Shown here one piece after another: positions 1 to 64,000 of a stretch of DNA of 64,000 bases. This DNA comes from a virus, in the IMG/VR virus record IMGVR_UViG_3300032242_001655, positions 1 through 64,000 of that record; one strand, 5' to 3'. The stretch's first letter is position 1. Every line of letters starts with the position of its first letter. A program made the position numbers and the translations under genes. The notes under the pieces are model-generated. The model was not told the origin of the DNA. It ran no database searches and saw only the letters and a program-made list of their open reading frames with translations.

Positions 1-1
1 C

Positions 2-1759
2 CAGAACAACTTTGGATCAGAGGGTTATTGGACAGATCCTGCTCGAGCAAACCAACAGCCCCAACCTTTAAACATACAATTTTTTAACCCCAGCCTACAA
101 CTTGGTCTGTTGAATGTTGCCAGACCTGTTGGTGAAAGTGGTACACTTGCTACATTTACTGATGCAGATCCATTAATCTTCAAGAGTACAAACTATCCGG
201 GTGGCACTGTATCAACTGTGGGAGCATACTACAACACCACTACCACTTTGATCATAGGTGACGAAACTCAGGGTATATCTATTGGTCGAGAAGGTAGTAT
301 TGTAATTACAGCAAGAGATGATACTGCTACACCTGTAATGATAATAGGTGCCACAGGACAGAGCACTGGTGTTGACGGTGGCGATGTATTGATCTTTGGT
401 GGCGGCACCTTGGATAGCAATCTCGGTGGTGTAGATATTCAAGGACAATACTTAGACATATTAACAATCGATGGAGTCCATATTGGTCCCCCACAAAATA
501 ATGGTTGGTTCTTTGACAACACAGATTTTGGATTAGTATTCCCAGATGAAACTACACAATACACAGCCTGGCAAGGTAGTACTATTATTAGCGACACCGC
601 ACCTAGCGATGACCTAGGTCGTATTTGGTTTAATTCAGTGGACGGTCGTGCTTACATCAAGTACAACGATCTATGGACAGATCTAAGTCCTGTTATACCA
701 ACTGATCCTTCTGTATACTTAGATGGTTTGACCATTGAAGATACTACAATTGCTCCAGTGGACTCAACTGGCACAGTCAGTATAGCAACTGGTGAAAACA
801 ACTCCTGGACATTTGATACCACAGGCGGTTTAGTATTCCCTGACAGTACTAGACAGCCTACAGCATTTACAGGAACAATAGACTATAGTAATGTTACAGG
901 TAATAAGACCACTTCAACATTGGTCAGAGGTAACGAATCTTTAGTATTAAACACTATCGAGTATGGTCCTAATGATATATTTGAGATATTTGGCCCTGGA
1001 AATACCACTACCAGTTTAATTGTAGGTAACCCAGAACAGGGCATACAGATAGGTGCTGACGGTAGTGTCACTGTACAGTCCGCAATTAACAGTGAAGCAC
1101 CGTTGATGTTGTATGGTGCTCCGGGATTAAGTGATGGTGTTGACGGTGGCGATGTATTGATCTTTGGTGGTATTGGTTATACCCGAGCAGGTAATGTTAA
1201 CATTCAAGGACAGTCCGCAAGTATTATCACTTATGACGGTCTTGCTGTTGGCGGTGAACTTGGCTGGACATTTGACAATAGTGACTATGGACTGGTATTC
1301 CCCGATGATACTACGCAGTACACAGCCTATCAAGGTGTTGCTATTGTCAGCGATACAGCACCTGATGGAGATTTAGGTCGTCTTTGGTTTAATTCAGTAG
1401 ATGGTCGTGCTTATATCAAATACAATGACAACTGGACTGATTTGAGTCCTATTGTTATACCCGATCCTGAAATATATCTAGAAGGATTGACCATCGAAGA
1501 CACTACAATTGGTGTACGAGATACTACTGCCACACAGACCGTTAATGTAGCGGGCAATATAGTACCCACAGATAACCTAGCATATAACTTAGGTAGTCCT
1601 ACACATCAGTGGAATGCTCTGTATGTCAGCAGTTCTACAATCTACATGAGTGGTAGAGCATTAAGTTTAACCCAAGAAGGCATAAAGATCGACGGTGCTC
1701 CCATAACTGTTAGTGTGGTAGACGGCGGCAACGCTTCAACTTGGCTAACAGCAATTTAA
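2..1759 (+). CDS. Virion fibre/structural protein, 5'-truncated by the window edge, with internal tandem duplication
   Basis: The frame is open from position 2, upstream of the TTG at 110. It has two ~256-aa repeat units (DGGDVLIFGG...GRxWFNSVDGRAYIKYND) and a C-terminal YNLGSPTHQWNALY motif typical of phage fibres. Confidence 0.7.
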   Translation, partial: QNNFGSEGYWTDPARANQQPQPLNIQFFNPSLQLGLLNVARPVGESGTLATFTDADPLIFKSTNYPGGTVSTVGAYYNTTTTLIIGDETQGISIGREGSIVITARDDTATPVMIIGATGQSTGVDGGDVLIFGGGTLDSNLGGVDIQGQYLDILTIDGVHIGPPQNNGWFFDNTDFGLVFPDETTQYTAWQGSTIISDTAPSDDLGRIWFNSVDGRAYIKYNDLWTDLSPVIPTDPSVYLDGLTIEDTTIAPVDSTGTVSIATGENNSWTFDTTGGLVFPDSTRQPTAFTGTIDYSNVTGNKTTSTLVRGNESLVLNTIEYGPNDIFEIFGPGNTTTSLIVGNPEQGIQIGADGSVTVQSAINSEAPLMLYGAPGLSDGVDGGDVLIFGGIGYTRAGNVNIQGQSASIITYDGLAVGGELGWTFDNSDYGLVFPDDTTQYTAYQGVAIVSDTAPDGDLGRLWFNSVDGRAYIKYNDNWTDLSPIVIPDPEIYLEGLTIEDTTIGVRDTTATQTVNVAGNIVPTDNLAYNLGSPTHQWNALYVSSSTIYMSGRALSLTQEGIKIDGAPITVSVVDGGNASTWLTAI

Positions 1760-1772
1760 GGTAAATATTGAT

Positions 1773-1991
1773 ATGGCAAATTATCCAGGACAACAATACA
1801 CACTACAATTTCCCAGCGATCCTGCTGTGAATCAGGAATTTGTAGGTGATAACGGAGTAACCTATGTTTGGGCAGGGGACAGATGGAGTTCCGCACTGGG
1901 CATAGTACAAAAGAAAGCAAATTTTATCATTGATGGTCAACACGCTGACCAGTCAGTGGATAACACATTAGATGGAAACTACGGAGCATAA
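1773..1991 (+). CDS. Small virion protein (FPxxP...NGVTYVWxGxRW motif)
   Basis: TAAATA lies 5 nt upstream of the ATG; the motif is shared with the N-terminus of 10778..11959. Confidence 0.6.
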   Translation: MANYPGQQYTLQFPSDPAVNQEFVGDNGVTYVWAGDRWSSALGIVQKKANFIIDGQHADQSVDNTLDGNYGA

Positions 1992-1996
1992 CCAAA

Positions 1997-4900
1997 ATGG
2001 CTACAAGAATTAAACTACGCAGAGATACTACACAAAATTGGATGACAGTAAATCCAATTCTAGCAAATGGTGAAATGGGCATTGAAGCAGACACACGCCG
2101 TGTTAAACTAGGTGATGGTGCTACTGCTTGGATGGACTTGAAGTATGCGATTACAGATCAATTACATGTTGATGGTAAAACAGTCAACAGTGAAATGGGC
2201 GTTAGCATTGCTAGCCAAGATCCAGAAACTTGGATCAGCACAGTTCGTACTAAAGGCAACTGGGCAGGTACAGAAGGTGTAGCCTATGACAGCATGGGTA
2301 ACCTATACCTAAGCGGATGGGAAGAATCCGGTTATAATGAAGTTGATCCAACAGGTGCTGGTAACGCATTCCTTACTAAGTACGACTCCAAAGGCAATGT
2401 CTTGTGGAGCAAATACACTCACTTAGACGGTTACAGCAACGGATTTGGTGTTGTTGTAGATAGTCAAGATAACGCTATTGTTATTACTTTAGATTGGGAG
2501 GACAATTTCTTTGCGGTCAGCAAGTTTGACATGGACGGCAATCTACTTTGGCAAAAGACTATTAAAGATAGTTACGACTACGCAACTGGTTTTTGTTTAG
2601 CAGTAGACGGTAATGATGATATTATTGTAGCAGGTCTACGAGGTGATAACACTCAAAGTGATCACGCATCTTTATTTGTTCTCAAGTTAACAAGTTTAAC
2701 AGGATCTATAGTATGGACCAAGAACTGGGGCACATCTTATAATACTTATGCTCCAAGTTTAGCCGTAGATGGTGGCAACAATATCATAGTTGCGGGCAAT
2801 AATGCCTATAGTAGCGGGGGGGGCTCAGGCAATGATAATCACATTATTCTTGCTAAATTTGATACAAATGGTGCTGTTGTTTGGGGCAAATCTATTTTCA
2901 ACCCAGAAAACCAATATGATGGTTGGAATTTAATAGGTGCCAGCATTGACGCAGACATGGACGGTAATCTTTATATTGTGGGCAGTTACGAAATTCCTAA
3001 TTTTGTACAAGATTTACACGGAGGTTATTACACAGGACAGGCCGCTTTAATTCTAAAAACAGATTCAATGGGTGTTGTAAAATGGAGTCGTTTAGTAGGA
3101 CCGGGAGACTGTTCCGATCTTGGTGCTCAGGTTGTTTATAATGACGGCAAAGTTTATGCCACATTCCAAACAGAAAAACCCTACTATAAAGATGCTCCGT
3201 CCAGTAATGTTATCGGTGATGGTTATACTACTCAGGAAATTGTTGTAGCATCGTATGATGCCGCTAATGGTAAGGTCCTATGGCAACGTAATTTTGGACC
3301 TGAAGTCCTGTGGGGTTGGGCCAACCCAACTGGCACCTCTAATAGTTATCAAGATGAGTATCCTGTAGGTGGTAGAATGTTGGCTGTTTATAAAGACTAT
3401 GTTGCTGTTGCTGGCCAAGCAGGCGAATACAGTCGCATTGACGGCAATGATACACGCAGTTATGGTTTTGTAGCACAACTGCCCGCAGATGGTACAGAAA
3501 TGGATCTTGCTGGGTGGACTTATACAGAAAGCAAGCACAAAGGACTATATGCCAAAGTAACAAGTGGTGACAACGCTGGTTATAGTTCAACAAATGTAAC
3601 CACTATCACAGTAACCGCTTCTAACGAATACACTCCAACAGATACAGCAGACAATGTTCGCATTGATATAATTGCTTCTGGTGCTAATCAGTGGGACTTC
3701 AAACCCAATGGTGATTTGGCTCTACCAGTAGGAGGCAACATTGAAATAACTCGCGCTACTTCGGGTGATATCCATACAGTTGGTTATTTTAACGAACACA
3801 ATGAGTATGGTGTTTACAATTACTACAACTCAGTGACCATAGATCCAGAAGGTAACAAATACTATGTAGGTTGCTGGAACAGCCATGGTGAAAACACTTA
3901 TAACGGTCGCAATCCTATGCCATTGATTGTCAAGGTCAAGCCTGCTGGTGAGATAGAATGGAAGACTCGTTTGAGCAACCGTAATCTACAAAACAGTGGC
4001 TATTCTCTTAATGGTGACGCACGAACAGTGGCCTATGATCCGTCAAGTGGACGTATTGTGGTTGTTGCTATAGACAGCAGTGAAGGATATGCTGATCAAA
4101 TGTTGATTGTGGACCTAGATCCATTAACTGGTGATGTTGTTGAACAGCATCGTTATAGTGCCGCAGATGACATAGGACCTAACGGAATGGTTATTAATGA
4201 AGCCGGTGAAAGATTCATTACAGGATCGATACAGGGCGATAACTACATCACATTTACAGTTACCAATGCCATGGTGGTTGCGGCTGATCACACATCATTA
4301 GAAATACCTGATACTGTGTTCGCTGGACATGCTAAACCAGAATGGAAGTTAGGTACAAATGGTTGGACAGTTTATGACGGCAGTAATAATAGTATCGGTA
4401 ACGTCAGTTATATTGACTATTATGATAACATTTCAGGAACAGTAAGACAGGGAAGTGGTGCTACATTTACTGTTGAATACAACAGTGGTAGTTATGCCGT
4501 ATCTGTAATCAGTGCTGGTATTCATTATCTTCCCGGACACGAGATATTGGTCACAGGCGACTTGTTAGGTGGAGCAACTCCTGCCAACGATTTAACAATC
4601 ACAGTTGCTACTGTTGACGGCGGCGGAGGTATTTTAACTGTTACACAGGGCGGAACTGCTAGCGATAGCGGGTCATTCCCATACACACCGATAGCAGGAA
4701 CCAACACCAATGTAGGTAGTGGATTTACAATTGGTGTACAAGTGGATGCCAGTACAGCCACTAACAACTTGATAGTTTATCACCTCAGCGGTGGTACACA
4801 CTATGTTGTAGATGATGTAATAACATTCCCAGGAACACAATTAGGTGGAACAAGCCCTGCTACAGATTTAGTGATCAAAGCACTACAGGTAGGTGATTCT

Positions 4901-6466
4901 GCTGGTGATGTACATGCTGTAGAAAACACAGGATATCAGGTAATAACACGTGGTGTTAGTCCATTGACCTACACAAGAGTAACTGTTGCTGGTAGTCCAA
5001 ACTTTAGCACAGGTGGGCCATGGTATCTAAAACACTATTCGGATGCTAACACATTCTTGACCAAAGTTGTATCAACAGCCACAACCAGTACTAACATGTT
5101 ATGGGCCAAGTGGATTGAAAAATCTGATTACGATACAGGAGTTGCTGTAGACTATGACAGCATGGGCAACATATACTGGGGCTCTTCAGTTTATGACAGT
5201 CGATATGTAGGGTCCGGTAGTACTTATTATCGTCCTTTGATTGTAAAATTAGACTCAACTGGTACACCGTTATGGTCTAAGACTTATTCACTTGATGGTA
5301 ATGAAGGTTACATGAATGGACTACAGGTGGACAGTGAAGACAATGTGGTCTTAGGACAGATAAAAATATGGGATGGCGGTCCAGCCCCGACGGGATGGTA
5401 CCCGATCGTTAGACGAATAAAGGGCGATGGCGATCTGTTGTACACAAGAGAGTATCTCATGTATGGCGGTGAAGGAGCAAATAATTCTGATTGGAATGGC
5501 GGAGGCTTAGCCTTAGATAATGATGACAATGTTTATATTAACATCAATCGTTATGATGGTGAGGACTTTGTACAATGGACCGCAAAATTAGATATTCAAC
5601 GCCTACGTACAATTTGGGCACAGGAAGTATCACATGAAGGCGTAGAGTATGGAGTCAAGCACGGTTGGAACTATTATAGTAATTCTATTGCTACAGATGG
5701 AAAAACTTACTCAATGGCTCTACAGACATTTGATCTAAATGCTAGCGAAGGAAATGCCTTTGGGGTTAACTTACCAGCAGATGGCTCTGCGGCTGATACA
5801 CATGTTGGTGAATTTGCTATCAATGATGCGTATCCTGCGATACAGGATGGTTCAGAAGGCGGGCATGGAACTACATACGGTGACGTTCCTGTAGCAAGAC
5901 CCTATCAGATCACAACTGCTACATCACAGTTTACACTGGTTACAGGCAGAAATCCAATTTTATCAATTATAGATACAAGTCCTGTAGATCAGTTCCCAGT
6001 CTATACTAACAGTGAGGCTGGTATTGTATTCGGTGATGGTACTAAACAGACATCAAGTGGTAATGGTATTCCACAGGTTAAACATGCTCGTTCTTACAAA
6101 CAATTTGAATTGAAAGCAAGTGATGCTGGTAAACATCTGTATATAACTAACACCGACCAGGTGGTCATTATTCCTCGATACGAAAAAGTACAGTTCCCAG
6201 TGGGCACAGTTATTACAATTGTTAACGTAAGTGGCGGTCTTGTAAATGTTGCTGGTCCAACACAGGACAATGGTAGAACAACCATCTACTGCCCAGCATT
6301 AGACGGAAGTGAAGGTTCAGGTGATCCAAACTATCTCAATGGTTATGGATTTACAGATAACGGTGGTGGTAATTTGATTACTCTGTTAAAAGTTGAAGAA
6401 AGTTATAGCAATGGTAGCCGTTGGATAATTTCTGGCAACAATGCCGCTAACTTTGTAAACTATTAA
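1997..6466 (+). CDS. Large tail fibre/adhesin: Mtd_N-like N-terminus, beta-propeller repeats, GGxxPAxD repeats
   Basis: N-terminal RIKLRRDT..NW...NPILANGEMGIEADT...KLGDG...W; many (V/A)DxxGNxY...K(Y/F)DxxGxxxW propeller blades. Confidence 0.7.
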   Translation: MATRIKLRRDTTQNWMTVNPILANGEMGIEADTRRVKLGDGATAWMDLKYAITDQLHVDGKTVNSEMGVSIASQDPETWISTVRTKGNWAGTEGVAYDSMGNLYLSGWEESGYNEVDPTGAGNAFLTKYDSKGNVLWSKYTHLDGYSNGFGVVVDSQDNAIVITLDWEDNFFAVSKFDMDGNLLWQKTIKDSYDYATGFCLAVDGNDDIIVAGLRGDNTQSDHASLFVLKLTSLTGSIVWTKNWGTSYNTYAPSLAVDGGNNIIVAGNNAYSSGGGSGNDNHIILAKFDTNGAVVWGKSIFNPENQYDGWNLIGASIDADMDGNLYIVGSYEIPNFVQDLHGGYYTGQAALILKTDSMGVVKWSRLVGPGDCSDLGAQVVYNDGKVYATFQTEKPYYKDAPSSNVIGDGYTTQEIVVASYDAANGKVLWQRNFGPEVLWGWANPTGTSNSYQDEYPVGGRMLAVYKDYVAVAGQAGEYSRIDGNDTRSYGFVAQLPADGTEMDLAGWTYTESKHKGLYAKVTSGDNAGYSSTNVTTITVTASNEYTPTDTADNVRIDIIASGANQWDFKPNGDLALPVGGNIEITRATSGDIHTVGYFNEHNEYGVYNYYNSVTIDPEGNKYYVGCWNSHGENTYNGRNPMPLIVKVKPAGEIEWKTRLSNRNLQNSGYSLNGDARTVAYDPSSGRIVVVAIDSSEGYADQMLIVDLDPLTGDVVEQHRYSAADDIGPNGMVINEAGERFITGSIQGDNYITFTVTNAMVVAADHTSLEIPDTVFAGHAKPEWKLGTNGWTVYDGSNNSIGNVSYIDYYDNISGTVRQGSGATFTVEYNSGSYAVSVISAGIHYLPGHEILVTGDLLGGATPANDLTITVATVDGGGGILTVTQGGTASDSGSFPYTPIAGTNTNVGSGFTIGVQVDASTATNNLIVYHLSGGTHYVVDDVITFPGTQLGGTSPATDLVIKALQVGDSAGDVHAVENTGYQVITRGVSPLTYTRVTVAGSPNFSTGGPWYLKHYSDANTFLTKVVSTATTSTNMLWAKWIEKSDYDTGVAVDYDSMGNIYWGSSVYDSRYVGSGSTYYRPLIVKLDSTGTPLWSKTYSLDGNEGYMNGLQVDSEDNVVLGQIKIWDGGPAPTGWYPIVRRIKGDGDLLYTREYLMYGGEGANNSDWNGGGLALDNDDNVYININRYDGEDFVQWTAKLDIQRLRTIWAQEVSHEGVEYGVKHGWNYYSNSIATDGKTYSMALQTFDLNASEGNAFGVNLPADGSAADTHVGEFAINDAYPAIQDGSEGGHGTTYGDVPVARPYQITTATSQFTLVTGRNPILSIIDTSPVDQFPVYTNSEAGIVFGDGTKQTSSGNGIPQVKHARSYKQFELKASDAGKHLYITNTDQVVIIPRYEKVQFPVGTVITIVNVSGGLVNVAGPTQDNGRTTIYCPALDGSEGSGDPNYLNGYGFTDNGGGNLITLLKVEESYSNGSRWIISGNNAANFVNY

Positions 6467-6478
6467 TAGGAGACAGTA

Positions 6479-6916
6479 GTGAGTATATCACAAGTAATGA
6501 TTGCGGGTTCCAATAACTTAACTGGCGGTGGTGGGGCGGCAAGTGGAGGGACAGGTACTCCTGGATCAGGATATCTTAATGGCTACAGTGGTCACATTGT
6601 TACACTCACTCCTACTACCAATGGATCTGGTAATCCACATACGGCTTACCCAGGTGACACTATTACTTGGACTATAACCAGTAATTCGTCGGCATTGAAT
6701 GGTGTAACGGTGTATTATTGGGTTGACAACGATGCTGTTCCTTATACAGATTGGACCTATCCACAGAATTACGGACAAATAGTTTTAGATTCTAATGGCA
6801 ACGGATCATTTAACAGAACTGTAGCAGCCAATCCTCCACAGCACGGTTTATTTAGAATGTATATCGGTACATCACTATATCAAGGCACAATAACACACGG
6901 CTACATCGGAGTTTAA
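6479..6916 (+). CDS. Hypothetical virion-associated protein (Ig-like, Gly/Thr rich)
   Basis: GTG start with AGGAG RBS; context of fibre genes. Confidence 0.5.
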   Translation: MSISQVMIAGSNNLTGGGGAASGGTGTPGSGYLNGYSGHIVTLTPTTNGSGNPHTAYPGDTITWTITSNSSALNGVTVYYWVDNDAVPYTDWTYPQNYGQIVLDSNGNGSFNRTVAANPPQHGLFRMYIGTSLYQGTITHGYIGV

Positions 6917-6919
6917 CGA

Positions 6920-7744
6920 ATGATCTACGAACTATTAAAAGGCAAGAATCTACTAACAACCAATATGAAGAATCTGCTGAGCCCAGCAGGTATTCCTAAG
7001 TACCACTGGAAGCGTGACTTGCCTGATCATCGTGATCACTTGTTTACTGCCGCACCTCAAGTGGCACCTACTAGTGTTGACTTACGCACGTATGCTAGCC
7101 CTATAGATGATCAAGGACAGTTAGGATCTTGTACAGGTAATGCTATCGCAGGTGCTATTGACCTAATTGATCGTAAGGGCGGCAAACAACTACAGGTCAG
7201 CAGACTGTTTATCTACTACGAAGAACGAGTTTTAGAAGGTAGTGTAAACTACGATGCAGGTGCTTATATTCGTGATGGTATTAAAGTTACATATACTAAA
7301 GGTGCTCCATTAGAATCATTATGGCCCTACAGTATTCGCAAGTGGGCCACAAAACCTCCTACAACCGCGTACACTGACGCACTAAAACGCAAGGTCACCG
7401 GCTATCAACGCTGTGCTGACTTTACCGCAGTTAAAAACGCATTGGCATTAGGTAACCCTGTAGTTATTGGGTTTGACGTTTACGAAAGTTTTGAACAGGG
7501 TGTTTGGCAAAATGCCAACGGTAGCGGTCTAATGCCCTATCCGAATGTCAACACTGAACAACTACTAGGTGGACACGCTGTATGTCTAGTAGGCTATAAT
7601 GATTCAACACAACGTTTCATTGCTCGCAACAGTTGGGGTACTGCTTGGGCTGATCACGGCTACTTTTACATGCCCTATCAAGTTATCCAAAATACTTCAA
7701 TGAGCAATGACTTTTGGGTTATCTCCGCAGTAAAAAATCCTTAA
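6920..7744 (+). CDS. Papain-like (C1A) cysteine protease
   Basis: Catalytic motifs DQGQLGSCTGNA, GGHAVCLVGY and RNSWG. Confidence 0.9.
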   Translation: MIYELLKGKNLLTTNMKNLLSPAGIPKYHWKRDLPDHRDHLFTAAPQVAPTSVDLRTYASPIDDQGQLGSCTGNAIAGAIDLIDRKGGKQLQVSRLFIYYEERVLEGSVNYDAGAYIRDGIKVTYTKGAPLESLWPYSIRKWATKPPTTAYTDALKRKVTGYQRCADFTAVKNALALGNPVVIGFDVYESFEQGVWQNANGSGLMPYPNVNTEQLLGGHAVCLVGYNDSTQRFIARNSWGTAWADHGYFYMPYQVIQNTSMSNDFWVISAVKNP

Positions 7745-7771
7745 CCATTATCTTAGCAGTTAAATACTGCT

Positions 7772-8542
7772 ATGACAACAACACATTGGGCTGAAAGAAG
7801 CAAACACTGGGGGCGTAGCCAACCTCCATTGCGTCCTGATCCAGACGCTGTACGACTAATACAAGACCTAATAGGTAATACTAACAGCGATATCTTATTG
7901 CTAGGTGTTACCCGCGAACTGACCCTAGCATTTGAAAATGTCGTAGCAGTAGAACGCGAACCGGGCATGATTTCAAATGTTTGGCTAGGTGATACAGACA
8001 CTAAACGAGTTATACACAATGACTGGTTACAAGTACAGTTTCCTAATGAACGTTTTGGCGGTGCTGTGGGAGATGGCAGTATCAATCAAGTGGCATTTCC
8101 GCATGATCAACTTAGACTGTTAGATCGTATACTAGACTGGTTAGAACCCGGTGGCACATTTGCCTGCCGAATGTATACTCGTCCTGATACACCTATTACA
8201 CTAGATGATCTACGCAGAGAAGGACTAAATCCTACAGTCAACTGGTCTGCTTACAGACGTATGCTATCTATGTACTTGGCAGAACAAGAAGGACAAACTA
8301 TACACACTCGCAACATTACGGGAGTATTCAATGACCTATTTCCAGATCGTAGCCAACTACCTTGGACTGCGGATGAATTAGAAATGATTGACACGTATGC
8401 TACAAGTCAATTACAAAGTTGTTTGCCCACACGCCGAGAACTAGAACAGATTATTCCCACCGGAGCAAGAGAAGCACGATTTATTGACGTAGGCAACTAT
8501 GACTTGGCTTACTGTTGCCCAGTACTAACATTTAAGAAATAA
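7772..8542 (+). CDS. Class I SAM-dependent methyltransferase-like protein
   Basis: ILLLGVTxE, AVE, GDGSIN and LEPGG motifs; TAAATA-N5-ATG. Confidence 0.6.
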   Translation: MTTTHWAERSKHWGRSQPPLRPDPDAVRLIQDLIGNTNSDILLLGVTRELTLAFENVVAVEREPGMISNVWLGDTDTKRVIHNDWLQVQFPNERFGGAVGDGSINQVAFPHDQLRLLDRILDWLEPGGTFACRMYTRPDTPITLDDLRREGLNPTVNWSAYRRMLSMYLAEQEGQTIHTRNITGVFNDLFPDRSQLPWTADELEMIDTYATSQLQSCLPTRRELEQIIPTGAREARFIDVGNYDLAYCCPVLTFKK

Positions 8543-8543
8543 T

Positions 8544-9851
8544 ATGGCAGATATAGCAAAAGAAATCAAAGGTTGGGCGGAGTACTTGGACCGCACACAA
8601 TGGTACAGCCTAAAAGAATTACAAGAAATACAAGAGCAGGGACTAAAGCGTATTGTTCTACATCATGCTGTACAGAGTCCTTGGTTCAAACAATGGCTAG
8701 CAGATCAAAATCTACAGCCCAAAGACCTGTTTACTGTAGAAGGACTACAACGGTTAAAGCCCTTTAACAAACGTGATATACAGTCCGCGGGCAAAGACTT
8801 TTTTGCTCGCAATGTTCCAGATGCTCATAAACCCGCTCGTGAAATCAGTACCAGTGGATCAACAGGACAGCCTATCACTACACTAAAAACAGCCATGGAC
8901 AATATCATTTGGAATGCCATGACTCTGCGTGATCATTCGTGGTGGGGCCGCAATGCTGAAGGGCAACGACTAACTGCTATCAAAGCAGGTATCAAAATAC
9001 AAGTAGAACATCAAATGTGGGGTCCTCCTATGAGCATATTCCATACTACAGGACCAAGTCAGGCTCTACCAGTGTGGATGAAGACCGAAGAACAGTTGGC
9101 CGCAGTGGAACGTTTCCAACCAGATATCATGATTCTACACGCAGGTGTACTTCGTGGATTTGTTACTATTTGGGAACGTACTGGTTATACTTTAACCAAT
9201 CTTAAACACTGCCGCAATATCAGTGATACAGTGGATCAGGATTTGCGTGATCGTTTTAGAGCCCTAAGTGGACTTGAAATTGAAGACAACTACAGTTGTA
9301 GCGAAACTGGTACAATAGCAATACAATGTCCTGTCAGCAGTTTATATCACACCATGATGGAAACACAGATTGTGGAAGTTATAGACAAGGACGGCAATCC
9401 CTGTCAAGAAGGCGAAGTAGGTCGTGTGGTTATCACAGACCTGTACAATACAGCAACTCCTATCATACGCTATGATATAGGAGACTACGCAAGAGTGGGC
9501 GGTGAATGTGGCTGTGGTCGTGTACATAAGACATTTACAGAAGTGTTGGGCCGTGAGCGTAATCTACTTAAACTTCCCGATGGTACACAGTTTTGGCCCA
9601 GAGCAGGACGCTATGAGATGCAGAAGATAGCACCAGTTCGTCAGTGGCAGATTGTACAGCACAGTTATGAAGATGTAGAGTTTAAGATTGTTACAGATGA
9701 TCCTATCACTGAAGAACAAGAAACAGAGTTAAAAGAGATATTTGGTAAAGCAATCAATAACTTTGCTAGTGTGCGTATCACTCGTTATGAACAAGCAATA
9801 CCACCTAACAAGGGCGGCAAGTTTGAGGAGAGTGTATGCTTGGTAGAATAA
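8544..9851 (+). CDS. Phenylacetate-CoA ligase/CapK-family adenylate-forming enzyme
   Basis: TSGSTGQP P-loop, YSCSE, RYDIGD, GRERN. Confidence 0.8.
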   Translation: MADIAKEIKGWAEYLDRTQWYSLKELQEIQEQGLKRIVLHHAVQSPWFKQWLADQNLQPKDLFTVEGLQRLKPFNKRDIQSAGKDFFARNVPDAHKPAREISTSGSTGQPITTLKTAMDNIIWNAMTLRDHSWWGRNAEGQRLTAIKAGIKIQVEHQMWGPPMSIFHTTGPSQALPVWMKTEEQLAAVERFQPDIMILHAGVLRGFVTIWERTGYTLTNLKHCRNISDTVDQDLRDRFRALSGLEIEDNYSCSETGTIAIQCPVSSLYHTMMETQIVEVIDKDGNPCQEGEVGRVVITDLYNTATPIIRYDIGDYARVGGECGCGRVHKTFTEVLGRERNLLKLPDGTQFWPRAGRYEMQKIAPVRQWQIVQHSYEDVEFKIVTDDPITEEQETELKEIFGKAINNFASVRITRYEQAIPPNKGGKFEESVCLVE

Positions 9852-10726
9852 TTTTAGGATTATTATTTTGTACAAGTGTGTTAGCACAGCCCATTAAGAT
9901 AGTTGTGCCTTTTACGCCAGGCGGTCAGGTAGATATTATTGCCCGCGAAGCAGAAAAACTTATTACACAAGAATTAAAACGCCCTGTTGTAGTAGAGTAT
10001 AAGTTAGGAGCAGGTGGTGTTGTAGGTGTAGGCAGTGTTGCCCGTAATAAAACAAATGATGTTACACTAATGACCATTGACAGCAATGTATTAGCAAATA
10101 CCATGTTGTTAGATAATATCGCATTGTCGGATTTTAAATACCTACATCTGTTAGGTACAACCAGCACCGCATTGATAATGACCAAAAATAGTCCGATTGG
10201 CAATATTAAAAATTGGAAGAATATTAAGCGACCTATCACTATAGGAACCAATGGATTTGGCGGAGCCCATCACTACTATACCTATACGTTAGGTAAAAGT
10301 ATGGGAATTAATTTTGTCATTGTTCCTTACAAAGGTATAGGAAGTGCTATGAATGATCTAATAGGAGGAACTATAGACGCCATGTGGGGAGGAGTTGCTA
10401 CATTTACTCCTTACGAACAATCTGGTAAAATAGAAATCATTGCTACTTTAAGTAATCGTAGACTTCCTTATGCTCCGCATGTGCCCACGTTTACAGAACT
10501 AGGTTATAATGCCGGCCCTTCTACACATTGGATGGTTATTACTAATAGTACAGCAGACCCGGAAACTGTACGCCAAATAACAGAATTATTCCAAAAACTG
10601 CCTACAGACAGTGAATTTTATACAAAGACTAATCTTTTATTTGAAAAAGGATCAATGGAATCTATAATAAAATCACGTATACAAGAGCAACGTGAGTTTG
10701 CTGAGATAGTAAAAGCCAAACAATAA
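9836..10726 (+). CDS. Bug/TctC tripartite tricarboxylate transporter substrate-binding protein
   Basis: Signal peptide, PIKIVVPFTPGGxxDIIAR, VPYKG...DLIGG, PHVPTFTELG. Confidence 0.85.
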   Translation: MLGRIILGLLFCTSVLAQPIKIVVPFTPGGQVDIIAREAEKLITQELKRPVVVEYKLGAGGVVGVGSVARNKTNDVTLMTIDSNVLANTMLLDNIALSDFKYLHLLGTTSTALIMTKNSPIGNIKNWKNIKRPITIGTNGFGGAHHYYTYTLGKSMGINFVIVPYKGIGSAMNDLIGGTIDAMWGGVATFTPYEQSGKIEIIATLSNRRLPYAPHVPTFTELGYNAGPSTHWMVITNSTADPETVRQITELFQKLPTDSEFYTKTNLLFEKGSMESIIKSRIQEQREFAEIVKAKQ

Positions 10727-10777
10727 TCCTGCTTTCTTTTCTATAAATACACTATTACGTGAACATAGGATAGACAA

Positions 10778-11959
10778 ATGGCATTAACTTTCCCACTAAA
10801 CCCGCAGATAGGTGATACCTATACAGCACCTAACGGCTATGTATACACTTGGGACGGCACCAAATGGTACGTTACCAGTGGCGGCTCTGGTGGTGGTGGA
10901 GGCGGTAGCGGGGGAGGCAGTCTAACAATACAGCAAGGCGGTGTTAATGTTAACACCAGTGCTACTACCCTAAACTTCACAGGAACTACATTTACACTGA
11001 CCAGTAGAGCCAGTGTTGTTAACATTTATAGCAATCCTGCTACAACTGCTACATTGGGATCTGTTATTGTTGGCGATAATGTTATGGTTGATAGCAACGG
11101 TGTTATCAGTGTACACGCAGGATTAATTTACTGGGGTGAGCGTTATAACATTATTGATAACACACAGACAGCAGTTGTATCACTATTTGTTGAACCTCAG
11201 ACACAGGGTACTATCGATGCGGCCATTGTACCAAGCGGAGCAGGTGCTAACATAGCCAACGCAGGCGGAAATAAACGTGGTGAATATGCTACAGATTGGC
11301 AAAAACAGATCAATAACAACACGCAGGTAGCGTCAGGTAATTATTCAGTTATATCAGGCGGATCATTTAATCAAGCATCTGGTCAAACAAGTGCGATCAT
11401 AGGCGGTAATAATAATCTTGCCAACAGCGATTATAGTGTTGTGCTTGGTGGACACGGTGCTTCAACAAGAGGTATCACAGGTGCTGTGGTCACTCCAGGA
11501 TTTGCTACGGGCGGTCAATACACAACACAAGGTGCGATGCAGGCCGCTACTTATGTATTAGGTGCTGTGTCAAATGATGCCAGTCCGGTTTATCTAACTA
11601 CAGACGGCAGTGGCAGTAGAACATTAAGCAATCAAATCAGCGGCGGTGATCGCAGTACAATACATTTCAAAGGTACTGTTGTGGGTCGGTTGAATAGTAG
11701 TACTTCACAAAGTGCTTTCTGGACATTCGAAGGACTACTAAAACAGGATGTGGGATCAACTACAACTGATTTTGTTCCAAGTGGAACAGTTCCTGTGGTT
11801 ACTCTTGTAACTGCTACAACCACAGCCAGTGGATGGACAGTGGCATTAGAGATCAATAACCTACTGGGCTGTATGAGTATTCAAGCAATAGGTTCTGCGG
11901 GACAGAATGTTCGTTGGACTAGTAAAATTGAAACAATAGAAATCACGGATGTGGTCTAA
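10778..11959 (+). CDS. Virion fibre-like protein
   Basis: MALTFPLNP...NGYVYTWDGTKW N-terminus, ATTATLGSVIVG motif, ASGNYSVISGG beta-roll repeats; TATAAATA upstream. Confidence 0.65.
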   Translation: MALTFPLNPQIGDTYTAPNGYVYTWDGTKWYVTSGGSGGGGGGSGGGSLTIQQGGVNVNTSATTLNFTGTTFTLTSRASVVNIYSNPATTATLGSVIVGDNVMVDSNGVISVHAGLIYWGERYNIIDNTQTAVVSLFVEPQTQGTIDAAIVPSGAGANIANAGGNKRGEYATDWQKQINNNTQVASGNYSVISGGSFNQASGQTSAIIGGNNNLANSDYSVVLGGHGASTRGITGAVVTPGFATGGQYTTQGAMQAATYVLGAVSNDASPVYLTTDGSGSRTLSNQISGGDRSTIHFKGTVVGRLNSSTSQSAFWTFEGLLKQDVGSTTTDFVPSGTVPVVTLVTATTTASGWTVALEINNLLGCMSIQAIGSAGQNVRWTSKIETIEITDVV

Positions 11960-12007
11960 TAAATACAGAGTCTAAGAACAAAACAGGTCTTAGCAAAAGG
12001 AAAAATT

Positions 12008-12322
12008 ATGTTATCAAAACCAACAGGAAACACCGGGCTATACACCCTAACAACAACTACAGGTACTTGTAATGTAACCACGTTACTAACAGGCGACCGT
12101 TACGGAATTCCAAATCAAACGCTACAGGCAGTTAAGGTTCGAATTGCAGTTACACAACCAGCAGTTATAGCATTTGGTACTGACGTTGCTAATAACAACA
12201 GTGATATTCTAATGCCAGCAAACACTATTGAACATTTTGCTCTTAAAGCAACTAACACAGTATCATATGTACTACTAACTGGTGCCAGTGCTGGTTATAT
12301 TTCAATTACACCAGTAGCATAA
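12008..12322 (+). CDS. Hypothetical late protein
   Basis: RBS AAAGGA; TAAATA near 11960. Confidence 0.55.
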   Translation: MLSKPTGNTGLYTLTTTTGTCNVTTLLTGDRYGIPNQTLQAVKVRIAVTQPAVIAFGTDVANNNSDILMPANTIEHFALKATNTVSYVLLTGASAGYISITPVA

Positions 12323-12331
12323 GGAACCAAC

Positions 12332-12640
12332 ATGAGAATAAGCGATTTATTAAGAAGTTTAGCAGATATGATTTCTCGTGCCGAAGCAGGTGATGCTCCA
12401 CAGCCTCAACCAATGAGCAGTGAACCAGTAAGAGACTTTACTCCACCAAATCAAGATCACGCTCAAGGTGGTGATGTGTTTGTTCCTCCACTACAGGCCA
12501 AATTAGAAATACTTAAAAAATCAGTGGGCATGGACAATGTCTATGACAGTGGAGATGAATTAGATCGCGTAAAGCAGATGGCTGGTTTGCCCATTGCTGT
12601 TCAACAAGAAGCCGCAGACGACGAACCATTTGACGGGTGA
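12332..12640 (+). CDS. Hypothetical acidic protein, MRISDL N-terminus (possible head-internal protein)
   Basis: RBS AAGGA; ELDRVKQMAG motif. Confidence 0.55.
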   Translation: MRISDLLRSLADMISRAEAGDAPQPQPMSSEPVRDFTPPNQDHAQGGDVFVPPLQAKLEILKKSVGMDNVYDSGDELDRVKQMAGLPIAVQQEAADDEPFDG

Positions 12641-12649
12641 GGGTAACCA

Positions 12650-15088
12650 ATGACCCGTAAAGTTACACAAAAGGTTTATTCCAGTAGAGCCAATAAAGTA
12701 GATCCTTCAGTTTATGTAGGTGAAGAAGGACGCCTGTTCTACGAAGAAACCACCGGAACTGGAGTTGCTCCAGTATTAAAATATTCAGACGGTGTTACAC
12801 CGGGTGGTGTTCCTATGATTGGTGGACAAGGTCCACAGGGCGTACAAGGACCACAAGGTGCGACTGGCGTTGGTGTACAAGGCGCAACAGGCTTAGGAGA
12901 AACAGGCTTAACAGGCGCCACTGGTCAAACTGGCCCTGCTGGTGCTACAGGTGATGGCGCTACAGGCTTAACAGGCGCTACAGGACAAAAGGGCGCCACT
13001 GGTGCTAACTCCACAGTACCAGGCGCTACTGGTGCTACCGGTCTCCAAGGACCAATTGGTCCAAACACACCAGCAACTAAAGTTGCGTTAGGCAGTGTAA
13101 TAGTTGGTAACAACATAGATGTTGATGTATTAGGTACTATCAGTATTCCACAGAATGTCAGCACAACTGCTACCATACGCTTTGGTGATCTAACTGTCAA
13201 CAATCTAAATGTTCTAAACACCATAACAAATCTTACGCCAGCGGTGGTAAATGGATATAGACTATACCTAGCCAGTTCTAGCACACAGGACAGTCAGATA
13301 AATGGTGGTGGTATCGTTCTAGGTACCAGCACTTGGCAAACAACACTACTGTATAATCTACCAGAGAATCAGTGGGAAACATCCGACGATACTGGATTTA
13401 AGATACACCATCTTAGCGCAGGTGTATCAACTGTGAGTAATTTAACTGTACTGAACGGAGCAGTATTTGGTTATGTAAATCAAGATCTGGTACTGGCCAA
13501 TGCCTACATACAGGTCAATGCCAACAGCAATAACTTCAGTCAAATAGCCATAGTCAATCACAATACTGGTACTAATGCTTCAGCAGACATTGTGGCCACT
13601 AACGACACAGGCAATGACTCAACTGGCTTTATTGACATGGGTATCAATTCCAGTGTTTATAATACCAGCAGTTGGATCATCAACGGTGCCAATGATGGTT
13701 ACCTATATGTAGCCGGCGGCAGTTTGGCCATTGGTACAGATCGTATCGGTGGCGAGATTAAAACTTTCTTGGGCACAACAGACAATCCTAAAATAATTTC
13801 AGTGGCCAATGCTTCAACCATTACCTATTCTGTGGACCTAATGCCTAGTGTTGATGCCGCTTATCTATTAGGCAAGCCAGGACTGCGTTGGAAGGGTGGA
13901 TACTTTGGTACAGGTTCAGTTTGGATCCAAGACATTTCTTTAGGTACGGACGCTGAACTTACAGTTGACAACGGTGTCTTGTACATCAACGGTGCTTACC
14001 AACTACAGGTAGGACAGTTAAAGTTCTTTCAAAACACCATAGAATCTACAACTGGTGCCGTTGATATCCAGATCGGTCTGACAACCTCAACTGCCAACAT
14101 AAAATTAAATCGCAATGTAGTCATAGCACAGGGCAAGACCTTAACATTTGGCACTAGGGGAACACAGACAGTACCTTGGAACTCAACAGCCACAGTACAG
14201 TGGGCGCAGATCACAGGTGCTCCTAATGTAACTGGCGCAACAGGACCACAAGGACCAGCGGGCAGTAACGGTTCAATTGGTGCCACTGGTGCTCAGGGCG
14301 TACAGGGTACGCAGGGTGTACAAGGCGCAACTGGATATACGGGCGCAACCGGTGCTCAAGGAGTTCAAGGCTCATCAGGTGCCACTGGTGTTGGCCTACA
14401 GGGCAATCAAGGCTCAACTGGTGCTCAAGGTAATCAAGGCTCAACTGGTGTAACAGGTGCTACTGGGGCAGGTGCTACTGGCGCAACAGGCACAGGTGGT
14501 CCTACAGGTGCTACAGGAGCACAAGGACCTACGGGACCAGCAGGTGCCACAGGTGCGGTGGGCGTTACTAGCATTACGGCAGGTACAGGCACAGCCATAT
14601 CAACATCAACCGGTGCTGTTACAGTTTGGAATACTGTTCCAGCATACACATTATCAACGGCTTCTACGTCAACACTAGGCGGAGTTAAAGTTGACGGCAC
14701 CAGCATCACAATCAACAGTGGTGTTATCAGTGCCTCACCTGCTACTATAGATTCATTTAGTTCAACTGTTACCACCATAGCCAACACACTGACCGTGGAT
14801 ATGACCATAGGCCCGAGCATGATATTTTGGCAACCCAGTGCTACAGGTAATAGAACTATCACACTCAGCAACTTCACAGCAGGACGCAGAGTACAAATCT
14901 TTATAACACCCAAAGCGGCTGGAAACACATTTACATTTACAGGTGTCACAGCCGGTCAGTGTAGTAACGGTGGCATTACCTATGTGCTAGGCGGAGGCGG
15001 TTCAGGACAGACCAGTATGATGATTGAAGTATTTTCAACTACCACTGCTATTGGCGGTGTTTGGATATTTGCCTACGGTGGCGTGTAA
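12650..15088 (+). CDS. Collagen-like (Gly-X-Y) tail fibre protein
   Basis: Two G-X-Y tracts (GATG/GPQG); [18 protein letters not shown] motif. Confidence 0.8.
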
Positions 15089-15121
15089 TAAATAATATAC
15101 CAACTTTATAAAGGTGATTAT

Positions 15122-15940
15122 ATGAAAAAACTACTATTTGTACTGCTACTCGCAGTTACAGGATTGGCCAATGCTTGGACACAACGAGCACCGTTTCCTC
15201 CAGCACAATGCCAAGCACACGCACCCTACGGTTTCCCGCAAACTGCCGGTGTACAACCACTTTGCCAACAAGCATATCTATCAGGATATGATGCGGCTGC
15301 TAAACTACCTAAGTATGTGACCTACACACTATTGCCACAAAACGCTCTCGGCTGTGTTGCTCGTACTAACGCATTTGTGGCCAACCAATTTGTACCTAAT
15401 GGTGCTGTTCCCGGTGACTATGCTGGCACAGGCTACGACAAAGGACACATGGCTCCGGATGGAGACTTATCATGGGATCCACAGGTAGAGTATGAATCAT
15501 TCCTAATGACTAATATGAGTCCACAAGCAGGCTCACTAAATCGTGGTATTTGGAAACTGCTTGAAACATCAGTGCGTGGTTGGGCGGTACAACGTAACCA
15601 ATCATACACAATCTATGTAGGCGGTGTATACGATGCTAACGATCCTAAGATTGGAGCAGGTGTTGTTGTACCACACGGTTTCTATAAAATTGTTATCAAT
15701 AATACTACTAAAGAAATTGCTGGCTGGGCATTCCCACACACAAAACCATATCCTAACCTAGGCAACGATCTAACCAAATTCCGTATGCCTATCGCACAGA
15801 TACAACAGACAGCAGGTGTACAATTTGCTTACCCACAGGGAGCAGTTGAACTACAGCCAGGCAAAGAATGGCCTGTTGATTTTGGAGCGTTGACCAATGC
15901 TAAGAGAGCAAAGTGTGGCGCTAATGCGTCAACTGATTGA
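15122..15940 (+). CDS. Secreted DNA/RNA non-specific endonuclease (NucA/Serratia family)
   Basis: Sec signal MKKLLFVLLLAVTGLANA; DKGH, TNMSPQ and LNRGIW active-site motifs. Confidence 0.9.
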   Translation: MKKLLFVLLLAVTGLANAWTQRAPFPPAQCQAHAPYGFPQTAGVQPLCQQAYLSGYDAAAKLPKYVTYTLLPQNALGCVARTNAFVANQFVPNGAVPGDYAGTGYDKGHMAPDGDLSWDPQVEYESFLMTNMSPQAGSLNRGIWKLLETSVRGWAVQRNQSYTIYVGGVYDANDPKIGAGVVVPHGFYKIVINNTTKEIAGWAFPHTKPYPNLGNDLTKFRMPIAQIQQTAGVQFAYPQGAVELQPGKEWPVDFGALTNAKRAKCGANASTD

Positions 15941-16019
15941 TTGTATTATAGAGGGCTTGTCCCGCTATGGCTGCGGTATGATGGGAATAGCATACCCAGA
16001 TGATAAGAACCCACCTTAG
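15924..16019 (+). CDS. Possible 31-aa micro-ORF MRQLIDCIIEGLSRYGCGMMGIAYPDDKNPP
   Basis: Overlaps the nuclease 3' end; TAG stop at the start of the structured element; weak RBS. Confidence 0.35.
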   Translation: MRQLIDCIIEGLSRYGCGMMGIAYPDDKNPP

Positions 16020-16110
16020 GGCACGTTAGTCGTCACGGTTATAGGCGTCCGCGCAATTGAACTGCACCGCGTAGTGTGCTGGGGGATAAAGTAACCCCCT
16101 TATTTTTTTC
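16011..16110 (+). ncRNA. Candidate structured RNA (multi-stem junction) followed by an intrinsic terminator
   Basis: GC-rich island; GGCAC/GTGCT closing stem enclosing TAGTCG/CGGTTA and CGCG/CGCG stems; G-U pairs favour the + strand; GGGGG-N9-CCCCC hairpin plus T tract. Confidence 0.45.
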
Positions 16111-16651
16111 TTGGGCCCATAACTCTACCACGCATGTACCCTTCTGGACATATTTCACAATATGTAGAAGTTTTAGTAATAGGATGATGCCACCAATGCC
16201 ATCCAGCACAGGTCTTGAAATTATTTCCACGTTTTTTATTTGCTTCTGATAATTTTTTCTTTGTTTCTTCAGAAACAATATGTTTAGAATTTGTTATTGA
16301 TATTTTACGTTTTGTTTCTTCAGACCTTGGTATTCCAGTTTTAGCAATTGACATTTTTCTTTTAGATTCTTCTGAAAGTTTTAGCCCACTACCACCATCT
16401 CCGCCGTCAGTTTTATTATATAAAATTCCTGTACCAAGATCTTTCCTCCCCCACCATTTTATCATTCGTCTTTCAAATGCCAAGGCTCCTAATTCGGTCA
16501 GATTGGTTTCTAATTTAATTATTCTATTTTTATCTTTAGGAGGTTTTGAAATACGGTCATTGTCATAGGCTCTACGGCCTTTGCCTTTTCCTATATAGTA
16601 GGGTGTGCCGTCCTTTCTTAGGTAGGCATAAACATAATAATGTAAATACAT
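16100..16651 (-). mobile_element. Free-standing GIY-YIG-like homing endonuclease with NUMOD3 repeats
   Basis: [25 protein letters not shown] and three SEE(S/T)K(R/K)K repeats; lies opposite to the flanking genes. Confidence 0.8.
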
Positions 16652-16756
16652 TGCTGATAAGGTCCTTTCTTGTTAGAGTAGTTGGATACGCCAATATCGC
16701 GAACTACATTCATATTTAGTATTTGAACACAGATTGAGATATTAATAAATACTCCA

Positions 16757-17830
16757 ATGCGAGCACGAGAATTTCTATCTGAAGCAAAACAACCTGATCT
16801 AATCTCAATCTTTAGAGATTTTCTGCCCTACGCAATGAAAGAACTAAAACTCGATCATTTGCCCCCAATTAAATTAGAATTAAAAATCAATGATGAACAT
16901 CAGCCTACATTTGGTAAGTTTGTCAATGATGAAGGTGTTATATACCTTGCCATAGAAGATCGTCATCCACTGGACATCATTCGCACACTGGCACACGAAC
17001 TTGTTCACTACAAACAGGGCGTGGAACACAGACTAGGACCTCGGAGCGGCGAAACAGGTTCAGCAGAAGAGAATCAAGCACACGAGATAGCGGGTGTTAT
17101 TATGCGTCATTTTAACAAGGATTCACGTCAATACTTTGACGAACCGGCGGTGAATTTGCGTGAAAGCAGTGAAGAAATACACAATTATCCCAAGTTAGAT
17201 CGAATACTGGATAGACTTGCTAAGATGGTTAATAAAGGGCAACGTATAGATTCGGAAAAATACGGAATGGTTGCGGCCTGTGTACTAGATCCAGATAACC
17301 GTATGGTTGCAGGACTTAACATGCCCGGACCTAATGGCACACGCCGTCACGCAGAACGTGTGGCTATAGACAAGTATCAGGCACAGCATGGTGCTATTCC
17401 ACCAGGCAGTATTGTGCTTACCACTTGCTCACCTTGCTCAGAACATATGGATGAGCGTTATCAAGAATCCTGTACAGAACTATTAAACAAAGTAGGTATT
17501 AAGAAAGTCTACTGCGGTTTCCGTGATCCTACACAAGCAGAAGATGATCGTGAGTTTGACATAATGGAAACCAGTGATAAAGGCATCCGACAAGAATGCC
17601 GTTCGTTTGCTGAAACATTTATGGAATATGAACATGATCAACAAACAGAAAACTTTGCCGATGGTAAGAATCCAGGACGTAAAGGTTTAGCCAAACGTTC
17701 GGGTGTAAACACCAAAGCATCAATCAGCAGTCTACGCAACACAGCAAAACATTCGTCAGGTGAAAAGGCTCGTATGGCACATTGGCTTGCCAATATGAAA
17801 TCAGGTAGAAAGAAACATGCGAGCAAGTGA
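16757..17830 (+). CDS. Multi-domain protein: HExxH zincin + zinc-dependent deaminase + basic C-terminal module; MRAREF N-terminus
   Basis: LAHELVH; HAE...TCSPCSE...C; ENFADGKNPGRKG module. Confidence 0.7.
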   Translation: MRAREFLSEAKQPDLISIFRDFLPYAMKELKLDHLPPIKLELKINDEHQPTFGKFVNDEGVIYLAIEDRHPLDIIRTLAHELVHYKQGVEHRLGPRSGETGSAEENQAHEIAGVIMRHFNKDSRQYFDEPAVNLRESSEEIHNYPKLDRILDRLAKMVNKGQRIDSEKYGMVAACVLDPDNRMVAGLNMPGPNGTRRHAERVAIDKYQAQHGAIPPGSIVLTTCSPCSEHMDERYQESCTELLNKVGIKKVYCGFRDPTQAEDDREFDIMETSDKGIRQECRSFAETFMEYEHDQQTENFADGKNPGRKGLAKRSGVNTKASISSLRNTAKHSSGEKARMAHWLANMKSGRKKHASK

Positions 17831-19055
17831 AATACAATCAAATAAACTTGTGATATTTGATATCGATGATACTCTAGTTCATACCCAAACTAAAGTCCAC
17901 GTTATCAAAGATGGCCATGTTGTCAAAAGTCTTAACAGTCACGACTTTACTCATTACAAACTTCAACCTGGTGAAGAATTTGACTTTGGTGATTTTAGAG
18001 ATGCTAAAGAATTCTTTGCCAATGCCAAACCAATTATTCCTATGCTTGACCAACTTAAACAAGACATTGCTACAGGCAATAAAGTTGTGATGGTTACAGC
18101 CAGAGCAGACTTCAATGATAAAGAATTGTTTTTAGATACCTTTCGCAAGTATGGTGTAGATATGAACAAGGTTCATGTTTACCGTGCTGGTAATATGACT
18201 GGAAAAATACAAACTGAAGAAAAGAAAAAGATCATCATACGTAATTTATTAGACAAAGGCAACTACACCAAGGCCATAATGTATGACGATGCTGTTCCAA
18301 ACTTACATAGTTTTATGGAACTTAAAGCAGAATATCCAAATACCAAGTTCTATGCCTGGCATGTGAGCCTGGAAGGCGAAGCCAGCGAGTATAGTAGAAC
18401 CAATGAAGACCTCGATCGTAGAGGATTCCTTAAAGGATTAGGTGGGGCCGCTGTAGCCGCCGCTGGGTTGAGTGCGCAGGATGCTACTGGTGCTGAATTA
18501 AAGAAAATCAAAGTAGTTGATAATCCTAAATCAAGACTATTATACGATACAGCCAAACCTTATATCAAAGGCACAGAACTAGCACAGTTCATGGCACAGT
18601 GCGCTCACGAAACTGCTAACTTTTCTACTCTAGTAGAATTTGGCGGTCCTGAACATTTTAAAAAATACGATCCACAGTTTAATCCTAAAAAAGCACAAGA
18701 ACTAGGCAACACACAGCCCGGTGATGGTGAAAAATATAAAGGACGTGGATTCCTACAGATCACGGGCCGTGACAATTATAAACGTATTGGTCAAAGTCTT
18801 AAACTGCCATTAGAGCAGAAACCAGAGATGGTAGAAAAACCAGAAGTAGCCGCTTGGACTAGTGTATGGTACTGGATTAAACAGGTCCGCGACAAGGTAA
18901 AAAACTTTGGTAATACAAAACAGGCAACTAAGCCTATCAACCCTGGACTAAAAGGTTTAAAGGATAGAGAGAAAAAGTTTGCCAACTATCAAGCGGCAAT
19001 GGCACCACCTAAAGATAAACATCATCCACATGACATCAAAGTGGCCTCAAGATGA
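17817..19055 (+). CDS. HAD-family phosphatase fused via an internal Tat-like segment to a GH19 lysozyme/chitinase
   Basis: FDIDDT, VTAR and YDD HAD motifs; DRRGFLKGLGGAAVAAAG; FMAQCAHET and YKGRGFLQITGRDNY GH19 motifs. Confidence 0.8.
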   Translation: MRASEIQSNKLVIFDIDDTLVHTQTKVHVIKDGHVVKSLNSHDFTHYKLQPGEEFDFGDFRDAKEFFANAKPIIPMLDQLKQDIATGNKVVMVTARADFNDKELFLDTFRKYGVDMNKVHVYRAGNMTGKIQTEEKKKIIIRNLLDKGNYTKAIMYDDAVPNLHSFMELKAEYPNTKFYAWHVSLEGEASEYSRTNEDLDRRGFLKGLGGAAVAAAGLSAQDATGAELKKIKVVDNPKSRLLYDTAKPYIKGTELAQFMAQCAHETANFSTLVEFGGPEHFKKYDPQFNPKKAQELGNTQPGDGEKYKGRGFLQITGRDNYKRIGQSLKLPLEQKPEMVEKPEVAAWTSVWYWIKQVRDKVKNFGNTKQATKPINPGLKGLKDREKKFANYQAAMAPPKDKHHPHDIKVASR

Positions 19056-19318
19056 AACAGTATAGAATAACTGGTTTCCCAGTTGAGACTTCGACTGATC
19101 CAGACTGTCATTTATCACCGGATGATCCTATACATCAATTAAAAGCCAGCAACTGGCTTGGTGAGTTAGGTGCAGAAGCAAGACTGGCTGAATACAACAA
19201 AACTAAATCAGTAACTTGGAATGATCAAGGATCACAAAACGCACGTATTATGCGTGAGCAGGGTATAAAGCCTGGAACACCTGCTTGGTTTGAACTGTGG
19301 TTTGGTAAGCGCAAATAA
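19052..19318 (+). CDS. Hypothetical phage protein (IKPGTPAWFELWF)
   Basis: ATGA overlap with the previous gene. Confidence 0.6.
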   Translation: MKQYRITGFPVETSTDPDCHLSPDDPIHQLKASNWLGELGAEARLAEYNKTKSVTWNDQGSQNARIMREQGIKPGTPAWFELWFGKRK

Positions 19319-19319
19319 C

Positions 19320-19341
19320 AAACCCCGGAGTTACCCGGGGT
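19320..19341 (-). terminator. Hairpin terminator between convergent genes
   Basis: CCCCGG-AGTTAC-CCGGGG with a T run on the minus strand. Confidence 0.6.
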
Positions 19342-19373
19342 CTGGACTAATGGTGGCTACGCCTTAATTATTA

Positions 19374-19646
19374 TTATTTTTTACTAGCGCCAGCATTAAC
19401 AAATGCGTACATTTTTTCTGCTGTTTCTAAAACTTTATCAAGTCCTGGAAATGATGGCATAGCAACTGTGCTAACAATTTGACCAGTCTTCTCATCGCGA
19501 GTAGCAGTCATTTCCCAACCTTGGAACTTAGCGTGAAATTCTTCGCTAACTAGGCCCTTAGCCATGTCTAAGATATCTGTACGGATTTCGTAGCCGTTTT
19601 TGTTAAATTTAACTTCTGGTAGTTTTGGTGTTTCGAATTGTGACAT
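19374..19646 (-). CDS. Hypothetical phage protein (KNGYEIRTDIL)
   Basis: RBS AAGGAG; TAAATA on the minus strand near 19701-19706. Confidence 0.7.
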   Translation of the reverse strand: MSQFETPKLPEVKFNKNGYEIRTDILDMAKGLVSEEFHAKFQGWEMTATRDEKTGQIVSTVAMPSFPGLDKVLETAEKMYAFVNAGASKK

Positions 19647-19753
19647 TGTAAATCTCCTTGTGTGTTAATGTCTGTATAAGCAGTAACCTTACTGCCTAAG
19701 TATTTATTGTATAGGGTATCGCACAATAAGTAAAGCGATGTGAACAAATTAGA

Positions 19754-19840
19754 TTATTTTCCGATGTGTGACAATCTTGCTTTGCGAGCACCTTCAAGTA
19801 CTTCATAAACAAAGTTCATAAATTCTTTAATAGTTTTCAT
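19754..19840 (-). CDS. 28-aa micro-ORF MKTIKEFMNFVYEVLEGARKARLSHIGK
   Basis: TAATG coupling to the upstream ORF; AGGA RBS. Confidence 0.55.
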   Translation of the reverse strand: MKTIKEFMNFVYEVLEGARKARLSHIGK

Positions 19841-19953
19841 TATGTGTTCCTATATGTTTTATTAAAATTTAGTACATAGGCCTCTGCCTCTGCTTGTTTG
19901 ATTCTTACCATTTTGACAAACCAACGTTTGTATAGACGTTTTAGAGTTTTCAT
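19840..19953 (-). CDS. 37-aa micro-ORF MKTLKRLYKRWFVKMVRIKQAEAEAYVLNFNKTYRNT
   Basis: ATGA coupling; AGGAG RBS. Confidence 0.55.
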   Translation of the reverse strand: MKTLKRLYKRWFVKMVRIKQAEAEAYVLNFNKTYRNT

Positions 19954-20102
19954 ATAAAACTCCTATATCTTTGTTGTTGGTCATATTGACGTACCCAATA
20001 ATCTACTTCTGCTGGTGTACTAGGATTTTTGCTTGCAATATATGATTCCAATCCTGTTGGAATATAAAACAACTTTTTGAGTTGACTTAATAATTTTAAC
20101 AT
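19950..20102 (-). CDS. 50-aa DUF3563-like protein
   Basis: LESYIASKNPSTPAEVDYWVRQYD; RBS AAAGGA; TAAATA on the minus strand near 20157-20162. Confidence 0.6.
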   Translation of the reverse strand: MLKLLSQLKKLFYIPTGLESYIASKNPSTPAEVDYWVRQYDQQQRYRSFI

Positions 20103-20264
20103 TTTGTGTTTTCCTTTGCTGTGTGTTAAATGTAGTACTTATGGTTTCTACTGAGTATTTATACTAGTATATATGCGACCGCACAAAAAAGCAATTTGTG
20201 TTACGCCAAATCGTTTGCTATAATCGTGAAAGACTTTACAATAAATATTCAAAAGGAAAGTTAC

Positions 20265-20564
20265 GTGAAACGACAAACTCGATCCCTATTAGAAGAACTC
20301 AATGCTATAGCAGTTAAGAAAGATTCTGGGTCTATCATAGAAGCCCGAGCCGCACATGTTATAGACAGTGCTATCAACCTAATTGCTACTATTAGGGAAA
20401 ACTTTGATCAAGATGCCGCATTTGAACTAGAAAAACGACTATTAAACAGTATAAGAGCCGCAGATCCTGCTAAGTTTACACGTGGTATACGTAAACTACG
20501 TGATAGTAAAGAACCCGCTCGTGGACTTAAAGTAATTGAAGAAAACACAAAAGAAGACCAATAA
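20265..20564 (+). CDS. Hypothetical phage protein
   Basis: The GTG start after the AAAGGA RBS and TAAATA (20242) is preferred over TTG 20196. Confidence 0.6.
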   Translation: MKRQTRSLLEELNAIAVKKDSGSIIEARAAHVIDSAINLIATIRENFDQDAAFELEKRLLNSIRAADPAKFTRGIRKLRDSKEPARGLKVIEENTKEDQ

Positions 20565-20640
20565 CCCTATTTTTTTCCAATCGGCATAAATATTTGCACG
20601 ATGATCGCAGAGAGCGATCCGATTAACAAGGAGAAAAATC

Positions 20641-21081
20641 ATGGGTGGAATTACAAGAATTCACGGATCAAGTGTACCATACAGTGGACACAGCAATAAT
20701 TTCGAAGGCGTTGCCTTACAAGACTACTACATCACTTTTTGGAGTGGTGACGTACAAGCAGGTGGTTCAGCCGCTTTATCTAACGACGTTGGTACAGCCG
20801 CTGGCGCTTTAGACCAAATCTTCAAAACAGCAACTGGTAATATCGGTACTGTTGGACGTATTGGTACATTGAACACAACTACACGTCAATTGAACTTTAA
20901 CCTAGAGGCTCTAGGCGATAGTTCTTTAAGTGGTGCTGTTCTAGGTACAGGTCCTAACGATGCTGGTACAGGTGGCTATGGTGCTACAACTGCTCTAGCA
21001 TTACAGGCAGTTATCCAAGCATTAGGTACAGTTAACGGTGTTCACTTAACAAGTGCTACTGTTACAGCCTGGACATATTAA
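20641..21081 (+). CDS. Probable abundant structural protein (capsid decoration-like)
   Basis: Own TAAATA, 5' hairpin GATCGC-AGAGA-GCGATC, strong AAGGAG RBS, own terminator; Gly/Ala/Thr rich. Confidence 0.55.
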   Translation: MGGITRIHGSSVPYSGHSNNFEGVALQDYYITFWSGDVQAGGSAALSNDVGTAAGALDQIFKTATGNIGTVGRIGTLNTTTRQLNFNLEALGDSSLSGAVLGTGPNDAGTGGYGATTALALQAVIQALGTVNGVHLTSATVTAWTY

Positions 21082-21105
21082 TTTTTAAATTAGTAAGTTG
21101 GTAAC

Positions 21106-21134
21106 AAAGGGAGTTTTTAACTCCCTTTTCTTTT
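21106..21134 (+). terminator. Intrinsic terminator
   Basis: AAAGGGAGTT-TTT-AACTCCCTTT followed by TCTTTT. Confidence 0.75.
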
Positions 21135-21162
21135 GACCATAAATACATTATATAGGTATTTT

Positions 21163-21588
21163 ATGGAAACGATACAAATCAAGACTCTGGTTGATATTAC
21201 AAATTCTGGTGTTCGCAGACCTAACCAAGGTACTCCTAAAGAATTAGATCAACACAAAAATTGGACTACACTAAATCAGTGCATAGAAATTCGTAGTATT
21301 ATAGACTATGACGATAATCCTATATCAGAAATTACTGACATTAAGGATCTTGGATTTGGATCTAAATTTAAAGGCAAACAAAGAGTATGGACTTGGTTGT
21401 TTAGACCAGACCGTACAAACATATTTGAAGATGAAACAGGCAGGTTAGGTGGTTTATTCAGTAGTATAGACCAAGTCCCTGTAATAAAAAACCTAGACGA
21501 AACGGTAAATATAGAGACCGCAGTTTTCAACGTTAGTGATCCTGCGTGTAAAAATACAATAATACATCTCATTCAAGGCAACTCATAG
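21163..21588 (+). CDS. Hypothetical late protein (IKTLVDITNSG)
   Basis: ATG after TAAATA (21140) and AGGT. Confidence 0.6.
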   Translation: METIQIKTLVDITNSGVRRPNQGTPKELDQHKNWTTLNQCIEIRSIIDYDDNPISEITDIKDLGFGSKFKGKQRVWTWLFRPDRTNIFEDETGRLGGLFSSIDQVPVIKNLDETVNIETAVFNVSDPACKNTIIHLIQGNS

Positions 21589-21635
21589 GCAATTTAAGGC
21601 ACCGTTAGAGGTTATTAAACAACAGGAGAACTGGG

Positions 21636-21872
21636 ATGTCAAACCCCACAGCAATAGAAAAACAAAACTTAGAAGCACACGTTGAGTTATGCGCACAGCG
21701 TTATGATGCACTAGAAAAAAGAATGTCCAGTGTTGAAGGCAAATTAAGTACCCTTCAAGACACAGTGGAAAAAAGCAGTCTTAATACTATTAAGATTCTT
21801 ATCGGCACCGCCGGAACAATCATTGTGGCCATGATGTCATTGGTTGGACTTATCTTAACTAAAATGCCATAA
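21636..21872 (+). CDS. Coiled-coil plus C-terminal TM protein (XhlA/holin-like)
   Basis: LEAHVELCAQRY coiled coil followed by a hydrophobic helix; AGGAG RBS. Confidence 0.55.
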   Translation: MSNPTAIEKQNLEAHVELCAQRYDALEKRMSSVEGKLSTLQDTVEKSSLNTIKILIGTAGTIIVAMMSLVGLILTKMP

Positions 21873-22600
21873 TGAGAGCAAGAGAGTTTATTCACGAATT
21901 TGCACCTCCCGGGCTTGCTGGAGCACTACAGCAAACTATAAACGCGGCCAAACAACCTGGTACGGCAGACTACAGCAAGCAGACATCCGGATATGGTCAA
22001 ACTACAATGAATGCTCCTCAAGGGATACCTGGACAGCAACAAACGCAACAGAATCCCAGCCCTAATCAAACTAAGACTCCGGCCGCACCACAAGGCGGTC
22101 AAGGTACTGCTAACGCACAACAGGCAACATCAGGCGGAACACAGACTCCTCAAAATGGAGTACCTAGCACAGGTACCCCTCCACAGCAAAAGCAACCAAT
22201 GGGTCAACAACCAGCACAGCAGTCTCAACAACCATCAGGTAACAAACCATTAGGTATAGGTGGAGCATTTCTAAGTGGACTTACTGGTGGAAAAGCAACA
22301 TCGTTAGGCAGTTTGGCTAAATTAGGAGCCGCTTCAGTAGCAAGGGCATCCAACATGAATAATGTTGCTGGACAAATAGACCAAAGTCGATATGACTCAG
22401 AATTAAAAACCGGAAATACATCCGGAGGTGCGCCAACTCCACAAGAATTACAGACTACTCTAAAGCAAGGGTCAACAATCAAGATACCCGGTCAGGATGA
22501 TTTTAAAGTAGGTAAAATTGACAACACAGGTGTTGAACTAACCGGTAACAAATTAGGCAAAGTTAAAGTTGATCTTAAATCATTAGCAGGACAGAAATGA
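21872..22600 (+). CDS. Gln/Pro-rich low-complexity protein with MRAREFIHE N-terminus
   Basis: ORF track; shared N-terminal motif. Confidence 0.6.
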   Translation: MRAREFIHEFAPPGLAGALQQTINAAKQPGTADYSKQTSGYGQTTMNAPQGIPGQQQTQQNPSPNQTKTPAAPQGGQGTANAQQATSGGTQTPQNGVPSTGTPPQQKQPMGQQPAQQSQQPSGNKPLGIGGAFLSGLTGGKATSLGSLAKLGAASVARASNMNNVAGQIDQSRYDSELKTGNTSGGAPTPQELQTTLKQGSTIKIPGQDDFKVGKIDNTGVELTGNKLGKVKVDLKSLAGQK

Positions 22601-22797
22601 GAATCTATCAACTACTAGATATTCCTGTTATACTAAACAATGAGGAACAACAGTTCCTTGAAAGTCATTCTGAAAAATTTTCCATTGATGGGTTATTTGA
22701 GCGTGAATATGTTATTGCTCAGAACTTGGTTCGCAAAGGTGTTTACCAAATAAGTAAAGATAGTAAACATCTTATTAAAGCCAATGATAGATCTTGA
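22597..22797 (+). CDS. Hypothetical protein (MRIYQL N-terminus)
   Basis: ATGA coupling. Confidence 0.55.
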   Translation: MRIYQLLDIPVILNNEEQQFLESHSEKFSIDGLFEREYVIAQNLVRKGVYQISKDSKHLIKANDRS

Positions 22798-23248
22798 TCC
22801 CGAATTATTCATAAAAGTAGAGAACGTTGCTAAGACAGTAATAGATTCTCTTAAAAAGAAAGGCTATGTAGTACCCACTGCTCTGTCTAACAATCGTGTT
22901 AATTTTAACGGATATATCGTAGGACGAGATCAAGATGGATATTATTATATTCACAATCCTAGAACAGATACACTAATTGATAAAATCAATCTACCACAGA
23001 CAGCCGCAGTTATTGCAAATAATTTGGCTTTAGGGAAATATTCTATTGAAAATTTAATAAGCCATGATAAGCATTATGGGTATAGAGACTTTGATCAGGC
23101 CATATTCAAACGTGCTATGGAGCGTAGTAGAAAGAATATAGATCAATTTGCTTATTGGCAAACTCGCTATAATACAGCACGTCAACAGGCAAAATCCTAT
23201 AAGAATACCATCATACACTCCTTTGAGAAACTCCGTAGTCTCAGATAA
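22784..23248 (+). CDS. Hypothetical protein
   Basis: ORF within the operon. Confidence 0.55.
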   Translation: MIDLDPELFIKVENVAKTVIDSLKKKGYVVPTALSNNRVNFNGYIVGRDQDGYYYIHNPRTDTLIDKINLPQTAAVIANNLALGKYSIENLISHDKHYGYRDFDQAIFKRAMERSRKNIDQFAYWQTRYNTARQQAKSYKNTIIHSFEKLRSLR

Positions 23249-23279
23249 ATAAACATAATAAACTTTTTTGGAAAAAGCC

Positions 23280-24752
23280 ATGAAGACTCTAGATTTAAAC
23301 AAACCTATTACTGCCAACCAATTGAATGAAAACATGTTCAAGAAGTTTGGCGTCAAAGTTAACTTTGACAAATATACAAGAGAAGAACTTGAAAACTATC
23401 GCAACCTGTTGAGAACTAAGATTTTCCAAGTTGAGCAGTCAAGAGGCTTCAACGCTAACCTAACAGATGATACATATCACAAAGACAAGGCTATGGTCAA
23501 TTTGTTAAACACAAAGATTAAAGAAATGCTAGGCGAAAGCAAAAAGGCCAAGCCAGACTTTTTAGACCTAGATAAAGATGGCAATAAAAAAGAACCAATG
23601 AAGAAAGCCGCTAAGAGTAAAAAAGTTAAAGAGGCTCTAAAAGGTAACCAGGATAAATTAGATATGGATCATGATGGCAAATTAGAAAAGAGTGATTTTA
23701 AGAAATTACGTGCCAAGAAAAAAGTTAAAGAAGGTATTGAGCATGTTGCTGAACTAGCACATCATCATGCCGCAGAATACGCAAAACATCATCGCATGGG
23801 TAACCTAGAACAATGCGGACATCACAAGAAAGCCTGTGAAGAATGCGGTGGAATGATCAGTCACGGTCCAATGGGTGAGTGCTATCACAAACATGCAGGT
23901 ATTATGGGCGGTATGCCATATGCTGTTAAAGAAGGCGGCATGGCAACTCCAATGGGAGCACCAATGGGCGGAGCACCTGCTCCAGCAGTAGGTGGTATGG
24001 AGAGTCGAGGAATGGGAACACCAGAACAAGGTGCGGCACATAACCCAGTGCTAGGCGGACAAACAGTTGGAGAAAACATGAAACAAGGCGATACAAAACG
24101 ATCATCAACAGGTGGTACCATTACAAAGACTGCTACAGGATTGAAACATACTAGTGGCAAGAATTATAGTGCTATGAATCCTCCACCAGAAGATAAAAAG
24201 TTAGAAAAGAAAAAATCTAAAGTAAAAGAGAATCAGCACAAAGTACAAATTGCTAGACTACAATATCTACGTGAAGACGAAGAAGAAAAAGCCAAGACAA
24301 TTACTGCTGGTTCTGATATGGTTAATGACTTCACAACATGGATGACTCGTGTTGGTCAATACCAAACTAAATCTATGATTGAATTAGCAGACCAAATTCG
24401 TCAAGAGTTTGGCCAAATGGAATCAGAAGCATTTAAACAAGCAGTTGCTCCTGCTCTAGAGCAAGCATTACAAGCACTTTCACAAACACGTGAAACAATC
24501 AGTTCAGCAGTTGCTACACTGGCGGGCGGTGGGGCACCAACTCCGATGGGTGGAGGAATGGAAGAGCCAGGAATGGATAGTGGTGCTATGCCTCCTCCAG
24601 AAGATATGGGCGGAGATGAGTTTGCTGCCGCTGATGCCGCCGCAGGTGGTTCAGAACTAGCAGGACGTGAGACACGCGAAGCACGTCAATTGTTTGCTCG
24701 TAAATTAAGCGAAGCACACTCATTGGTTAGATCATTATCTAGATCAAAATGA
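23280..24752 (+). CDS. Probable prohead core/scaffold-like protein with EF-hand-like motifs
   Basis: DLDKDGNKKE and DMDHDGKLEKSDF; repeated (V/L)xE motifs; coiled-coil ends; TAAATA at about 23246. Confidence 0.55.
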   Translation: MKTLDLNKPITANQLNENMFKKFGVKVNFDKYTREELENYRNLLRTKIFQVEQSRGFNANLTDDTYHKDKAMVNLLNTKIKEMLGESKKAKPDFLDLDKDGNKKEPMKKAAKSKKVKEALKGNQDKLDMDHDGKLEKSDFKKLRAKKKVKEGIEHVAELAHHHAAEYAKHHRMGNLEQCGHHKKACEECGGMISHGPMGECYHKHAGIMGGMPYAVKEGGMATPMGAPMGGAPAPAVGGMESRGMGTPEQGAAHNPVLGGQTVGENMKQGDTKRSSTGGTITKTATGLKHTSGKNYSAMNPPPEDKKLEKKKSKVKENQHKVQIARLQYLREDEEEKAKTITAGSDMVNDFTTWMTRVGQYQTKSMIELADQIRQEFGQMESEAFKQAVAPALEQALQALSQTRETISSAVATLAGGGAPTPMGGGMEEPGMDSGAMPPPEDMGGDEFAAADAAAGGSELAGRETREARQLFARKLSEAHSLVRSLSRSK

Positions 24753-25093
24753 GATTATTCGAAGTAAGTGACCAATTTGCCAATGAGCTTGAATTGGTCC
24801 TTAGAAACCTTCTCGGTCGTTCCGACGAAAAACATGCTTCTATGAAATTATCATACGAAGCATTGAGTAACCTTATGAAGAATATGGGTTATGGAAAGAT
24901 TGACTATCAGGGTTTTGACAATATGTATCAAGGTAATCCCTCTTTGAAATCTGTGGTTAAAAACTATAACGAAGATGGAATTATTCTAAGTACCAAAGAA
25001 CAACCTGCTGGCGAAGAACCTACAGATGTACCAACAGGCCCTAGTGTAGATCAAATGGCTCATAACGCTGTCAATACTCCAGAACCTTTCTAA
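24749..25093 (+). CDS. Hypothetical protein (MRLFEV N-terminus)
   Basis: ATGA coupling. Confidence 0.6.
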   Translation: MRLFEVSDQFANELELVLRNLLGRSDEKHASMKLSYEALSNLMKNMGYGKIDYQGFDNMYQGNPSLKSVVKNYNEDGIILSTKEQPAGEEPTDVPTGPSVDQMAHNAVNTPEPF

Positions 25094-25096
25094 AAG

Positions 25097-25125
25097 TTGA
25101 CTTATTGATTTCAGTAATGTATAAT
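25097..25125 (+). promoter_or_regulatory. Sigma70-type promoter (leaderless arrangement)
   Basis: TTGACT-17-TATAAT, with the ATG 7 nt downstream. Confidence 0.75.
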
Positions 25126-25132
25126 TACTGTT

Positions 25133-25828
25133 ATGAACTTTACTCCTCCCCCGTTCGTTGAACGATTCCAATATAAAAACTGTGTACAGATCAATGATCC
25201 TGTAACACGCAAACGTGTCTACCAAACTCCAGACGGAGAAAAACTTCCAAGCGTAACAACTATCCTTAGTGCTACTAAAGATATGACTCATTTAAATGAG
25301 TGGAAAAAACGTATTGGTGTTGAAAAGGCACAACAGATCACAACAGAAGCCGCAGGAGTAGGTACTGCGATGCATGCCAATCTTGAACGCTTTTTAATCG
25401 GTGAACAGAGACAGCCTGGTAATAATCCTGTTCATGTACAGGCTAATAAAATGGCAGATGTGATTATCGAAAATGGTCTAAGTAACATGAGCGAAATTTG
25501 GGCCATGGAACAGAGTTTATATTTTCCCGGGTTATATTCTGGAACTACAGATGGCATAGGTGTGTTTAATGGCGAGCCCTGTGTATTTGACCATAAGCAG
25601 ACTAATAAGCCTAAAAAAGCCGAATGGGTTGATGATTACTATATGCAATTATGTGCTTATATATTAGCACACAATGAAGTTTATGGTACTAACATTCGCA
25701 GAGGTGTTGTGTTTATGTGCAGTCGTGATCTACAATATCAACAGTTTGATCTACTACCTGAAAACTTTAATATGTGGCAGGATCGTTGGTTAAACAAGGT
25801 AGAAGAATACTACGCCGCAGTAAGATAA
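25133..25828 (+). CDS. PD-(D/E)XK exonuclease (MGME1/Cas4-like)
   Basis: PSVTTIL, GTAMH, E..L, GTTD, DHKQ, QLCAY. Confidence 0.85.
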   Translation: MNFTPPPFVERFQYKNCVQINDPVTRKRVYQTPDGEKLPSVTTILSATKDMTHLNEWKKRIGVEKAQQITTEAAGVGTAMHANLERFLIGEQRQPGNNPVHVQANKMADVIIENGLSNMSEIWAMEQSLYFPGLYSGTTDGIGVFNGEPCVFDHKQTNKPKKAEWVDDYYMQLCAYILAHNEVYGTNIRRGVVFMCSRDLQYQQFDLLPENFNMWQDRWLNKVEEYYAAVR

Positions 25829-25853
25829 ATATCCTTATACTAGGGATATTTCT

Positions 25854-27605
25854 ATGGCTGTTATTCAGATTTCTAAAATTCAGGTGCGCAGAGGTTCTAT
25901 CGGCGATCAAGGCATGCCACAACTCGCAAGTGGTGAGATGGGGTGGGCAGTTGATACACAACAGTTGTTTATCGGTAATGGATCAGTTGCAGAGGGTGCT
26001 CCTGCGGTTGGCAATACAGAAATACTTACAGTAAGTTCAACAGCCAGCACAAACAACCTCTTCACACAGTTCTTAGGAAATGATATTTACAAATATCAAG
26101 GCAATAAAAAGGACGCAACTGCATTCCAGCCTTATGCTGTTGCCAGAACAGTTCAAGATAAATTAGATGAACGTGTAAGCATATTAGACTTTGGTGCTGA
26201 CCCAAACGGAATTAAAGAAAGTACACAAGCAATTCAAAGTGCCATTACTGCAACTTATCTTAATTCTCATGATAGCGGTGCAAATACTTCCTTTAAAAAA
26301 ATTTTGTTTTTCCCGGCAGGAACTTATCTGGTAACATCTACAATTTATCTTCCGCCTTATATTACTATATCTGGAGAAGGTGCAGATAACACAGTAATTG
26401 TTGCGGCTAACACTAGCGGGCGTACTACTATTTTTAGAACTAGAAGTGTTATAACAGGTACCAATGGTACTCTAGATTTCAAAAGACCGTTAAGTGATAT
26501 CAGCGATACTGTTCCTGGTGTTGCTATTAACGATATGACATTTAGATACGGTGATAACGTTCAGATTTATACAACAACAACAAGTACAAGTCCCTTAATA
26601 AATTTAGATATGACAACATATTCGCAGGTTAGTAATTGTAAATTTCAAGGCACATATACCAATTTATTTGGCGCTTTACCTAGTGCCGTGAACGTATTTG
26701 GTCAAATTCCTATTCGGTATGCAGGAATTTATGTTACCGGTCAGAATACCAAAAATCTCACAATTCAAGGTAACGAATTTACAGGCTTAGTTTTAGGAAC
26801 GGTTTGCTATCAAGATAATCAATATGTTTCTTATGTTAACAATATATACGATACATTATATTATGGCTTATATTCAGGTACAACTAGTACAAGTGTAGGA
26901 AATATAAATGGAACTCTTTATAGTCAAGCAATAAACAATCAATTTATTAATATTAATCGAGCAGGTATAAATGTTTCTGTGCCACAAGGTACCACTGCTA
27001 CAACTGGATTTACATCTAATGGTAATTTATTTTCTAATGTAGGAAATGGCGCTACTGGAAACGAAGGCGGGCAAATCTCTGAATGTATTATTTTTAATCA
27101 GGCTACAGGGTGTGTTTCAATAAATGATCGCTTCACAAGATTTGATTTAGCACAAACAACATATAAAACATCAGCATTTCGTCCTTTAGTTCGTGCTAAA
27201 ACAATAGTAATTGATAATCATATTGCCTACAAATATCCTATTGATTGGACAAGCACCGCTACACTGATTAGAATTCCATACCTTACAACAATGACTGGAG
27301 TTGTCATGGAATATCAGGTTGAAAAAAGTGCAAGCCTTGGTGGTCCAATAACAGGAGTTAGAAAAGGTACATTTATAGTAAATGCTTCTCCCTATAATGT
27401 AGGCACAGTAACATACTCTGACAACTACAATTACGCAGGAACTGAGCCGGGAATAGTGTTAACTGCTAAATTAATTAATAGTACTAATACAAATATTACC
27501 AAAGTATTTGATTGTATTGCTATTCAATATGAAAATGACCAATATTCAGCAATCAATAATACAGGCACAGGACTTATTTCTTTAACCGTAAAATATCAAA
27601 CATAA
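25854..27605 (+). CDS. Tail spike/baseplate-associated protein with pectate-lyase-like beta helix
   Basis: MAVIQISKIQVRRG...LASGEMGWAVD; VSILDFGADPNG..ESTQAIQ; LFFPAGTY. Confidence 0.75.
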   Translation: MAVIQISKIQVRRGSIGDQGMPQLASGEMGWAVDTQQLFIGNGSVAEGAPAVGNTEILTVSSTASTNNLFTQFLGNDIYKYQGNKKDATAFQPYAVARTVQDKLDERVSILDFGADPNGIKESTQAIQSAITATYLNSHDSGANTSFKKILFFPAGTYLVTSTIYLPPYITISGEGADNTVIVAANTSGRTTIFRTRSVITGTNGTLDFKRPLSDISDTVPGVAINDMTFRYGDNVQIYTTTTSTSPLINLDMTTYSQVSNCKFQGTYTNLFGALPSAVNVFGQIPIRYAGIYVTGQNTKNLTIQGNEFTGLVLGTVCYQDNQYVSYVNNIYDTLYYGLYSGTTSTSVGNINGTLYSQAINNQFININRAGINVSVPQGTTATTGFTSNGNLFSNVGNGATGNEGGQISECIIFNQATGCVSINDRFTRFDLAQTTYKTSAFRPLVRAKTIVIDNHIAYKYPIDWTSTATLIRIPYLTTMTGVVMEYQVEKSASLGGPITGVRKGTFIVNASPYNVGTVTYSDNYNYAGTEPGIVLTAKLINSTNTNITKVFDCIAIQYENDQYSAINNTGTGLISLTVKYQT

Positions 27606-28040
27606 ATGTTCAACCTTTCAGCCGATGATAGAATTTCATCATGGGCACAACTGAGACAAAATTTAGAAACTTCACTAACTCCTTTCCAGGATGTTGCAGA
27701 ATTTTGGGCTGATGCTCCATTTGTGCCTTATAACAAAAACGTAGATCCATTCAACCAACGCTCATGGCCGACCCCCTGGGATATCATCGTAGAAAACAAA
27801 TACGATGATTTTACCAGAGCACTGATGATGGCCAACACATTCAAATTATCAAATAGATTTAAAAACTCTAGTATAATGATACAGACAAGAGTAGACTCTA
27901 GCCAAAATAGAAGTTATAATTTTGTAATCATAAACGAGGAAAAAATATTAAACTATATTGATAATGAAGTGGTAGACTTCGAAAATTTACCACCGTCATT
28001 TTTGCTTGAAAACCTTATTGAGTTGAGTAGTCCAAAATAA
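27606..28040 (+). CDS. Hypothetical phage protein (WPTPWD)
   Basis: ORF within the operon. Confidence 0.6.
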   Translation: MFNLSADDRISSWAQLRQNLETSLTPFQDVAEFWADAPFVPYNKNVDPFNQRSWPTPWDIIVENKYDDFTRALMMANTFKLSNRFKNSSIMIQTRVDSSQNRSYNFVIINEEKILNYIDNEVVDFENLPPSFLLENLIELSSPK

Positions 28041-28113
28041 ATATCACTCTAGACAGTAAAAATTCAGTGTCGCAATGACACGCAGGCAGACAATATAACA
28101 TAGGTGGAAAACA

Positions 28114-30465
28114 ATGATTACAGTAGTTAAACGTAGCGGTGAAAGGGTTCCATTAGATGTTTCAAAGATCCAAAGACAAGTGGCAAACGCATGTAGAGGT
28201 ATCGACGGCGTTAGCCAGTCGATGATTGAGATCAAAGCACAAATTGAACTCCATGACGGTATGACAACAGAGACAATAGATGAGTTATTACTCAAGGCTA
28301 TGGTCGATCTTATCGATGAAACAGAAAACCCAGAGATCAATAATGTAAATTATCAATATGTAGCAGGACGTCAAAAAGTCTCTATGCTACGCAAGGAGGT
28401 TTACGGAGAGTATGATCCACCAAAACTTTTTTCTATTGTACAACAAAATGTTAAACTTGGAATGTACACTCCAGAATTGCTCGAGTGGTACACGGAAGAT
28501 GAGTGGAACATTATTGATCTGTTCATCGATCATGCCAAGGATGAAGACTACACCTATGCGGCTGTAGCACAGTTGGCAGAAAAGTATTTGGTACAGAATC
28601 GTGCCACTGGAAAAATTTATGAAACCCCTCAGGTTCGATATGCTGTAGCGGCGGCCACAGCCTTTCATAATGAACCAACAGAAACAAGGTTAAAATATGT
28701 TAAAGAATATTACGAGTGTGCAAGTGATGGTCATTTTACTCTTGCTACTCCTGTTTTGGCCGGCCTTGGAACAACTACTAAGCAATTTAGTTCATGTGTG
28801 CTTATTAGCAGTGACGACACATTAGACTCAATTTTTGCCGCAGGTGAAATGATGGCCAAGTATGCTAGTAAACGTGCTGGCATAGGATTAGAGATTGGAC
28901 GTATTCGCCCTCTCGGCGCCCCTATTAGAAATGGAGAAATTAAACACACAGGTCTAATTCCATTTTTGAAGAAATGGTTTGCTGATCTACGTTCATGCTC
29001 ACAAGGTGGTATCCGTAACGCATCATGTACAGTTACTTTCCCTGTATGGCATTATCAGTTTGAAGATCTTATCGTACTTAAAAATAATCAAGGTACAGAA
29101 GAAACTCGAGTAAGACAGATGGATTACTCTGTTGTGGTCAATAAGATGTTCTGGAATCGTTATCGCAATGACGAGTTGATTACTCTTTTTGATCCTGCTG
29201 AAGTACCCGACTTATATGAAGCCTACTACAGAGATTCTGCAGAGTTTGAAAAATTGTATACACAATATGAACAAGATAAGACTATTAAGAAAAAGACATT
29301 ACCGGCAGTTGAGATATTCAAAAATGGAATCCTTAAAGAAAGGACTGATACGGGGCGCATATATCTTGTCAATATCGACAACGTCATCAATCAAGGTCCG
29401 TTTGATACAAAAACAGATCCAATATATCAATCCAATCTATGCCAAGAGATACTTTTACCCACCCGTCCTTTCCAGAGAATTGAAGATCCAGAGGGACGAA
29501 TTGCTCTTTGCACTCTTGGGTCAATCAACTGGGGAGCCTTCCGTAACCCTCAGGAGATGAGAAAGTGCTGTAGAGTCTTGGTTCGAAGTTTAAGTAATTT
29601 GCTAAACTATCAAGACTTCTTATCAGTACAAAGCAAACTTGCCAATAAAGAGTTTGAACCGTTAGGCGTTGGTGTTACTAACTTGGCCTACTGGCATGCT
29701 CGACGTTCATTCAAATACGGTGATGCAGATGCACTTGCTGAAGTTAAACGTTGGATGGAACATCAGGCCTACTACTTAACTGAGATGAGCGTTGAACTTG
29801 CCAAAGAGCGTGGTGCTTGTGAACGTAGCCAATTTACTTACTATGGACAAGGTGTCTTCCCCTGGGAAAGACGCAATACAGGAGTTAATGAATTAACAGA
29901 TTTTACTCCAAGTCTTGATTGGGAAACACTACGCTCTGACCTAAAACAATACGGCATTCGTAATGCTACACTAATGGCAGTTGCTCCAGTAGAATCAAGT
30001 TCTGTTGTTCTAAACAGTACTAATGGTATTGAAATGCCGATGGAAATGATCAGTGTTAAAGAATCTAAAGCAGGATCATTTGTACAGGTAGTACCAGAAT
30101 ACAAACGTCTAAAAAATCGTTATCAATTAATGTGGGATCAACAAGACTGCATTGGATACCTAAAAACAGCCTGTGTTTTAGCCGCGTATGTTGATCAAAG
30201 TTTATCAACCAACACATTTTATAATCCAGCACACTTTGAAGATGGCAAGGTTCCTGGAACTTTAATTGCCAAAAATCTAATGTTGGCTTACAAATGGGGT
30301 TTGAAGACTGTATATTATAGTTTAATCAATAAAGTTGGTGCCAAAGCCAGTGTGACTAATACTAACGTGGTTAATCATGTGAATGGAGTTGCCAAGGCAA
30401 TCAACGGTGCTGATAATGTTATATTATATGAAGATGACGCCGACTGCGAAGCCTGTAAGTTATGA
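28114..30465 (+). CDS. nrdA: Ribonucleotide reductase class Ia alpha subunit
   Basis: ATP cone (VVKRSG), QFSSC, SNLCQEI, APVESSS, KTVYY and C-terminal CEAC. Confidence 0.97.
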   Translation: MITVVKRSGERVPLDVSKIQRQVANACRGIDGVSQSMIEIKAQIELHDGMTTETIDELLLKAMVDLIDETENPEINNVNYQYVAGRQKVSMLRKEVYGEYDPPKLFSIVQQNVKLGMYTPELLEWYTEDEWNIIDLFIDHAKDEDYTYAAVAQLAEKYLVQNRATGKIYETPQVRYAVAAATAFHNEPTETRLKYVKEYYECASDGHFTLATPVLAGLGTTTKQFSSCVLISSDDTLDSIFAAGEMMAKYASKRAGIGLEIGRIRPLGAPIRNGEIKHTGLIPFLKKWFADLRSCSQGGIRNASCTVTFPVWHYQFEDLIVLKNNQGTEETRVRQMDYSVVVNKMFWNRYRNDELITLFDPAEVPDLYEAYYRDSAEFEKLYTQYEQDKTIKKKTLPAVEIFKNGILKERTDTGRIYLVNIDNVINQGPFDTKTDPIYQSNLCQEILLPTRPFQRIEDPEGRIALCTLGSINWGAFRNPQEMRKCCRVLVRSLSNLLNYQDFLSVQSKLANKEFEPLGVGVTNLAYWHARRSFKYGDADALAEVKRWMEHQAYYLTEMSVELAKERGACERSQFTYYGQGVFPWERRNTGVNELTDFTPSLDWETLRSDLKQYGIRNATLMAVAPVESSSVVLNSTNGIEMPMEMISVKESKAGSFVQVVPEYKRLKNRYQLMWDQQDCIGYLKTACVLAAYVDQSLSTNTFYNPAHFEDGKVPGTLIAKNLMLAYKWGLKTVYYSLINKVGAKASVTNTNVVNHVNGVAKAINGADNVILYEDDADCEACKL

Positions 30466-30638
30466 AGAGTGTATTTGCAAGAATACTAAGTGAAATATTA
30501 TATTACCTAGGGCATTGGATCAGTTTTCCAATGCACTGGTTTAATTGGGCCTGGCTGTACCCTGTATACAATCGATTGATGATTAGTAGCAGTAATATAC
30601 AAGACTGGGCTGGAAATGAATTACCTTGGAAAAAATAA
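30462..30638 (+). CDS. 58-aa Trp-rich hypothetical protein between nrdA and nrdB
   Basis: ATGA overlap with the nrdA stop; ends immediately before the nrdB ATG. Confidence 0.55.
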   Translation: MKSVFARILSEILYYLGHWISFPMHWFNWAWLYPVYNRLMISSSNIQDWAGNELPWKK

Positions 30639-31739
30639 ATGAGTAAAGCACAATACGATATATCAAAACAAACAAACTATCTAAAACGTAAAATGTTTTT
30701 AGACGAAGCAGGTCCTGTAACAGTACAACGCTTTGAAGAAGTCAAGTATCCTAAGATTGCCAAGTTTGAAGAACTGGCTCGTGGATTTTTCTGGGTTCCT
30801 GAAGAAATCAGTCTTACCAAAGACAAAATGGATCACAAGGAAGCCAGTGATGCGATCAAACACATTTTTACTTCTAACCTACTACGACAAACAGCACTAG
30901 ACAGTATTCAAGGTCGTGCTCCAAATCAAGTGTTTTCACCAGTGATTTCAATTCCCGAACTCGAAGCACTGGTAAGCAATTGGAGTTTCTTTGAAACAAA
31001 TATTCATTCAAAAAGTTATAGCCATATTATTCGTAATGTTTATGGTGTGCCAAAAGAAGAGTTTAACAAAATTCATGACACTAAAGAAATTGTAGACATG
31101 GCTTCTAATATCGGACGCTACTACGAAAATCTACATCAAATTAATTGTGCTAAAGAACTAGACGGATATATCGCAGAGGAAGATCATGTTAAGGCAATTT
31201 GGTTGGCCCTAAATGCCAGTTATGCTCTTGAAGCACTTCGATTCATGGTGTCATTTGCTACCAGTTTGGCAATGGTTGAAAATAAAATTTACATTGGCAA
31301 CGGCAACATTATCAGCCTTATCCTACAAGACGAAATCCTACATGCAGAATGGACTGGTTGGTTAATCAATCAGGTTGTCAAAGAAGATGAACGCTTTGCA
31401 AAAGCCAAAGAAGATTGTGAAGCAGAAGTTTATCAAATGTATATGGATGTTGTTCGTGAAGAAAAAGAATGGGCAGACTACTTGTTCAAATTAGGACCTG
31501 TAATTGGATTGAATGCTAACATTCTAAAAGATTTTGTAGACTATACAGCATTTACTAGATTGAAAGAAATTGGAATCAAGTACGAAGCAGAACATCCACG
31601 CCAGAGTCCCATCCCCTGGTTTAACAAGCATGTAAATATCAACAAGAAGCAAACAGCACTACAGGAAAACGAAAGTACCAATTATGTTATTGGTGTGATG
31701 AGTGACAATGTATCGCTAGAAGAATTACCAGAACTATAA
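30639..31739 (+). CDS. nrdB: Ribonucleotide reductase class Ia beta subunit
   Basis: FFWVPEE, LDSIQ, ETNIHSKSY, EALRF, DEILH, QENESTNY. Confidence 0.97.
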   Translation: MSKAQYDISKQTNYLKRKMFLDEAGPVTVQRFEEVKYPKIAKFEELARGFFWVPEEISLTKDKMDHKEASDAIKHIFTSNLLRQTALDSIQGRAPNQVFSPVISIPELEALVSNWSFFETNIHSKSYSHIIRNVYGVPKEEFNKIHDTKEIVDMASNIGRYYENLHQINCAKELDGYIAEEDHVKAIWLALNASYALEALRFMVSFATSLAMVENKIYIGNGNIISLILQDEILHAEWTGWLINQVVKEDERFAKAKEDCEAEVYQMYMDVVREEKEWADYLFKLGPVIGLNANILKDFVDYTAFTRLKEIGIKYEAEHPRQSPIPWFNKHVNINKKQTALQENESTNYVIGVMSDNVSLEELPEL

Positions 31740-31748
31740 AGGACAAAT

Positions 31749-31973
31749 ATGACAGCCATTGTATGGAGCAAAGATCACTGCCCCTATTGTGATCAAGCCA
31801 AGGCATTGTTAAAAATGAAGGGCATAGAGTTTGAAGAACGTAACATTAATAAAGATTATACTCGTGAGCAATTATTAGAAGCAGTACCCAATGCCCGAAC
31901 TGTTCCTCAGATATTTTTAGATGATCAGTTGATTGGGGGCTTTACAGAATTGAGGGCTCACCTAAATGGATAA
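31749..31973 (+). CDS. grx: Glutaredoxin
   Basis: CPYC, TVPQIF, IGGF. Confidence 0.95.
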   Translation: MTAIVWSKDHCPYCDQAKALLKMKGIEFEERNINKDYTREQLLEAVPNARTVPQIFLDDQLIGGFTELRAHLNG

Positions 31974-32484
31974 ACTTCAAGAACTAAAAGCCGCACTATC
32001 GCAGGTTACTCCTGATGAAGTAAAGAAAAAAGAAAGTGACGAATCCTTTGGAGTTATAGCAGAAGAAGTTTCTAAGGCAATGGAAGGCATAACTATAAGT
32101 CCTTTGAGCTCGCTTGATTTAAGTGCTCTTAATAATTCTATTACTATTCCACCTAGTTCAAGTTATTCAATTAATACCGGGGCGGGGTTGAACGGTACAT
32201 GGCTTACAGCCGGTGGATTAAATGGATCGGGCCCAGCATACAGCACTATTACATCTTCTGCTACCCCTGGCCTGTCTCTTGATGTAAATGGTGATGCTAA
32301 TTTTGAAGGCGATATTAAATGGAAGGGTCGAAGTTTAACTAATATGATAGAAACTATTGAAAAGCGTTTGGCTATCCTGACACCAGATCCTAAAAAATTA
32401 GAAAAATACGAAGCACTACAAAAGGCCTACGATCACTATAAACTAATGGAAAAACTTTGTCATGACGACTCCACAGACAAGTGA
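31966..32484 (+). CDS. Hypothetical phage protein
   Basis: ORF; C-terminal coiled coil. Confidence 0.6.
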   Translation: MDKLQELKAALSQVTPDEVKKKESDESFGVIAEEVSKAMEGITISPLSSLDLSALNNSITIPPSSSYSINTGAGLNGTWLTAGGLNGSGPAYSTITSSATPGLSLDVNGDANFEGDIKWKGRSLTNMIETIEKRLAILTPDPKKLEKYEALQKAYDHYKLMEKLCHDDSTDK

Positions 32485-32623
32485 TCCTAAAGTTGCTCAA
32501 TTAGAAAGATTAGTAGCACAACTAACACAACAGAACCTTGAACTGCACAAACGTGTAAGTTTATTAGAGCGTGAAAACAACAGACGTAAAAACGAAATTA
32601 ACCAAGTAGCAAGATCAAAATGA
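32462..32623 (+). CDS. 53-aa coiled-coil protein
   Basis: MTTPQTSDPKVAQLERLVAQL...; ATGA coupling to thyX. Confidence 0.55.
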   Translation: MTTPQTSDPKVAQLERLVAQLTQQNLELHKRVSLLERENNRRKNEINQVARSK

Positions 32624-33318
32624 AAGTTAAATTAATATCATCAAGTAAGCCAAGCCGCCAGTTGGCAACTGAAGGAATTTATGATGCCCAAGAACTCATT
32701 GCTTTCTGCGCCCGTGTCAGCAATCCCTCCAACCAATTTAATGTTGAGACTTCAGAAAAACTTATTAGATATCTCATCAAGCACCAACACTGGAGCCCAC
32801 TTGAAATGGTCTCTGCGTGCCTTGAGATCACAACTACAAGAGATATTGCCCGACAAATTCTCAGACACAGAAGTTTCTCATTCCAAGAGTTCAGCCAGCG
32901 TTACGCTGATCCAACTAAGGATCTCAAATTTGTACTTAGAGACGCCCGTAGACAAGACGACAAGAATAGACAGAACAGTATAGACTTAGATATACAGACT
33001 AACGATGCTGATCGATTCCTACAGTATCAATGGGAACGGATGCAGGAAAATGTTATTGAACAGGCTCGAAATGCTTATGAGTGGGCGATTAAATCAGGTA
33101 TTGCTAAAGAACAGGCTCGTGCTGTCCTACCTGAAGGACTTATTGAAAGCAGAATCTATATGAACGGAACACTACGCTCTTGGATACATTTTATTGAACT
33201 GCGTTCAGCAAATGGAACACAAAAAGAGCATCAATTGGTTGCCATAGAATGTGCCAAGGTTATTGCTGAAATATTTCCAATGGCAGAAGAATATGTCCAA
33301 TCAAGCCAAGGGGCGTAG
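32620..33318 (+). CDS. thyX: FAD-dependent thymidylate synthase
   Basis: HWSPLE, RQILRHRSFSFQEFSQRY, EQARAVLP. Confidence 0.95.
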   Translation: MKVKLISSSKPSRQLATEGIYDAQELIAFCARVSNPSNQFNVETSEKLIRYLIKHQHWSPLEMVSACLEITTTRDIARQILRHRSFSFQEFSQRYADPTKDLKFVLRDARRQDDKNRQNSIDLDIQTNDADRFLQYQWERMQENVIEQARNAYEWAIKSGIAKEQARAVLPEGLIESRIYMNGTLRSWIHFIELRSANGTQKEHQLVAIECAKVIAEIFPMAEEYVQSSQGA

Positions 33319-33769
33319 TAGTTACGACAGTACAGGTACTGGGATTGTTCATTTCTTTAATAGGAATGTAACATCCTATCCAACCGAAGCCGGTGGACCA
33401 AAGTTTGATCTAATTCCTGTTGCCAAACAAAAAGACATAATGATCAATCATGCTCGGCTATACGCCCAGCAAGAGTATGATCGTATAATGGAATTGGTCA
33501 GTGTATTACAAAAACAAGCAGATGAAATAAAACGGCGTCTTGATGTTACTGATATGGTCTATTCCGCTGAATACGAATTTCAAGTGGTCATGGGACAAAG
33601 TTATTGGTTGGTGTGGAGCAAGCGAAAAGAAAAGATGTTGCTAGTGGGCCTCGGACCCGATGATTGGAATACAGGTGCTCCGGTTGACTACGAATACATA
33701 ACGAATGTAAAATATATGGGTGACCATACATGGTTAGAAATAAACAAAAAGGATCAAAATGTTACTTAA
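33293..33769 (+). CDS. DUF2452-like hypothetical protein
   Basis: YPTEAGGPKF..., QADEIKRR, GDHTW; ATG 33293 preferred. Confidence 0.55.
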   Translation: MSNQAKGRSSYDSTGTGIVHFFNRNVTSYPTEAGGPKFDLIPVAKQKDIMINHARLYAQQEYDRIMELVSVLQKQADEIKRRLDVTDMVYSAEYEFQVVMGQSYWLVWSKRKEKMLLVGLGPDDWNTGAPVDYEYITNVKYMGDHTWLEINKKDQNVT

Positions 33770-34046
33770 AAAACCAATTACACAAGGTACTGTTGTAAGC
33801 ATTAAAATTATCAACGGTGACGAAATTATTGCTCGGTACGAAAGTGAAGACGCAGATACGGTTACAATCAATAAACCATTGGCATTGACCATGGGCCAAG
33901 GAGGACTTGGGATGATTCCTTGGGTATTCTTAGGTGATGCTGATACTATTACCCTACAAAAACAGCACGTATTCTTTGTTATTCAAAGCAAAAAAGATGC
34001 CGCTGATCAATATATGCAGGGTACTACAGGTATTGCTCTAGTGTAA
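33759..34046 (+). CDS. Small Sm-like fold hypothetical protein
   Basis: VVSIKIINGDEIIAR pattern; AAGGA RBS. Confidence 0.5.
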   Translation: MLLKKPITQGTVVSIKIINGDEIIARYESEDADTVTINKPLALTMGQGGLGMIPWVFLGDADTITLQKQHVFFVIQSKKDAADQYMQGTTGIALV

Positions 34047-34067
34047 ATACTAGTTTAGGAGAACAGT

Positions 34068-35090
34068 ATGCCTGCTGTGTCTAGGATAGGAGATTCAGTA
34101 ACAACCAACCACGGGTGTGATGTGTCAACTACAATGGCTGAAGGATCGGGTAATGTATTTGCTAATGGCATAGGTGTTGTGCGTCAAGGCGATAATGATA
34201 CTGTTCATGCTTACGGTGGTCGTAATTGTTCTGCTAGACATCAGGTTCCGCTAAGTGCAGGTGCACCTACTGTGTTTGTAAATGGTAGAGCTCTAGGCAG
34301 AATAGGCGATGGTGGTGAGACTCTAGCCTCAGGTAGTCCAAACGTATTTGCTGGTAATGGTAGTGGCGGTGGCTCTCACGTAGCACCTATTTCTCCTATC
34401 CCTATGGTCAAATTTGGAGATCCAAACTTTGTTGCTAACACTCGACAATTAACTTCAAATTATGTAAGTAATCCTAATTCGTATTATAATCCTTCTGCGG
34501 CCGCAGACGGTGTAAAGGCTGATTATTCAGGAACTGCTGACGATGCTAGCACCGATCCCGGAATTGTAACCCCGGGACAATATAGCGATATTATTTCTTT
34601 CTTACAACAAAAATTAAGTGAAGCCGCACAGGGAAAATGGCGAGAAAGTGGACAAGGTGGACATGCAAGTAATCCTAATATTATAGGAATTTGGAGTGAT
34701 TTAGGATTTCCAGGAGCAAATTCTAGTCCGTGGAATACTGACCAAACAGCATGGTGTATGGGGTTTGTTAACTACGCATTAAAGGCATCTGGATACAAAT
34801 GGGTACCTACTGCTAGTGCGCAGGCTATTACACAAAATCCAGGACGTTGGAATGCTACACAAATACCTAAAGAACAAGCACAACCTGGGGATATTGCATT
34901 TTGGAGTTATAGACACGTAAACTTTGTCTATGAGAAAAAAGGTGCTGGTTTTACCTTTGTCGGGGGTAATCAAACTCCAAAAGGTGGAAGCAACAATCCA
35001 GATGACGGGGATATAACAATCAGTTATCCTGGCGGTACATCTTCTAGTAATGCAAATTGGGTAAGTTGTTGGCGGCCAAACAAAGGTTAA
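34068..35090 (+). CDS. PAAR spike-tip protein fused to a TIGR02594/NlpC-like peptidoglycan amidase
   Basis: PAVSRIGD, GSGNVFANG, ALGRIGD, GSPNVFAG; AWCMGFVN...HVNFV...GGNQ. Confidence 0.8.
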   Translation: MPAVSRIGDSVTTNHGCDVSTTMAEGSGNVFANGIGVVRQGDNDTVHAYGGRNCSARHQVPLSAGAPTVFVNGRALGRIGDGGETLASGSPNVFAGNGSGGGSHVAPISPIPMVKFGDPNFVANTRQLTSNYVSNPNSYYNPSAAADGVKADYSGTADDASTDPGIVTPGQYSDIISFLQQKLSEAAQGKWRESGQGGHASNPNIIGIWSDLGFPGANSSPWNTDQTAWCMGFVNYALKASGYKWVPTASAQAITQNPGRWNATQIPKEQAQPGDIAFWSYRHVNFVYEKKGAGFTFVGGNQTPKGGSNNPDDGDITISYPGGTSSSNANWVSCWRPNKG

Positions 35091-35151
35091 ATAAATTGTC
35101 TGTTAAGCATCTTGGCATAGCCATGTTAGCAGTAATTGGGCGATGATTCTC

Positions 35152-35180
35152 TTGACAGATTCGTCAACGGTTAGTAAAAT
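35152..35180 (+). promoter_or_regulatory. Sigma70-type promoter of the tmRNA
   Basis: TTGACA-17-TAAAAT. Confidence 0.75.
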
Positions 35181-35184
35181 GTAA

Positions 35185-35437
35185 GTTATTGCTGTATGAA
35201 GCAAAGAGAAAAGTGTTCTGGACGCGAGTTCGAATCTCGCCATCTCCACCTAAATGTATTAAGGTATATTTAGGTGGGGATGAAAATGGTTTCGACAGGG
35301 CAACAAGTAATGGCGTGGACAGCAGAGTAGGCGATGACTCTAAATCAAGCAAAAAACGTAAATGCAAACGACGAACAGTTCGCTTTAGCCGCCTAAACTC
35401 GGCTTAGGGTAGGAAATACCTCGTAACAGAAATAACC
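35185..35437 (+). ncRNA. ssrA: Circularly permuted (two-piece) tmRNA; tag ANDEQFALAA at 35364-35396
   Basis: The acceptor piece comes first (T arm GCGAG-TTCGAAT-CTCGC, CATCTCC-A-CC at 35241-35250), then an intervening hairpin, then the coding piece GGGGATG at 35276. G3-U70 pair present; CAGGGCA/TGTTCTG and GCTGT/ACAGC interpiece helices. Confidence 0.93.
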
Positions 35438-35458
35438 AGGGGCTACGGCCCCTTTCTT
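35438..35458 (+). terminator. Intrinsic terminator after the tmRNA
   Basis: AGGGGC-TACG-GCCCCT-TTCTT. Confidence 0.75.
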
Positions 35459-35484
35459 ATCAGTTTTAAAAAGGATGATTAAAA

Positions 35485-36402
35485 ATGGCAACAACAGTAA
35501 CAATTGGGCAGACCCCAATTAACGCAACATATTCCCTAGTAGGGGGTGCAACAAATGGTGCAGGCGCTCAGGCAAAATTCACTGTACAAAAAACAAATGG
35601 TGTATATGTAACCACCCTCGATTCAACTAATGGCGGTACAGGATATGCTCTTGGTGATACAGTTACCATTCCGGGCACAAGCCTTGGTGGAACAGCCCCA
35701 GCCAATAACGATGTTATTATCGTTACTGGACTTGGTACAAATGGCGCAATTAAAACATTCGCCACAGCAGGTGTAGGTGCAATTGGTAATGGAACTATTA
35801 ATACAGTTATTAATGTTACTCCAGATGTAGTTGCTCCAATTAACACATATGTTATGGGCGACAAAAGCGCCAACTTTACAGTAGTTAACGATACAGCAAA
35901 CAATGTTATCAGAGAAACCAGTGCTTTAAATTCTACTGTGAGTTTTAACCTAAATAACTACCAGCGTGTGGTATATACAGATAAAGCAACCGCTTTTGAT
36001 ATTTCTGGTAAAGCAGGCGATGTTTATTCATTGCTTAAAGCAAGTTTTGGCGGAACGGTTAATACTACATACGAAGGTATCGGTATTAAATTGGAAGATG
36101 CTGGCACAACCAGCGCACAAGTTGCTCAAGCAATTGTAACTAGTGCTCCATTCTTAACAGCAAATCCAGATATTCCTACTTTTGTGAACAATCTGTATAC
36201 CAATGTTATGGGAGTGGCTCCAACTCCAACTCAGGCAAGTCCGTATATTACTTCCTTAGTAACAGGTGGAACAACAATGGGGGCTTTACTAAATGCGGCC
36301 GCTCATCTTACCACATATCAACAAACAATTGGTTTGGTAGGTGTTGCTCCAGCAACAACAGGCGTATTAGCCGGTTCAGGAATTGACTACATTCCAGCCT
36401 AA
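35485..36402 (+). CDS. Surface-layer-like protein with DUF4214-like C-terminus
   Basis: QRVVYTDKATAFDISGKAGDVY..., FVNNLYTNVMG; N-terminal GTSLGGTAPAN repeat like the fibre at 1997. Confidence 0.55.
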   Translation: MATTVTIGQTPINATYSLVGGATNGAGAQAKFTVQKTNGVYVTTLDSTNGGTGYALGDTVTIPGTSLGGTAPANNDVIIVTGLGTNGAIKTFATAGVGAIGNGTINTVINVTPDVVAPINTYVMGDKSANFTVVNDTANNVIRETSALNSTVSFNLNNYQRVVYTDKATAFDISGKAGDVYSLLKASFGGTVNTTYEGIGIKLEDAGTTSAQVAQAIVTSAPFLTANPDIPTFVNNLYTNVMGVAPTPTQASPYITSLVTGGTTMGALLNAAAHLTTYQQTIGLVGVAPATTGVLAGSGIDYIPA

Positions 36403-36424
36403 GTAAATTGGCTAAAATAGTGGT

Positions 36425-36462
36425 AAAACCGGCTTGACAGGCCGGTTTTTTTATTGTATAAT
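36425..36462 (+). promoter_or_regulatory. Terminator hairpin carrying a sigma70 -35 box in its loop
   Basis: AAAACCGGC-TTGACAG-GCCGGTTTT; TTGACA-17-TATAAT. Confidence 0.7.
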
Positions 36463-36497
36463 ATATGTACACACTAACTTTTATATAGGAGCCATAA

Positions 36498-36923
36498 ATG
36501 GATATCGCTTACAGCATTAGAAGCAAGGGTACACTAGCACTTGTTGAGTCAGTAATTTCGTTTTTTGAACAAGATCTAAAACTTACAAAATCAAAATGGA
36601 GTTTGGACGTTTATACAAGACGCGGTTTGGCAGATAGTGATGGATGTCGTGGTAGCGTTACACGGGTAGGTCCAAAACATCTTATTATGATGTTAGACAG
36701 CAAGTTAGATGTAGAGCGCCTGGTGCTAACAATAGCACACGAAATGGTACATGTTAAGCAATTTGCTCGCGGACAGATTAAAGATATTCCAGGACGCACA
36801 CAGGTTCGTTATTGGATGGGCAAAAAAGTTCGTAAATCCTATTATGAACAGCCCTGGGAATTAGAAGCGTTCTCCAAAGAGCGGATCTTAGCCAACAAGA
36901 TTTTTAAGATTATCAATGTTTAA
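36498..36923 (+). CDS. HExxH zinc metallopeptidase-like protein
   Basis: IAHEMVHVKQ...QPWELEA. Confidence 0.75.
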   Translation: MDIAYSIRSKGTLALVESVISFFEQDLKLTKSKWSLDVYTRRGLADSDGCRGSVTRVGPKHLIMMLDSKLDVERLVLTIAHEMVHVKQFARGQIKDIPGRTQVRYWMGKKVRKSYYEQPWELEAFSKERILANKIFKIINV

Positions 36924-36936
36924 TCGGAGTTGAAGA

Positions 36937-37053
36937 ATGAACGAATTTAGTTGGGGACCAATCATTAGCACAGCCCTTGCTATTGCGGGTATGTTGTTTG
37001 CATTAGTGATGGGTTATCTGATTGGCTATAATGATGCTAAGGAGGGCAAATGA
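36937..37053 (+). CDS. 38-aa single-TM peptide MNEFSWGPIIST...
   Basis: GGAG RBS; hydrophobic helix; ATGA coupling. Confidence 0.55.
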   Translation: MNEFSWGPIISTALAIAGMLFALVMGYLIGYNDAKEGK

Positions 37054-37274
37054 ACGAACGAATTAGAGAACTTGCTGAACAGGCTGGATCTACACACAAA
37101 CAGAATCTTGGCGTATATCAATTCTACACAGAAGAATTGGAAAAGTTCGCCGAGTTGATTGTTCGGGAATGTTGTAACATTGTCGTGAATTGCGGTATTC
37201 CTGGAAGCAACACAGAAAGAGATTTTGTTGTTGCCTCTAGAGAAATTCGACATTATTTTGGAGTTGAAGAATGA
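37050..37274 (+). CDS. MNERIRELAEQAG...FGVEE small phage protein
   Basis: AGGAGG RBS; LEKFAELIVREC motif. Confidence 0.7.
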   Translation: MNERIRELAEQAGSTHKQNLGVYQFYTEELEKFAELIVRECCNIVVNCGIPGSNTERDFVVASREIRHYFGVEE

Positions 37275-37297
37275 AAGAGCCTTAGGGCTCTTTTTTT
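37274..37297 (+). terminator. Intrinsic terminator
   Basis: AAAGAGCC-TTAG-GGCTCTTTTTTT. Confidence 0.75.
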
Positions 37298-37298
37298 G

Positions 37299-37359
37299 TG
37301 GTGTTGATTTTCCAACACCAAGACCGTCGATTTTCCAACAGGTGTTGGAAAAATAACAC
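37299..37359. promoter_or_regulatory. Three TGTTG-N6-(C/T)AACA-like palindromic operators
   Basis: TGGTGTTG-ATTTTC-CAACACCA; TTTTCCAACA-GG-TGTTGGAAAA; GATTTTCCAACA occurs twice. Confidence 0.5.
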
Positions 37360-37426
37360 TATAGTTTTATTTTTTGATTTTATCATGTAAATACTTAGGC
37401 AAGAAACTATTCTAAGGAGCGACCGG

Positions 37427-37564
37427 ATGATTAAAAAAATTATTGAAAAAATAATATCAACGATGCTACCTCTATCCAGTTTATTACAGATGATAGAAGA
37501 AATTAAATTAGAATTAGCACAGTTAAAAAAAGATATTCATGCAACAAAATCTAAAAAGAATTGA
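37427..37564 (+). CDS. 45-aa hypothetical protein
   Basis: TAAATA at 37388; AAGGAG RBS. Confidence 0.5.
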   Translation: MIKKIIEKIISTMLPLSSLLQMIEEIKLELAQLKKDIHATKSKKN

Positions 37565-37633
37565 TGGCTTTACAAAAAGAAACAATTTAACAGTTCTGTA
37601 ATCTTTGCGTCCATATGCTAAAATAAATATGGT

Positions 37634-38431
37634 ATGAAACCAAAAACTTACCGCTCTATTTTTGTGAGTGATGTACATCTGGGTACAAAGGACTGTAAGG
37701 CAGAGGCTCTTAACAATTTCCTTAAACACAATAGTTGCGAAACGCTGTATCTTGTAGGGGATATAATAGATGCGTGGAAAATTCAACAAAATAAACTTAG
37801 GTGGAAGCAGAGCCACACTAATGTGGTTAGGCGGGTTCTTGGTCATGCTAAACGTGGTACTAGGGTTGTTTACGTGGCTGGCAATCACGATGAATTCCTG
37901 CGTCCGATGATACCGTATGGTGTGTCATTCGGACAAGTTGAAATCTGTAATCAAATAGAACACATAGGTGCTGACGGCAAGCACTATCTTGTAACACACG
38001 GAGATTTATTTGACGGTATCACTCGATTGGCTCCGTGGCTAAGTTTTTTAGGAGACAAAGCATATGATTTTATCCTTGGAGTCAATAGTAGGTTTAATTG
38101 GATCCGTCATCGTCTTGGTTTTGGCTACTGGAGCCTTAGCAAGTATCTTAAACACAGAGTCAAAAAAGCAATAGATTTCATGTTCAAGTTTGAAAGAACT
38201 ATAACAGACTATTGTAAGAAACGAGGATTCGACGGAGTAATCTGCGGACACATCCACCACGCTGAGATTAAATATATAGATAATATTGTGTATATGAATG
38301 ACGGCGATTGGGTTGAGTCTATGACGGCTCTTGTAGAGCATCACGACGGTCGCTGGGAAATAGTAACATGGACTCAAGAAAGTGACCAAAACAATTCTGA
38401 TAATAACGGACAACCTGCCGGAGCAAATTAA
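37634..38431 (+). CDS. PlcP/LpxH-like metallophosphoesterase (probable phospholipase C)
   Basis: SDVHLG, GDIID, GNHDE, HGDLFD, LGDKAY, WSLSKYLK..VK, CGHIH, NDGDWVES. Confidence 0.8.
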   Translation: MKPKTYRSIFVSDVHLGTKDCKAEALNNFLKHNSCETLYLVGDIIDAWKIQQNKLRWKQSHTNVVRRVLGHAKRGTRVVYVAGNHDEFLRPMIPYGVSFGQVEICNQIEHIGADGKHYLVTHGDLFDGITRLAPWLSFLGDKAYDFILGVNSRFNWIRHRLGFGYWSLSKYLKHRVKKAIDFMFKFERTITDYCKKRGFDGVICGHIHHAEIKYIDNIVYMNDGDWVESMTALVEHHDGRWEIVTWTQESDQNNSDNNGQPAGAN

Positions 38432-39380
38432 TGGCGTTGTCACAACTTACAAAAACATTGAGAAATGTGCGCTTCTGGACGATTATAATGTTGTGGTGCT
38501 TCATCCCGGGTGGTTCCGCTACATTAATTGTCCTGGCTACAACGAAGTCAAGATTGCCTATCCCAGGAACTTGGGCAAGAAGATTAAGGAGATCAATCCG
38601 GATTATATCCACATCGCCACAGAAGGTCCTCTTGGTCTGTGGGCTCGAAAATATCTTTCATTGGCTGGTATTAGGCACAATACCGCTTATCACACTAAGT
38701 TTCCTGAAGGGCTGAAAAAACTATTTGGCATACCAGAATCATGGACTTGGCGCTTTGTTCGTTGGTTCCATAAACACTCAGGTAAAGTTTTAACTACAAC
38801 AGACTCAATGGTACGAGAATTACAAGCACACGGATTTGACGGAGAAGTTATTCCTTGGACACGAGGTGTTGACCGTGAGATATTTTCTCCCGATTTAAGG
38901 CAAGATGTTCCTGCCAAATACCTTCTGTGTGTAAGCCGTGTTAGTAAAGAAAAGAATTTAGAAAAGTTTCTTGAAATGGACTACCCCGGATATCTTAAAA
39001 TAATGGTAGGTGATGGTCCTATGTTAGAAAAGTATAAAAAACAATATCCGGATGTATACTTTGCTGGATTTAAAACTGGGCTATCATTGGCTCGATACTA
39101 TGCTAACGCAGAAGTATTTGTATTTCCATCACAATGGGAAACATTTGGCATTGTGATGGCAGAAGCCATGGCCTGCGGCACTCCAGTTGCCGCATACCCT
39201 GTACAAGGACCGGAGGATGTTATTGATGAATGCAAGACAGGTTGTATGCGTGATAACTTAAAGGACGCTGTAGATGCTTGCCTAAAATTAGATAGAACTG
39301 AAGTTGAACGGTACAGCCATCGATGGTCGTGGGAACAAGCATGGGAAATTTTTAGGGACAACTTAGTGAGCGCAAAATGA
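38382..39380 (+). CDS. GT4 glycosyltransferase (Agt-like diacylglycerol glycosyltransferase)
   Basis: EQINGVV, HIATEGPLG, YHTKFPE, WTRGVD, RVSKEKN, ETFGIVMAEAMACGTP. Confidence 0.85.
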   Translation: MTKTILIITDNLPEQINGVVTTYKNIEKCALLDDYNVVVLHPGWFRYINCPGYNEVKIAYPRNLGKKIKEINPDYIHIATEGPLGLWARKYLSLAGIRHNTAYHTKFPEGLKKLFGIPESWTWRFVRWFHKHSGKVLTTTDSMVRELQAHGFDGEVIPWTRGVDREIFSPDLRQDVPAKYLLCVSRVSKEKNLEKFLEMDYPGYLKIMVGDGPMLEKYKKQYPDVYFAGFKTGLSLARYYANAEVFVFPSQWETFGIVMAEAMACGTPVAAYPVQGPEDVIDECKTGCMRDNLKDAVDACLKLDRTEVERYSHRWSWEQAWEIFRDNLVSAK

Positions 39381-40270
39381 ATAAGAAGATATGGATATTA
39401 CATCATGCCACAAATATAAATGGCTATGAAAACACACACCTAAAACAAACACTACTCGATTCGGGATTTGATGTTCAAGTCCTTGAACCTAAATACTTTG
39501 ATATTATTGTGAGTCGTAGTAATACACGAAGCATTAGATATAAAGGCGAGCGTATTGACATGCCTAACCTTGTTTTAAGTAGAACAGGATCGGGCACTAA
39601 CTACTTTACACTCGCTCTAATGCGTCAAATTGAAAAGTTTAACATACCTGTGATCAATGACGCAGACAGCATATCAATTGTTAGTGATAAGTTGATGACC
39701 AGTCAGGTACTGACCCGAGAAGGTTTACCTATCCCCAAGACTATATTGGTCAACGGAGATGTTGATACAGATTTAGTCGAACGTGAAATAGGATTTCCCT
39801 GTGTTGTAAAAGCCACATCGGGTAGTAAAGGTAAGACTGTACACTTATGTAAAAGTAAAAAAGAATTTCAGACACTAATGGATCTGCTGACTTCTATTGC
39901 TCTTAAGAAAGTTTTAATCATACAAGAGTTTATTGATGCGGCGCCGGGCACAGATCTACGTGTGTGGGTCATAGGTGGCAAAACTGTAGCCGCAATGAAA
40001 CGTACAGGGCCAGATGGAGACTTCCGTGCTAATATTAGTCAAGGTGGAACAGCGACACAGTTTGAAATTACTGAAGAAGTAGATTACGTTGCTCGTGAAA
40101 CTGCTCGTGCTCTTGGCCTACAGATTGCGGGTATAGATTTACTATTTGGCAAAGATGGAGTATTAGTCTGCGAAGCCAATTCCAGTCCAGGATTTGAAGG
40201 AATGGATAAATTCTGTGGTGCTGATATGAGCCAAAAGATAGCAGAGTATATCAAATTCAAATTAGGGTAA
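39377..40270 (+). CDS. RimK-family ATP-grasp (glutamate) ligase
   Basis: DKLMT...LPIPKT, GSKGK, QEFI, DLRV, FRANISQGG, GIDLL, EANSSPG. Confidence 0.9.
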   Translation: MNKKIWILHHATNINGYENTHLKQTLLDSGFDVQVLEPKYFDIIVSRSNTRSIRYKGERIDMPNLVLSRTGSGTNYFTLALMRQIEKFNIPVINDADSISIVSDKLMTSQVLTREGLPIPKTILVNGDVDTDLVEREIGFPCVVKATSGSKGKTVHLCKSKKEFQTLMDLLTSIALKKVLIIQEFIDAAPGTDLRVWVIGGKTVAAMKRTGPDGDFRANISQGGTATQFEITEEVDYVARETARALGLQIAGIDLLFGKDGVLVCEANSSPGFEGMDKFCGADMSQKIAEYIKFKLG

Positions 40271-40326
40271 TCTACCTGTAATCTACAAAAATATAAATAA
40301 ATGTACCAACTTAATAGGAGTTTCAT

Positions 40327-40383
40327 ATGAACTTATTAGCAGTATACGGACCCGGAGACGACTCCGAGGACGACGAAGAGTAA
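40327..40383 (+). CDS. 18-aa acidic micropeptide MNLLAVYGPGDDSEDDEE
   Basis: Own TATAAATA (40292-40299), AGGAG 6 nt before the ATG, downstream hairpins and a terminator. Confidence 0.6.
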   Translation: MNLLAVYGPGDDSEDDEE

Positions 40384-40428
40384 ACCGGCCACACCGATAG
40401 AGTGGATGCTGGAACTCGTAACCAGCAG

Positions 40429-40449
40429 TAGGGCTTAGGCCCTATTTTT
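40429..40449 (+). terminator. Intrinsic terminator
   Basis: TAGGGC-TTAG-GCCCTA-TTTTT. Confidence 0.75.
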
Positions 40450-40478
40450 ACGACTAAATATTATAAAGTAGGTACATA

Positions 40479-41123
40479 ATGAAAAAGACCAAAATTGCCA
40501 TTTTCCTCAATCATCCAGAATGTTCCGCACACTGCGCTGTTGGTATGTATGAAGCACTTCATCCAGATTACCATGTAAAATTTTTCAGTAAAGATCAATT
40601 CAAATCCAAAATATTTAGAGAAGCAGATGTTGTTGCCTTTCCAGGCGGCATAGGTGATAGTGATACATTTGACAAACTGGTAAGACCTAATATGGGATAT
40701 GTAATAGATCATGTCGATCGTGGTGGAAGATATTTAGGAATCTGTATGGGCGCATATTGGGCAGGGCATCACTACTTTGATATACTTGATGGCATTAGAG
40801 CAGAGCAGTATATCAAACGCCCAGGAGCAGATGTTAGACGTAGTTTTGGAACTGTGTCTAATATAACTTGGAACGGTCAACAAGAAAACATGTACTTCTA
40901 CGATGGCTGTAGTCTATTGGGCAACACAAGAAACAGCGAAGTAGTTGCTACCTATCCAAACGGAGATGCTATGGCTGTAATACAGAATCGTATAGGTGTA
41001 ATAGGATGTCATCCAGAAGCCCTACCTAGTTGGTATGATAAGAAGCATCTAAAACCTCACTGGCACGAGGCTCGTCATCATAAATTACTACACAACTTTG
41101 TTGATCAACTCATGCTACAATAA
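40479..41123 (+). CDS. Class I glutamine amidotransferase-like (BPL_N-type) protein
   Basis: FPGG, YLGICMGAY nucleophile elbow, HPE. Confidence 0.8.
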   Translation: MKKTKIAIFLNHPECSAHCAVGMYEALHPDYHVKFFSKDQFKSKIFREADVVAFPGGIGDSDTFDKLVRPNMGYVIDHVDRGGRYLGICMGAYWAGHHYFDILDGIRAEQYIKRPGADVRRSFGTVSNITWNGQQENMYFYDGCSLLGNTRNSEVVATYPNGDAMAVIQNRIGVIGCHPEALPSWYDKKHLKPHWHEARHHKLLHNFVDQLMLQ

Positions 41124-41221
41124 ATTTTTCCTATTGTAGTCATAAAAATAATTATTGTAAAAACCTATTGATTTTGAGTTTTAATAGGATATATAATATA
41201 TGTACACAGAAAGGAGACATC

Positions 41222-41686
41222 ATGTCCATAACATTAAAAAACTTAGAGGCCGCATTGGCCGGTGAGAGTCAGGCTCACATTAAATATCGCTACTTCGCAC
41301 GTATTGCTCGTGAAGAAGGTTTTGAAGAAGTTGCCCGTCACTTCGAACATACTGCTGACCAGGAACTTAAACACGCCTGGGGTCATTTGGAACTACTCAT
41401 TGGTACTCCAACTACTAAAGAATGTTTACAAAAAGCCATTGAAGGTGAAACTTATGAGTTCACTACAATGTACCCACAGTTTGAAGCAATTGCTATGAAG
41501 GAAGGCGAAGTAAAAGCCGCTGAAGAAGCAAGAGCACAGATCGCAGAATCAAAAGAACATGCCGCTGAATTTGCCGCTGTTCTTAAGAAAGCAGAAAAGC
41601 GTTTTGCCGCTTTGAGTAAGATCGAGCGCCGTCATGCTGAATCGTACCAGGCTAAACTGGATGCGGTGACATTTCCAGTAATTTAA
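41222..41686 (+). CDS. Rubrerythrin (short-chain)
   Basis: NLEAALAGESQA, QELKHA, GETYE..MY, ESKEHA; AAGGAG RBS before ATG 41222. Confidence 0.9.
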   Translation: MSITLKNLEAALAGESQAHIKYRYFARIAREEGFEEVARHFEHTADQELKHAWGHLELLIGTPTTKECLQKAIEGETYEFTTMYPQFEAIAMKEGEVKAAEEARAQIAESKEHAAEFAAVLKKAEKRFAALSKIERRHAESYQAKLDAVTFPVI

Positions 41687-41696
41687 GGAGACTATT

Positions 41697-41825
41697 ATGG
41701 AATACGTATGTGTAGTTTGTGGACATGTCCACGATGAAGAAACAGAAGGCAAATGGGATGATCTACCAGAAGATTTCCTTTGCCCAGAATGTGGTTGCGG
41801 TAAAGAAGAATACGAAGCAATGTAA
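41697..41825 (+). CDS. Rubredoxin (42 aa; not in the ORF track)
   Basis: MEYVCVVCGHVHDEETEGKWDDLPEDFLCPECGCGKEEYEAM; AAGGAG RBS. Confidence 0.9.
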   Translation: MEYVCVVCGHVHDEETEGKWDDLPEDFLCPECGCGKEEYEAM

Positions 41826-41832
41826 AATACGG

Positions 41833-41869
41833 CCCAGCCCTCTATCACTTAGTGATACGGCTGGGTTTT
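41833..41869 (+). terminator. Intrinsic terminator
   Basis: CCCAGCC...TATCAC-TTA-GTGATA...GGCTGGG-TTTT. Confidence 0.65.
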
Positions 41870-41872
41870 CTC

Positions 41873-41901
41873 TTGACTAATTAGTAATAAGTGTATATAC
41901 T
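41873..41901 (+). promoter_or_regulatory. Sigma70-type promoter (leaderless arrangement)
   Basis: TTGACT-17-TATACT, with the ATG 6 nt downstream. Confidence 0.7.
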
Positions 41902-41907
41902 AAAAAG

Positions 41908-43044
41908 ATGAATAAAGAAGAATTTATAGATAGATTATTTCACTCTCGTGCTGTGTTTGTAGATTGGGACGACACTGAATATGTTGTCAGCGACCTAATG
42001 AGTCGAGCATGGAAAGAAAGACATGACACAGTCCAGTTAACTGAAACAGTTAACCATGTAGAATACTTTGTTGAATTGATGCGAGCAGTATTAGGTGGAG
42101 GATATTTGATTCGAGGTACTAAATTGCCTGATTCAAAACCTACAGGTACATATTCATCTTGTACCAGTGGTAGTACAGGTCGTCCTAAACTAATTTCACA
42201 CAACTTAGAAAACTTTATTGCTCCTAGTCTAGCAATGAGTTCTACAGAAGCAATGGACGAATCGAGTACATTTTTAGCATATCTGCCTACCTCTACTAAT
42301 GCTGTGTTCAGCGTAGGTATGTTGCCTGCGGCAATAACTGATGGCAGGTGTGTGTTTAAAAAGTTTAACCCATTTCAAACAGTAAATGAAATACACAAAT
42401 ATCGCCCAACGCATACTACCTTACCTCCCGGAGTATATACTCCAACAAGCAAAACTAAAGAATGGAAGACAGCGGATCTTAGCAGTTTAAAATATGTATT
42501 AACGGGCAGTAATTTTACTGCTCGTGGCTTCTTTGAAGATATTAAAAGTAAAGGTGGTTGCCCATTTCATGGATACGGTACAACAGAAATGCCTGCTATT
42601 ATGAACGCTTACCGAGGCAGTGAGCAACACCTTGGACATATTTGGTATCCAGGAGCAGAATGGAAAGAAGTAGATGGAGAACTTTGGTGCCGTTGGAATC
42701 ATATGCCTTGGTGGCAAAGTGGAGACATGATAGAAGTAGATCCTATTCATGGTCCGAGAATCACAGGACGTAAAGATAATCAATTTAAATATAGAGATCA
42801 TAAAATAGTTCCCGAGAGTTATGAACTAACTGCTCGACAACATGAACTAGTAGTTGATGCTATGCTTAAACTAGAAAAGCATCTAGTGTTATATTATGAA
42901 GGAACAGCAAGTCCTGCGGAAGTAGAAGATCTGCTGTTACAACATAATTCTAAAGAAACAATGCCTAAGCAGTTTATTAAAGTAAATGCCCTACCTCGGT
43001 CTAATTTAGGAAAATTAGATCGTAAGGCTAAAATAGAAAGGTAA
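41908..43044 (+). CDS. Compact AMP-binding acyl-CoA synthetase-like enzyme
   Basis: TSGSTGRPK, GYGTTE, SGD, GRKD, LPRSNLGKLDRK. Confidence 0.8.
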   Translation: MNKEEFIDRLFHSRAVFVDWDDTEYVVSDLMSRAWKERHDTVQLTETVNHVEYFVELMRAVLGGGYLIRGTKLPDSKPTGTYSSCTSGSTGRPKLISHNLENFIAPSLAMSSTEAMDESSTFLAYLPTSTNAVFSVGMLPAAITDGRCVFKKFNPFQTVNEIHKYRPTHTTLPPGVYTPTSKTKEWKTADLSSLKYVLTGSNFTARGFFEDIKSKGGCPFHGYGTTEMPAIMNAYRGSEQHLGHIWYPGAEWKEVDGELWCRWNHMPWWQSGDMIEVDPIHGPRITGRKDNQFKYRDHKIVPESYELTARQHELVVDAMLKLEKHLVLYYEGTASPAEVEDLLLQHNSKETMPKQFIKVNALPRSNLGKLDRKAKIER

Positions 43045-43046
43045 TT

Positions 43047-43304
43047 ATGGGAAAAGGATCAAGACCAAGACCGTATAGTGTTAGCCAAGCACAATTTGGT
43101 AATAACTATGACACAATTTTTAGAAAGGAAAAAGAAATGCAAGTAAGAGTACCCGAACCAGGAAAGAAAATTGGAACCTGCGGCTGTGGCCGTAGCCCAA
43201 CAGGCGACTGCTGTGGTTGGCATGGCTTGACTGAGGACCAATATAAAGCGACCCTTGAAAAATACATGACCAACGAGCAAGACACCAAAGGCAAATCGGT
43301 TTAA
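43047..43304 (+). CDS. Small protein with a CDGSH-like Fe-S motif
   Basis: CGCGRSPTGDCCGWH; possible internal start MQVRV after AAAGGA. Confidence 0.55.
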   Translation: MGKGSRPRPYSVSQAQFGNNYDTIFRKEKEMQVRVPEPGKKIGTCGCGRSPTGDCCGWHGLTEDQYKATLEKYMTNEQDTKGKSV

Positions 43305-44275
43305 TGAAACCAATTAAGGAAATCAAGTATTACGGTCCCGTACAAATAACTTGGATCCTTAATCAAGCATGTCCTAGTCATTGCTGGTATTGTCCTGATC
43401 ACATACATCGTGGTCGCAATAACAGTTTTGATTGGGACATCTGTTCTAAGTTTTTAGATTTTCTTATAGCCAAATATCCACATGCAAACATATCGCTCAG
43501 TGGTGGTGAGCCCACAACTTGGCCTTACTTTGAACAGTTAATGGACAAAGTATTGGCAGAAGGTCGACGCATTACTGTATGTGTAAATTCGAATCTAATT
43601 AGAACGAGAGATTGGTGGGGCCGGATGGCTCCTAAGTTGTCAGGTGTGAGTGCCAGTTATCATCCTGATGTTGTAAAGACAGATGAAGAACGACAAGACT
43701 GGTTTGACAAATTAGACTTTGTTGCCTCACAGGCAGGAACTAATTTACGTATCATGATGGATCCTAAACATTGGGACCATTGTGTAGAAGTTATAGAACG
43801 TTTAAGAAACAGAACAGATTTACTCTACGGAGTTGAACCTGTTAGATTATTAAACTACTTTGAAGGCTTTCATGTTGTTAACTATGATATCGACTATACA
43901 CCTGAGCAGGATCGTAATTTAGGAAACATGAATTTTTTACCTGCTAAGATTAATCCTCCTGCCGCACAAAAGAAACAGTTTCAAGAACTTGTGGGCATTG
44001 TACATGAAGATGGTAGTAGGGCTCGATTAGAACATGTAGGTCCTCTTGTTCTAAACAAGATGAACAAGTTCAAAGGTTGGAAGTGTAATATAGGAATTGA
44101 AAGTCTGTACATTAGTCCAGATGGGCAGATTAAAAGAGGTAATTGTTTTGAAGGTGCTATAATTGGCAATGTGTTAGAACCAGAGAAAATCATTTGGGCT
44201 AACGAAGCACTTGAATGTTCGTATGATATGTGCCACTGTTTAACTGATATTCGGATATCCAAATGGAGACCTTAA
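43304..44275 (+). CDS. Radical SAM protein with SPASM/Twitch-like C-terminus
   Basis: CPSHCWYC, SGGEPT, CNIG...C, CSYDMCHC. Confidence 0.85.
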   Translation: MKPIKEIKYYGPVQITWILNQACPSHCWYCPDHIHRGRNNSFDWDICSKFLDFLIAKYPHANISLSGGEPTTWPYFEQLMDKVLAEGRRITVCVNSNLIRTRDWWGRMAPKLSGVSASYHPDVVKTDEERQDWFDKLDFVASQAGTNLRIMMDPKHWDHCVEVIERLRNRTDLLYGVEPVRLLNYFEGFHVVNYDIDYTPEQDRNLGNMNFLPAKINPPAAQKKQFQELVGIVHEDGSRARLEHVGPLVLNKMNKFKGWKCNIGIESLYISPDGQIKRGNCFEGAIIGNVLEPEKIIWANEALECSYDMCHCLTDIRISKWRP

Positions 44276-44339
44276 TTGGTAAAAAATTCTCTTGCGGTTT
44301 TACTGATTTTACCATACAATTAAGTATAGGAGATTTTTT

Positions 44340-44663
44340 ATGAGTTCAGAGCACACAGTCACAGTAATAAAAGAGTATTGTAGCCGAGATTCCGGCGACT
44401 CGCAAATTTGGAAGAACAAGGATACACAGTATCATTGGAACATTGGACGTTCTACTGCCAATGGTACAATCAATGGTGTTGTTCGTAAACTAGCAGGTAT
44501 TGATGCCAGCGGTTATCAAATTTGGGTAGTAGCAGGAAGTCTTAAGATCAATCCAGACGGCAGTATTGCTCGATGGACAGGACTTCCACGTGAAACACAA
44601 AAGATGGCAGAACGAATGGGCCAACTAAAGATAGAGGCTAAAGAGAAAGTAGAAACAGAATGA
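44340..44663 (+). CDS. Hypothetical protein
   Basis: AGGAG RBS; TTGCGG-17-TACAAT upstream. Confidence 0.65.
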   Translation: MSSEHTVTVIKEYCSRDSGDSQIWKNKDTQYHWNIGRSTANGTINGVVRKLAGIDASGYQIWVVAGSLKINPDGSIARWTGLPRETQKMAERMGQLKIEAKEKVETE

Positions 44664-44749
44664 AGTGGTTCTTCGTTCTACTACTAATATTTCTTGGCCA
44701 TTGCGGTTGGGCGTTTTTGTTATGTTTTATTTTTATGTTATCGGAGTGA
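44660..44749 (+). CDS. 29-aa hydrophobic peptide
   Basis: MKWFFVLLLIFLGHCGWAFLLCFIFMLSE; ATGA coupling. Confidence 0.4.
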   Translation: MKWFFVLLLIFLGHCGWAFLLCFIFMLSE

Positions 44750-44752
44750 ACT

Positions 44753-45148
44753 ATGAGTATGCATCTTGAAGGACCTTGGCTTAGTACCACTGGTAAATAC
44801 AAAGGTAAACGCAAATTCCGTAATGCTGAAGAAGCACGTAAGAGTCGCGAGTTAGACGAGTCGTGGCAGAAAATACTTAAATCTCAAGGCATTGAAGCAG
44901 AAGAGCGTAAACGCAAAAGAGCAATGTCGGCTGAGACATTGACTTATAAATTGTCAGCACCTGAAGGCCGTGGCAATACCGCTCATATTAAAAGCCGAGG
45001 TGATTACACAGGCAATGCTACAATGCCCGCTCCTAAGGTATATACAGGTACAAAGGTAAAAGGTATTGCTACGATGCACAAATCAAATGCTGTTCCTGTT
45101 TTTTCTGACGAAGAAGCAGTTGATATTTCAAGAATGCGTCGAGGTTAA
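44753..45148 (+). CDS. Conserved T4-like phage hypothetical protein (YTGTKVKGIATMHKSNAVPV)
   Basis: GGAG RBS; recognisable motif. Confidence 0.65.
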   Translation: MSMHLEGPWLSTTGKYKGKRKFRNAEEARKSRELDESWQKILKSQGIEAEERKRKRAMSAETLTYKLSAPEGRGNTAHIKSRGDYTGNATMPAPKVYTGTKVKGIATMHKSNAVPVFSDEEAVDISRMRRG

Positions 45149-45149
45149 T

Positions 45150-45662
45150 ATGCCTAAAAAAATGTCTACATCAGAGCGATATAACGAACCGTGGTATTCT
45201 AAACGTGTTAAAAACAATCGTATCATTGTAAATTTTTTAATTGAAAAAATTTTTGAACATCGCGAAAAAGATTTTCCGTGGACTCGAGAAGACCTACGGT
45301 ATCTTAAGTATGAAGACTTACTTGAAATCGCTGTTGCCGCCGCAAATAAAAAAACACATATTTTGCTAGGAGCAAATAGAGATTTTAGCAATAATGCAGA
45401 TAGTAAGTTCTCTATAGTAAGAATTAACGGCAAAGAAAACAAATCATATTCTGCTTTGATAACTGGATGTGAGAAAAAAGAACATATTTTAGCCTGTGTT
45501 TTTGAAGAACATCTTGAAAAGTTTTATTTCTTTTCTTTCCCAGCCCGCCTTAAACAACATACAATACCATTTGATCCTAACACATATGAACCTAAAACAG
45601 ATAATTATATGTGGGAATACGAACGCACTACATTCGAATCCATGGCAAGATCTGTCCAATAA
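45150..45662 (+). CDS. Hypothetical protein, possibly nuclease-like
   Basis: ATG 45150 after GAGG; AT-rich. Confidence 0.5.
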   Translation: MPKKMSTSERYNEPWYSKRVKNNRIIVNFLIEKIFEHREKDFPWTREDLRYLKYEDLLEIAVAAANKKTHILLGANRDFSNNADSKFSIVRINGKENKSYSALITGCEKKEHILACVFEEHLEKFYFFSFPARLKQHTIPFDPNTYEPKTDNYMWEYERTTFESMARSVQ

Positions 45663-45671
45663 ACAACCTCT

Positions 45672-47054
45672 ATGAAACCTACACTAAATGAAAAATTTAT
45701 AGCCTACCTGGCTTTACTAAGTGGCTTATCAATATCAGCAGTAGCAGTCTACTATTCAGTAGCAGGACTTACTGCTATTTTCTCTGCGGCAGTTATTCCC
45801 ATTATTATTATGGGCACTGTTTTAGAATTGAGTAAATTGGTTGCCACAGTTTGGTTAAAACAAAATTGGTCGATAGCACCCTTGACAATTAAAGTATATA
45901 TGACTGTTGCGGTTATTGTACTGATGATGATTACTTCAATGGGTATCTTTGGCTATCTATCAAAAGCACACAATGATCAAAATCTTGTAAGCGGGGATGT
46001 CGCCGCAAAGATAGCAGTATATGATGAAAAGATAAAAACTGAAAAGGACAATATAGATGCTAATCGTAAGATACTCAAACAACTTGATGAAGGCGTGGAC
46101 CAAGTTATGGCACGCTCACAAGATGAAAAAGGTGCGGACAAAGCAGTTGCTATTCGAAAGGCCCAACAGAAAGATCGTAGTCGAATTAGCCAAGAGATTA
46201 TTCAATCCCAAAAAACCATTGCTACTCTTAACGATGAGAGAGCGCCTATTGCGGCAGAGGTACGTAAGGTCGAAGCAGAGGTAGGACCTGTCAAATATAT
46301 AGCGGCTTTTATATATGGAGCCAATCCAGACTCGTCGATCCTTGAAAGAGCAGTTACTTGGATTATTATTCTTATTGTGATTGTATTTGATCCATTAGCA
46401 GTTATATTATTGTTAGCAAGTCAAATCAGTTTCCAAAGTTTCAGAGAAAAGAGAGATTGGATTGACGATCAAGCAGAAGAACTAACAGAAGCATTCAACG
46501 CTCCAGACCCTTATGTTGCAGAAGTCGGCGAAAAACCCACAGCAGATGAAATCGAGTCTGTAGAGTTAGAATGGAAAGAAGCAGGACCAGAACCCGCATA
46601 TGAACAAGATGACGGCCCATTAACTGAACAGCAGATTGAACAACTGGAAGAATCAGTTAAATTGGCAGATCCAGGTGAGCATCCTAAAGATAATTTACAA
46701 TACGAATTCCTGGATGAAGAACACGACCCTGAATTTGTAGATGAAGGTCCAAATTTTGAAGGTGTAAAAGTTGATGGAGAGTGGATTCAGACCGGCCCTA
46801 CATTTGAAGAGATTACTCCTCCGGAGCCTCCTCAAACTGTAGAACATCCAAGCGGAGAATATGTAACCATTAACGGAGAGCGTTTCCATAAACGTGCTGT
46901 ACCAAGAGGCTACGTTCAAAATGAAGAACAACAAGAAGGTGGCAAATGGAAAGAGATAACTAAGGCTACACAAATAACAGAACAAGAATATATTGAAAAG
47001 GCCAAAGAACAGCGTGAAAAAAATAACCCTAATAACACCACCGGACTTTTATGA
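45672..47054 (+). CDS. Membrane protein with coiled coil and acidic tail
   Basis: N-terminal TM helices, SMGIFGYLSKAH, EVGPVKYIA, FDPLAV. Confidence 0.7.
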   Translation: MKPTLNEKFIAYLALLSGLSISAVAVYYSVAGLTAIFSAAVIPIIIMGTVLELSKLVATVWLKQNWSIAPLTIKVYMTVAVIVLMMITSMGIFGYLSKAHNDQNLVSGDVAAKIAVYDEKIKTEKDNIDANRKILKQLDEGVDQVMARSQDEKGADKAVAIRKAQQKDRSRISQEIIQSQKTIATLNDERAPIAAEVRKVEAEVGPVKYIAAFIYGANPDSSILERAVTWIIILIVIVFDPLAVILLLASQISFQSFREKRDWIDDQAEELTEAFNAPDPYVAEVGEKPTADEIESVELEWKEAGPEPAYEQDDGPLTEQQIEQLEESVKLADPGEHPKDNLQYEFLDEEHDPEFVDEGPNFEGVKVDGEWIQTGPTFEEITPPEPPQTVEHPSGEYVTINGERFHKRAVPRGYVQNEEQQEGGKWKEITKATQITEQEYIEKAKEQREKNNPNNTTGLL

Positions 47055-47406
47055 GAATGACACCTATAGTATTTTATTAATAGGTATCACTGAGTTAGAG
47101 CAAGACCAAATAAGTCATCAATTAGGTCAATTAGAATCAGACATACCGCTTAACATTTATTATTTTCAAGGCGAAAATAATATGGAGTGGTTGTTGTTTG
47201 CATTAAATAGATGTGACGCTGTATATATAAATGCTGACGCTGGCACAGACTTAGTCAAGTGGTTAGCCAGTTACATGTTAGGAAAATCAAATGTCTGGTA
47301 CTCTACTTCTGATAAAGAGTTGAAAGCATTGTTTTCATACATTAATCAGAAGTGGGTACCTGATATTAAAAAGTTTATAGAGGTTCAATTTGACAACAAG
47401 AAATAA
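46993..47406 (+). CDS. Hypothetical protein (ITLITPPD)
   Basis: ORF in the operon; start uncertain. Confidence 0.55.
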
Positions 47407-48631
47407 AGATCCACATTGCTCGTTTTGTGGTAAAGAAAAGAACACAGTTGAAAAACTTATTGTAGGTGCTGAAGATATAGGTATTTGTAATGACTGTGTT
47501 GACTTGTGCGTGGATATTCTAAAAGATGAGAAAGTTAAAAAGTTTCCACTTGAAGAAAAGAAACATTACAATCCTGTTAAGATCAAAGACTATCTTGATC
47601 AATACATTATTGGACAAGACGAAGCAAAGATAAGTTTGAGTGTAGCAGTTTGCCAACACTTCAAACGTATCAATCACCCTGACAAAGACATTGAATTAGA
47701 AAAGACCAATGTGCTTGTATTAGGTCCAACTGGTTGTGGTAAAACAATGTTGGCTAAGAAGATCGCAGAATATCTGGATATTCCTTTTGCCATCTGTGAT
47801 GCCACTGGACTAACCGAAGCAGGTTATGTAGGTGATGATGTAGAAAGTGTTCTTACTCGTCTAATCAATATAGCCGATGGAGATGTTGAGAAAGCACAGC
47901 GTGGTATTATCTATATCGACGAAATTGACAAACTTGCTCGAAAAGGCGAAAGCATGAGCATTACACGAGATGTTTCAGGTGAAGGTGTACAACAGGCTTT
48001 GCTTAAAATGGTTGAAGGGTCTGTGTGTAGGGTTCCTGCTGGAGACAAGCGCAAGCACCCAAAGGGTGATATGCTTGAAATTGATACCAGCAAGATCTTA
48101 TTCATCTGCGGCGGCGCTTTTGTCGGTATTGATAAAATCATTCAACGCAGACGAGGTTCAAAAGGCGTAGGCTTTGGTGCTACAATTAAAACCAAAGAAG
48201 AAGAAAACGTAGATGTATTCAAACACCATACTACTAAGGATCTTATCAGTTATGGAATGATTCCGGAATTTGTGGGACGTTTTGGTATCACAGTTAGTGT
48301 TGAAAAATTAACAGAAGAACAGTTAGTTCAAATTCTAAAAGAACCAAAGAACAGTCTTATCAAACAGTATCAATACATCTTTGAATTAGATGGACTTGGA
48401 CTTACATTTGAAGACTCTGCTCTTAAAGAAATTGCTCATAAGGCTACAGAATTAGATACTAATGCTCGTGGATTAAAAAGTATATTGGAAAAAATCTTAT
48501 TGCCTTACCAATTTGATGCTGTAGATTTACGTCAAAACGGTTTAACCAATATAAATATCACATTAGATGCTGTAAATGAACAACCAGCAGAATTAACATT
48601 TGAAACCGAACACAATGAGAAAATCAAATAG
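47390..48631 (+). CDS. clpX: ATP-dependent Clp protease ATP-binding subunit ClpX
   Basis: CSFC...CNDC zinc finger, [37 protein letters not shown] loop. Confidence 0.97.
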
Positions 48632-48845
48632 TCGTGGCCCAACCGTGGAGGTTAGAGATGCCAATATTAATGTTGCCCTGAGGAAACTCAAAAAGAAAGT
48701 TGAAGAGGGCGGAGTTCTACTTGAAGTTTTAGCCAATCAACATTTTGAAAAGCCCACCACAGAGCGTAAGCGTAAAAAGGGTGCGGCCCGTGCCCGTTGG
48801 CTTAAAAAACTACGCGATAACGAATTACCTAAAAAATTGTATTGA
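48615..48845 (+). CDS. rpsU: 30S ribosomal protein bS21
   Basis: VALRKLKKK...[18 protein letters not shown]. Confidence 0.85.
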
Positions 48846-48870
48846 CTTTGGTATAAAAATGTAGTATAAT
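48842..48870 (+). promoter_or_regulatory. Sigma70-type promoter
   Basis: TTGACT-17-TATAAT. Confidence 0.75.
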
Positions 48871-48892
48871 AGTTTTTTAACGAAAGAAACTA

Positions 48893-49477
48893 ATGAAACA
48901 AACCAAAATTGATCAAATTGTAGCAGATATTAAAACATTCGATTGGCAAAAAGTTATCGACTATGCTAACAGTTTGGGTTCACAATTTAATGATGCCCAG
49001 TGGCGATTCCTTAAAGGACTTATCTTAGAAAGGGCCGCCGAAATTCATTCTAATGATTCTACATTCAAATATGTTGGAGAAACACACTGCGATTTCCGAT
49101 GGGGGAAATACAAGATTACAGTAGAGCAAAAGAGTAAGACAGCAGGTAAGTTTTATACCAAAAAGAATAAACTCAAAAAAACAATTAGTTTTATTCTTAC
49201 TAATAGTTATGGAACCAACAACACAGATAAAATTTCTAGCACTTCTGTTTCGGATGTTCTTATTGGAATTGCAAGTGATGGAGTAGTGTTTGCATCAAAA
49301 GATACTGTACTCAAATATCTAAAAGAAAATGGTGATGGATTTGTTGTTAATATTCCAGCAACCGAAATTGTTGAAATAACCGGCCATACTACTCAAAAAG
49401 TAAAATACGAAAGCAAATTGGCTGAAAAGATTATTGAAGCAATTGACGAAGAAATTATTCGCTTGACAAAACAATAA
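48893..49477 (+). CDS. Putative PD-(D/E)XK endonuclease-like protein
   Basis: GLILE...HCDF...VEQKS pattern. Confidence 0.45.
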   Translation: MKQTKIDQIVADIKTFDWQKVIDYANSLGSQFNDAQWRFLKGLILERAAEIHSNDSTFKYVGETHCDFRWGKYKITVEQKSKTAGKFYTKKNKLKKTISFILTNSYGTNNTDKISSTSVSDVLIGIASDGVVFASKDTVLKYLKENGDGFVVNIPATEIVEITGHTTQKVKYESKLAEKIIEAIDEEIIRLTKQ

Positions 49478-49491
49478 TTCTATGTTATAAT
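49463..49491 (+). promoter_or_regulatory. Sigma70-type promoter
   Basis: TTGACA-17-TATAAT. Confidence 0.8.
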
Positions 49492-49517
49492 AGTGTTTTA
49501 TAACACAGAAAGATAAT

Positions 49518-50048
49518 ATGGCTAAGCACATGATGATTGACTTAGAGACTATGGCAGTCTCTCCAAATGCAGTAGTTCTAACATTAGGTGCAGTACATTT
49601 TAATCCCTACGGCAATGGGTATAGTGACAAACTATATCTACGTTTTGATCTCGATGATCAAGATAAGTTAGGACGTGAAATTGATCCAAATACACTTGAG
49701 TGGTGGGCTAAACAAGATCCTAAAGTTATGGAAGAAGCATTTAGTCCAGATGATCGTGTACCATTAGTAGATGCTATGGATCAGTTCCATAAGTTTGCAT
49801 GGGGCTGTACAGCCTTTTGGGCTCATGGTAGTTTGTTCGACATTGCTATCTTAGAAAATATATATCGTCAATTGGTACGTACTCCACCTTGGCAATATTG
49901 GCAGATCCGCGATACACGTACAATCTTTGATTTAGGGTATGATCCAGATATGCCTAAAGCCAGTAAGCACGATGCTCTACAGGATGCTATTCGTCAGTCA
50001 GTAGGTGTTCAAAATGTATACTCAAAATTGAAGATAAAAGAGCGGTAA
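49518..50048 (+). CDS. DEDDh 3'-5' exonuclease
   Basis: MIDLET, FDIAIL, RDTRT, HDALQDA. Confidence 0.85.
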   Translation: MAKHMMIDLETMAVSPNAVVLTLGAVHFNPYGNGYSDKLYLRFDLDDQDKLGREIDPNTLEWWAKQDPKVMEEAFSPDDRVPLVDAMDQFHKFAWGCTAFWAHGSLFDIAILENIYRQLVRTPPWQYWQIRDTRTIFDLGYDPDMPKASKHDALQDAIRQSVGVQNVYSKLKIKER

Positions 50049-50114
50049 ATTATCCAAAGATGTAAACTAAATATTAATCTAAAGCGTTATAGTATTATAA
50101 CCGAGGAGAAAATT

Positions 50115-50420
50115 ATGAAGAAACTCTTATTGGCATTATCAATGTTATGTGTTGTAGGTACAGCCGGTGCACAATGGCATCATGGTTATCATGGCTGTTG
50201 CTATAGAGGTGGTTACGGCGGTGGATGGGTTGCTCCTGCTCTTATTGGCGGAGTAATTGGATATGAACTAAGCAGACCTCAAACAGTTTATGTTGAACCC
50301 CAACCAGTGATTGTACAACCTCCTGTGAGCGTAGTGCAACAACCTCCAATTGGATACCATTGGCAAGAAATGATTGATCCTGCAACAAACACAAAGAAAA
50401 TTGTATTAGTACCAAATTAA
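50115..50420 (+). CDS. Secreted Gly/Pro-rich protein
   Basis: Signal peptide; GWVAPALIGGVIGY; PVIVQPP repeats. Confidence 0.65.
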   Translation: MKKLLLALSMLCVVGTAGAQWHHGYHGCCYRGGYGGGWVAPALIGGVIGYELSRPQTVYVEPQPVIVQPPVSVVQQPPIGYHWQEMIDPATNTKKIVLVPN

Positions 50421-50421
50421 T

Positions 50422-50553
50422 ATGAAACTAAGAAAACTTCGCAAAAAATTATATCAGGCTATTTTTGAACACAAAGTAGAAAAAGAGAAAAAAGTTTGGT
50501 TCAAGATTCTTAAAAAATCCGTTAAACATAAACATACAGAAGATATAAGGTAA
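50422..50553 (+). CDS. 43-aa basic hypothetical protein
   Basis: MKLRKLRKKLYQAIF...; fills the gap exactly. Confidence 0.5.
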   Translation: MKLRKLRKKLYQAIFEHKVEKEKKVWFKILKKSVKHKHTEDIR

Positions 50554-50838
50554 ATGGCTTTAAAATTTGAACCCGGTGAGTCTTACGATAGTTGGGCAGG
50601 CCGGGTTGAAAAGTTTGAATTAGAACAAGCCCGCAAACGCATTGCCAAAGGTGATGATCCCAAATTGGTCTTAGAAGCCATGTCTAAATCAATGACACAA
50701 AAATTGATGCACCCTATATTACGAATAATTCGAGATAGTGCCGGTGGAGGATTTGATCCTGAAGCAAACAGAAAATCCTATAACGAATCCATGAAGGGTA
50801 GAGGTGTTGTAGCAGATCATGTAGAAAGGGATACATGA
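50554..50838 (+). CDS. Stand-alone glutamyl-tRNA reductase (HemA) dimerisation-domain-like protein
   Basis: ELEQARKRIAKGDDPKLVLEAMSKSMTQKLMHP. Confidence 0.6.
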   Translation: MALKFEPGESYDSWAGRVEKFELEQARKRIAKGDDPKLVLEAMSKSMTQKLMHPILRIIRDSAGGGFDPEANRKSYNESMKGRGVVADHVERDT

Positions 50839-51083
50839 AATTAGATCGTAGATATACGGGTTATAGTGATTTCAAATATGCTGTGACCTTTAGATACAAA
50901 GAAGGTCAAATATTCTGCGAGCGTAGAGAATGGATGTGGGATCAATTTGGCCCAAGTTGTGAGTACGAACATTGGCGAGACGGCAAGCAGGCCTGTTGGT
51001 GTTGGATAAACGACAACTATAGAACTCGTATATTATTTGAAAGCGAAAAAGAATATAATTGGTACAGGTTAAAATGGGGTTGA
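50835..51083 (+). CDS. Hypothetical protein
   Basis: ATGA coupling; W..QFGP motif. Confidence 0.55.
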   Translation: MKLDRRYTGYSDFKYAVTFRYKEGQIFCERREWMWDQFGPSCEYEHWRDGKQACWCWINDNYRTRILFESEKEYNWYRLKWG

Positions 51084-51108
51084 CTTTTTACCAGTTTCAT
51101 AGTATAAT
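51080..51108 (+). promoter_or_regulatory. Sigma70-type promoter (leaderless arrangement)
   Basis: TTGACT-17-TATAAT, with the ATG 6 nt downstream. Confidence 0.75.
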
Positions 51109-51114
51109 ATATGT

Positions 51115-51936
51115 ATGAAAATCCACTATGTTTCCGACCTGCATCTTGAATGCGAATACCAAGAACTTCCCGGCGGAGAAGTACTGATCCTTGCTGGCGA
51201 TATTGCCGAAGTTGTAGGAATCAGTAAACAGCATCACAGCACCAAACTCGTTCAGGACACTCCTGATCACGTCTACCGTTTGAGTGAATTCTTCAAATGG
51301 GAATGTGCCAAATACGATAAGGTATTTTATGTGTTAGGAAATCATGAACACTATCACGGACGTTTGGATAAGTCTTATCACATTCTAAAATCAATCATGC
51401 CTAACAATGTCAGTATGTTAGAGAACGAAGTTGTCGAATACAAGGGTGTTATGTTCATGGGTGCCACCATGTGGACCGATATGAACAAGAATGATCCTAT
51501 TACTCTTTATGCTGTTAAAAATGGTATGAACGATTACAGGGCTATTACTAATCTCTACGAGAACAAAAACGTTTACTATAAACTAACTCCAGAACATACT
51601 GTTGGCATTTTTAGGAAAACTGTAGAATGTTTTAAACAGATATTAGAAAGTGATGAAAACAAAACTAAACCATTTGTTGTAATCACACATCACAGTCCAA
51701 GTTATCAAAGTATCAACAAAAAGTATAAATCTGAGTATCACATGAATGGTGCTTACTGTAGTGATCTAAGTGATTTTATATTAGATCATCCTCAGATCAA
51801 ATACTGGATACACGGACATCTACATGATCCTGTAGACTACATGATTGGTGATACTCGTATCATTAGCAACCCGCGTGGATATATAGGATTTGAAGATACT
51901 GATCAATTTGATCCTAACAAGAGTTTTGAAATTTGA
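51115..51936 (+). CDS. Calcineurin-like metallophosphoesterase
   Basis: SDLH, AGDI, GNHE, THHSP, HGHLH, NPRGY. Confidence 0.9.
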   Translation: MKIHYVSDLHLECEYQELPGGEVLILAGDIAEVVGISKQHHSTKLVQDTPDHVYRLSEFFKWECAKYDKVFYVLGNHEHYHGRLDKSYHILKSIMPNNVSMLENEVVEYKGVMFMGATMWTDMNKNDPITLYAVKNGMNDYRAITNLYENKNVYYKLTPEHTVGIFRKTVECFKQILESDENKTKPFVVITHHSPSYQSINKKYKSEYHMNGAYCSDLSDFILDHPQIKYWIHGHLHDPVDYMIGDTRIISNPRGYIGFEDTDQFDPNKSFEI

Positions 51937-52145
51937 TTAAAGTTAGAATCAAATGGAGTAGAGACTTATCTACAGAAGAAGCGTGGGATAAAGTCTGTAT
52001 ATGGGCCCTCGAGCATTTTGGACTGCCCGGGGGCCGATATTCTACAGAACTTAATATTGACTATATGGATTTTATCTTTGAAAGCAAACATGATGCGCTC
52101 ATGTTTGCCCTAGCCCAGAATGGGCAATTACTTGAACCAGCCTAA
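51933..52145 (+). CDS. Hypothetical protein (W.LEHFGLPG)
   Basis: ORF track. Confidence 0.5.
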   Translation: MIKVRIKWSRDLSTEEAWDKVCIWALEHFGLPGGRYSTELNIDYMDFIFESKHDALMFALAQNGQLLEPA

Positions 52146-52562
52146 CTTTTCGCCGGCTTCTTTGCGTCTTTCTGCTTCTTCTTTACTACCAGGTAGTCTA
52201 TATGCCCAGAATAAAATTAGCATAAAGAAGATGCTCATCCACATGCAGGCTTTCCAATTACCTGTAGCAAACCATAGTATAATCAAACTGGCATCCATAC
52301 TAGCAAACATAGCCCACTTAGCCATTGTAGGAAATACACGACCGTTTTTCCAGTTAGCAATAAATGGTCCAAACAGTTTATGATTTATCATGTAGTTATG
52401 AAAACGCTCTGAACTACGAGCAAAGCAGTAGGTAGCAATTAGACTGGGTGTTGACCAAGGAATTCCTGGTACAATAACACCAATGTAGGCAATACCTAAA
52501 AACATTATACCTGCGGCAAACCACAATCCTTTTTTAATCTTTTTAATCAATTCCATTGACAC
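52128..52562 (-). CDS. ybaN: YbaN/DUF454 inner-membrane protein
   Basis: IGVIVPGIPWSTP, CFARSSERFHNY..NHKLFGPFI.NW. Confidence 0.8.
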   Translation of the reverse strand: MSMELIKKIKKGLWFAAGIMFLGIAYIGVIVPGIPWSTPSLIATYCFARSSERFHNYMINHKLFGPFIANWKNGRVFPTMAKWAMFASMDASLIILWFATGNWKACMWMSIFFMLILFWAYRLPGSKEEAERRKEAGEKLGWFK

Positions 52563-52590
52563 TCTCCATTCTTTCGTGTATAAATATAGT

Positions 52591-52670
52591 TATACAGAAA
52601 TGCCTATTAGGGTTCTGTATATTGGGCATGGTGCCCACAAAAACGTTCTTGCTTATTAAAGGAGAAAACT
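52591..52670 (+). promoter_or_regulatory. ROSE-like RNA thermometer in the hsp20 leader
   Basis: Two 5' hairpins, then TTCTTGCTT-ATTA-AAGGAGAA pairing over the SD with a bulged G. Confidence 0.65.
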
Positions 52671-53108
52671 ATGAACGCAATTACTCGCCTTGACACAAAC
52701 GCTCTAAGTCAATTAAACAGAGCACTCGTTGGATTTGATCGTATGTTTGACACATTCGAGCACAGATTTGCAAACCAAATCCAAAACAACTACCCCCCAC
52801 ATAACGTACTCAAAGTAGATGAAAACAACTACGCAATTGAAATTGCGGTTGCTGGATTCCAGAAGAGTGAAGTCACTGTGAAGGTAGATCAAGACGAATT
52901 AGTAATTACAGGTCAACGCACCGAATCACCCGAAGTAGAGTATCTACATCGTGGATTGAGCAGTCGCGACTTTACCAAATCATTTACTCTTGCTGAGTAT
53001 ATGGTTGTTAAAGGTGCTGTAATTAAAGATGGTATTTTGAGAATTGATCTCGAACGCCAACTTCCCGAGGCTTTACAACCCCGTCTTATTGACATTGTAG
53101 AGGCTTGA
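52671..53108 (+). CDS. ibpA: Small heat shock protein Hsp20 (IbpA-like)
   Basis: YPPHN, IEIAVAGF, YLHRGLSSRDF, DGILRI. Confidence 0.93.
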   Translation: MNAITRLDTNALSQLNRALVGFDRMFDTFEHRFANQIQNNYPPHNVLKVDENNYAIEIAVAGFQKSEVTVKVDQDELVITGQRTESPEVEYLHRGLSSRDFTKSFTLAEYMVVKGAVIKDGILRIDLERQLPEALQPRLIDIVEA

Positions 53109-53153
53109 TGCTATAATTAAAGCAGGGGGAATTAACTCCCTGCTTTATAAATA
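53089..53153 (+). promoter_or_regulatory. Sigma70 promoter, terminator hairpin and TATAAATA late promoter stacked before clpS
   Basis: TTGACA-17-TATAAT; AAAGCAGGG...CCCTGCTTT; TATAAATA. Confidence 0.65.
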
Positions 53154-53171
53154 ATACACTCGGGGAACTTA

Positions 53172-53474
53172 ATGGAACAAGTTGACGTCAAAGAAATAGA
53201 AGAAATAGATATTGAGATTTTGAATCCAGGAAAATATAAAGTTGTGGTTCAAAACGATGATGTCACACCGATGGAGTTTGTTATTGCCATGCTGATACAG
53301 GTATTCAATCACTCCGAAGAACGTGCTAAAGATATAACACTACAAATTCACAACGATGGAGCAGGAGTCGCAGGCATATTCAGTTATGAAGTAGCCGAGC
53401 AAAAGGGCATTGAGGGTACACTATTAGCCCGCCAACATGGTTGGCCCTTAGCAATTAAAATCGAGGAAGAATGA
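53172..53474 (+). CDS. clpS: ATP-dependent Clp protease adaptor ClpS
   Basis: YKVVVQNDDVTPMEFV, IHNDG, EVAEQK, PL. Confidence 0.93.
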   Translation: MEQVDVKEIEEIDIEILNPGKYKVVVQNDDVTPMEFVIAMLIQVFNHSEERAKDITLQIHNDGAGVAGIFSYEVAEQKGIEGTLLARQHGWPLAIKIEEE

Positions 53475-54703
53475 AATTTGCAATTACCGGAATAGGAATC
53501 CTTAACGGATTAGGCTCCACGCTGGAAGAAAATTGGAGCAATCTATTAGCAGGTAAGTCTGCTATACAGGATATTGAGTGGCCCGAAGATAATCCTGACG
53601 TTCTTCCTTCTACCTGTAAAGGTATACAGATTAAAACTGGATTCCCTAGTCCCACTCCAGAATTTACACGAGACGAGTACGATAATGAACACCGTCATTG
53701 GTCACGTTCTACCAAAATGACTATATATACTGGCACCCAAGCCTATAAGGATAGTGGCCTTACTTCTAAAAACGTGGGAGTATTTTTTACAACTACTGTT
53801 GGGCAAATGGAAGCCAACAACAAAATTATGAAGGCTATTGACAAAGGCCGTGAAAAATACAGCCCTAAACAAATATTGAATGGTAGTAATGCGTACGGTA
53901 GTGAACAGGTACAGAAATATTTAAAACTAGAAGGTCCTAGTGGATCAATACACACTGCCTGTGCCACAGGAATCTACCTACTTGATTACGGAATAAAGAC
54001 ACTGATGACAGATCCGGATCTAGATGCTGTAATGATCGGATGCAGTGACAGTTGCTTTCAACCATTTGTCTTTTATTATTTTCAAAATCTTAATGCGCTG
54101 AGTCGCCAACCTGCGGAAGAGGCATGTAAACCATTTGATGTTAATAGATCCGGATTTGTGTTAGGTGAAGGATCTTGTGCTTACATTATAGAACCTCTAG
54201 AAAAAGCAGTTGCCCGAGGTGCATATATCTACGGACTAGTATTAGGTACAGGTATTTCTGGCTCAGGAGTATTTGACACAGAACCCGATCCCACTGGTCA
54301 TACACAAAGATTAGCAGTGAATAAGGCACTCCGTAATGCCCGTGTAGATCCAGAAGATATCGATTATATTAATGCTCATGCTACAGGCACACCAGTTGGT
54401 GATGAGTTAGAATACAATCTCATGAATGAAATGTTCCATGGTAAAGTCATGGTAAGTAATAAAGGACAAATAGGACATACATTAGGAGTTTGTTCTGTGA
54501 TAGAGTTAATCTATACTATAATGGCTCTTAAAGAGCAACGCACACCGCCTAATGTAAATTTAACAACACCAGTAGGTGCCGGAATGCAGTTGCCCACGAC
54601 TGAAACCAAGATATACGCAAAGTATGCTCTAAAGAATAGTTTTGCGTTTGGAGGACGTTCAGCCTGTGCTGTATTAGCAAAATATGATGGAGAAACAAAA
54701 TGA
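53471..54703 (+). CDS. fabF: Beta-ketoacyl-ACP synthase (FabF-like)
   Basis: TACATG, PFDVNRSGFVLGEG, INAHATGT, KGQIGH, NSFAFGG. Confidence 0.85.
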   Translation: MKFAITGIGILNGLGSTLEENWSNLLAGKSAIQDIEWPEDNPDVLPSTCKGIQIKTGFPSPTPEFTRDEYDNEHRHWSRSTKMTIYTGTQAYKDSGLTSKNVGVFFTTTVGQMEANNKIMKAIDKGREKYSPKQILNGSNAYGSEQVQKYLKLEGPSGSIHTACATGIYLLDYGIKTLMTDPDLDAVMIGCSDSCFQPFVFYYFQNLNALSRQPAEEACKPFDVNRSGFVLGEGSCAYIIEPLEKAVARGAYIYGLVLGTGISGSGVFDTEPDPTGHTQRLAVNKALRNARVDPEDIDYINAHATGTPVGDELEYNLMNEMFHGKVMVSNKGQIGHTLGVCSVIELIYTIMALKEQRTPPNVNLTTPVGAGMQLPTTETKIYAKYALKNSFAFGGRSACAVLAKYDGETK

Positions 54704-55236
54704 GTTTAAAAGAGTTAACCTGGGATAATCACCAACGAGCAGAAGCCACAGCATTTATGAAGGCTGTGTTTGATAAGTCTATGCTACAATCAGCATGGGC
54801 AGACTTTACATATCAAAAGTCAGTTATTTACGGATCAATTGAAAATGTTGCCCGTGATGCTAAACTTACATTAGACATTCTTGAAATTGAACGTGCTCTA
54901 AAATTATACTTAGATGCTCAAGATATGTGTGGAGGTGAGTTTCCACGTATTCGTAAAGAAACTGTTGAGTATAGCAGATACATCATGAACTTGGTAGGAC
55001 AACCAGAGCGCATTATGGCACATCTTTATACTTGGCACATGGGTGACCTGTTTGGTGGGCAGATGATCAAGAAGATGATGCCCGGACCTCATCGTAACTT
55101 AGAGTTTGATGATGTAGATAATCTCAAAGCCAAAGTACGTGCTAAGTTAAAAGATAGTATGGGAGACGAAGCAAATGTGGCTTTTGAATGGGCAATCAAA
55201 CTAATGGAGACTTATAATAATGAGCTCAGTGTTTGA
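54700..55236 (+). CDS. hemO: Heme oxygenase (HemO/Ho1-like)
   Basis: LKELT...HQRAE; AHLYTWHMGDLFGGQMI. Confidence 0.9.
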   Translation: MSLKELTWDNHQRAEATAFMKAVFDKSMLQSAWADFTYQKSVIYGSIENVARDAKLTLDILEIERALKLYLDAQDMCGGEFPRIRKETVEYSRYIMNLVGQPERIMAHLYTWHMGDLFGGQMIKKMMPGPHRNLEFDDVDNLKAKVRAKLKDSMGDEANVAFEWAIKLMETYNNELSV

Positions 55237-55888
55237 AAAAAGCATTGCCTGTGCTAAAGAGTTTGAAAGACGTTTTAGAGAAACAGGAACATTAGAAGTT
55301 TCAAATATAGACGAAAGTGTAGGTTTATATGACCTTTCATTTTCATCTATGCGTTATCGGAGGGCACATCTTAGCATAGTTGATGCTCGAGAAACTAAAA
55401 ATGTATGGATGCTACATGTAACAGTATTCCCTCACACAAATGACAGTGCTCCTATCTACGGGTTTGATATTGTAGCAGGTCCTAATAAAGTTAGCGGTGC
55501 GTTTCACGATTTCAGTAAAGCAGGTGATGCTGACCATTATATGATGAAGTGGTTTGCTAATTGGACTGACGAGTTAGACTGGAATAAACGTAGAGAATTA
55601 CCTGAGTGGGCAAAAAACATCTTTAGTGATAGCATAGTTGCTATAGGTGCAGTTGATGCAGAAGAACTGGGTTATTTTACAGATTTAGGATTGTCTACAC
55701 TTAATTACTATTTAGATAGGGTAGGAAACACTCAAGAAAGCGGATTTGATTATCATATGGCACAGAATCGCTACTGTTATTATCAAAAGCAAAACCCACA
55801 TACTCCCAAGGTATTGGTTAATTTAGGGTTCACAGAATCAAAGGCCAAAGAATTTATTGCTAACAATTTGTTTCCAGAATTAGCATAA
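55220..55888 (+). CDS. Ferredoxin-dependent bilin reductase (PcyA/PcyX-like)
   Basis: RRAHL, MLHVTVFP, PIYGFDIVAG, AFHDFS, RELPEWA..IFS, YCYYQKQNPHT. Confidence 0.85.
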   Translation: MSSVFEKSIACAKEFERRFRETGTLEVSNIDESVGLYDLSFSSMRYRRAHLSIVDARETKNVWMLHVTVFPHTNDSAPIYGFDIVAGPNKVSGAFHDFSKAGDADHYMMKWFANWTDELDWNKRRELPEWAKNIFSDSIVAIGAVDAEELGYFTDLGLSTLNYYLDRVGNTQESGFDYHMAQNRYCYYQKQNPHTPKVLVNLGFTESKAKEFIANNLFPELA

Positions 55889-55896
55889 ATATCGCT

Positions 55897-56949
55897 ATGA
55901 GAGCAAAAGAATTTTTGTTAGAAAAAAAGTTATCTCCTGCAGATATATTAAAATATCCAAATTCTCCCAAGGATCGTTTACCTACCTTCCTTGAAAAAAT
56001 CATAATGAAATCACCATTTACTCTATCAACTGGTGAAAAAGTTGTTATCGATCCCAATGAATTTGAACGTGTGGCATCCTGGTTTGACGGTCCAAGAACC
56101 ACAAATCTCAAAATGAATACTGTTGATGGTCGATCAATTTCTTTTTCAGCATTAGAAAAGACCAAGGAGTTTGGTGGAGAACAAGCCGGCAAACGCGAAA
56201 CTGTTGAACAAGGACAAATTGAAGGTATTGCTCAAGAATTAGAAGATGCCAAAGCCGGACGTCCATCAGTTCCGCTTGCGGTAGGCAATACCACAGTGAA
56301 TGCCGCTACAGTTAGAAAAACTCCCGAACTGATTAATGGCCGTCAACCCAAAAGCGACATGACTGTGTATGACGAGAATGATAATCCTGTAGCATGGGTA
56401 AGTCTCAAAGATGTAAAATTTAGATGGGGCGGGTGGAATCATATGATGCATCGTCCTGAAATAGCCGCATGGCTTGCTCGTATCAAAGCAATCGACGGCG
56501 GTGTTTTACAAAGCAAAGAATCATATGGATTACATGCCAGTGATGATATAAAGAATCTAATTGTATTTGGAAAAGATTTTGATTCTGGAAAATTTGGTAT
56601 CAGCAATGTAAATGCTGTATTGATAGGGTGGACGCATATCAAGAAATCTGGAAAGAAATATATGTTGGCCGCAGACCACATTTATCCAAATGGTGTAACA
56701 CCTACTGGCGCACACGAACCTTACTTAGTTGTACGATACATGCTAGGTCGTTCAGATGTTGGACTCAAAAATGCTCGTGCTGAAACAAACACCAAAAGCG
56801 AGACTAGAAATGTCAAATGGCTTGACACTGATAAAGAAGTAAAATCTGTTGCCGAACCTAAAGTTAACCCAATAAAACAGTCGGGACTCACACCCACGCC
56901 TGCTCAACAACAATTAGGCAAGCCGATGGGTGCCCCACCCGGACAATGA
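55897..56949 (+). CDS. MRAKEFLLE-type late protein with a PD-(D/E)XK-like motif
   Basis: TAAATA-N5-ATG; PKSDM...WVSLK. Confidence 0.55.
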   Translation: MRAKEFLLEKKLSPADILKYPNSPKDRLPTFLEKIIMKSPFTLSTGEKVVIDPNEFERVASWFDGPRTTNLKMNTVDGRSISFSALEKTKEFGGEQAGKRETVEQGQIEGIAQELEDAKAGRPSVPLAVGNTTVNAATVRKTPELINGRQPKSDMTVYDENDNPVAWVSLKDVKFRWGGWNHMMHRPEIAAWLARIKAIDGGVLQSKESYGLHASDDIKNLIVFGKDFDSGKFGISNVNAVLIGWTHIKKSGKKYMLAADHIYPNGVTPTGAHEPYLVVRYMLGRSDVGLKNARAETNTKSETRNVKWLDTDKEVKSVAEPKVNPIKQSGLTPTPAQQQLGKPMGAPPGQ

Positions 56950-56950
56950 C

Positions 56951-57094
56951 ATGACTCCTGACCAAATGTGGAATTCTCTTGGATTCCAAGCCTGGCTAAA
57001 AAATCCCTGTATAGGTGATTGGTTAGACTATCAAGTTTGGTTAATGCTTAAGATTTATTTCTTACCCTATGAGATTATGGGTAGTCAAGCGTAA
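56951..57094 (+). CDS. 47-aa hypothetical protein
   Basis: MTPDQMWNSLGFQAWLKNP...; follows the previous stop directly. Confidence 0.35.
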   Translation: MTPDQMWNSLGFQAWLKNPCIGDWLDYQVWLMLKIYFLPYEIMGSQA

Positions 57095-57339
57095 GACTCT
57101 GGATAGTCGTATGAGGAGGGATTATCATACGACTCGTCTGGATTGTCGTAGACAACAGGTTCAGGAGCAGGTGGCGGAGCATAACTATGGTGAACTAACT
57201 CACCACTTTCATGATATACTTTTGAATCTCCTAATTTTGCTGAAAAACTAATAGCATCTTCAATATCTTGAAATTCTAGTTCTTCAACGTGTAAAAGTCC
57301 TTTGATCCATTTGAAAGATTTGACTTTGTGCTTACCCAT
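57085..57339 (-). CDS. Hypothetical protein (KVYHESGELVH)
   Basis: GAGGA RBS; last gene of the minus-strand cluster. Confidence 0.6.
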   Translation of the reverse strand: MGKHKVKSFKWIKGLLHVEELEFQDIEDAISFSAKLGDSKVYHESGELVHHSYAPPPAPEPVVYDNPDESYDNPSSYDYPESYA

Positions 57340-57341
57340 TG

Positions 57342-58403
57342 TTATTCCTCAGTGAAATATTTAGTCCAAATCTTAGCGGTTTTATTTGTATATTTTTTTA
57401 ACGAACCTTGATGTAGTTTGACATTCATCCAAGACCAATTGTAGGCTGTCTTAAGTTTATTAGCAATTGTATCACTGTCAACAGGTACAGCAGAATAAGC
57501 AGGTATAGCCCATGGTATTTCTTTTTCAGTCCCCACCAATGGTACACCCTGACTGATTAGATCAGCACCTACAATATTAAATGTCTCACTAAAACTGACC
57601 TGAAGTCCTATGTCCATTGTGGCACAGAGTTCTAGAAATTCTTCTCTGGGTCGCCATTGATGGTTAACAAGTTCGTGCCCAGTGCTATGTAATTGTTGGA
57701 ATAGGCCTTTAAGATTGTTAATCACTGGACTACCATTCATTTCAATACGTCCTGCATTTACGTGAAAGCGTAATTTTTTTCCTATACTGTCAGCAAATTC
57801 TATTGCGGCAAACGCTTGTAGCAAATGATTCTTTAACGGACGGATAGCACCGAAGCAGGCAATATCAATAGTATCTTTCTTTTTATCTATCTTTTTAGGT
57901 GATTTATAATCTTGTGGATAGTAGTTAGGCAAATAGATTACTTTTTTAGCAGTTGTGTCTGTATCCCACTTGTTGCGTATCTTAAAATACATACTGATCT
58001 CGTCAAACATTCTTGGAGCATTTATGCCCAAAACAATGTTTTTAAAATCGCTGTAGTCTCCGATCCAGTCCATAGCATTACCTTCTCCTGCCATAAATGG
58101 CATTTCTGAGTGTATGCGAATGATCCACGTAATATTAGGATGCAGTTTCTGTAAGATATAAAATTTATCTGGAACTACCCAAAGAGCTTCTATAATAACG
58201 TGTGTAGGACAATGTGTTGTAACGAGCCTATCAATACAGTTATTGTCAATAGCAATTTCTAGATTGCTTTCAATACCTGCTTCAACAAGCATGTCGTTCA
58301 TAAATTTAGCACTATTATATAGGCCGGTACTCAATCCAATATGAGAGTGAACTGCGGCGCTGTAGTCTTCGCGACGTTTGAGGATGAATAAAACTTTTTT
58401 CAT
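57342..58403 (-). CDS. GT-B (GT4-like) glycosyltransferase
   Basis: FGAIRPLKN, SFSETFNIVGAD; ATG 58403 downstream of TAAATA preferred. Confidence 0.7.
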   Translation of the reverse strand: MKKVLFILKRREDYSAAVHSHIGLSTGLYNSAKFMNDMLVEAGIESNLEIAIDNNCIDRLVTTHCPTHVIIEALWVVPDKFYILQKLHPNITWIIRIHSEMPFMAGEGNAMDWIGDYSDFKNIVLGINAPRMFDEISMYFKIRNKWDTDTTAKKVIYLPNYYPQDYKSPKKIDKKKDTIDIACFGAIRPLKNHLLQAFAAIEFADSIGKKLRFHVNAGRIEMNGSPVINNLKGLFQQLHSTGHELVNHQWRPREEFLELCATMDIGLQVSFSETFNIVGADLISQGVPLVGTEKEIPWAIPAYSAVPVDSDTIANKLKTAYNWSWMNVKLHQGSLKKYTNKTAKIWTKYFTEE

Positions 58404-58458
58404 AGGTGGTGGGGGAGTTGGTATGTCAATATTTAACAGCAACGAGATTACAGGACTA

Positions 58459-59169
58459 TTAATCACGACGAATTATTTTTGCCAATCTTAAAAATTCAAA
58501 TAATTTTAACCACATCCAACCAATATCAATTTCAAACCATTTACGACTAAGTTTAGGACTAGCAGGAGATAGGTGATGATTATTGTGCAGTTCTTCCCCG
58601 CCAATAATGATACCCCAGGGACTTATATTACGACTTTGATCTTTTGTTTCACCGTTGCGATACCCCCACCAGTGTCCTATGCCATTGATTACACCGGCCG
58701 CCCAAAATGGAATCCATATCATCTGTATAGCCCAGACCGCAATACCGATTGGACCAAATAACAATAAATCTATAATTAACATTAAACTCACACCTAAAAA
58801 ATTGTATTTGGAATAGATATTTCTTTCTACCCAATCGTTAGGAGTTCCTACCCCGTATTGATTAATCATTTCTGTATCTTTAGAGGCTCTACTATAAAGT
58901 AAAGCACCCTGTGTTAAAAGAGTCCAGATTCCAAATACATGAGGGCTATGTGGGTCTCCTTCTTGATCGCTGAACCTATGATGTTTGCGATGTATGGCTA
59001 CCCATTGTTGTGTAACCATACCAGTTGTTAGCCATAACCAAAAACGCATAAAGTGTTGAAGTACAGGATTAAATGTGATACCTCGATGTGCCTGTCCTCT
59101 ATGCAAAAATAAAGTCACACATACTATGGTAATATGCGTGACTATTAGTGTGTACAAAATGATATTCAT
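58459..59169 (-). CDS. Delta-9-type fatty acid (acyl-CoA) desaturase
   Basis: His boxes LHRGQAH, HRKHH, LHNNHH; EIDIGW. Confidence 0.9.
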   Translation of the reverse strand: MNIILYTLIVTHITIVCVTLFLHRGQAHRGITFNPVLQHFMRFWLWLTTGMVTQQWVAIHRKHHRFSDQEGDPHSPHVFGIWTLLTQGALLYSRASKDTEMINQYGVGTPNDWVERNIYSKYNFLGVSLMLIIDLLLFGPIGIAVWAIQMIWIPFWAAGVINGIGHWWGYRNGETKDQSRNISPWGIIIGGEELHNNHHLSPASPKLSRKWFEIDIGWMWLKLFEFLRLAKIIRRD

Positions 59170-59185
59170 CTTGTACTTATCTAAA

Positions 59186-60133
59186 TTACCAAATGAAGTT
59201 TTTGGTATAGTACTTAACGATTGATTTTAGTTCTTGATCAAACTTTGCTTCAGCAGTCCAGCCTAAATCTTGTAATTTTGTATCATCTATAGCATAACGA
59301 ACATCTTGTCCTGCCCGTGTTACACCAAGGTCAAAGTATTGATTTGGGTCACCCTTGAAGCCCATTAATTTTACAATCTTAGTAGCAACCACAATATTTG
59401 CTTCTTCATAATTGCCTGAGATGTTATAAATCTCATTTACAATACCCATATCAATAATACGAATGACTGCGGCGGCTGTGTCGCTGGCATGTAGCCATGT
59501 ACGTCTTGGTGTGCCTGCATTGTGTAAAGGAGCAGGTTTACCTAAACTCAGATACTTAATTGTGTGTGGAATAAACTTTTCTGTGTACTGCCCAATACCA
59601 TAGTTATTGGTAGGACGAACAATAACATACGGAATGTTATAGGTTCTGGCAAATGCTGTGACCAACATATCAGCCGCGGCCTTTGTAGCAGAGTAAGGAT
59701 TACTGGGTTTTAGGAGATCTTGTTCTGTATGAAATCCTTCTACAATATCACCGTAAACTTCATCAGTGGAGAAATGTAAGAGTGTGGGCATTTTAAACTT
59801 ATAGTTGTCTTTAATCAACTTTAGCAAATGATGAACACCATCTATATTACTTTTTACAAACACATCGCTTGATGCTATAGAATTGTCTACATGAGTTTCT
59901 GCGGCTGTATTAATAATGTAATCACATTCGTAGAGAATGTCTAAGTCATTAATGTCTTTTTTCTCAAAAACAAATTTATCATATTGTAATAATTCTGGCA
60001 AAAGATTTTCATTTGCGGCATAGGTACATTTATCAATACCACGCACATACCAGCCCTGTTCTAAACAGGCTTTGGTTACGTGATATCCGATAAATCCTAA
60101 ACAACCTGTAACATAAACAACTTTTGTACTCAT
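59186..60133 (-). CDS. rmlB: dTDP-glucose 4,6-dehydratase-like
   Basis: TGCLGFIG, AAETHVDNS, STDEVYG, YSATK, NNYG. Confidence 0.85.
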   Translation of the reverse strand: MSTKVVYVTGCLGFIGYHVTKACLEQGWYVRGIDKCTYAANENLLPELLQYDKFVFEKKDINDLDILYECDYIINTAAETHVDNSIASSDVFVKSNIDGVHHLLKLIKDNYKFKMPTLLHFSTDEVYGDIVEGFHTEQDLLKPSNPYSATKAAADMLVTAFARTYNIPYVIVRPTNNYGIGQYTEKFIPHTIKYLSLGKPAPLHNAGTPRRTWLHASDTAAAVIRIIDMGIVNEIYNISGNYEEANIVVATKIVKLMGFKGDPNQYFDLGVTRAGQDVRYAIDDTKLQDLGWTAEAKFDQELKSIVKYYTKNFIW

Positions 60134-60612
60134 AATGCTCTCTTTAAATTTAGATAAGCAGGCTTATTGCTATTAATCCATTTTTTAAACTCTACTGTTA
60201 GATCTTCTAGGCCTGCAGGACGATGCTGTGAGATATTTGGCAGTGATTGTAATACCGTTCTATCATCATGTGCCCAATGGCTCATCCCATCATGACTATA
60301 ATCATAATCACGTCCTGATCCTAAAAGTTTGACAGGAATATTTTCGTGGTTTACATAATTACGCAAGAACTCAAAAGGACGATACAATAAGAAACTACTC
60401 ATTGAGTAGCAAACTGGAATCAAGCCTTCTTCTGCCATACCAATAGCAACACCGACCATAAGTTGTTCAGCGGCACCTACATTGTAAAAACGATCTGGAT
60501 ATGCGTTACGAATGTGGTCTAAAATACCAAATCCTAAATCAGCAGTGACAACACGAACGCGATCATTGACTGACATTTCTTCTAATAATAATTGAGCGCA
60601 CTCTTTTCTCAT
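60130..60612 (-). CDS. Transketolase-like pyrimidine-binding subunit
   Basis: TADLG, NVGAAEQ, GMSH; ATG 60612 overlaps the upstream stop. Confidence 0.8.
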   Translation of the reverse strand: MRKECAQLLLEEMSVNDRVRVVTADLGFGILDHIRNAYPDRFYNVGAAEQLMVGVAIGMAEEGLIPVCYSMSSFLLYRPFEFLRNYVNHENIPVKLLGSGRDYDYSHDGMSHWAHDDRTVLQSLPNISQHRPAGLEDLTVEFKKWINSNKPAYLNLKRAL

Positions 60613-61223
60613 TTTGTTAACTCCTCGTAGTCTGCTGGTTTCAACACATAGTAGTGTGTTAGCAGGTCTTTGGCAAATGACCATTTGTATGGGTCACTGG
60701 TTCGAATATTGATTCTGGGTAAGAATGCTCGTAGTCTATTGATTAGGTATTCTGTATCAACAGGATCATATGCACTCAATCCATTGATGTTAACATACAC
60801 TTCAAGATTGTCTACAGGATGTTCTTGAATAAAACGTAGGCTTTCCCAAATGCTCCCTTCTGCGGCTTCTCCGTCACTAATCATGCAGTAGACTTTCTTG
60901 TCCGGAGTTGCTAAGGCATGTCCTACCGCAATAGGAAGCCCACTGCCTAAACTGCCTGTTGAACAGTACAAGTGATTGGGTAAATCTTTGCCTGGGTGGA
61001 TACCGTGTTTGTGTAGAAGTTCTACAGGATCAACTCCGTAGTATTTTTCTAATACAACATACAGAGCGAGCCCTGCATGTCCATTGCTGAGAATAAACAC
61101 TTCATCGTCTTTGCGTTGAGCATAAATTTCTTCAATGATAGGAAGTGCACTCAGTGTACTACTAAGGTGGCTTAATTTTTCTTGATATGTAATATCAATG
61201 AGTCTTTGTTCTAATGTAGTCAT
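60609..61223 (-). CDS. Transketolase-like TPP-binding subunit
   Basis: SNGHA, STGSLGSGL, SDGEAAEGSIWE. Confidence 0.85.
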   Translation of the reverse strand: MTTLEQRLIDITYQEKLSHLSSTLSALPIIEEIYAQRKDDEVFILSNGHAGLALYVVLEKYYGVDPVELLHKHGIHPGKDLPNHLYCSTGSLGSGLPIAVGHALATPDKKVYCMISDGEAAEGSIWESLRFIQEHPVDNLEVYVNINGLSAYDPVDTEYLINRLRAFLPRINIRTSDPYKWSFAKDLLTHYYVLKPADYEELTK

Positions 61224-61224
61224 A

Positions 61225-61782
61225 TTAATTTTTAAAAATTACCAGCAGGCCTCTTTTACATTGCTCATCGGGTAATGAACTCTTATTAAACAGCATATGT
61301 GATTTTTTCTGTTCTTTACATTTATCAAGTATCTCAAGAAGATTTTTAAATGCGTTAGCATCAAATACATTTACATCATGATAGACTAATATACCACCGT
61401 CATTTAACAAGTTGTCATAAACATGTTCAAACCATTCTTGTGTATGATAGTGATCAGCATCGCTCATAATAAAATCAAATTTTTTGTCGCAGTTAAGAAC
61501 ATAGTCTTTTTCTTCGCTTTTTACAATTTTAATTTTATCGCCATAGCGTTCGGGAAGTTCATGAGGAATCTCATATTGGAAATCTAAAAAGTTATCGACT
61601 AAGGTGTAGTCATACGGTTGTTGATTATATTCAAGACCTTCTAAGATACCATCTAAACTTCTTCCACCGCCTACTCCCATTTCTAAAATAGTTGTAGGTT
61701 TTTGTGCTTTAACAAGTCCAGTTAATAACATAGCATGGCACTTGTCTATTTTTATGTTTTCATCTTGCCCAAATGGTATCAT
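61225..61782 (-). CDS. SAM-dependent methyltransferase (Methyltransf_24-like)
   Basis: LEMGVGGG, FDFIMSDADH, GGILVYHD. Confidence 0.8.
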   Translation of the reverse strand: MIPFGQDENIKIDKCHAMLLTGLVKAQKPTTILEMGVGGGRSLDGILEGLEYNQQPYDYTLVDNFLDFQYEIPHELPERYGDKIKIVKSEEKDYVLNCDKKFDFIMSDADHYHTQEWFEHVYDNLLNDGGILVYHDVNVFDANAFKNLLEILDKCKEQKKSHMLFNKSSLPDEQCKRGLLVIFKN

Positions 61783-62612
61783 TATGCAGTCCTTTCATAT
61801 GTTGCGGTATTGAAAAATTCTTTGATTCCTGATTCTATATCATATTGAGTTTCAAACCCGTATTGCTCTTTGGCATAAGTTGTATCACAAACCCACACTT
61901 CACTTTCAAATGATTTGGCCATACCTGATACAAGTTCTACAGGTGCTGTCTTGTCTAATATTTTTTCAATCATAGCATGGATAGCCCAATTGGTCCAAGA
62001 CTTACCAGATCCAAAGTTTACAATGTCACCTAACGGCTTATCATTTTTCTGAACCAATAAATCAATACCTCTAACAAAATCATCTATGTATATAAAATCG
62101 TGAACACCATGAAACAGTTTCATTGGTTCATTTAAGTTAAATGCTCGCCACAGTCTTGGAAATAGTCTGTGTGGCTTTTCATACTTGCCATATACACTAT
62201 ATGGTCTTGCTACTGAAATGTCAAGATTGTATGTTCTTGCGTAGCCTTGGCATAAGAGTGTAGCGGCACCTTTAGTTGCTTGATACATATCAACAGGATT
62301 AATGCGATCTGTTTCTTTACTTGCTCTGGGCATAGGACCGTACTCAGCACTACTGCCTATCTGTACCATTTTGGTGTTGGGAAATTCTTTTGTGTATTCA
62401 AGGCAATCCTGTGTCCACAACACATTAGGAATCCACATGTCTTCTGCCTTGTATATCTCAGCCGCACAGTTAATAACTACATCTGGTTTGAAATACTCTA
62501 GTTTAGCACGAACATCCATGTAGCGTTTGTGTTCAAACACTTCGTGTTCTTCGTAGTATTCCACAAGATTACGGCCCACAAAACCCGAGGATCCTGTTAT
62601 AAAAATTTTCAT
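61782..62612 (-). CDS. NAD-dependent epimerase/reductase
   Basis: TGSSGFVG, GSSAEYG, YQATK. Confidence 0.85.
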   Translation of the reverse strand: MKIFITGSSGFVGRNLVEYYEEHEVFEHKRYMDVRAKLEYFKPDVVINCAAEIYKAEDMWIPNVLWTQDCLEYTKEFPNTKMVQIGSSAEYGPMPRASKETDRINPVDMYQATKGAATLLCQGYARTYNLDISVARPYSVYGKYEKPHRLFPRLWRAFNLNEPMKLFHGVHDFIYIDDFVRGIDLLVQKNDKPLGDIVNFGSGKSWTNWAIHAMIEKILDKTAPVELVSGMAKSFESEVWVCDTTYAKEQYGFETQYDIESGIKEFFNTATYERTA

Positions 62613-63259
62613 TTAACTACTCTTTCCAAATAAATTTTGGCAAGTTCTAAACGTTTTTCAAGTGAAGTACCGGGCCAATGAATAAGCCAATCACCATGTT
62701 GCCATGTGCCGTCTGTACCTAAACAGTCAAACTTGCTTTGATGTGGATATAGACTGTTTTGGTAAGCGTTCAAATATCGCTGTGGAACAATTTTAATCTT
62801 ACCCGCATTTTCTTCTAAGAATACAGAGTCGATCATAGCCTGTTGCTCATAAAAGTAATGATTAGCATATTGATCAACAACTTCTGTAATGCTTTTCATG
62901 TAAGCACGACCCCATTCGGAATTTTTAATTAAGAAACTGTCGTTGTTGATTTCATTACAGTCTGTGGCCAAGATCAAATCATATTCTGGAATGATCTTGT
63001 CTTCAATTTTAATGGTATGATTTGTAATCATAGCATCTGTACCAGTCCACCAAAACCATTCAATGTCTTGACGTTCTGTCATTAGATCTAGCATCCAGAA
63101 GATTTTTTCAAATCCAATCGGAATGCCACCTTTGAGTTTGTCTGTTTTTAGGATACCTTCGTATCCGTGTCGGTCACAATAAATCTGTTTGTTCTGTGTC
63201 CAAGTCATATCTGCTAGGGGTTGATACTTTGCATCGTTTAGGCTAATAACTGCGTACAT
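62609..63259 (-). CDS. GT34 (galactosyl/mannosyl transferase GMA12-like) glycosyltransferase
   Basis: NKQIYCDRHGY, WWTGTDA, EQQAM, GDWLIHWPG. Confidence 0.75.
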   Translation of the reverse strand: MYAVISLNDAKYQPLADMTWTQNKQIYCDRHGYEGILKTDKLKGGIPIGFEKIFWMLDLMTERQDIEWFWWTGTDAMITNHTIKIEDKIIPEYDLILATDCNEINNDSFLIKNSEWGRAYMKSITEVVDQYANHYFYEQQAMIDSVFLEENAGKIKIVPQRYLNAYQNSLYPHQSKFDCLGTDGTWQHGDWLIHWPGTSLEKRLELAKIYLERVVK

Positions 63260-63316
63260 GAGTTCCTCTTTAATTTGTTTTATTTACTACGTATATAATG
63301 GGTACTAAATATTTTT

Positions 63317-63805
63317 ATGTTCTATAAACTTAATTGTAAGATCGATCCAGAAAAATTCCTATTGTATGAAGAGGAACATCGTAAAAATTGGTTCCTTGAC
63401 TTTGGGTTCGATACTATGCTAATGCCTCAGAAGATTTTAGAAGATCATACTTTAATGGATGTTATCAAAAAATTTCGAGGACAGGTTGTGATGTTGCGAA
63501 TGCCCGAATGGCATTTTTACAATTTCCATGTTGATACAAAAAGACGTTGTGCTATAAATTCACTAGTAACAGGATACGATAGCAATTCCTATTTTGGTAG
63601 TGATGTATACAAAAACGAAAAGTTGATACACGAGTTAGAAAAAATAGAACCGTTAAATTATACCTTAGGCTCTTGTTATGTATTCAACACTAAGCATAGA
63701 CATGGTGTTGTAAATCGAGCAAATATTAGGTTGACACTTAGCATAGGTTTCTATAATAATAGTTACGAAGAGGTGTTAGCCTACTGTCAACAAAGAGATT
63801 TATAA
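63317..63805 (+). CDS. 2OG-Fe(II)/cupin-type oxygenase-like protein
   Basis: HVD...FNTKHRHGVVN...RLTLS; TAAATA-N5-ATG. Confidence 0.65.
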   Translation: MFYKLNCKIDPEKFLLYEEEHRKNWFLDFGFDTMLMPQKILEDHTLMDVIKKFRGQVVMLRMPEWHFYNFHVDTKRRCAINSLVTGYDSNSYFGSDVYKNEKLIHELEKIEPLNYTLGSCYVFNTKHRHGVVNRANIRLTLSIGFYNNSYEEVLAYCQQRDL

Positions 63806-63830
63806 TGTGGCAAAAAAGCCACAGATCAGG

Positions 63831-63859
63831 TTGACAACGAGACTAAATAAACGTACAAT
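63831..63859 (+). promoter_or_regulatory. Sigma70 promoter with an embedded TAAATA
   Basis: TTGACA-17-TACAAT; TAAATA at 63844; palindrome TGTGGC-A6-GCCACA just upstream. Confidence 0.65.
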
Positions 63860-63884
63860 AATACTTTAAGGAAAGTAAACGCAA

Positions 63885-64000
63885 ATGAAAAACTGTTCGA
63901 TACATTATTATACAAAGGCCAAACAGGCAGGCTTTATGCCCTCTGTATGGTTTGCGTCAAGTAATGATCGTACACAAGAGATTTGCCAGGGGTCCAAGGA
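63885..64000 (+). CDS. Short ORF running off the window (MKNCSIHYYTKAKQAG...)
   Basis: AAGGA RBS; truncated. Confidence 0.35.
   Translation, partial: MKNCSIHYYTKAKQAGFMPSVWFASSNDRTQEICQGSK

Follow-up and report, generated by a model that had tools for sequence, protein, structure and literature searches.

An internal Tat-type signal travels with the lysin module of a candidate cassette-built polyprotein from a putative T4-like freshwater jumbo phage

The window analysed here, a 64,000-nucleotide stretch of viral DNA (positions 1 to 64,000 of IMG/VR record IMGVR_UViG_3300032242_001655), encodes on its plus strand a 412-aa ORF (17817..19055) in which, as judged from the sequence, a twin-arginine (Tat) type signal lies directly after a glutamate and in front of a GH19 lysin. 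The data support the view that this segment is a genuine, conserved export-type signal attached to the lysin module. We propose that the ORF may encode a polyprotein built from cassettes and belong to a T4-like freshwater jumbo phage, that a cleavable Tat signal would be brought by its lysin module, and that cleavage by the head protease would expose this signal on a virion-packaged accessory lysin. The probability of this reading is put at about 0.4.

Results

Architecture of the ORF

The ORF list and the sequence gave the same reading of this ORF as the initial annotation had described, and its layout was established through Pfam, PHROGs, the homolog P0001 and strain contigs. All features lie on the plus strand. 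In order, the ORF comprises the leader MRASEIQSN (17817..17843), a HAD-type phosphatase module that includes this leader (residues 1-197; 17817..18407), the segment DLDRRGFLKGLGGAAVAAAGLSAQDATGA (residues 198-226; 18408..18494) and a predicted mature GH19 lysin (residues 227-412; 18495..19052). The HAD module was recognised through weak matches in Pfam (residues 7-138) and NCBIfam and through PHROG 415, and it carries the motifs DIDDT, TAR and YDD. This module is 80-90% identical across many proteins whose C-terminal cargo differs, and in relatives it always ends in ...EY.RT(N/D)E; in the ORF itself, the sequence around the joint reads ...ASEYSRTNE(197), followed by DLDRRGFLKGLGGAAVAAAGLSAQDATGA and then by ELKK.... 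The lysin matched PF00182 over its cut-off (residues 252-360, or 18570-18896; E 1.4e-9) and PHROG 181 endolysin (E 3.8e-38). It contains HET(265), x8, E(274) and GRGFLQITG, which we take to be the GH19 catalytic motifs, and H264 and E265 were invariant in the lysin alignment. An AlphaFold model, in which the GH19 fold was also predicted, contained two folded domains, at about residues 7-193 (HAD, pLDDT ~60-90) and at 233-398 (GH19, pLDDT ~90). Given that residues 194-232 had pLDDT values below 50, the joint and the signal are predicted to lie in an exposed linker.

The fusion of the two modules could in principle have come from a frameshift in assembly or sequencing that joined two genes, an outcome against which the initial annotation had set its own proposal, pointing to an out-of-frame ATG at 18403. 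This ATG (18403-18405) does exist, but it is followed by just 12 codons and a stop, and one natural strain destroys it through T18404C, a synonymous change. Contigs from three studies spanned the joint with 46-67 substitutions and no gaps; among 36 listed strain differences, 31 were at third-codon positions and 31 were synonymous. Moreover, a 98%-identical homolog (P0001) was found in another metagenome, further HAD-RR-lysin fusions of ~55-63% identity were found in other metagenomes, and many diverged homologs retain the fusion. Because the contigs of three studies carry no indels and differ mostly by synonymous changes that fit the reading frame, we regard a frameshift artefact as excluded for all practical purposes.

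The internal Tat-type signal

The signal consists of an n-region (DLD), the twin arginine (18417-18422), FLK, a Gly/Ala-rich h-region (GLGGAAVAAAGL) and a c-region, SAQDATGA↓E, in which the predicted cleavage point after ATGA has T at -3 and A at -1. Set against the Tat consensus (S/T)-R-R-x-F-L-K, the ORF reads D-R-R-G-F-L-K. On the fragment beginning at D198, NCBIfam TIGR01409 (TAT_signal_seq) scored 20.3 bits and passed its cut-off of 16.7, while Pfam TAT_signal (PF10518) scored 19.8 bits at residues 198-216, under its cut-off of 22.7. The internal twin-arginine signal that had been reported at residue 198, before the lysin, was exact in its sequence and passed TIGR01409. When 1.24 million six-frame residues from three related phage records were scanned for RR-x-[FL]-[LIVM] followed by at least 11 uncharged residues, the single match in a long open frame was the ORF's own signal. 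Among 18 relatives with a signal of the same RR type, RR-x-FL was invariant, the h-regions varied, and the c-region ended in AQA↓K in most.

Tat signals are expected at the N-terminus, and this one starts at residue 198. The nearest in-frame starts are an ATG at M167 (18315) and a GTG at V183 (18363). Both are without a Shine-Dalgarno sequence, as the initial annotation had stated for the region, and neither is conserved, residue 167 not being a conserved Met in relatives; relatives read RTNE↓GWKD across the joint without a start codon. An internal translation start was accordingly rejected.

A family of leader-tagged, module-built proteins

The ORF belongs to a large uncultured family, in which this lysin module, together with its signal, is found behind either a 9-aa leader alone or HAD, HD, GNAT, NUDIX, NTase or unidentified modules, and the distance of the signal from the N-terminus ranges from 12 to 468 residues. 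In the minimal genes (P0169, P0232, P0146 and P0122), the leader is followed simply by an RRGFL signal and GH19. The signal is carried only by modules that act on the wall (GH19, LysM and Phage_lysozyme2); deaminase, HAD and similar modules are without it. Comparison across the family showed the predicted signal to be part of the lysin module and to be conserved with it irrespective of the module upstream.

The signals themselves are of two kinds. The RR type makes up ~10% of them, the majority being a Gly/Ala-rich "EGWKD" (WK) type without RR, and the two have been exchanged at least three times on the lysin tree. Conservation of RR in homologs, on which the initial annotation had staked its proposal, was therefore found among the RR-type relatives and not in the family at large; since the signal of most relatives is without RR, the phenomenon is not specific to Tat. 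It might be argued that the Gly/Ala-rich segment is not an export signal at all and serves instead for membrane insertion or tethering, either like a SAR domain or as an ejection anchor at the inner membrane from the periplasmic side. The h-regions are indeed Gly/Ala-rich like SAR domains, and the scarcity of RR among relatives fits such a role. However, TatC and signal peptidase, reading from the cytoplasmic side, recognise just such a strict RR-x-F-L-(K/G/Q) with AxA behind it, and the RR consensus has been gained or lost several times. SAR domains, moreover, sit at the N-terminus and have to exit the membrane, a step that would be blocked by an N-terminal domain of 197 aa. We consider this explanation very unlikely.

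The window's own lysin clade (≥77% identity) alternates between a leader-only context, HAD and an unrelated 330-aa module, which indicates that fusion is frequent and labile. This switching would suit a view of the HAD-lysin fusion as a near-neutral outcome of recent cassette shuffling, in which the buried signal is inert and functions only in the leader-only forms, the lysin either remaining cytoplasmic until a holin acts or having no role. Against that view, HAD-signal-lysin fusions persist from 98% down to ~55% identity, in several lineages and with both types of signal; strain variation over the joint and the signal is overwhelmingly synonymous; and RR-x-FL is kept in every RR-type HAD fusion. 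Such an origin without function is judged improbable.

From 212 homologs, the leader family has the consensus MRAxEF(I/L)xE. The ORF's leader is a degenerate member, retaining M-R-A-x-E-I and lacking I/L-x-E at positions 7-9, whereas three neighbouring leaders in the window, MRAREFLSE, MRAREFIHE and MRAKEFLLE, fit a pattern like that of the T4 capsid targeting sequence (CTS) and end in I/L-x-E. MRAREFLSE opens the upstream polyprotein (16757..17830, plus strand; ORF list, Pfam PF00383, weak DUF6782), in which an HExxH zincin-like module, a dCMP-type deaminase and a basic NFADG tail follow, and whose gene shares its last 14 nt with the start of the lysin gene. The other two begin genes at 21872..22600 and 55897..56949, both on the plus strand; ATAAATA lies closely upstream of the latter. 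Since the leaders in the window use different codons, they are conserved at the level of protein, and conservation as a DNA recombination or RNA motif was ruled out for the window.

Regulatory signals were also sought. The candidate late-promoter motif ATAAATAC was not enriched in the window (6 found against 5 expected), and a scan for sigma-70 promoters and terminators gave nothing beyond chance. One metatranscriptome run yielded only short contigs of low depth, some of them from relatives, which have no bearing on expression.

Module joints as candidate protease sites

The residue ahead of the signal was Glu in 130 of 131 distinct contexts (WK type, 112/113; RR type, 18/18), and the residue ahead of the basic tail was Glu in 33 of 33; the tail module always followed [VIL]-x-E. 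L, I, V or M occupied P3 in 77% of WK-type, 78% of RR-type and 94% of basic-tail joints, compared with a background of 19% for all Glu. T4 gp21 cleaves at L/I-x-E (PMC9026906). In these comparisons, a Glu of the L/I/V-x-E type marked the module joints, in agreement with the gp21 motif. Given that the joints resemble head-protease sites, the signal may be exposed by cutting. The ORF's own joint, T195-N196-E197 (18399..18407), is a candidate site by these Glu and P3 statistics, with the cut falling after E197; it is non-canonical, with T rather than L/I/V at P3, and T was seen at this position only in direct HAD fusions.

The zincin-like module of the upstream ORF was considered as the processing enzyme and set aside, its one match being a weak one to the DUF6782 metallopeptidase (E 0.014). 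Nor do G, D and N at P1' of the joints point to a zincin.

An account that needs no protease has to be weighed here. Internal Tat signals behind a folded N-terminal domain on the cis side are an established class, the "Class V" substrates typified by FecR (PMC13673990), and the signal of the ORF might likewise act in place. The HAD domain would then stay cytoplasmic, the signal would insert as a hairpin, and the folded GH19 domain would reach the periplasm of the producing cell, there to be released by signal peptidase or to remain tethered. Such a protein would serve as an accessory endolysin, produced late in infection and independent of a holin. The folded HAD, flexible signal and folded lysin of the AlphaFold model, the passing of TIGR01409, and the minimal relatives, whose almost N-terminal signal would be exported directly, are all consistent with it. 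However, action in place leaves unexplained why a near-invariant Glu with L/I/V at P3 precedes the signals and also precedes the signal-less basic tail, and how short, weakly hydrophobic non-RR signals could act behind up to 468 residues of unrelated modules. In addition, the family's n-regions carry a net acidic charge unless a cut is made, a canonical endolysin cassette is already present in relatives, and the FecR signal is an uncleaved anchor, in contrast to the cleavable-like AQA↓K ends of most relatives. We hold export in place to be rather unlikely, although it is the rival to be taken most seriously.

Related phages and the head-maturation genes

No capsid gene and no gp21-type protease gene was found on the 96-kb record that contains the ORF. 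Peptidase_S77, the gp21-type protease, was present in two related records, G001 and G002. In G002, protease, scaffold and capsid protein genes lie in gp21-gp22-gp23 synteny, and L-S-E of the capsid protein aligns with the T4 gp23 maturation site L63-T-E65. G002 also carries a HAD-signal-GH19 fusion, a 64-aa gene that consists of leader and basic tail alone, like a T4 internal protein, and a signal-less 209-aa GH19 gene that adjoins membrane protein genes and resembles a canonical lysis cassette. With such a separate signal-less GH19 present in relatives, it is unlikely that the ORF serves as the main lysis endolysin. The protease-bearing relatives share ~50% identity with the window over just 11-34 of its 83 genes. 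Among cultured phages, megablast of 20 kb against the phage collection gave no match, and tblastn against it matched the GH19 core only, at no more than 43% identity; the signal and the HAD module gave no high-identity match.

Discussion

In the mechanism that we favour, the MRAxE leader would work like the T4 capsid targeting sequence and bring the precursor into the prohead, where the prohead protease would cut after E197, freeing the HAD enzyme and leaving the lysin with an N-terminal Tat signal. Both products would be ejected with the DNA into the next host, in which TatABC would export the folded lysin and signal peptidase would then remove the signal after A226. On that account, the lysis endolysin would be another enzyme, and this lysin would be an accessory wall hydrolase delivered by the virion.

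Cleavage after Glu197 by a prohead protease had been put forward in the initial annotation, and it fared well in the family and less well in the ORF itself. In its favour are the signal's belonging to the lysin module and the joints' resemblance to protease sites, with Glu near-invariant and L/I/V at P3 in most contexts; the T4-like character of the relatives, with their gp21-type protease, aligned capsid L-x-E and mini-protein of leader and basic tail; the CTS-like neighbouring leaders and the conservation of the leader as protein; and the exposed, low-confidence linker that holds joint and signal. Against it stand the ORF's T-N-E joint and its leader without an I/L-x-E end, the lack of protease and capsid genes on the 96-kb record together with the distance of the relatives that have the protease, and the fact that the internal Tat signal of FecR functions uncleaved. 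In the minimal genes, where the distance from the N-terminus to the signal is only 9-12 residues, the producing cell would probably recognise it, and export would then compete with capsid targeting. We know of no benefit of lysin export at the start of infection. The further suggestion that the lysin becomes active for export only after head maturation, as a lysis timer, fits poorly with the T4 model and is unlikely; with gp21 at work inside proheads, a cleaved lysin would remain in the head.

A broader proposal, which we advance as doubtful but worth stating, is that wall hydrolases are taken into the heads of T4-like jumbo phages as modules of leader-tagged polyproteins, that the prohead protease cuts at a Glu joint right before a Tat- or Sec-type signal, and that, after ejection into the cytoplasm of the next host, the host machinery exports the lysin to the periplasm. 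If so, this would amount to a protease-armed, virion-delivered, "inside-out" remodelling of the wall at the start of infection. Should the processing model hold, it would be, to our knowledge, the first case of a virus in which an export signal is hidden until capsid maturation uncovers it; export after injection would be added to the fates of phage ejection proteins, and a phage lysin would be a Tat substrate. In the open-access literature, no title or abstract found described a Tat-dependent phage endolysin. Apart from its mechanism, the family serves as a natural experiment, both large and clean, in how modules are shuffled: across hundreds of architectures the leader is fixed, the joints are Glu sites, the signal accompanies the wall-acting modules, and there is a basic tail. 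It also shows that an internal signal peptide in a phage protein is not to be written off as annotation noise.

Among known systems, the T4 CTS/gp21 system bears comparison, the shared features being Glu joints with L/I/V at P3, small basic leader-tagged proteins and the gp21-gp22-gp23 module of relatives. The T4 CTS reads MKTYQEFIAE (PMC8442874). Processing is controlled by its residues 8 and 10, and proteins fused to it enter the head and are carried into the next cell (PMC9026906). In the T4 internal proteins (IPI-III and Alt), as in this family, cargo that is otherwise unrelated and evolves fast shares a short, conserved leader at the N-terminus. Unlike them, the family has as its cargo polyproteins of many modules, joined at several internal sites and including a lysin that brings an export signal of its own. 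The leader and joint of the ORF are non-canonical, and packaging and cleavage are proposed here by analogy with T4. In phiKZ-like giant phages, ejection and inner-body proteins are processed by a gp21-related protease (S/A-x-E); many proteins packaged in the head undergo cleavage after Glu at short motifs and reach the host (PMC9026906). Theirs is another motif class, with no shared leader, and no export signals are described at the cleavage sites.

Iyer, Aravind and colleagues reportedly described in 2017 the polyvalent proteins of phages and conjugative elements, large shuffled multi-enzyme proteins that are said often to include wall hydrolases and zincin peptidases and to be delivered with DNA and processed. 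The present family differs from these in its T4-CTS-like leader, Glu joints and basic tail, and its members are smaller (200-700 aa). Secreted and SAR endolysins (such as fOg44 Lys44, P1 Lyz and phage 21 R) are wall hydrolases that are exported by the host independently of a holin through their own signal or Gly/Ala-rich segment, and these signals are N-terminal and Sec-dependent. In contrast, the Gly/Ala-rich segment of the ORF is internal, behind a 197-aa domain, and carries the Tat consensus, and the phage lineage has a separate canonical endolysin.

The initial annotation had held that protease-gated Tat export was not known to be described. This stands for the gating by a protease; the internal position has a precedent in FecR, which needs none, and the predicted layout of the ORF (HAD 7-193, linker and signal 194-232, GH19 233-398) agrees with the Class V definition (PMC13673990). 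As modelled, the ORF resembles FecR in that a folded N-terminal domain on the cytoplasmic side is followed by an internal twin-arginine signal and then by a C-terminal domain with a periplasmic role. However, the FecR signal is the uncleaved membrane anchor of a cellular regulator, whereas that of the ORF is phage-encoded, follows a Glu joint, has a short Gly/Ala-rich h-region, and looks cleavable, as the AxA sites of relatives suggest; and, unlike the FecR signal, that of the ORF's family is interchangeable with signals that have no RR.

Structure and integrity of the HAD-GH19 fusion

The ORF at 17817..19055 (+) encodes a protein of 412 residues. It opens with the leader MRASEIQSN, which precedes a HAD-type phosphatase module carrying DIDDT, TAR, and YDD motifs and ending at residue 197 with ...ASEYSRTNE; the Tat-type segment DLDRRGFLKGLGGAAVAAAGLSAQDATGA occupies residues 198-226, and a GH19 lysin was recognized at residues 252-360 (Pfam, E 1.4e-9; also PHROG 181 'endolysin', E 3.8e-38). 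The segment scored 19.8 bits against Pfam TAT_signal, slightly under the cut-off of 22.7, and 20.3 bits against NCBIfam TIGR01409, over the cut-off of 16.7. Moreover, when six frames of the focal record and two related phage records were scanned (1.24 million six-frame residues), the focal site was the single match to a simple Tat-like pattern in a long open frame. The AlphaFold2 model (18 homologs) contained two confident domains, at about 7-193 and 233-398, and residues 194-232 had pLDDT < 50, such that joint and signal are predicted to form an exposed linker outside any fold. The observation of an internal Tat signal between HAD and GH19 in the initial annotation is borne out. It was also correct that no supported in-frame start lies near the signal: the closest, M167 and V183, are not conserved and have no ribosome-binding site.

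A frameshift fusion had been considered as a possible objection, with an out-of-frame ATG noted at 18403. This ATG exists and opens 12 codons followed by a stop; T18404C, among 36 listed strain differences, abolishes it. These differences fall mostly at third codon positions of the focal frame (31/36) and are mostly synonymous (31/36). Contigs of three separate studies run across the joint gap-free, with 46-67 substitutions. The gap-free contigs and T18404C speak against a frameshift, and the bridging together with frame-consistent variation refutes an assembly or sequencing artefact, for which practically no probability remains. The focal stretch was found in freshwater and lake metagenomes, a 98%-identical protein is known elsewhere, and further HAD-RR-lysin fusions occur at about 55-63% identity. 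Given that variation is mostly synonymous and that the fusions persist, a neutral fusion in which the signal is silent is unlikely.

Genomic setting

The window is the initial 64 kb of a 96-kb IMG/VR virus fragment, and nucleotide and translated comparison with a phage collection found no close cultured relative. The lysin gene start overlaps the upstream gene end by 14 nt (17817-17830), and the TGA stop of the upstream gene falls within the MRASE codons, an arrangement suggestive of coupled translation of the two polyproteins. In the upstream ORF, the N-terminal module (16757-17200) contains HELVH...E and weakly matches DUF6782, a putative metallopeptidase family (E 0.014); this module is also internal in the homolog P0012. 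Just upstream of the leader-gene pair, an ORF at 16100-16651 (-) begins with a 24-residue stretch that looks like a GIY-YIG homing-endonuclease motif. Two leader-tagged genes, with no visible Shine-Dalgarno, have ATAAATA 6-8 nt ahead of the start codon (16745-16752 and 55883-55889). This motif is similar to the T4 late promoter TATAAATA; the late-promoter-like 8-mer was not enriched across the whole window.

Module exchange among relatives

A search of a large protein collection found 2478 relatives, which are modular to an unusual degree. At 80-90% identity, the HAD module forms the N-terminal portion of proteins whose C-terminal cargo varies widely (GH19, LysM+GH19, LysM+Phage_lysozyme2, dCMP-type deaminase, Gly/Tyr-rich, and unknown modules), and the cargo always starts immediately after ...EY.RT(N/D)E. 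The lysin module was found directly behind a 9-aa leader, for example in the homologs P0169 (...EFITE then DMSRRGFL...) and P0140 (...EFIEE then DWRS...), and also behind HAD, HD, GNAT, NUDIX, nucleotidyltransferase, or unknown modules. Within the focal lysin clade (at least 77% identity), the upstream context alternates between leader only, HAD, and an unrelated 330-aa module. A low-complexity module, with a basic KKRRKR... stretch followed by AAYGPGPYGGYGY..GYSGDGGG, recurs between HAD and other modules (P0010, P0013, P0021, P0085, and locus L063 505-1971).

Of the lysin relatives, 168/179 have an uncharged, Gly/Ala-rich stretch ahead of the catalytic domain, at a distance of 12 to 468 residues from the N-terminus. 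It is of the twin-arginine (RR) type in 16-17, of the 'E-G-W-K-D + h-region' (WK) type in 114, and a variant in 38; on the catalytic-domain tree, a minimum of 3 and as many as 6 gains or losses are required to place the RR type among non-RR types. Most signals of the RR type close with AQA|K, which is a normal signal-peptidase site, and only wall-acting modules carry the signal-like segment. As the signal is kept with the lysin while contexts and types switch, it is part of the lysin module, under selection and interchangeable with a non-Tat signal. That the segment is a membrane tether and no export signal is quite improbable in view of the strict Tat consensus and AxA sites.

Joints, leader, and basic tail

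The residue before the signal (P1) is Glu in 112/113 distinct WK-type and 18/18 RR-type contexts, and at P3 stands L, I, or V (or M), in 77% of the former and 78% of the latter; by comparison, 19% of all Glu in these proteins have L/I/V/M at P3. T at P3 is restricted to direct HAD fusions, the focal ORF among them. Glu also precedes the signal-less basic C-terminal 'NFADG...' tail in 33/33 contexts, with V/I/L/M at P3 in 31/33. This conserved, very basic module of about 55 aa, NFADG(K/R)NP...KAS.SSLR...LAHW.ANMK.G.KK (17642-17827 and many homologs), ends many leader-tagged proteins, always after [VIL]-x-E. Pfam has no match for it, and it may be DNA-binding or core-binding. The N-terminus reads M-(R/K)-(A/L/I)-x-(E/D)-(F/I/L) in 212/240 proteins, and in many the leader ends with I/L-x-E at residues 7-9. 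Four window genes have a clear leader form (16757, 17817, 21872, and 55897) and encode it with different codons, and the leader is therefore conserved at the protein level in the window.

In the main rival reading, cleavage is unnecessary. A 2026 review lists 'Class V Tat substrates' such as FecR, in which the internal Tat signal follows a cis-side domain that is folded, and the C-terminal domain is moved to the trans side (PMC13673990). The predicted anatomy of the focal protein (AlphaFold2 domains plus linker) fits, likewise with a folded N-terminal domain, internal Tat signal, and C-terminal domain, and the signal could work in place. This would leave unexplained the Glu joints, including that before the signal-less tail, the weak signals without RR that follow hundreds of residues, and the acidic n-regions; we regard it as a serious but doubtful alternative.

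T4-type features and a possible export route

The 10-residue capsid targeting sequence of T4 internal proteins is MKTYQEFIAE (PMC8442874). Residues 4 and 7 matter for targeting and 8 and 10 for processing, and in L/I-x-E motifs gp21 cleaves behind the Glu. Any protein to which the sequence is fused enters the head and is carried into the next cell, and internal proteins are a fast-evolving set with this sequence alone in common (PMC9026906, PMC3012670). A Peptidase_S77 (gp21) protease is encoded in two related jumbo-phage records, G001 (335 kb, 95% complete) and G002 (188 kb). G002 has the gene order gp21-gp22-gp23, and L-S-E in its capsid protein aligns with T4 gp23 L63-T-E65, where the 65-residue propeptide ends. 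G002 also carries six consecutive leader-tagged genes (28765-33825), including a HAD-Gly/Tyr-signal-GH19 fusion; one, L069 (G002:32753-32947), is a 64-aa gene in which the leader MRAHEFILE is fused straight to the basic NFADG...ANMKSGK tail and nothing else, very like the small basic internal proteins of T4. In G001, locus L057 (254847-255480) has a HAD gene alone (208 aa, ending RTNENMRRI), with two small single-pass membrane proteins directly before it and a DUF4337-like membrane protein on the other strand.

G002 and the related record G004 also encode, separately, a GH19 of about 209 aa that lacks a signal and has membrane proteins after it. This looks like a normal lysis cassette, with an endolysin of 206-209 aa (L067 1168-2861 in G002; G001:141388-142008); in G002, an overlapping gene for a 160-aa protein with a transmembrane segment and a coiled coil comes next, then one for a 111-aa membrane protein. 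The leader-tagged lysin would therefore be an accessory enzyme.

The anatomy, the way the signal is conserved together with the lysin, the make-up of the joints, and the T4-type head genes of relatives are observed; packaging, cleavage, ejection, and export are what we infer in the explanation that we favour, to which we give a probability of about 40%. The leader would take the precursor into the prohead, where cutting at Glu joints (in the focal ORF, after E197) would leave a lysin with an N-terminal Tat signal; after ejection into the next host, it would be exported by TatABC. Protease unmasking, as envisaged in the initial annotation, gains real comparative support from sequence, but the focal ORF itself, whose joint has T at P3 and whose leader lacks I/L-x-E, counts against it. 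So do the lack of head genes on the 96-kb fragment, the identity of only about 50% in genes shared with relatives that have them, and the leader-only forms, which would probably be exported already in the producing cell. We also know of no benefit of early lysin export. The accompanying proposal of a lysis timer is unlikely, because the protease, if it behaves as T4 gp21, would act only inside proheads.

To call an internal Tat signal undescribed would be too strong given the FecR precedent (PMC13673990). In a limited literature search, we found no description of the combination seen here, a Tat-type signal on a phage lysin and export signals exactly at head-protease-type joints of leader-tagged polyproteins. 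The combination is a variation on known themes: the capsid-targeted internal proteins of T4, lysins that bear a signal, and Tat signals in internal positions.

Follow-up and report, generated by a model that had tools for sequence, protein, structure and literature searches.

A phage RimK-family ligase linked to short acidic mini-proteins, its putative acceptors

In a fragment of a large lake phage, a RimK-family ligase is followed at 56 nt by a gene of 18 codons whose product, judging from its sequence and its linkage, probably is the ligase's own substrate. The fragment is a 96-kb record, the first 64,000 nucleotides of which are hereafter called the window (Table 1). By analogy with RimK, the mini-protein may be a dedicated acceptor whose tail is lengthened by L-glutamate, a proposal to which we give about an even chance. 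As RimK does on ribosomal protein S6, the ligase would use ATP to activate the terminal Glu of the peptide at its carboxylate and then attach L-glutamate, probably in repeated rounds, and the product would be a peptide with a longer polyanionic tail. We infer the substrate role of the peptide, Glu as the residue added, the alpha linkage and the action of the product; the pairing of writer and substrate is well supported by comparative genomics, because acidic Glu-ended mini-ORFs adjoin the ligase and none was found apart from ligases in ∼1.7 Mb of control DNA. In this reading the operon runs from a phosphoesterase through a GT4 glycosyltransferase, the RimK-like ligase and the mini-protein to a structured RNA with a terminator.

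The sole substrate of C-terminal poly-alpha-glutamylation known so far is S6 (PMC11957791), and the literature searched contained no account of a phage RimK linked to a peptide. If the proposal is true, phage RimK-type enzymes with their own linked acceptors would represent a second substrate class beside S6, with acceptors that arose or were acquired in no fewer than three forms. They would also provide a simple system for the study of tail choice and extension by RimK-type enzymes, and a very simple one because an 18-residue synthetic peptide suffices as a test. Furthermore, the finding links a ligase of protein tails with a putative lipid-remodelling operon and shows that a phage gene with a function can, at 18 codons, be overlooked by gene callers.

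Table 1. Features of the ligase locus, in window coordinates
Feature	Position	Strand	Remarks
LpxH/PlcP-like metallophosphoesterase	37634..38431	+	first operon gene; Pfam Metallophos 9.7e-11
GT4 glycosyltransferase	38382..39380	+	Pfam Glycos_transf_1 6.5e-22, Glyco_transf_4 1.1e-14
RimK-family ATP-grasp ligase, 297 aa	39377..40270	+	start overlaps GT4 stop by 4 nt
Shine-Dalgarno AGGAG of micro-ORF	40316..40320	+	6-nt spacer to ATG
Micro-ORF (type A mini-protein)	40327..40383	+	18 codons, MNLLAVYGPGDDSEDDEE, TAA 40381-40383
Conserved structured RNA	40384..40450	+	covariance model R1, 77 bits
P1	40389-40392 pairs with 40402-40405	+	in structured RNA
P2	40408-40412 pairs with 40422-40426	+	in structured RNA
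Terminator hairpin, GC-rich	40429-40434 pairs with 40439-40444	+	followed by T run 40445-40449
Class I glutamine-amidotransferase-fold protein (BPL_N family), stand-alone	40479..41123	+	Cys89-His178-Glu180 triad

An earlier note on this DNA, made from its letters, had called the first gene of interest a RimK-like ligase, and profile searches bore this out. The protein matched Pfam RimK with an E-value of 6.4e-47 (PF08443, 160 bits, cut-off 21), Rimk_N with 3.2e-11 (PF18030, 43.8 bits, cut-off 26.4) and TIGR00768 with 215.4 bits (cut-off 143.4), and with both its ATP-grasp and pre-ATP-grasp domains over their cut-offs it is assigned, as judged from sequence, to the RimK family alpha-L-glutamate ligases. 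Its closest solved relatives were true RimK proteins (7qyr, 5zct/4iwx; E 1e-45 to 1e-47), and it aligned over its full length with RimK of E. coli and Pseudomonas, whereas LysX/ArgX gave E 1e-22 to 1e-24; these alignments place the ligase nearer to RimK proper than to LysX. Both equivalog models were missed, the S6-glutamate ligase (NF007764, 170.9 bits, cut-off 331) as well as LysX (TIGR02144, 158.1 bits, cut-off 275.6). An assignment as a graspetide maturase of the microviridin type was rejected (TIGR04187, 32.8 bits, cut-off 350), as was a graspetide core for the L051 peptide, whose tail contains no Ser, Thr or Lys. The ligase has roughly 1,750 homologues, many of them at 73–99% identity, and a scan of genome contigs with the ligase gave one match only, weak and unrelated.

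The tail of S6 is acidic and ends in Glu. The RimK–S6 system of E. coli and Pseudomonas, with its regulators RimA and RimB, thus has an acidic Glu-ended acceptor tail in common with the proposed mini-protein and is built on an enzyme of the same family and domains (Rimk_N plus RimK ATP-grasp). It differs in that the acceptor proposed here is a dedicated phage-encoded mini-protein of 17–50 aa instead of a ribosomal protein, and in that the phage ligase scores below the S6 equivalog cut-off and shares its operon with phosphoesterase and glycosyltransferase genes. No S6 gene was found in the 96-kb record, and neither RimB (PF05618) nor RimA was found there or in five long ligase-bearing contigs, all of them fragments. 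LysX, in turn, joins alpha-aminoadipate to LysW, a zinc-ribbon protein with an EDWGE-type end that carries one amino acid on its gamma-carboxyl through a multi-enzyme pathway. LysX/ArgX–LysW and the present pair have in common a RimK-family ATP-grasp enzyme that acts, in our case as a proposal, on a small, acidic and genetically linked protein at its terminal Glu, but the zinc ribbon, the EDWGE-type end and nearby LysZ/Y/J/K genes are all absent here, and the peptides are without Cys pairs.

The 18-residue micro-gene with its AGGAG and acidic C-terminal tail, as described in the earlier note, was confirmed. The tail of MNLLAVYGPGDDSEDDEE can be read directly as acidic with a terminal Glu-Glu, and no other small ORF of the 96-kb record has such a tail. 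Two relatives with ligases of 88% and 75% identity have retained the frame, the start codon and the ribosome-binding site (counterparts at L051:1065-1118 and L052:1827-1889, both also with AGGAG or AAGGAG 6–7 nt upstream of the ATG), and the start of the micro-ORF was identical in L049. Among the only three distinct sequences of this type, designated type A (window, L051 and L052), indels were in frame and differences at codon positions 1, 2 and 3 numbered 15, 13 and 30, so the conservation of the frame, on which the earlier note had made its reading depend, was upheld. Likewise, the sole population variant within the micro-ORF, 40356 A>G, is synonymous. On this comparative evidence we regard the micro-ORF as a real gene, the last cistron of the operon. 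Guanidine-II, which was considered as an RNA inside the micro-ORF, was rejected (Rfam E 1.6; the hairpin in the ORF is not conserved). The proposal that TATAAATA (40292-40299) acts as a late promoter was dropped: the motif has six occurrences in the window where 6.7 are expected, so it is not enriched and alone is no evidence of a promoter.

Three mini-ORF types unrelated in sequence adjoin ligases, each with an acidic tail and an invariant terminal Glu. Type A lies downstream of the ligase and has a ribosome-binding site to itself (window, L051, L052), type B extends across the ligase start (L005, L055-L060) and type C ends 0–11 nt upstream of the ligase (L069, L070, L075-L079), its stop in L077 sharing one base with the ligase ATG. 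Types B and C, 38–50 aa in length, belong to sister ligase clades and are each monophyletic in the ligase tree, in which the A, B and C loci all fall inside one clade of 27 rows (SH-aLRT 99). Differences at codon positions 1/2/3 of these longer types numbered 130/57/310 and 190/163/361, a bias to the third position of the kind seen in coding sequence, and searches with the longer peptides in Pfam, PHROGs and the ESM Atlas returned no match. The N-terminal halves of the mini-proteins are hydrophobic or aromatic.

Within 400 nt of the ligase, 14 acidic-tail, Glu-ended mini-ORFs were found in 83 ligase loci. Comparison DNA totalling ∼1.7 Mb contained none in 403 kb of far flanks of the ligase loci, none in 254 kb of loci seeded with the amidotransferase-like (GATase-like) gene, and a single one in 1.07 Mb of other viral loci, again adjoining a ligase. 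Acidic mini-ORFs independent of rimK, which would have spoken against the earlier note, thus did not occur in this DNA, and the sequence data show a specific and repeated linkage of acidic Glu-ended mini-ORFs to this ligase clade. Several close ligases had no adjacent acidic mini-ORF (L053, L054, L068, L071-L074, L080-L082, L142), nor had most ligase clades at 41–57% identity, and in cyanophage RimK loci (∼43% identity) neither an acidic mini-ORF nor the GATase-like gene adjoined the ligase. The linked peptide is therefore not required by the ligase, which may act on host S6 or free glutamate.

In the window, the GT4 gene overlaps both the 3' end of the phosphoesterase gene and the start of the ligase, and the GATase-like gene, rubrerythrin, rubredoxin, AMP-binding and radical SAM genes are further neighbours. 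Matches of the phosphoesterase to LpxH models were weak and below cut-off, and those of GT4 to lipid glycosyltransferases were weak. Among 28 close ligase loci the phosphoesterase was present in 18 and GT4 in 17, and this phosphoesterase–GT4 module is far commoner without the ligase than with it. A blastn search of the region against cultured phages gave no match. An LpxH-like metallophosphoesterase followed by GT4 in one operon is also the arrangement of PlcP-Agt, the lipid-remodelling pair of phosphate-starved bacteria (PMC4796936), a likeness drawn from weak family matches. Unlike PlcP-Agt, the window pair is phage-borne and flanked by a new RNA motif, and one clade of such pairs has a ligase and mini-protein inserted.

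The hairpins and terminator that the earlier note had attributed to the micro-gene are present, yet the hairpin inside the ORF (CGGAG-ACGA-CTCCG) was not conserved in relatives, and the RNA belongs elsewhere. Covariance model R1 picked up 17 copies among the ligase loci and, among pattern-seeded IMG/VR loci, 31, and the terminator hairpin, which the consensus scan did not list, is backed by covariation and a T run in more than 40 loci. Its stem varies freely whereas P1 and P2 are fixed. Covariation was also seen in a loop–loop pair of 40401 with 40416. By these comparisons the two hairpins and terminator are a new conserved structured RNA, a part of the phosphoesterase–GT4 module and not of the micro-ORF; it is widespread and had no match in Rfam. 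A weak Rfam match of the terminator to uxuA (E 0.09) was not taken as real, and two matches from a first exact-pattern scan for the motif were both due to chance.

The GATase-like protein matched Pfam BPL_N (6.9e-12, 45.3 bits, threshold 24.2) and remained below the threshold for Pfam GATase (18.5 versus 22.8). C89, H178 and E180 were invariant in 25 homologues, in agreement with the Cys-His-Glu class I assignment made earlier, and the AlphaFold model (pLDDT 92) resembled Pdx2/HisH-type class I glutaminase subunits in Foldseek (TM 0.65–0.75, probability 1.0). The model thus predicts a class I glutamine amidotransferase fold with a nucleophile-elbow Cys and a His-x-Glu pair. Fold and triad are common to Pdx2/HisH subunits, gamma-glutamyl peptidases and the BPL_N domain, but identity to solved members is only 15–17%, no synthase partner is nearby, and the gene appears as a floating phage gene with variable neighbours.

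The earlier note had joined ligase, peptide and this protein into a trio, in which the GATase-fold protein would trim the glutamate chain built by the ligase on the peptide. The ligase–peptide half of this reading was supported, with linkage in three types and the mini-ORF kept beside the ligase in relatives; the hydrolase half was not. We consider the full trio very unlikely, although the window has the three genes side by side, the triad is intact, the fold matches include a gamma-glutamyl peptidase (rank 25), three further loci (L071, L075 and L133) have the GATase-like gene no more than 3.5 kb from the ligase, and GT4, RNA motif and GATase follow one another again in L202. Against it, no ligase was found within 4 kb in any of 36 GATase-seeded loci or on any of five long GATase-bearing contigs, the GATase-like gene occurred in only 3 of 82 ligase loci, no conserved neighbour of it was found, and in the window it stands behind the terminator, outside the ligase operon. 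In addition, the best fold matches are glutaminase subunits, and the chemistry speaks against it: gamma-glutamyl amides are the substrates of class I hydrolases of the amidotransferase type, whereas the glutamate chains of RimK are alpha-linked and have a retropepsin-like eraser, RimB (PMC11957791). In our reading the GATase-fold gene is an independent auxiliary gene, most simply one for a glutaminase or gamma-glutamyl hydrolase, and not part of this unit. Scarcely any weight is given to the view that the micro-ORF is no protein gene at all and serves as an Asp/Glu-sensing attenuator leader or as a non-coding RNA. A short ORF enriched in one class of codon, with hairpins and a terminator before the next gene, is the classic attenuator layout, and good folding is seen for the intergenic stretch of 208 nt (z = −3.99). 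However, more than 40 loci have the RNA motif but no micro-ORF, types B and C are not accompanied by the motif, no alternative antiterminator pairing covarying in the alignments was seen by eye, the variable terminator stem and fixed P1 and P2 argue against it, as does the unconserved hairpin in the ORF, and the micro-ORF is conserved at the amino-acid level while its codons change synonymously.

Two further explanations keep the peptide as a protein but give it another task. It could be a regulator or decoy, an S6-tail mimic that tunes or blocks the phage ligase, host RimK/RimB or another reader of acidic tails, the true target of the ligase being host S6 or free glutamate. The many family ligases without a linked peptide, close ones included, and the mini-protein tails, which we take to resemble those of S6, are in its favour. 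So is the synthesis of poly-alpha-glutamate from free Glu by RimK, with regulation by partner proteins (PMC11957791, PMC10375531). We nevertheless judge it unlikely: a terminal Glu invariant in three types is what an acceptor would be expected to show, genes that abut or overlap and have the same dosage suit an enzyme–substrate pair equally well, and the record holds neither S6 nor RimB. Alternatively, the terminal Glu might be joined once to another amine in the manner of LysX–LysW, either an amino acid or a lipid head group, the latter supplied by the co-operonic phosphoesterase and GT4. The overlap of the phosphoesterase, peptide, ligase and GT4 genes in the L077 operon, the frequency of both enzymes in close ligase loci, the hydrophobic or aromatic peptide halves and the weak lipid-glycosyltransferase matches of GT4 fit this carrier role, but it appears improbable with a ligase so much nearer RimK than LysX/ArgX, peptides that have neither a zinc ribbon nor an EDWGE-type end, no neighbouring genes of the LysZ/Y/J/K type and a phosphoesterase–GT4 module far commoner without the ligase; moreover, we know of no RimK-family enzyme that uses a lipid amine. 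The preferred acceptor reading leaves the operon with lipid-type enzymes unexplained. A doubtful extension would place ligase and mini-protein in a phage lipid-remodelling operon, where the peptide would lie at the membrane with its hydrophobic half and its polyglutamate tail would restore the negative charge lost with phospholipid head groups, or else the ligase would join the peptide to an amine-bearing head group; the two-hairpin RNA, as a riboswitch or put-like antiterminator before the terminator, would switch the whole module.

Additional small ORFs with acidic ends were seen near other ligases: type D, of 51–55 aa, lies 244 nt upstream (L096-L098, L104-L106), and a fifth family was found in L108/L109. 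Neither was counted as a ligase partner, because a type D relative sits 3 kb from the ligase (L085). Aligned contigs hint at more acidic ORF ends upstream of the RNA motif.

The arrangement described in the earlier note, a ligase gene followed by a micro-ORF with its own AGGAG, hairpins with a terminator, and a class I amidotransferase-fold (GATase-like) gene with a Cys-His-Glu triad, was found to be correct upon re-reading of the window, family searches, triad conservation and fold analysis. The ligase end and the micro-ORF are separated by a 56 nt spacer. The TATAAATA box, which had been taken as a signal of the micro-gene, showed no enrichment, its count in the window not exceeding expectation. 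The window covers the initial 64 kb of an IMG/VR virus record of 96,078 bp, whose CheckV completeness of 11% indicates that only part of the genome of a very large lake phage is present. Downstream, at 41222-44275, lies a set of auxiliary genes unusual for a phage (rubrerythrin, rubredoxin, an AMP-binding, adenylating enzyme and a radical SAM protein).

Features of the ligase region in the window, and copies of the RNA motif in collected viral and metagenome loci (L-numbers)
Feature	Position	Strand	Remarks
Phage-encoded tmRNA	35138-35459		Rfam beta_tmRNA 161 bits, permuted tmRNA model 142 bits
LpxH/PlcP-like phosphoesterase	37634-38431		overlaps GT4
GT4 glycosyltransferase	38382-39380		overlaps phosphoesterase and ligase
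Ligase ORF	39377-40270	+	read in window
Micro-ORF Shine-Dalgarno AGGAG	40316-40320	+	read in window
Micro-ORF	ATG 40327, TAA 40381-40383	+	18 sense codons (MNLLAVYGPGDDSEDDEE); read in window
Two short hairpins, then GC-rich hairpin with T run	40389-40449	+	read in window
GATase-like ORF	40479-41123	+	next after hairpins; read in window
RNA motif copies	L005:5210-5292; L074:2070-2150; L161:7104-7185; L185:8203-8285	- (L161)	about 40 more

The same mini-gene was present 3' of the ligase in two relatives, L051 (1065-1118; ligase 88% identical) and L052 (1827-1889; 75%), with AGGAG or AAGGAG 6-7 nt upstream of the ATG; it spans 17 and 20 codons and closes with ...DEEDEE and ...DEEDAE, respectively. 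In L049 (ligase 99%) its start is identical and the contig breaks off just beyond. The frame is conserved: among these type A sequences, only three of which are distinct, differences at codon positions 1/2/3 number 15/13/30 and indels comprise whole codons; public contigs showed a single population variant (40356 A>G), which leaves the amino acid unchanged. From this pattern we conclude that the micro-ORF is translated and selected as a peptide. A hairpin within the micro-ORF was not retained in the relatives, and a leader peptide or non-coding RNA is a most improbable account of this short ORF.

Acidic mini-ORFs of two further families adjoin related ligases. Type B (38-49 aa, ending ...DESADAE) overlaps the ligase start in a sister clade with ∼62% ligase identity (L005, L055-L060), and type C (48-50 aa, with an aromatic N-terminal half, ending ...FEETAE) terminates 0-11 nt upstream of the ligase in a clade with ∼74% identity (L069, L070, L075-L079), its stop sharing one base with the ligase ATG in L077. 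The three types are mutually unalignable, and each combines a strong ribosome-binding site with an acidic tail whose last residue, Glu, is invariant; the third-position bias recurs in the longer types B and C (130/57/310 and 190/163/361), which had no match in Pfam, PHROGs or the ESM Atlas. With a fixed filter (12-80 aa, at least five acidic residues in the last eight, last residue Asp or Glu), 14 mini-ORFs were detected within 400 nt and on the same strand of the ligase in 83 ligase loci, many of them near-copies that overstate independent events and all on fragmentary contigs, whereas none was found in 403 kb of far flanks of ligase loci or in 254 kb of loci collected with the GATase-like gene as seed. 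The type C peptides of L076 and L077 fall outside the filter and were spotted by eye. A further 1.07 Mb of viral loci yielded one mini-ORF, again adjoining a ligase, and the whole 96-kb record only the micro-ORF itself; no occurrence away from a ligase was seen in this comparison DNA. In a quick maximum-likelihood tree all ligases of types A, B and C fell into one clade (27 rows, SH-aLRT 99), types B and C being each monophyletic and the type A subclade also containing two peptide-less members. Adjacent acidic mini-ORFs were not found in L053, L054, L068, L071-L074, L080-L082 and L142, in most ligase clades at 41-57% identity, or beside the cyanophage ligases (∼43% identity), the only ligases, distant ones, from cultured phages; the closer relatives came from metagenome and IMG/VR scans. 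Judged by this distribution, the acidic mini-ORF is linked to the ligase more broadly than type A, and the link is not universal.

Several other ORFs were observed around these ligases. One family of 51-80 aa proteins (L096:3102-3257, L104:3090-3257, L085:4203-4445) has a long acidic C-terminus and the motif ...RVLMPNE..Y..YDD. Its genes precede more distant ligases by 244 nt, but in L085 the separation is 3 kb, and the family is not clearly a ligase partner. The 62% clade carries a ∼105-aa ORF with a signal-peptide-like start between ligase and RNA motif (L005:4898-5212, L056:4398-4718), and a 431-aa ORF immediately upstream of the acidic peptide.

In the window, phosphoesterase, GT4 and ligase overlap end to start, with the mini-gene and terminator at the end of the unit (operon genes, 37634-40383); in L077 (2598-5395) phosphoesterase, peptide, ligase and GT4 all overlap in that order. 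The phosphoesterase was present in 18 and GT4 in 17 of 28 close ligase loci. Because the phosphoesterase-GT4 pair is far commoner without the ligase, and given these overlapping operons, ligase and peptide appear to be accessory genes placed within a lipid-type module.

The ligase matched Pfam RimK (6.4e-47) and Rimk_N (3.2e-11), and 215 bits against TIGR00768 place it in the RimK family. Among solved structures it comes closest to true RimK of Pseudomonas and E. coli, with alignments over the full length at E 1e-45 to 1e-47, the matches to LysX/ArgX being far weaker (1e-22 to 1e-24). It scored under all equivalog cut-offs tried (S6 ligase, 171 of 331; LysX, 158 of 276; MptN; CofF), and by profile scores the system belongs neither to LysX/LysW nor to the graspetides. 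On these comparisons the ligase is a RimK-family member but no S6-ligase equivalog.

The earlier note had proposed the GATase-like protein as the hydrolase of a three-gene set. Of that synteny, ligase and acidic mini-ORF are retained together in some relatives; the GATase-like gene is not a regular companion. No ligase lay within 4 kb of its homologues (46-58% identity) in 36 IMG/VR loci, it occurred within 3.5 kb of the ligase in 3/82 ligase loci, and among long contigs, all fragments, it was carried anywhere by two of five with a ligase, while none of five bearing it (82-162 kb) carried a ligase. Its neighbours vary, any accompanying gene family occurring in at most 9/36 loci, and in the window it lies downstream of the terminator. 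The protein matches Pfam BPL_N, the 25 homologues compared all retain C89, H178 and E180, and the predicted model (pLDDT 92) has the fold of a class I glutaminase subunit (Pdx2/HisH, TM 0.65-0.75, 15-17% identity); glutamate supply from glutamine would hence be at least as plausible as chain trimming. RimK builds alpha-linked chains, for which the retropepsin-like RimB is the known eraser (PMC11957791); a gene of that type was found neither in the 96-kb record nor in five long relatives. By its distribution the GATase-like gene is no partner of the ligase, and the full trio with this protein as eraser is very unlikely.

On comparative evidence throughout, we give about even chances to the mini-protein being the ligase's own acceptor: the ligase would add glutamate onto its terminal Glu, an extension paralleling that of S6 by RimK. 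The proposed way of working is what the phage pair would share with RimK-S6, from which it differs in the equivalog scores; the likeness to LysX-LysW is looser. S6 is the only protein so far known to undergo C-terminal poly-alpha-glutamylation (PMC11957791), and no report of a phage RimK with a linked peptide was found in the literature. The acidic tail could also make the mini-protein a decoy or regulator of acidic-tail machinery, which we consider unlikely, and a single conjugation or carrier role, possibly connected with the neighbouring lipid enzymes, appears decidedly unlikely.

The hairpins at 40384-40450 are, by covariation, a new conserved structured RNA without an Rfam match; the segment is nearly identical in L005, there behind a different gene. 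A covariance model built from a nine-copy alignment detected the motif 17 times in ligase loci and once in the 96-kb record, and an IMG/VR pattern scan followed by the model added 31. The motif comprises P1 (4 bp, loop ..GAUAGA), P2 (GCUGG/CCAGC, loop ..UCGUAA) and, at the 3' end, a variable terminator hairpin with its U run. Two-sided changes were seen in eight pairs of the first motif set, whose covariation score was reached by 0/500 shuffles; pair 23-37 is AU 17, GC 7, UA 3, CG 1 and GU 1. A loop-loop pair (window 40401 with 40416) also covaries (AU 18, CG 4, GC 4), suggestive of a compact tertiary fold. In six loci (L155, L161, L185, L197, L209, L223) the phosphoesterase start follows the motif at a distance of 16-75 nt, and in four (L168, L173, L190, L219) the motif is directly 3' of GT4; L202 has the order GT4, motif, GATase, as in the window. 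Where the start codon is only 16-17 nt from the U run, no room is left for a promoter, and transcription of the gene would have to come from terminator read-through; this suggests that the motif may be a regulated attenuator, a candidate riboswitch or put-like element. In public lake metagenomes, contigs carrying the motif segment (40381-40425) are several times more numerous than those carrying its flanks, and some unlike upstream flanks close with short acidic ORF ends (..DSEEE stop, ..DDSDE stop), a hint that phages outside this collection may carry further mini-genes resembling type A.
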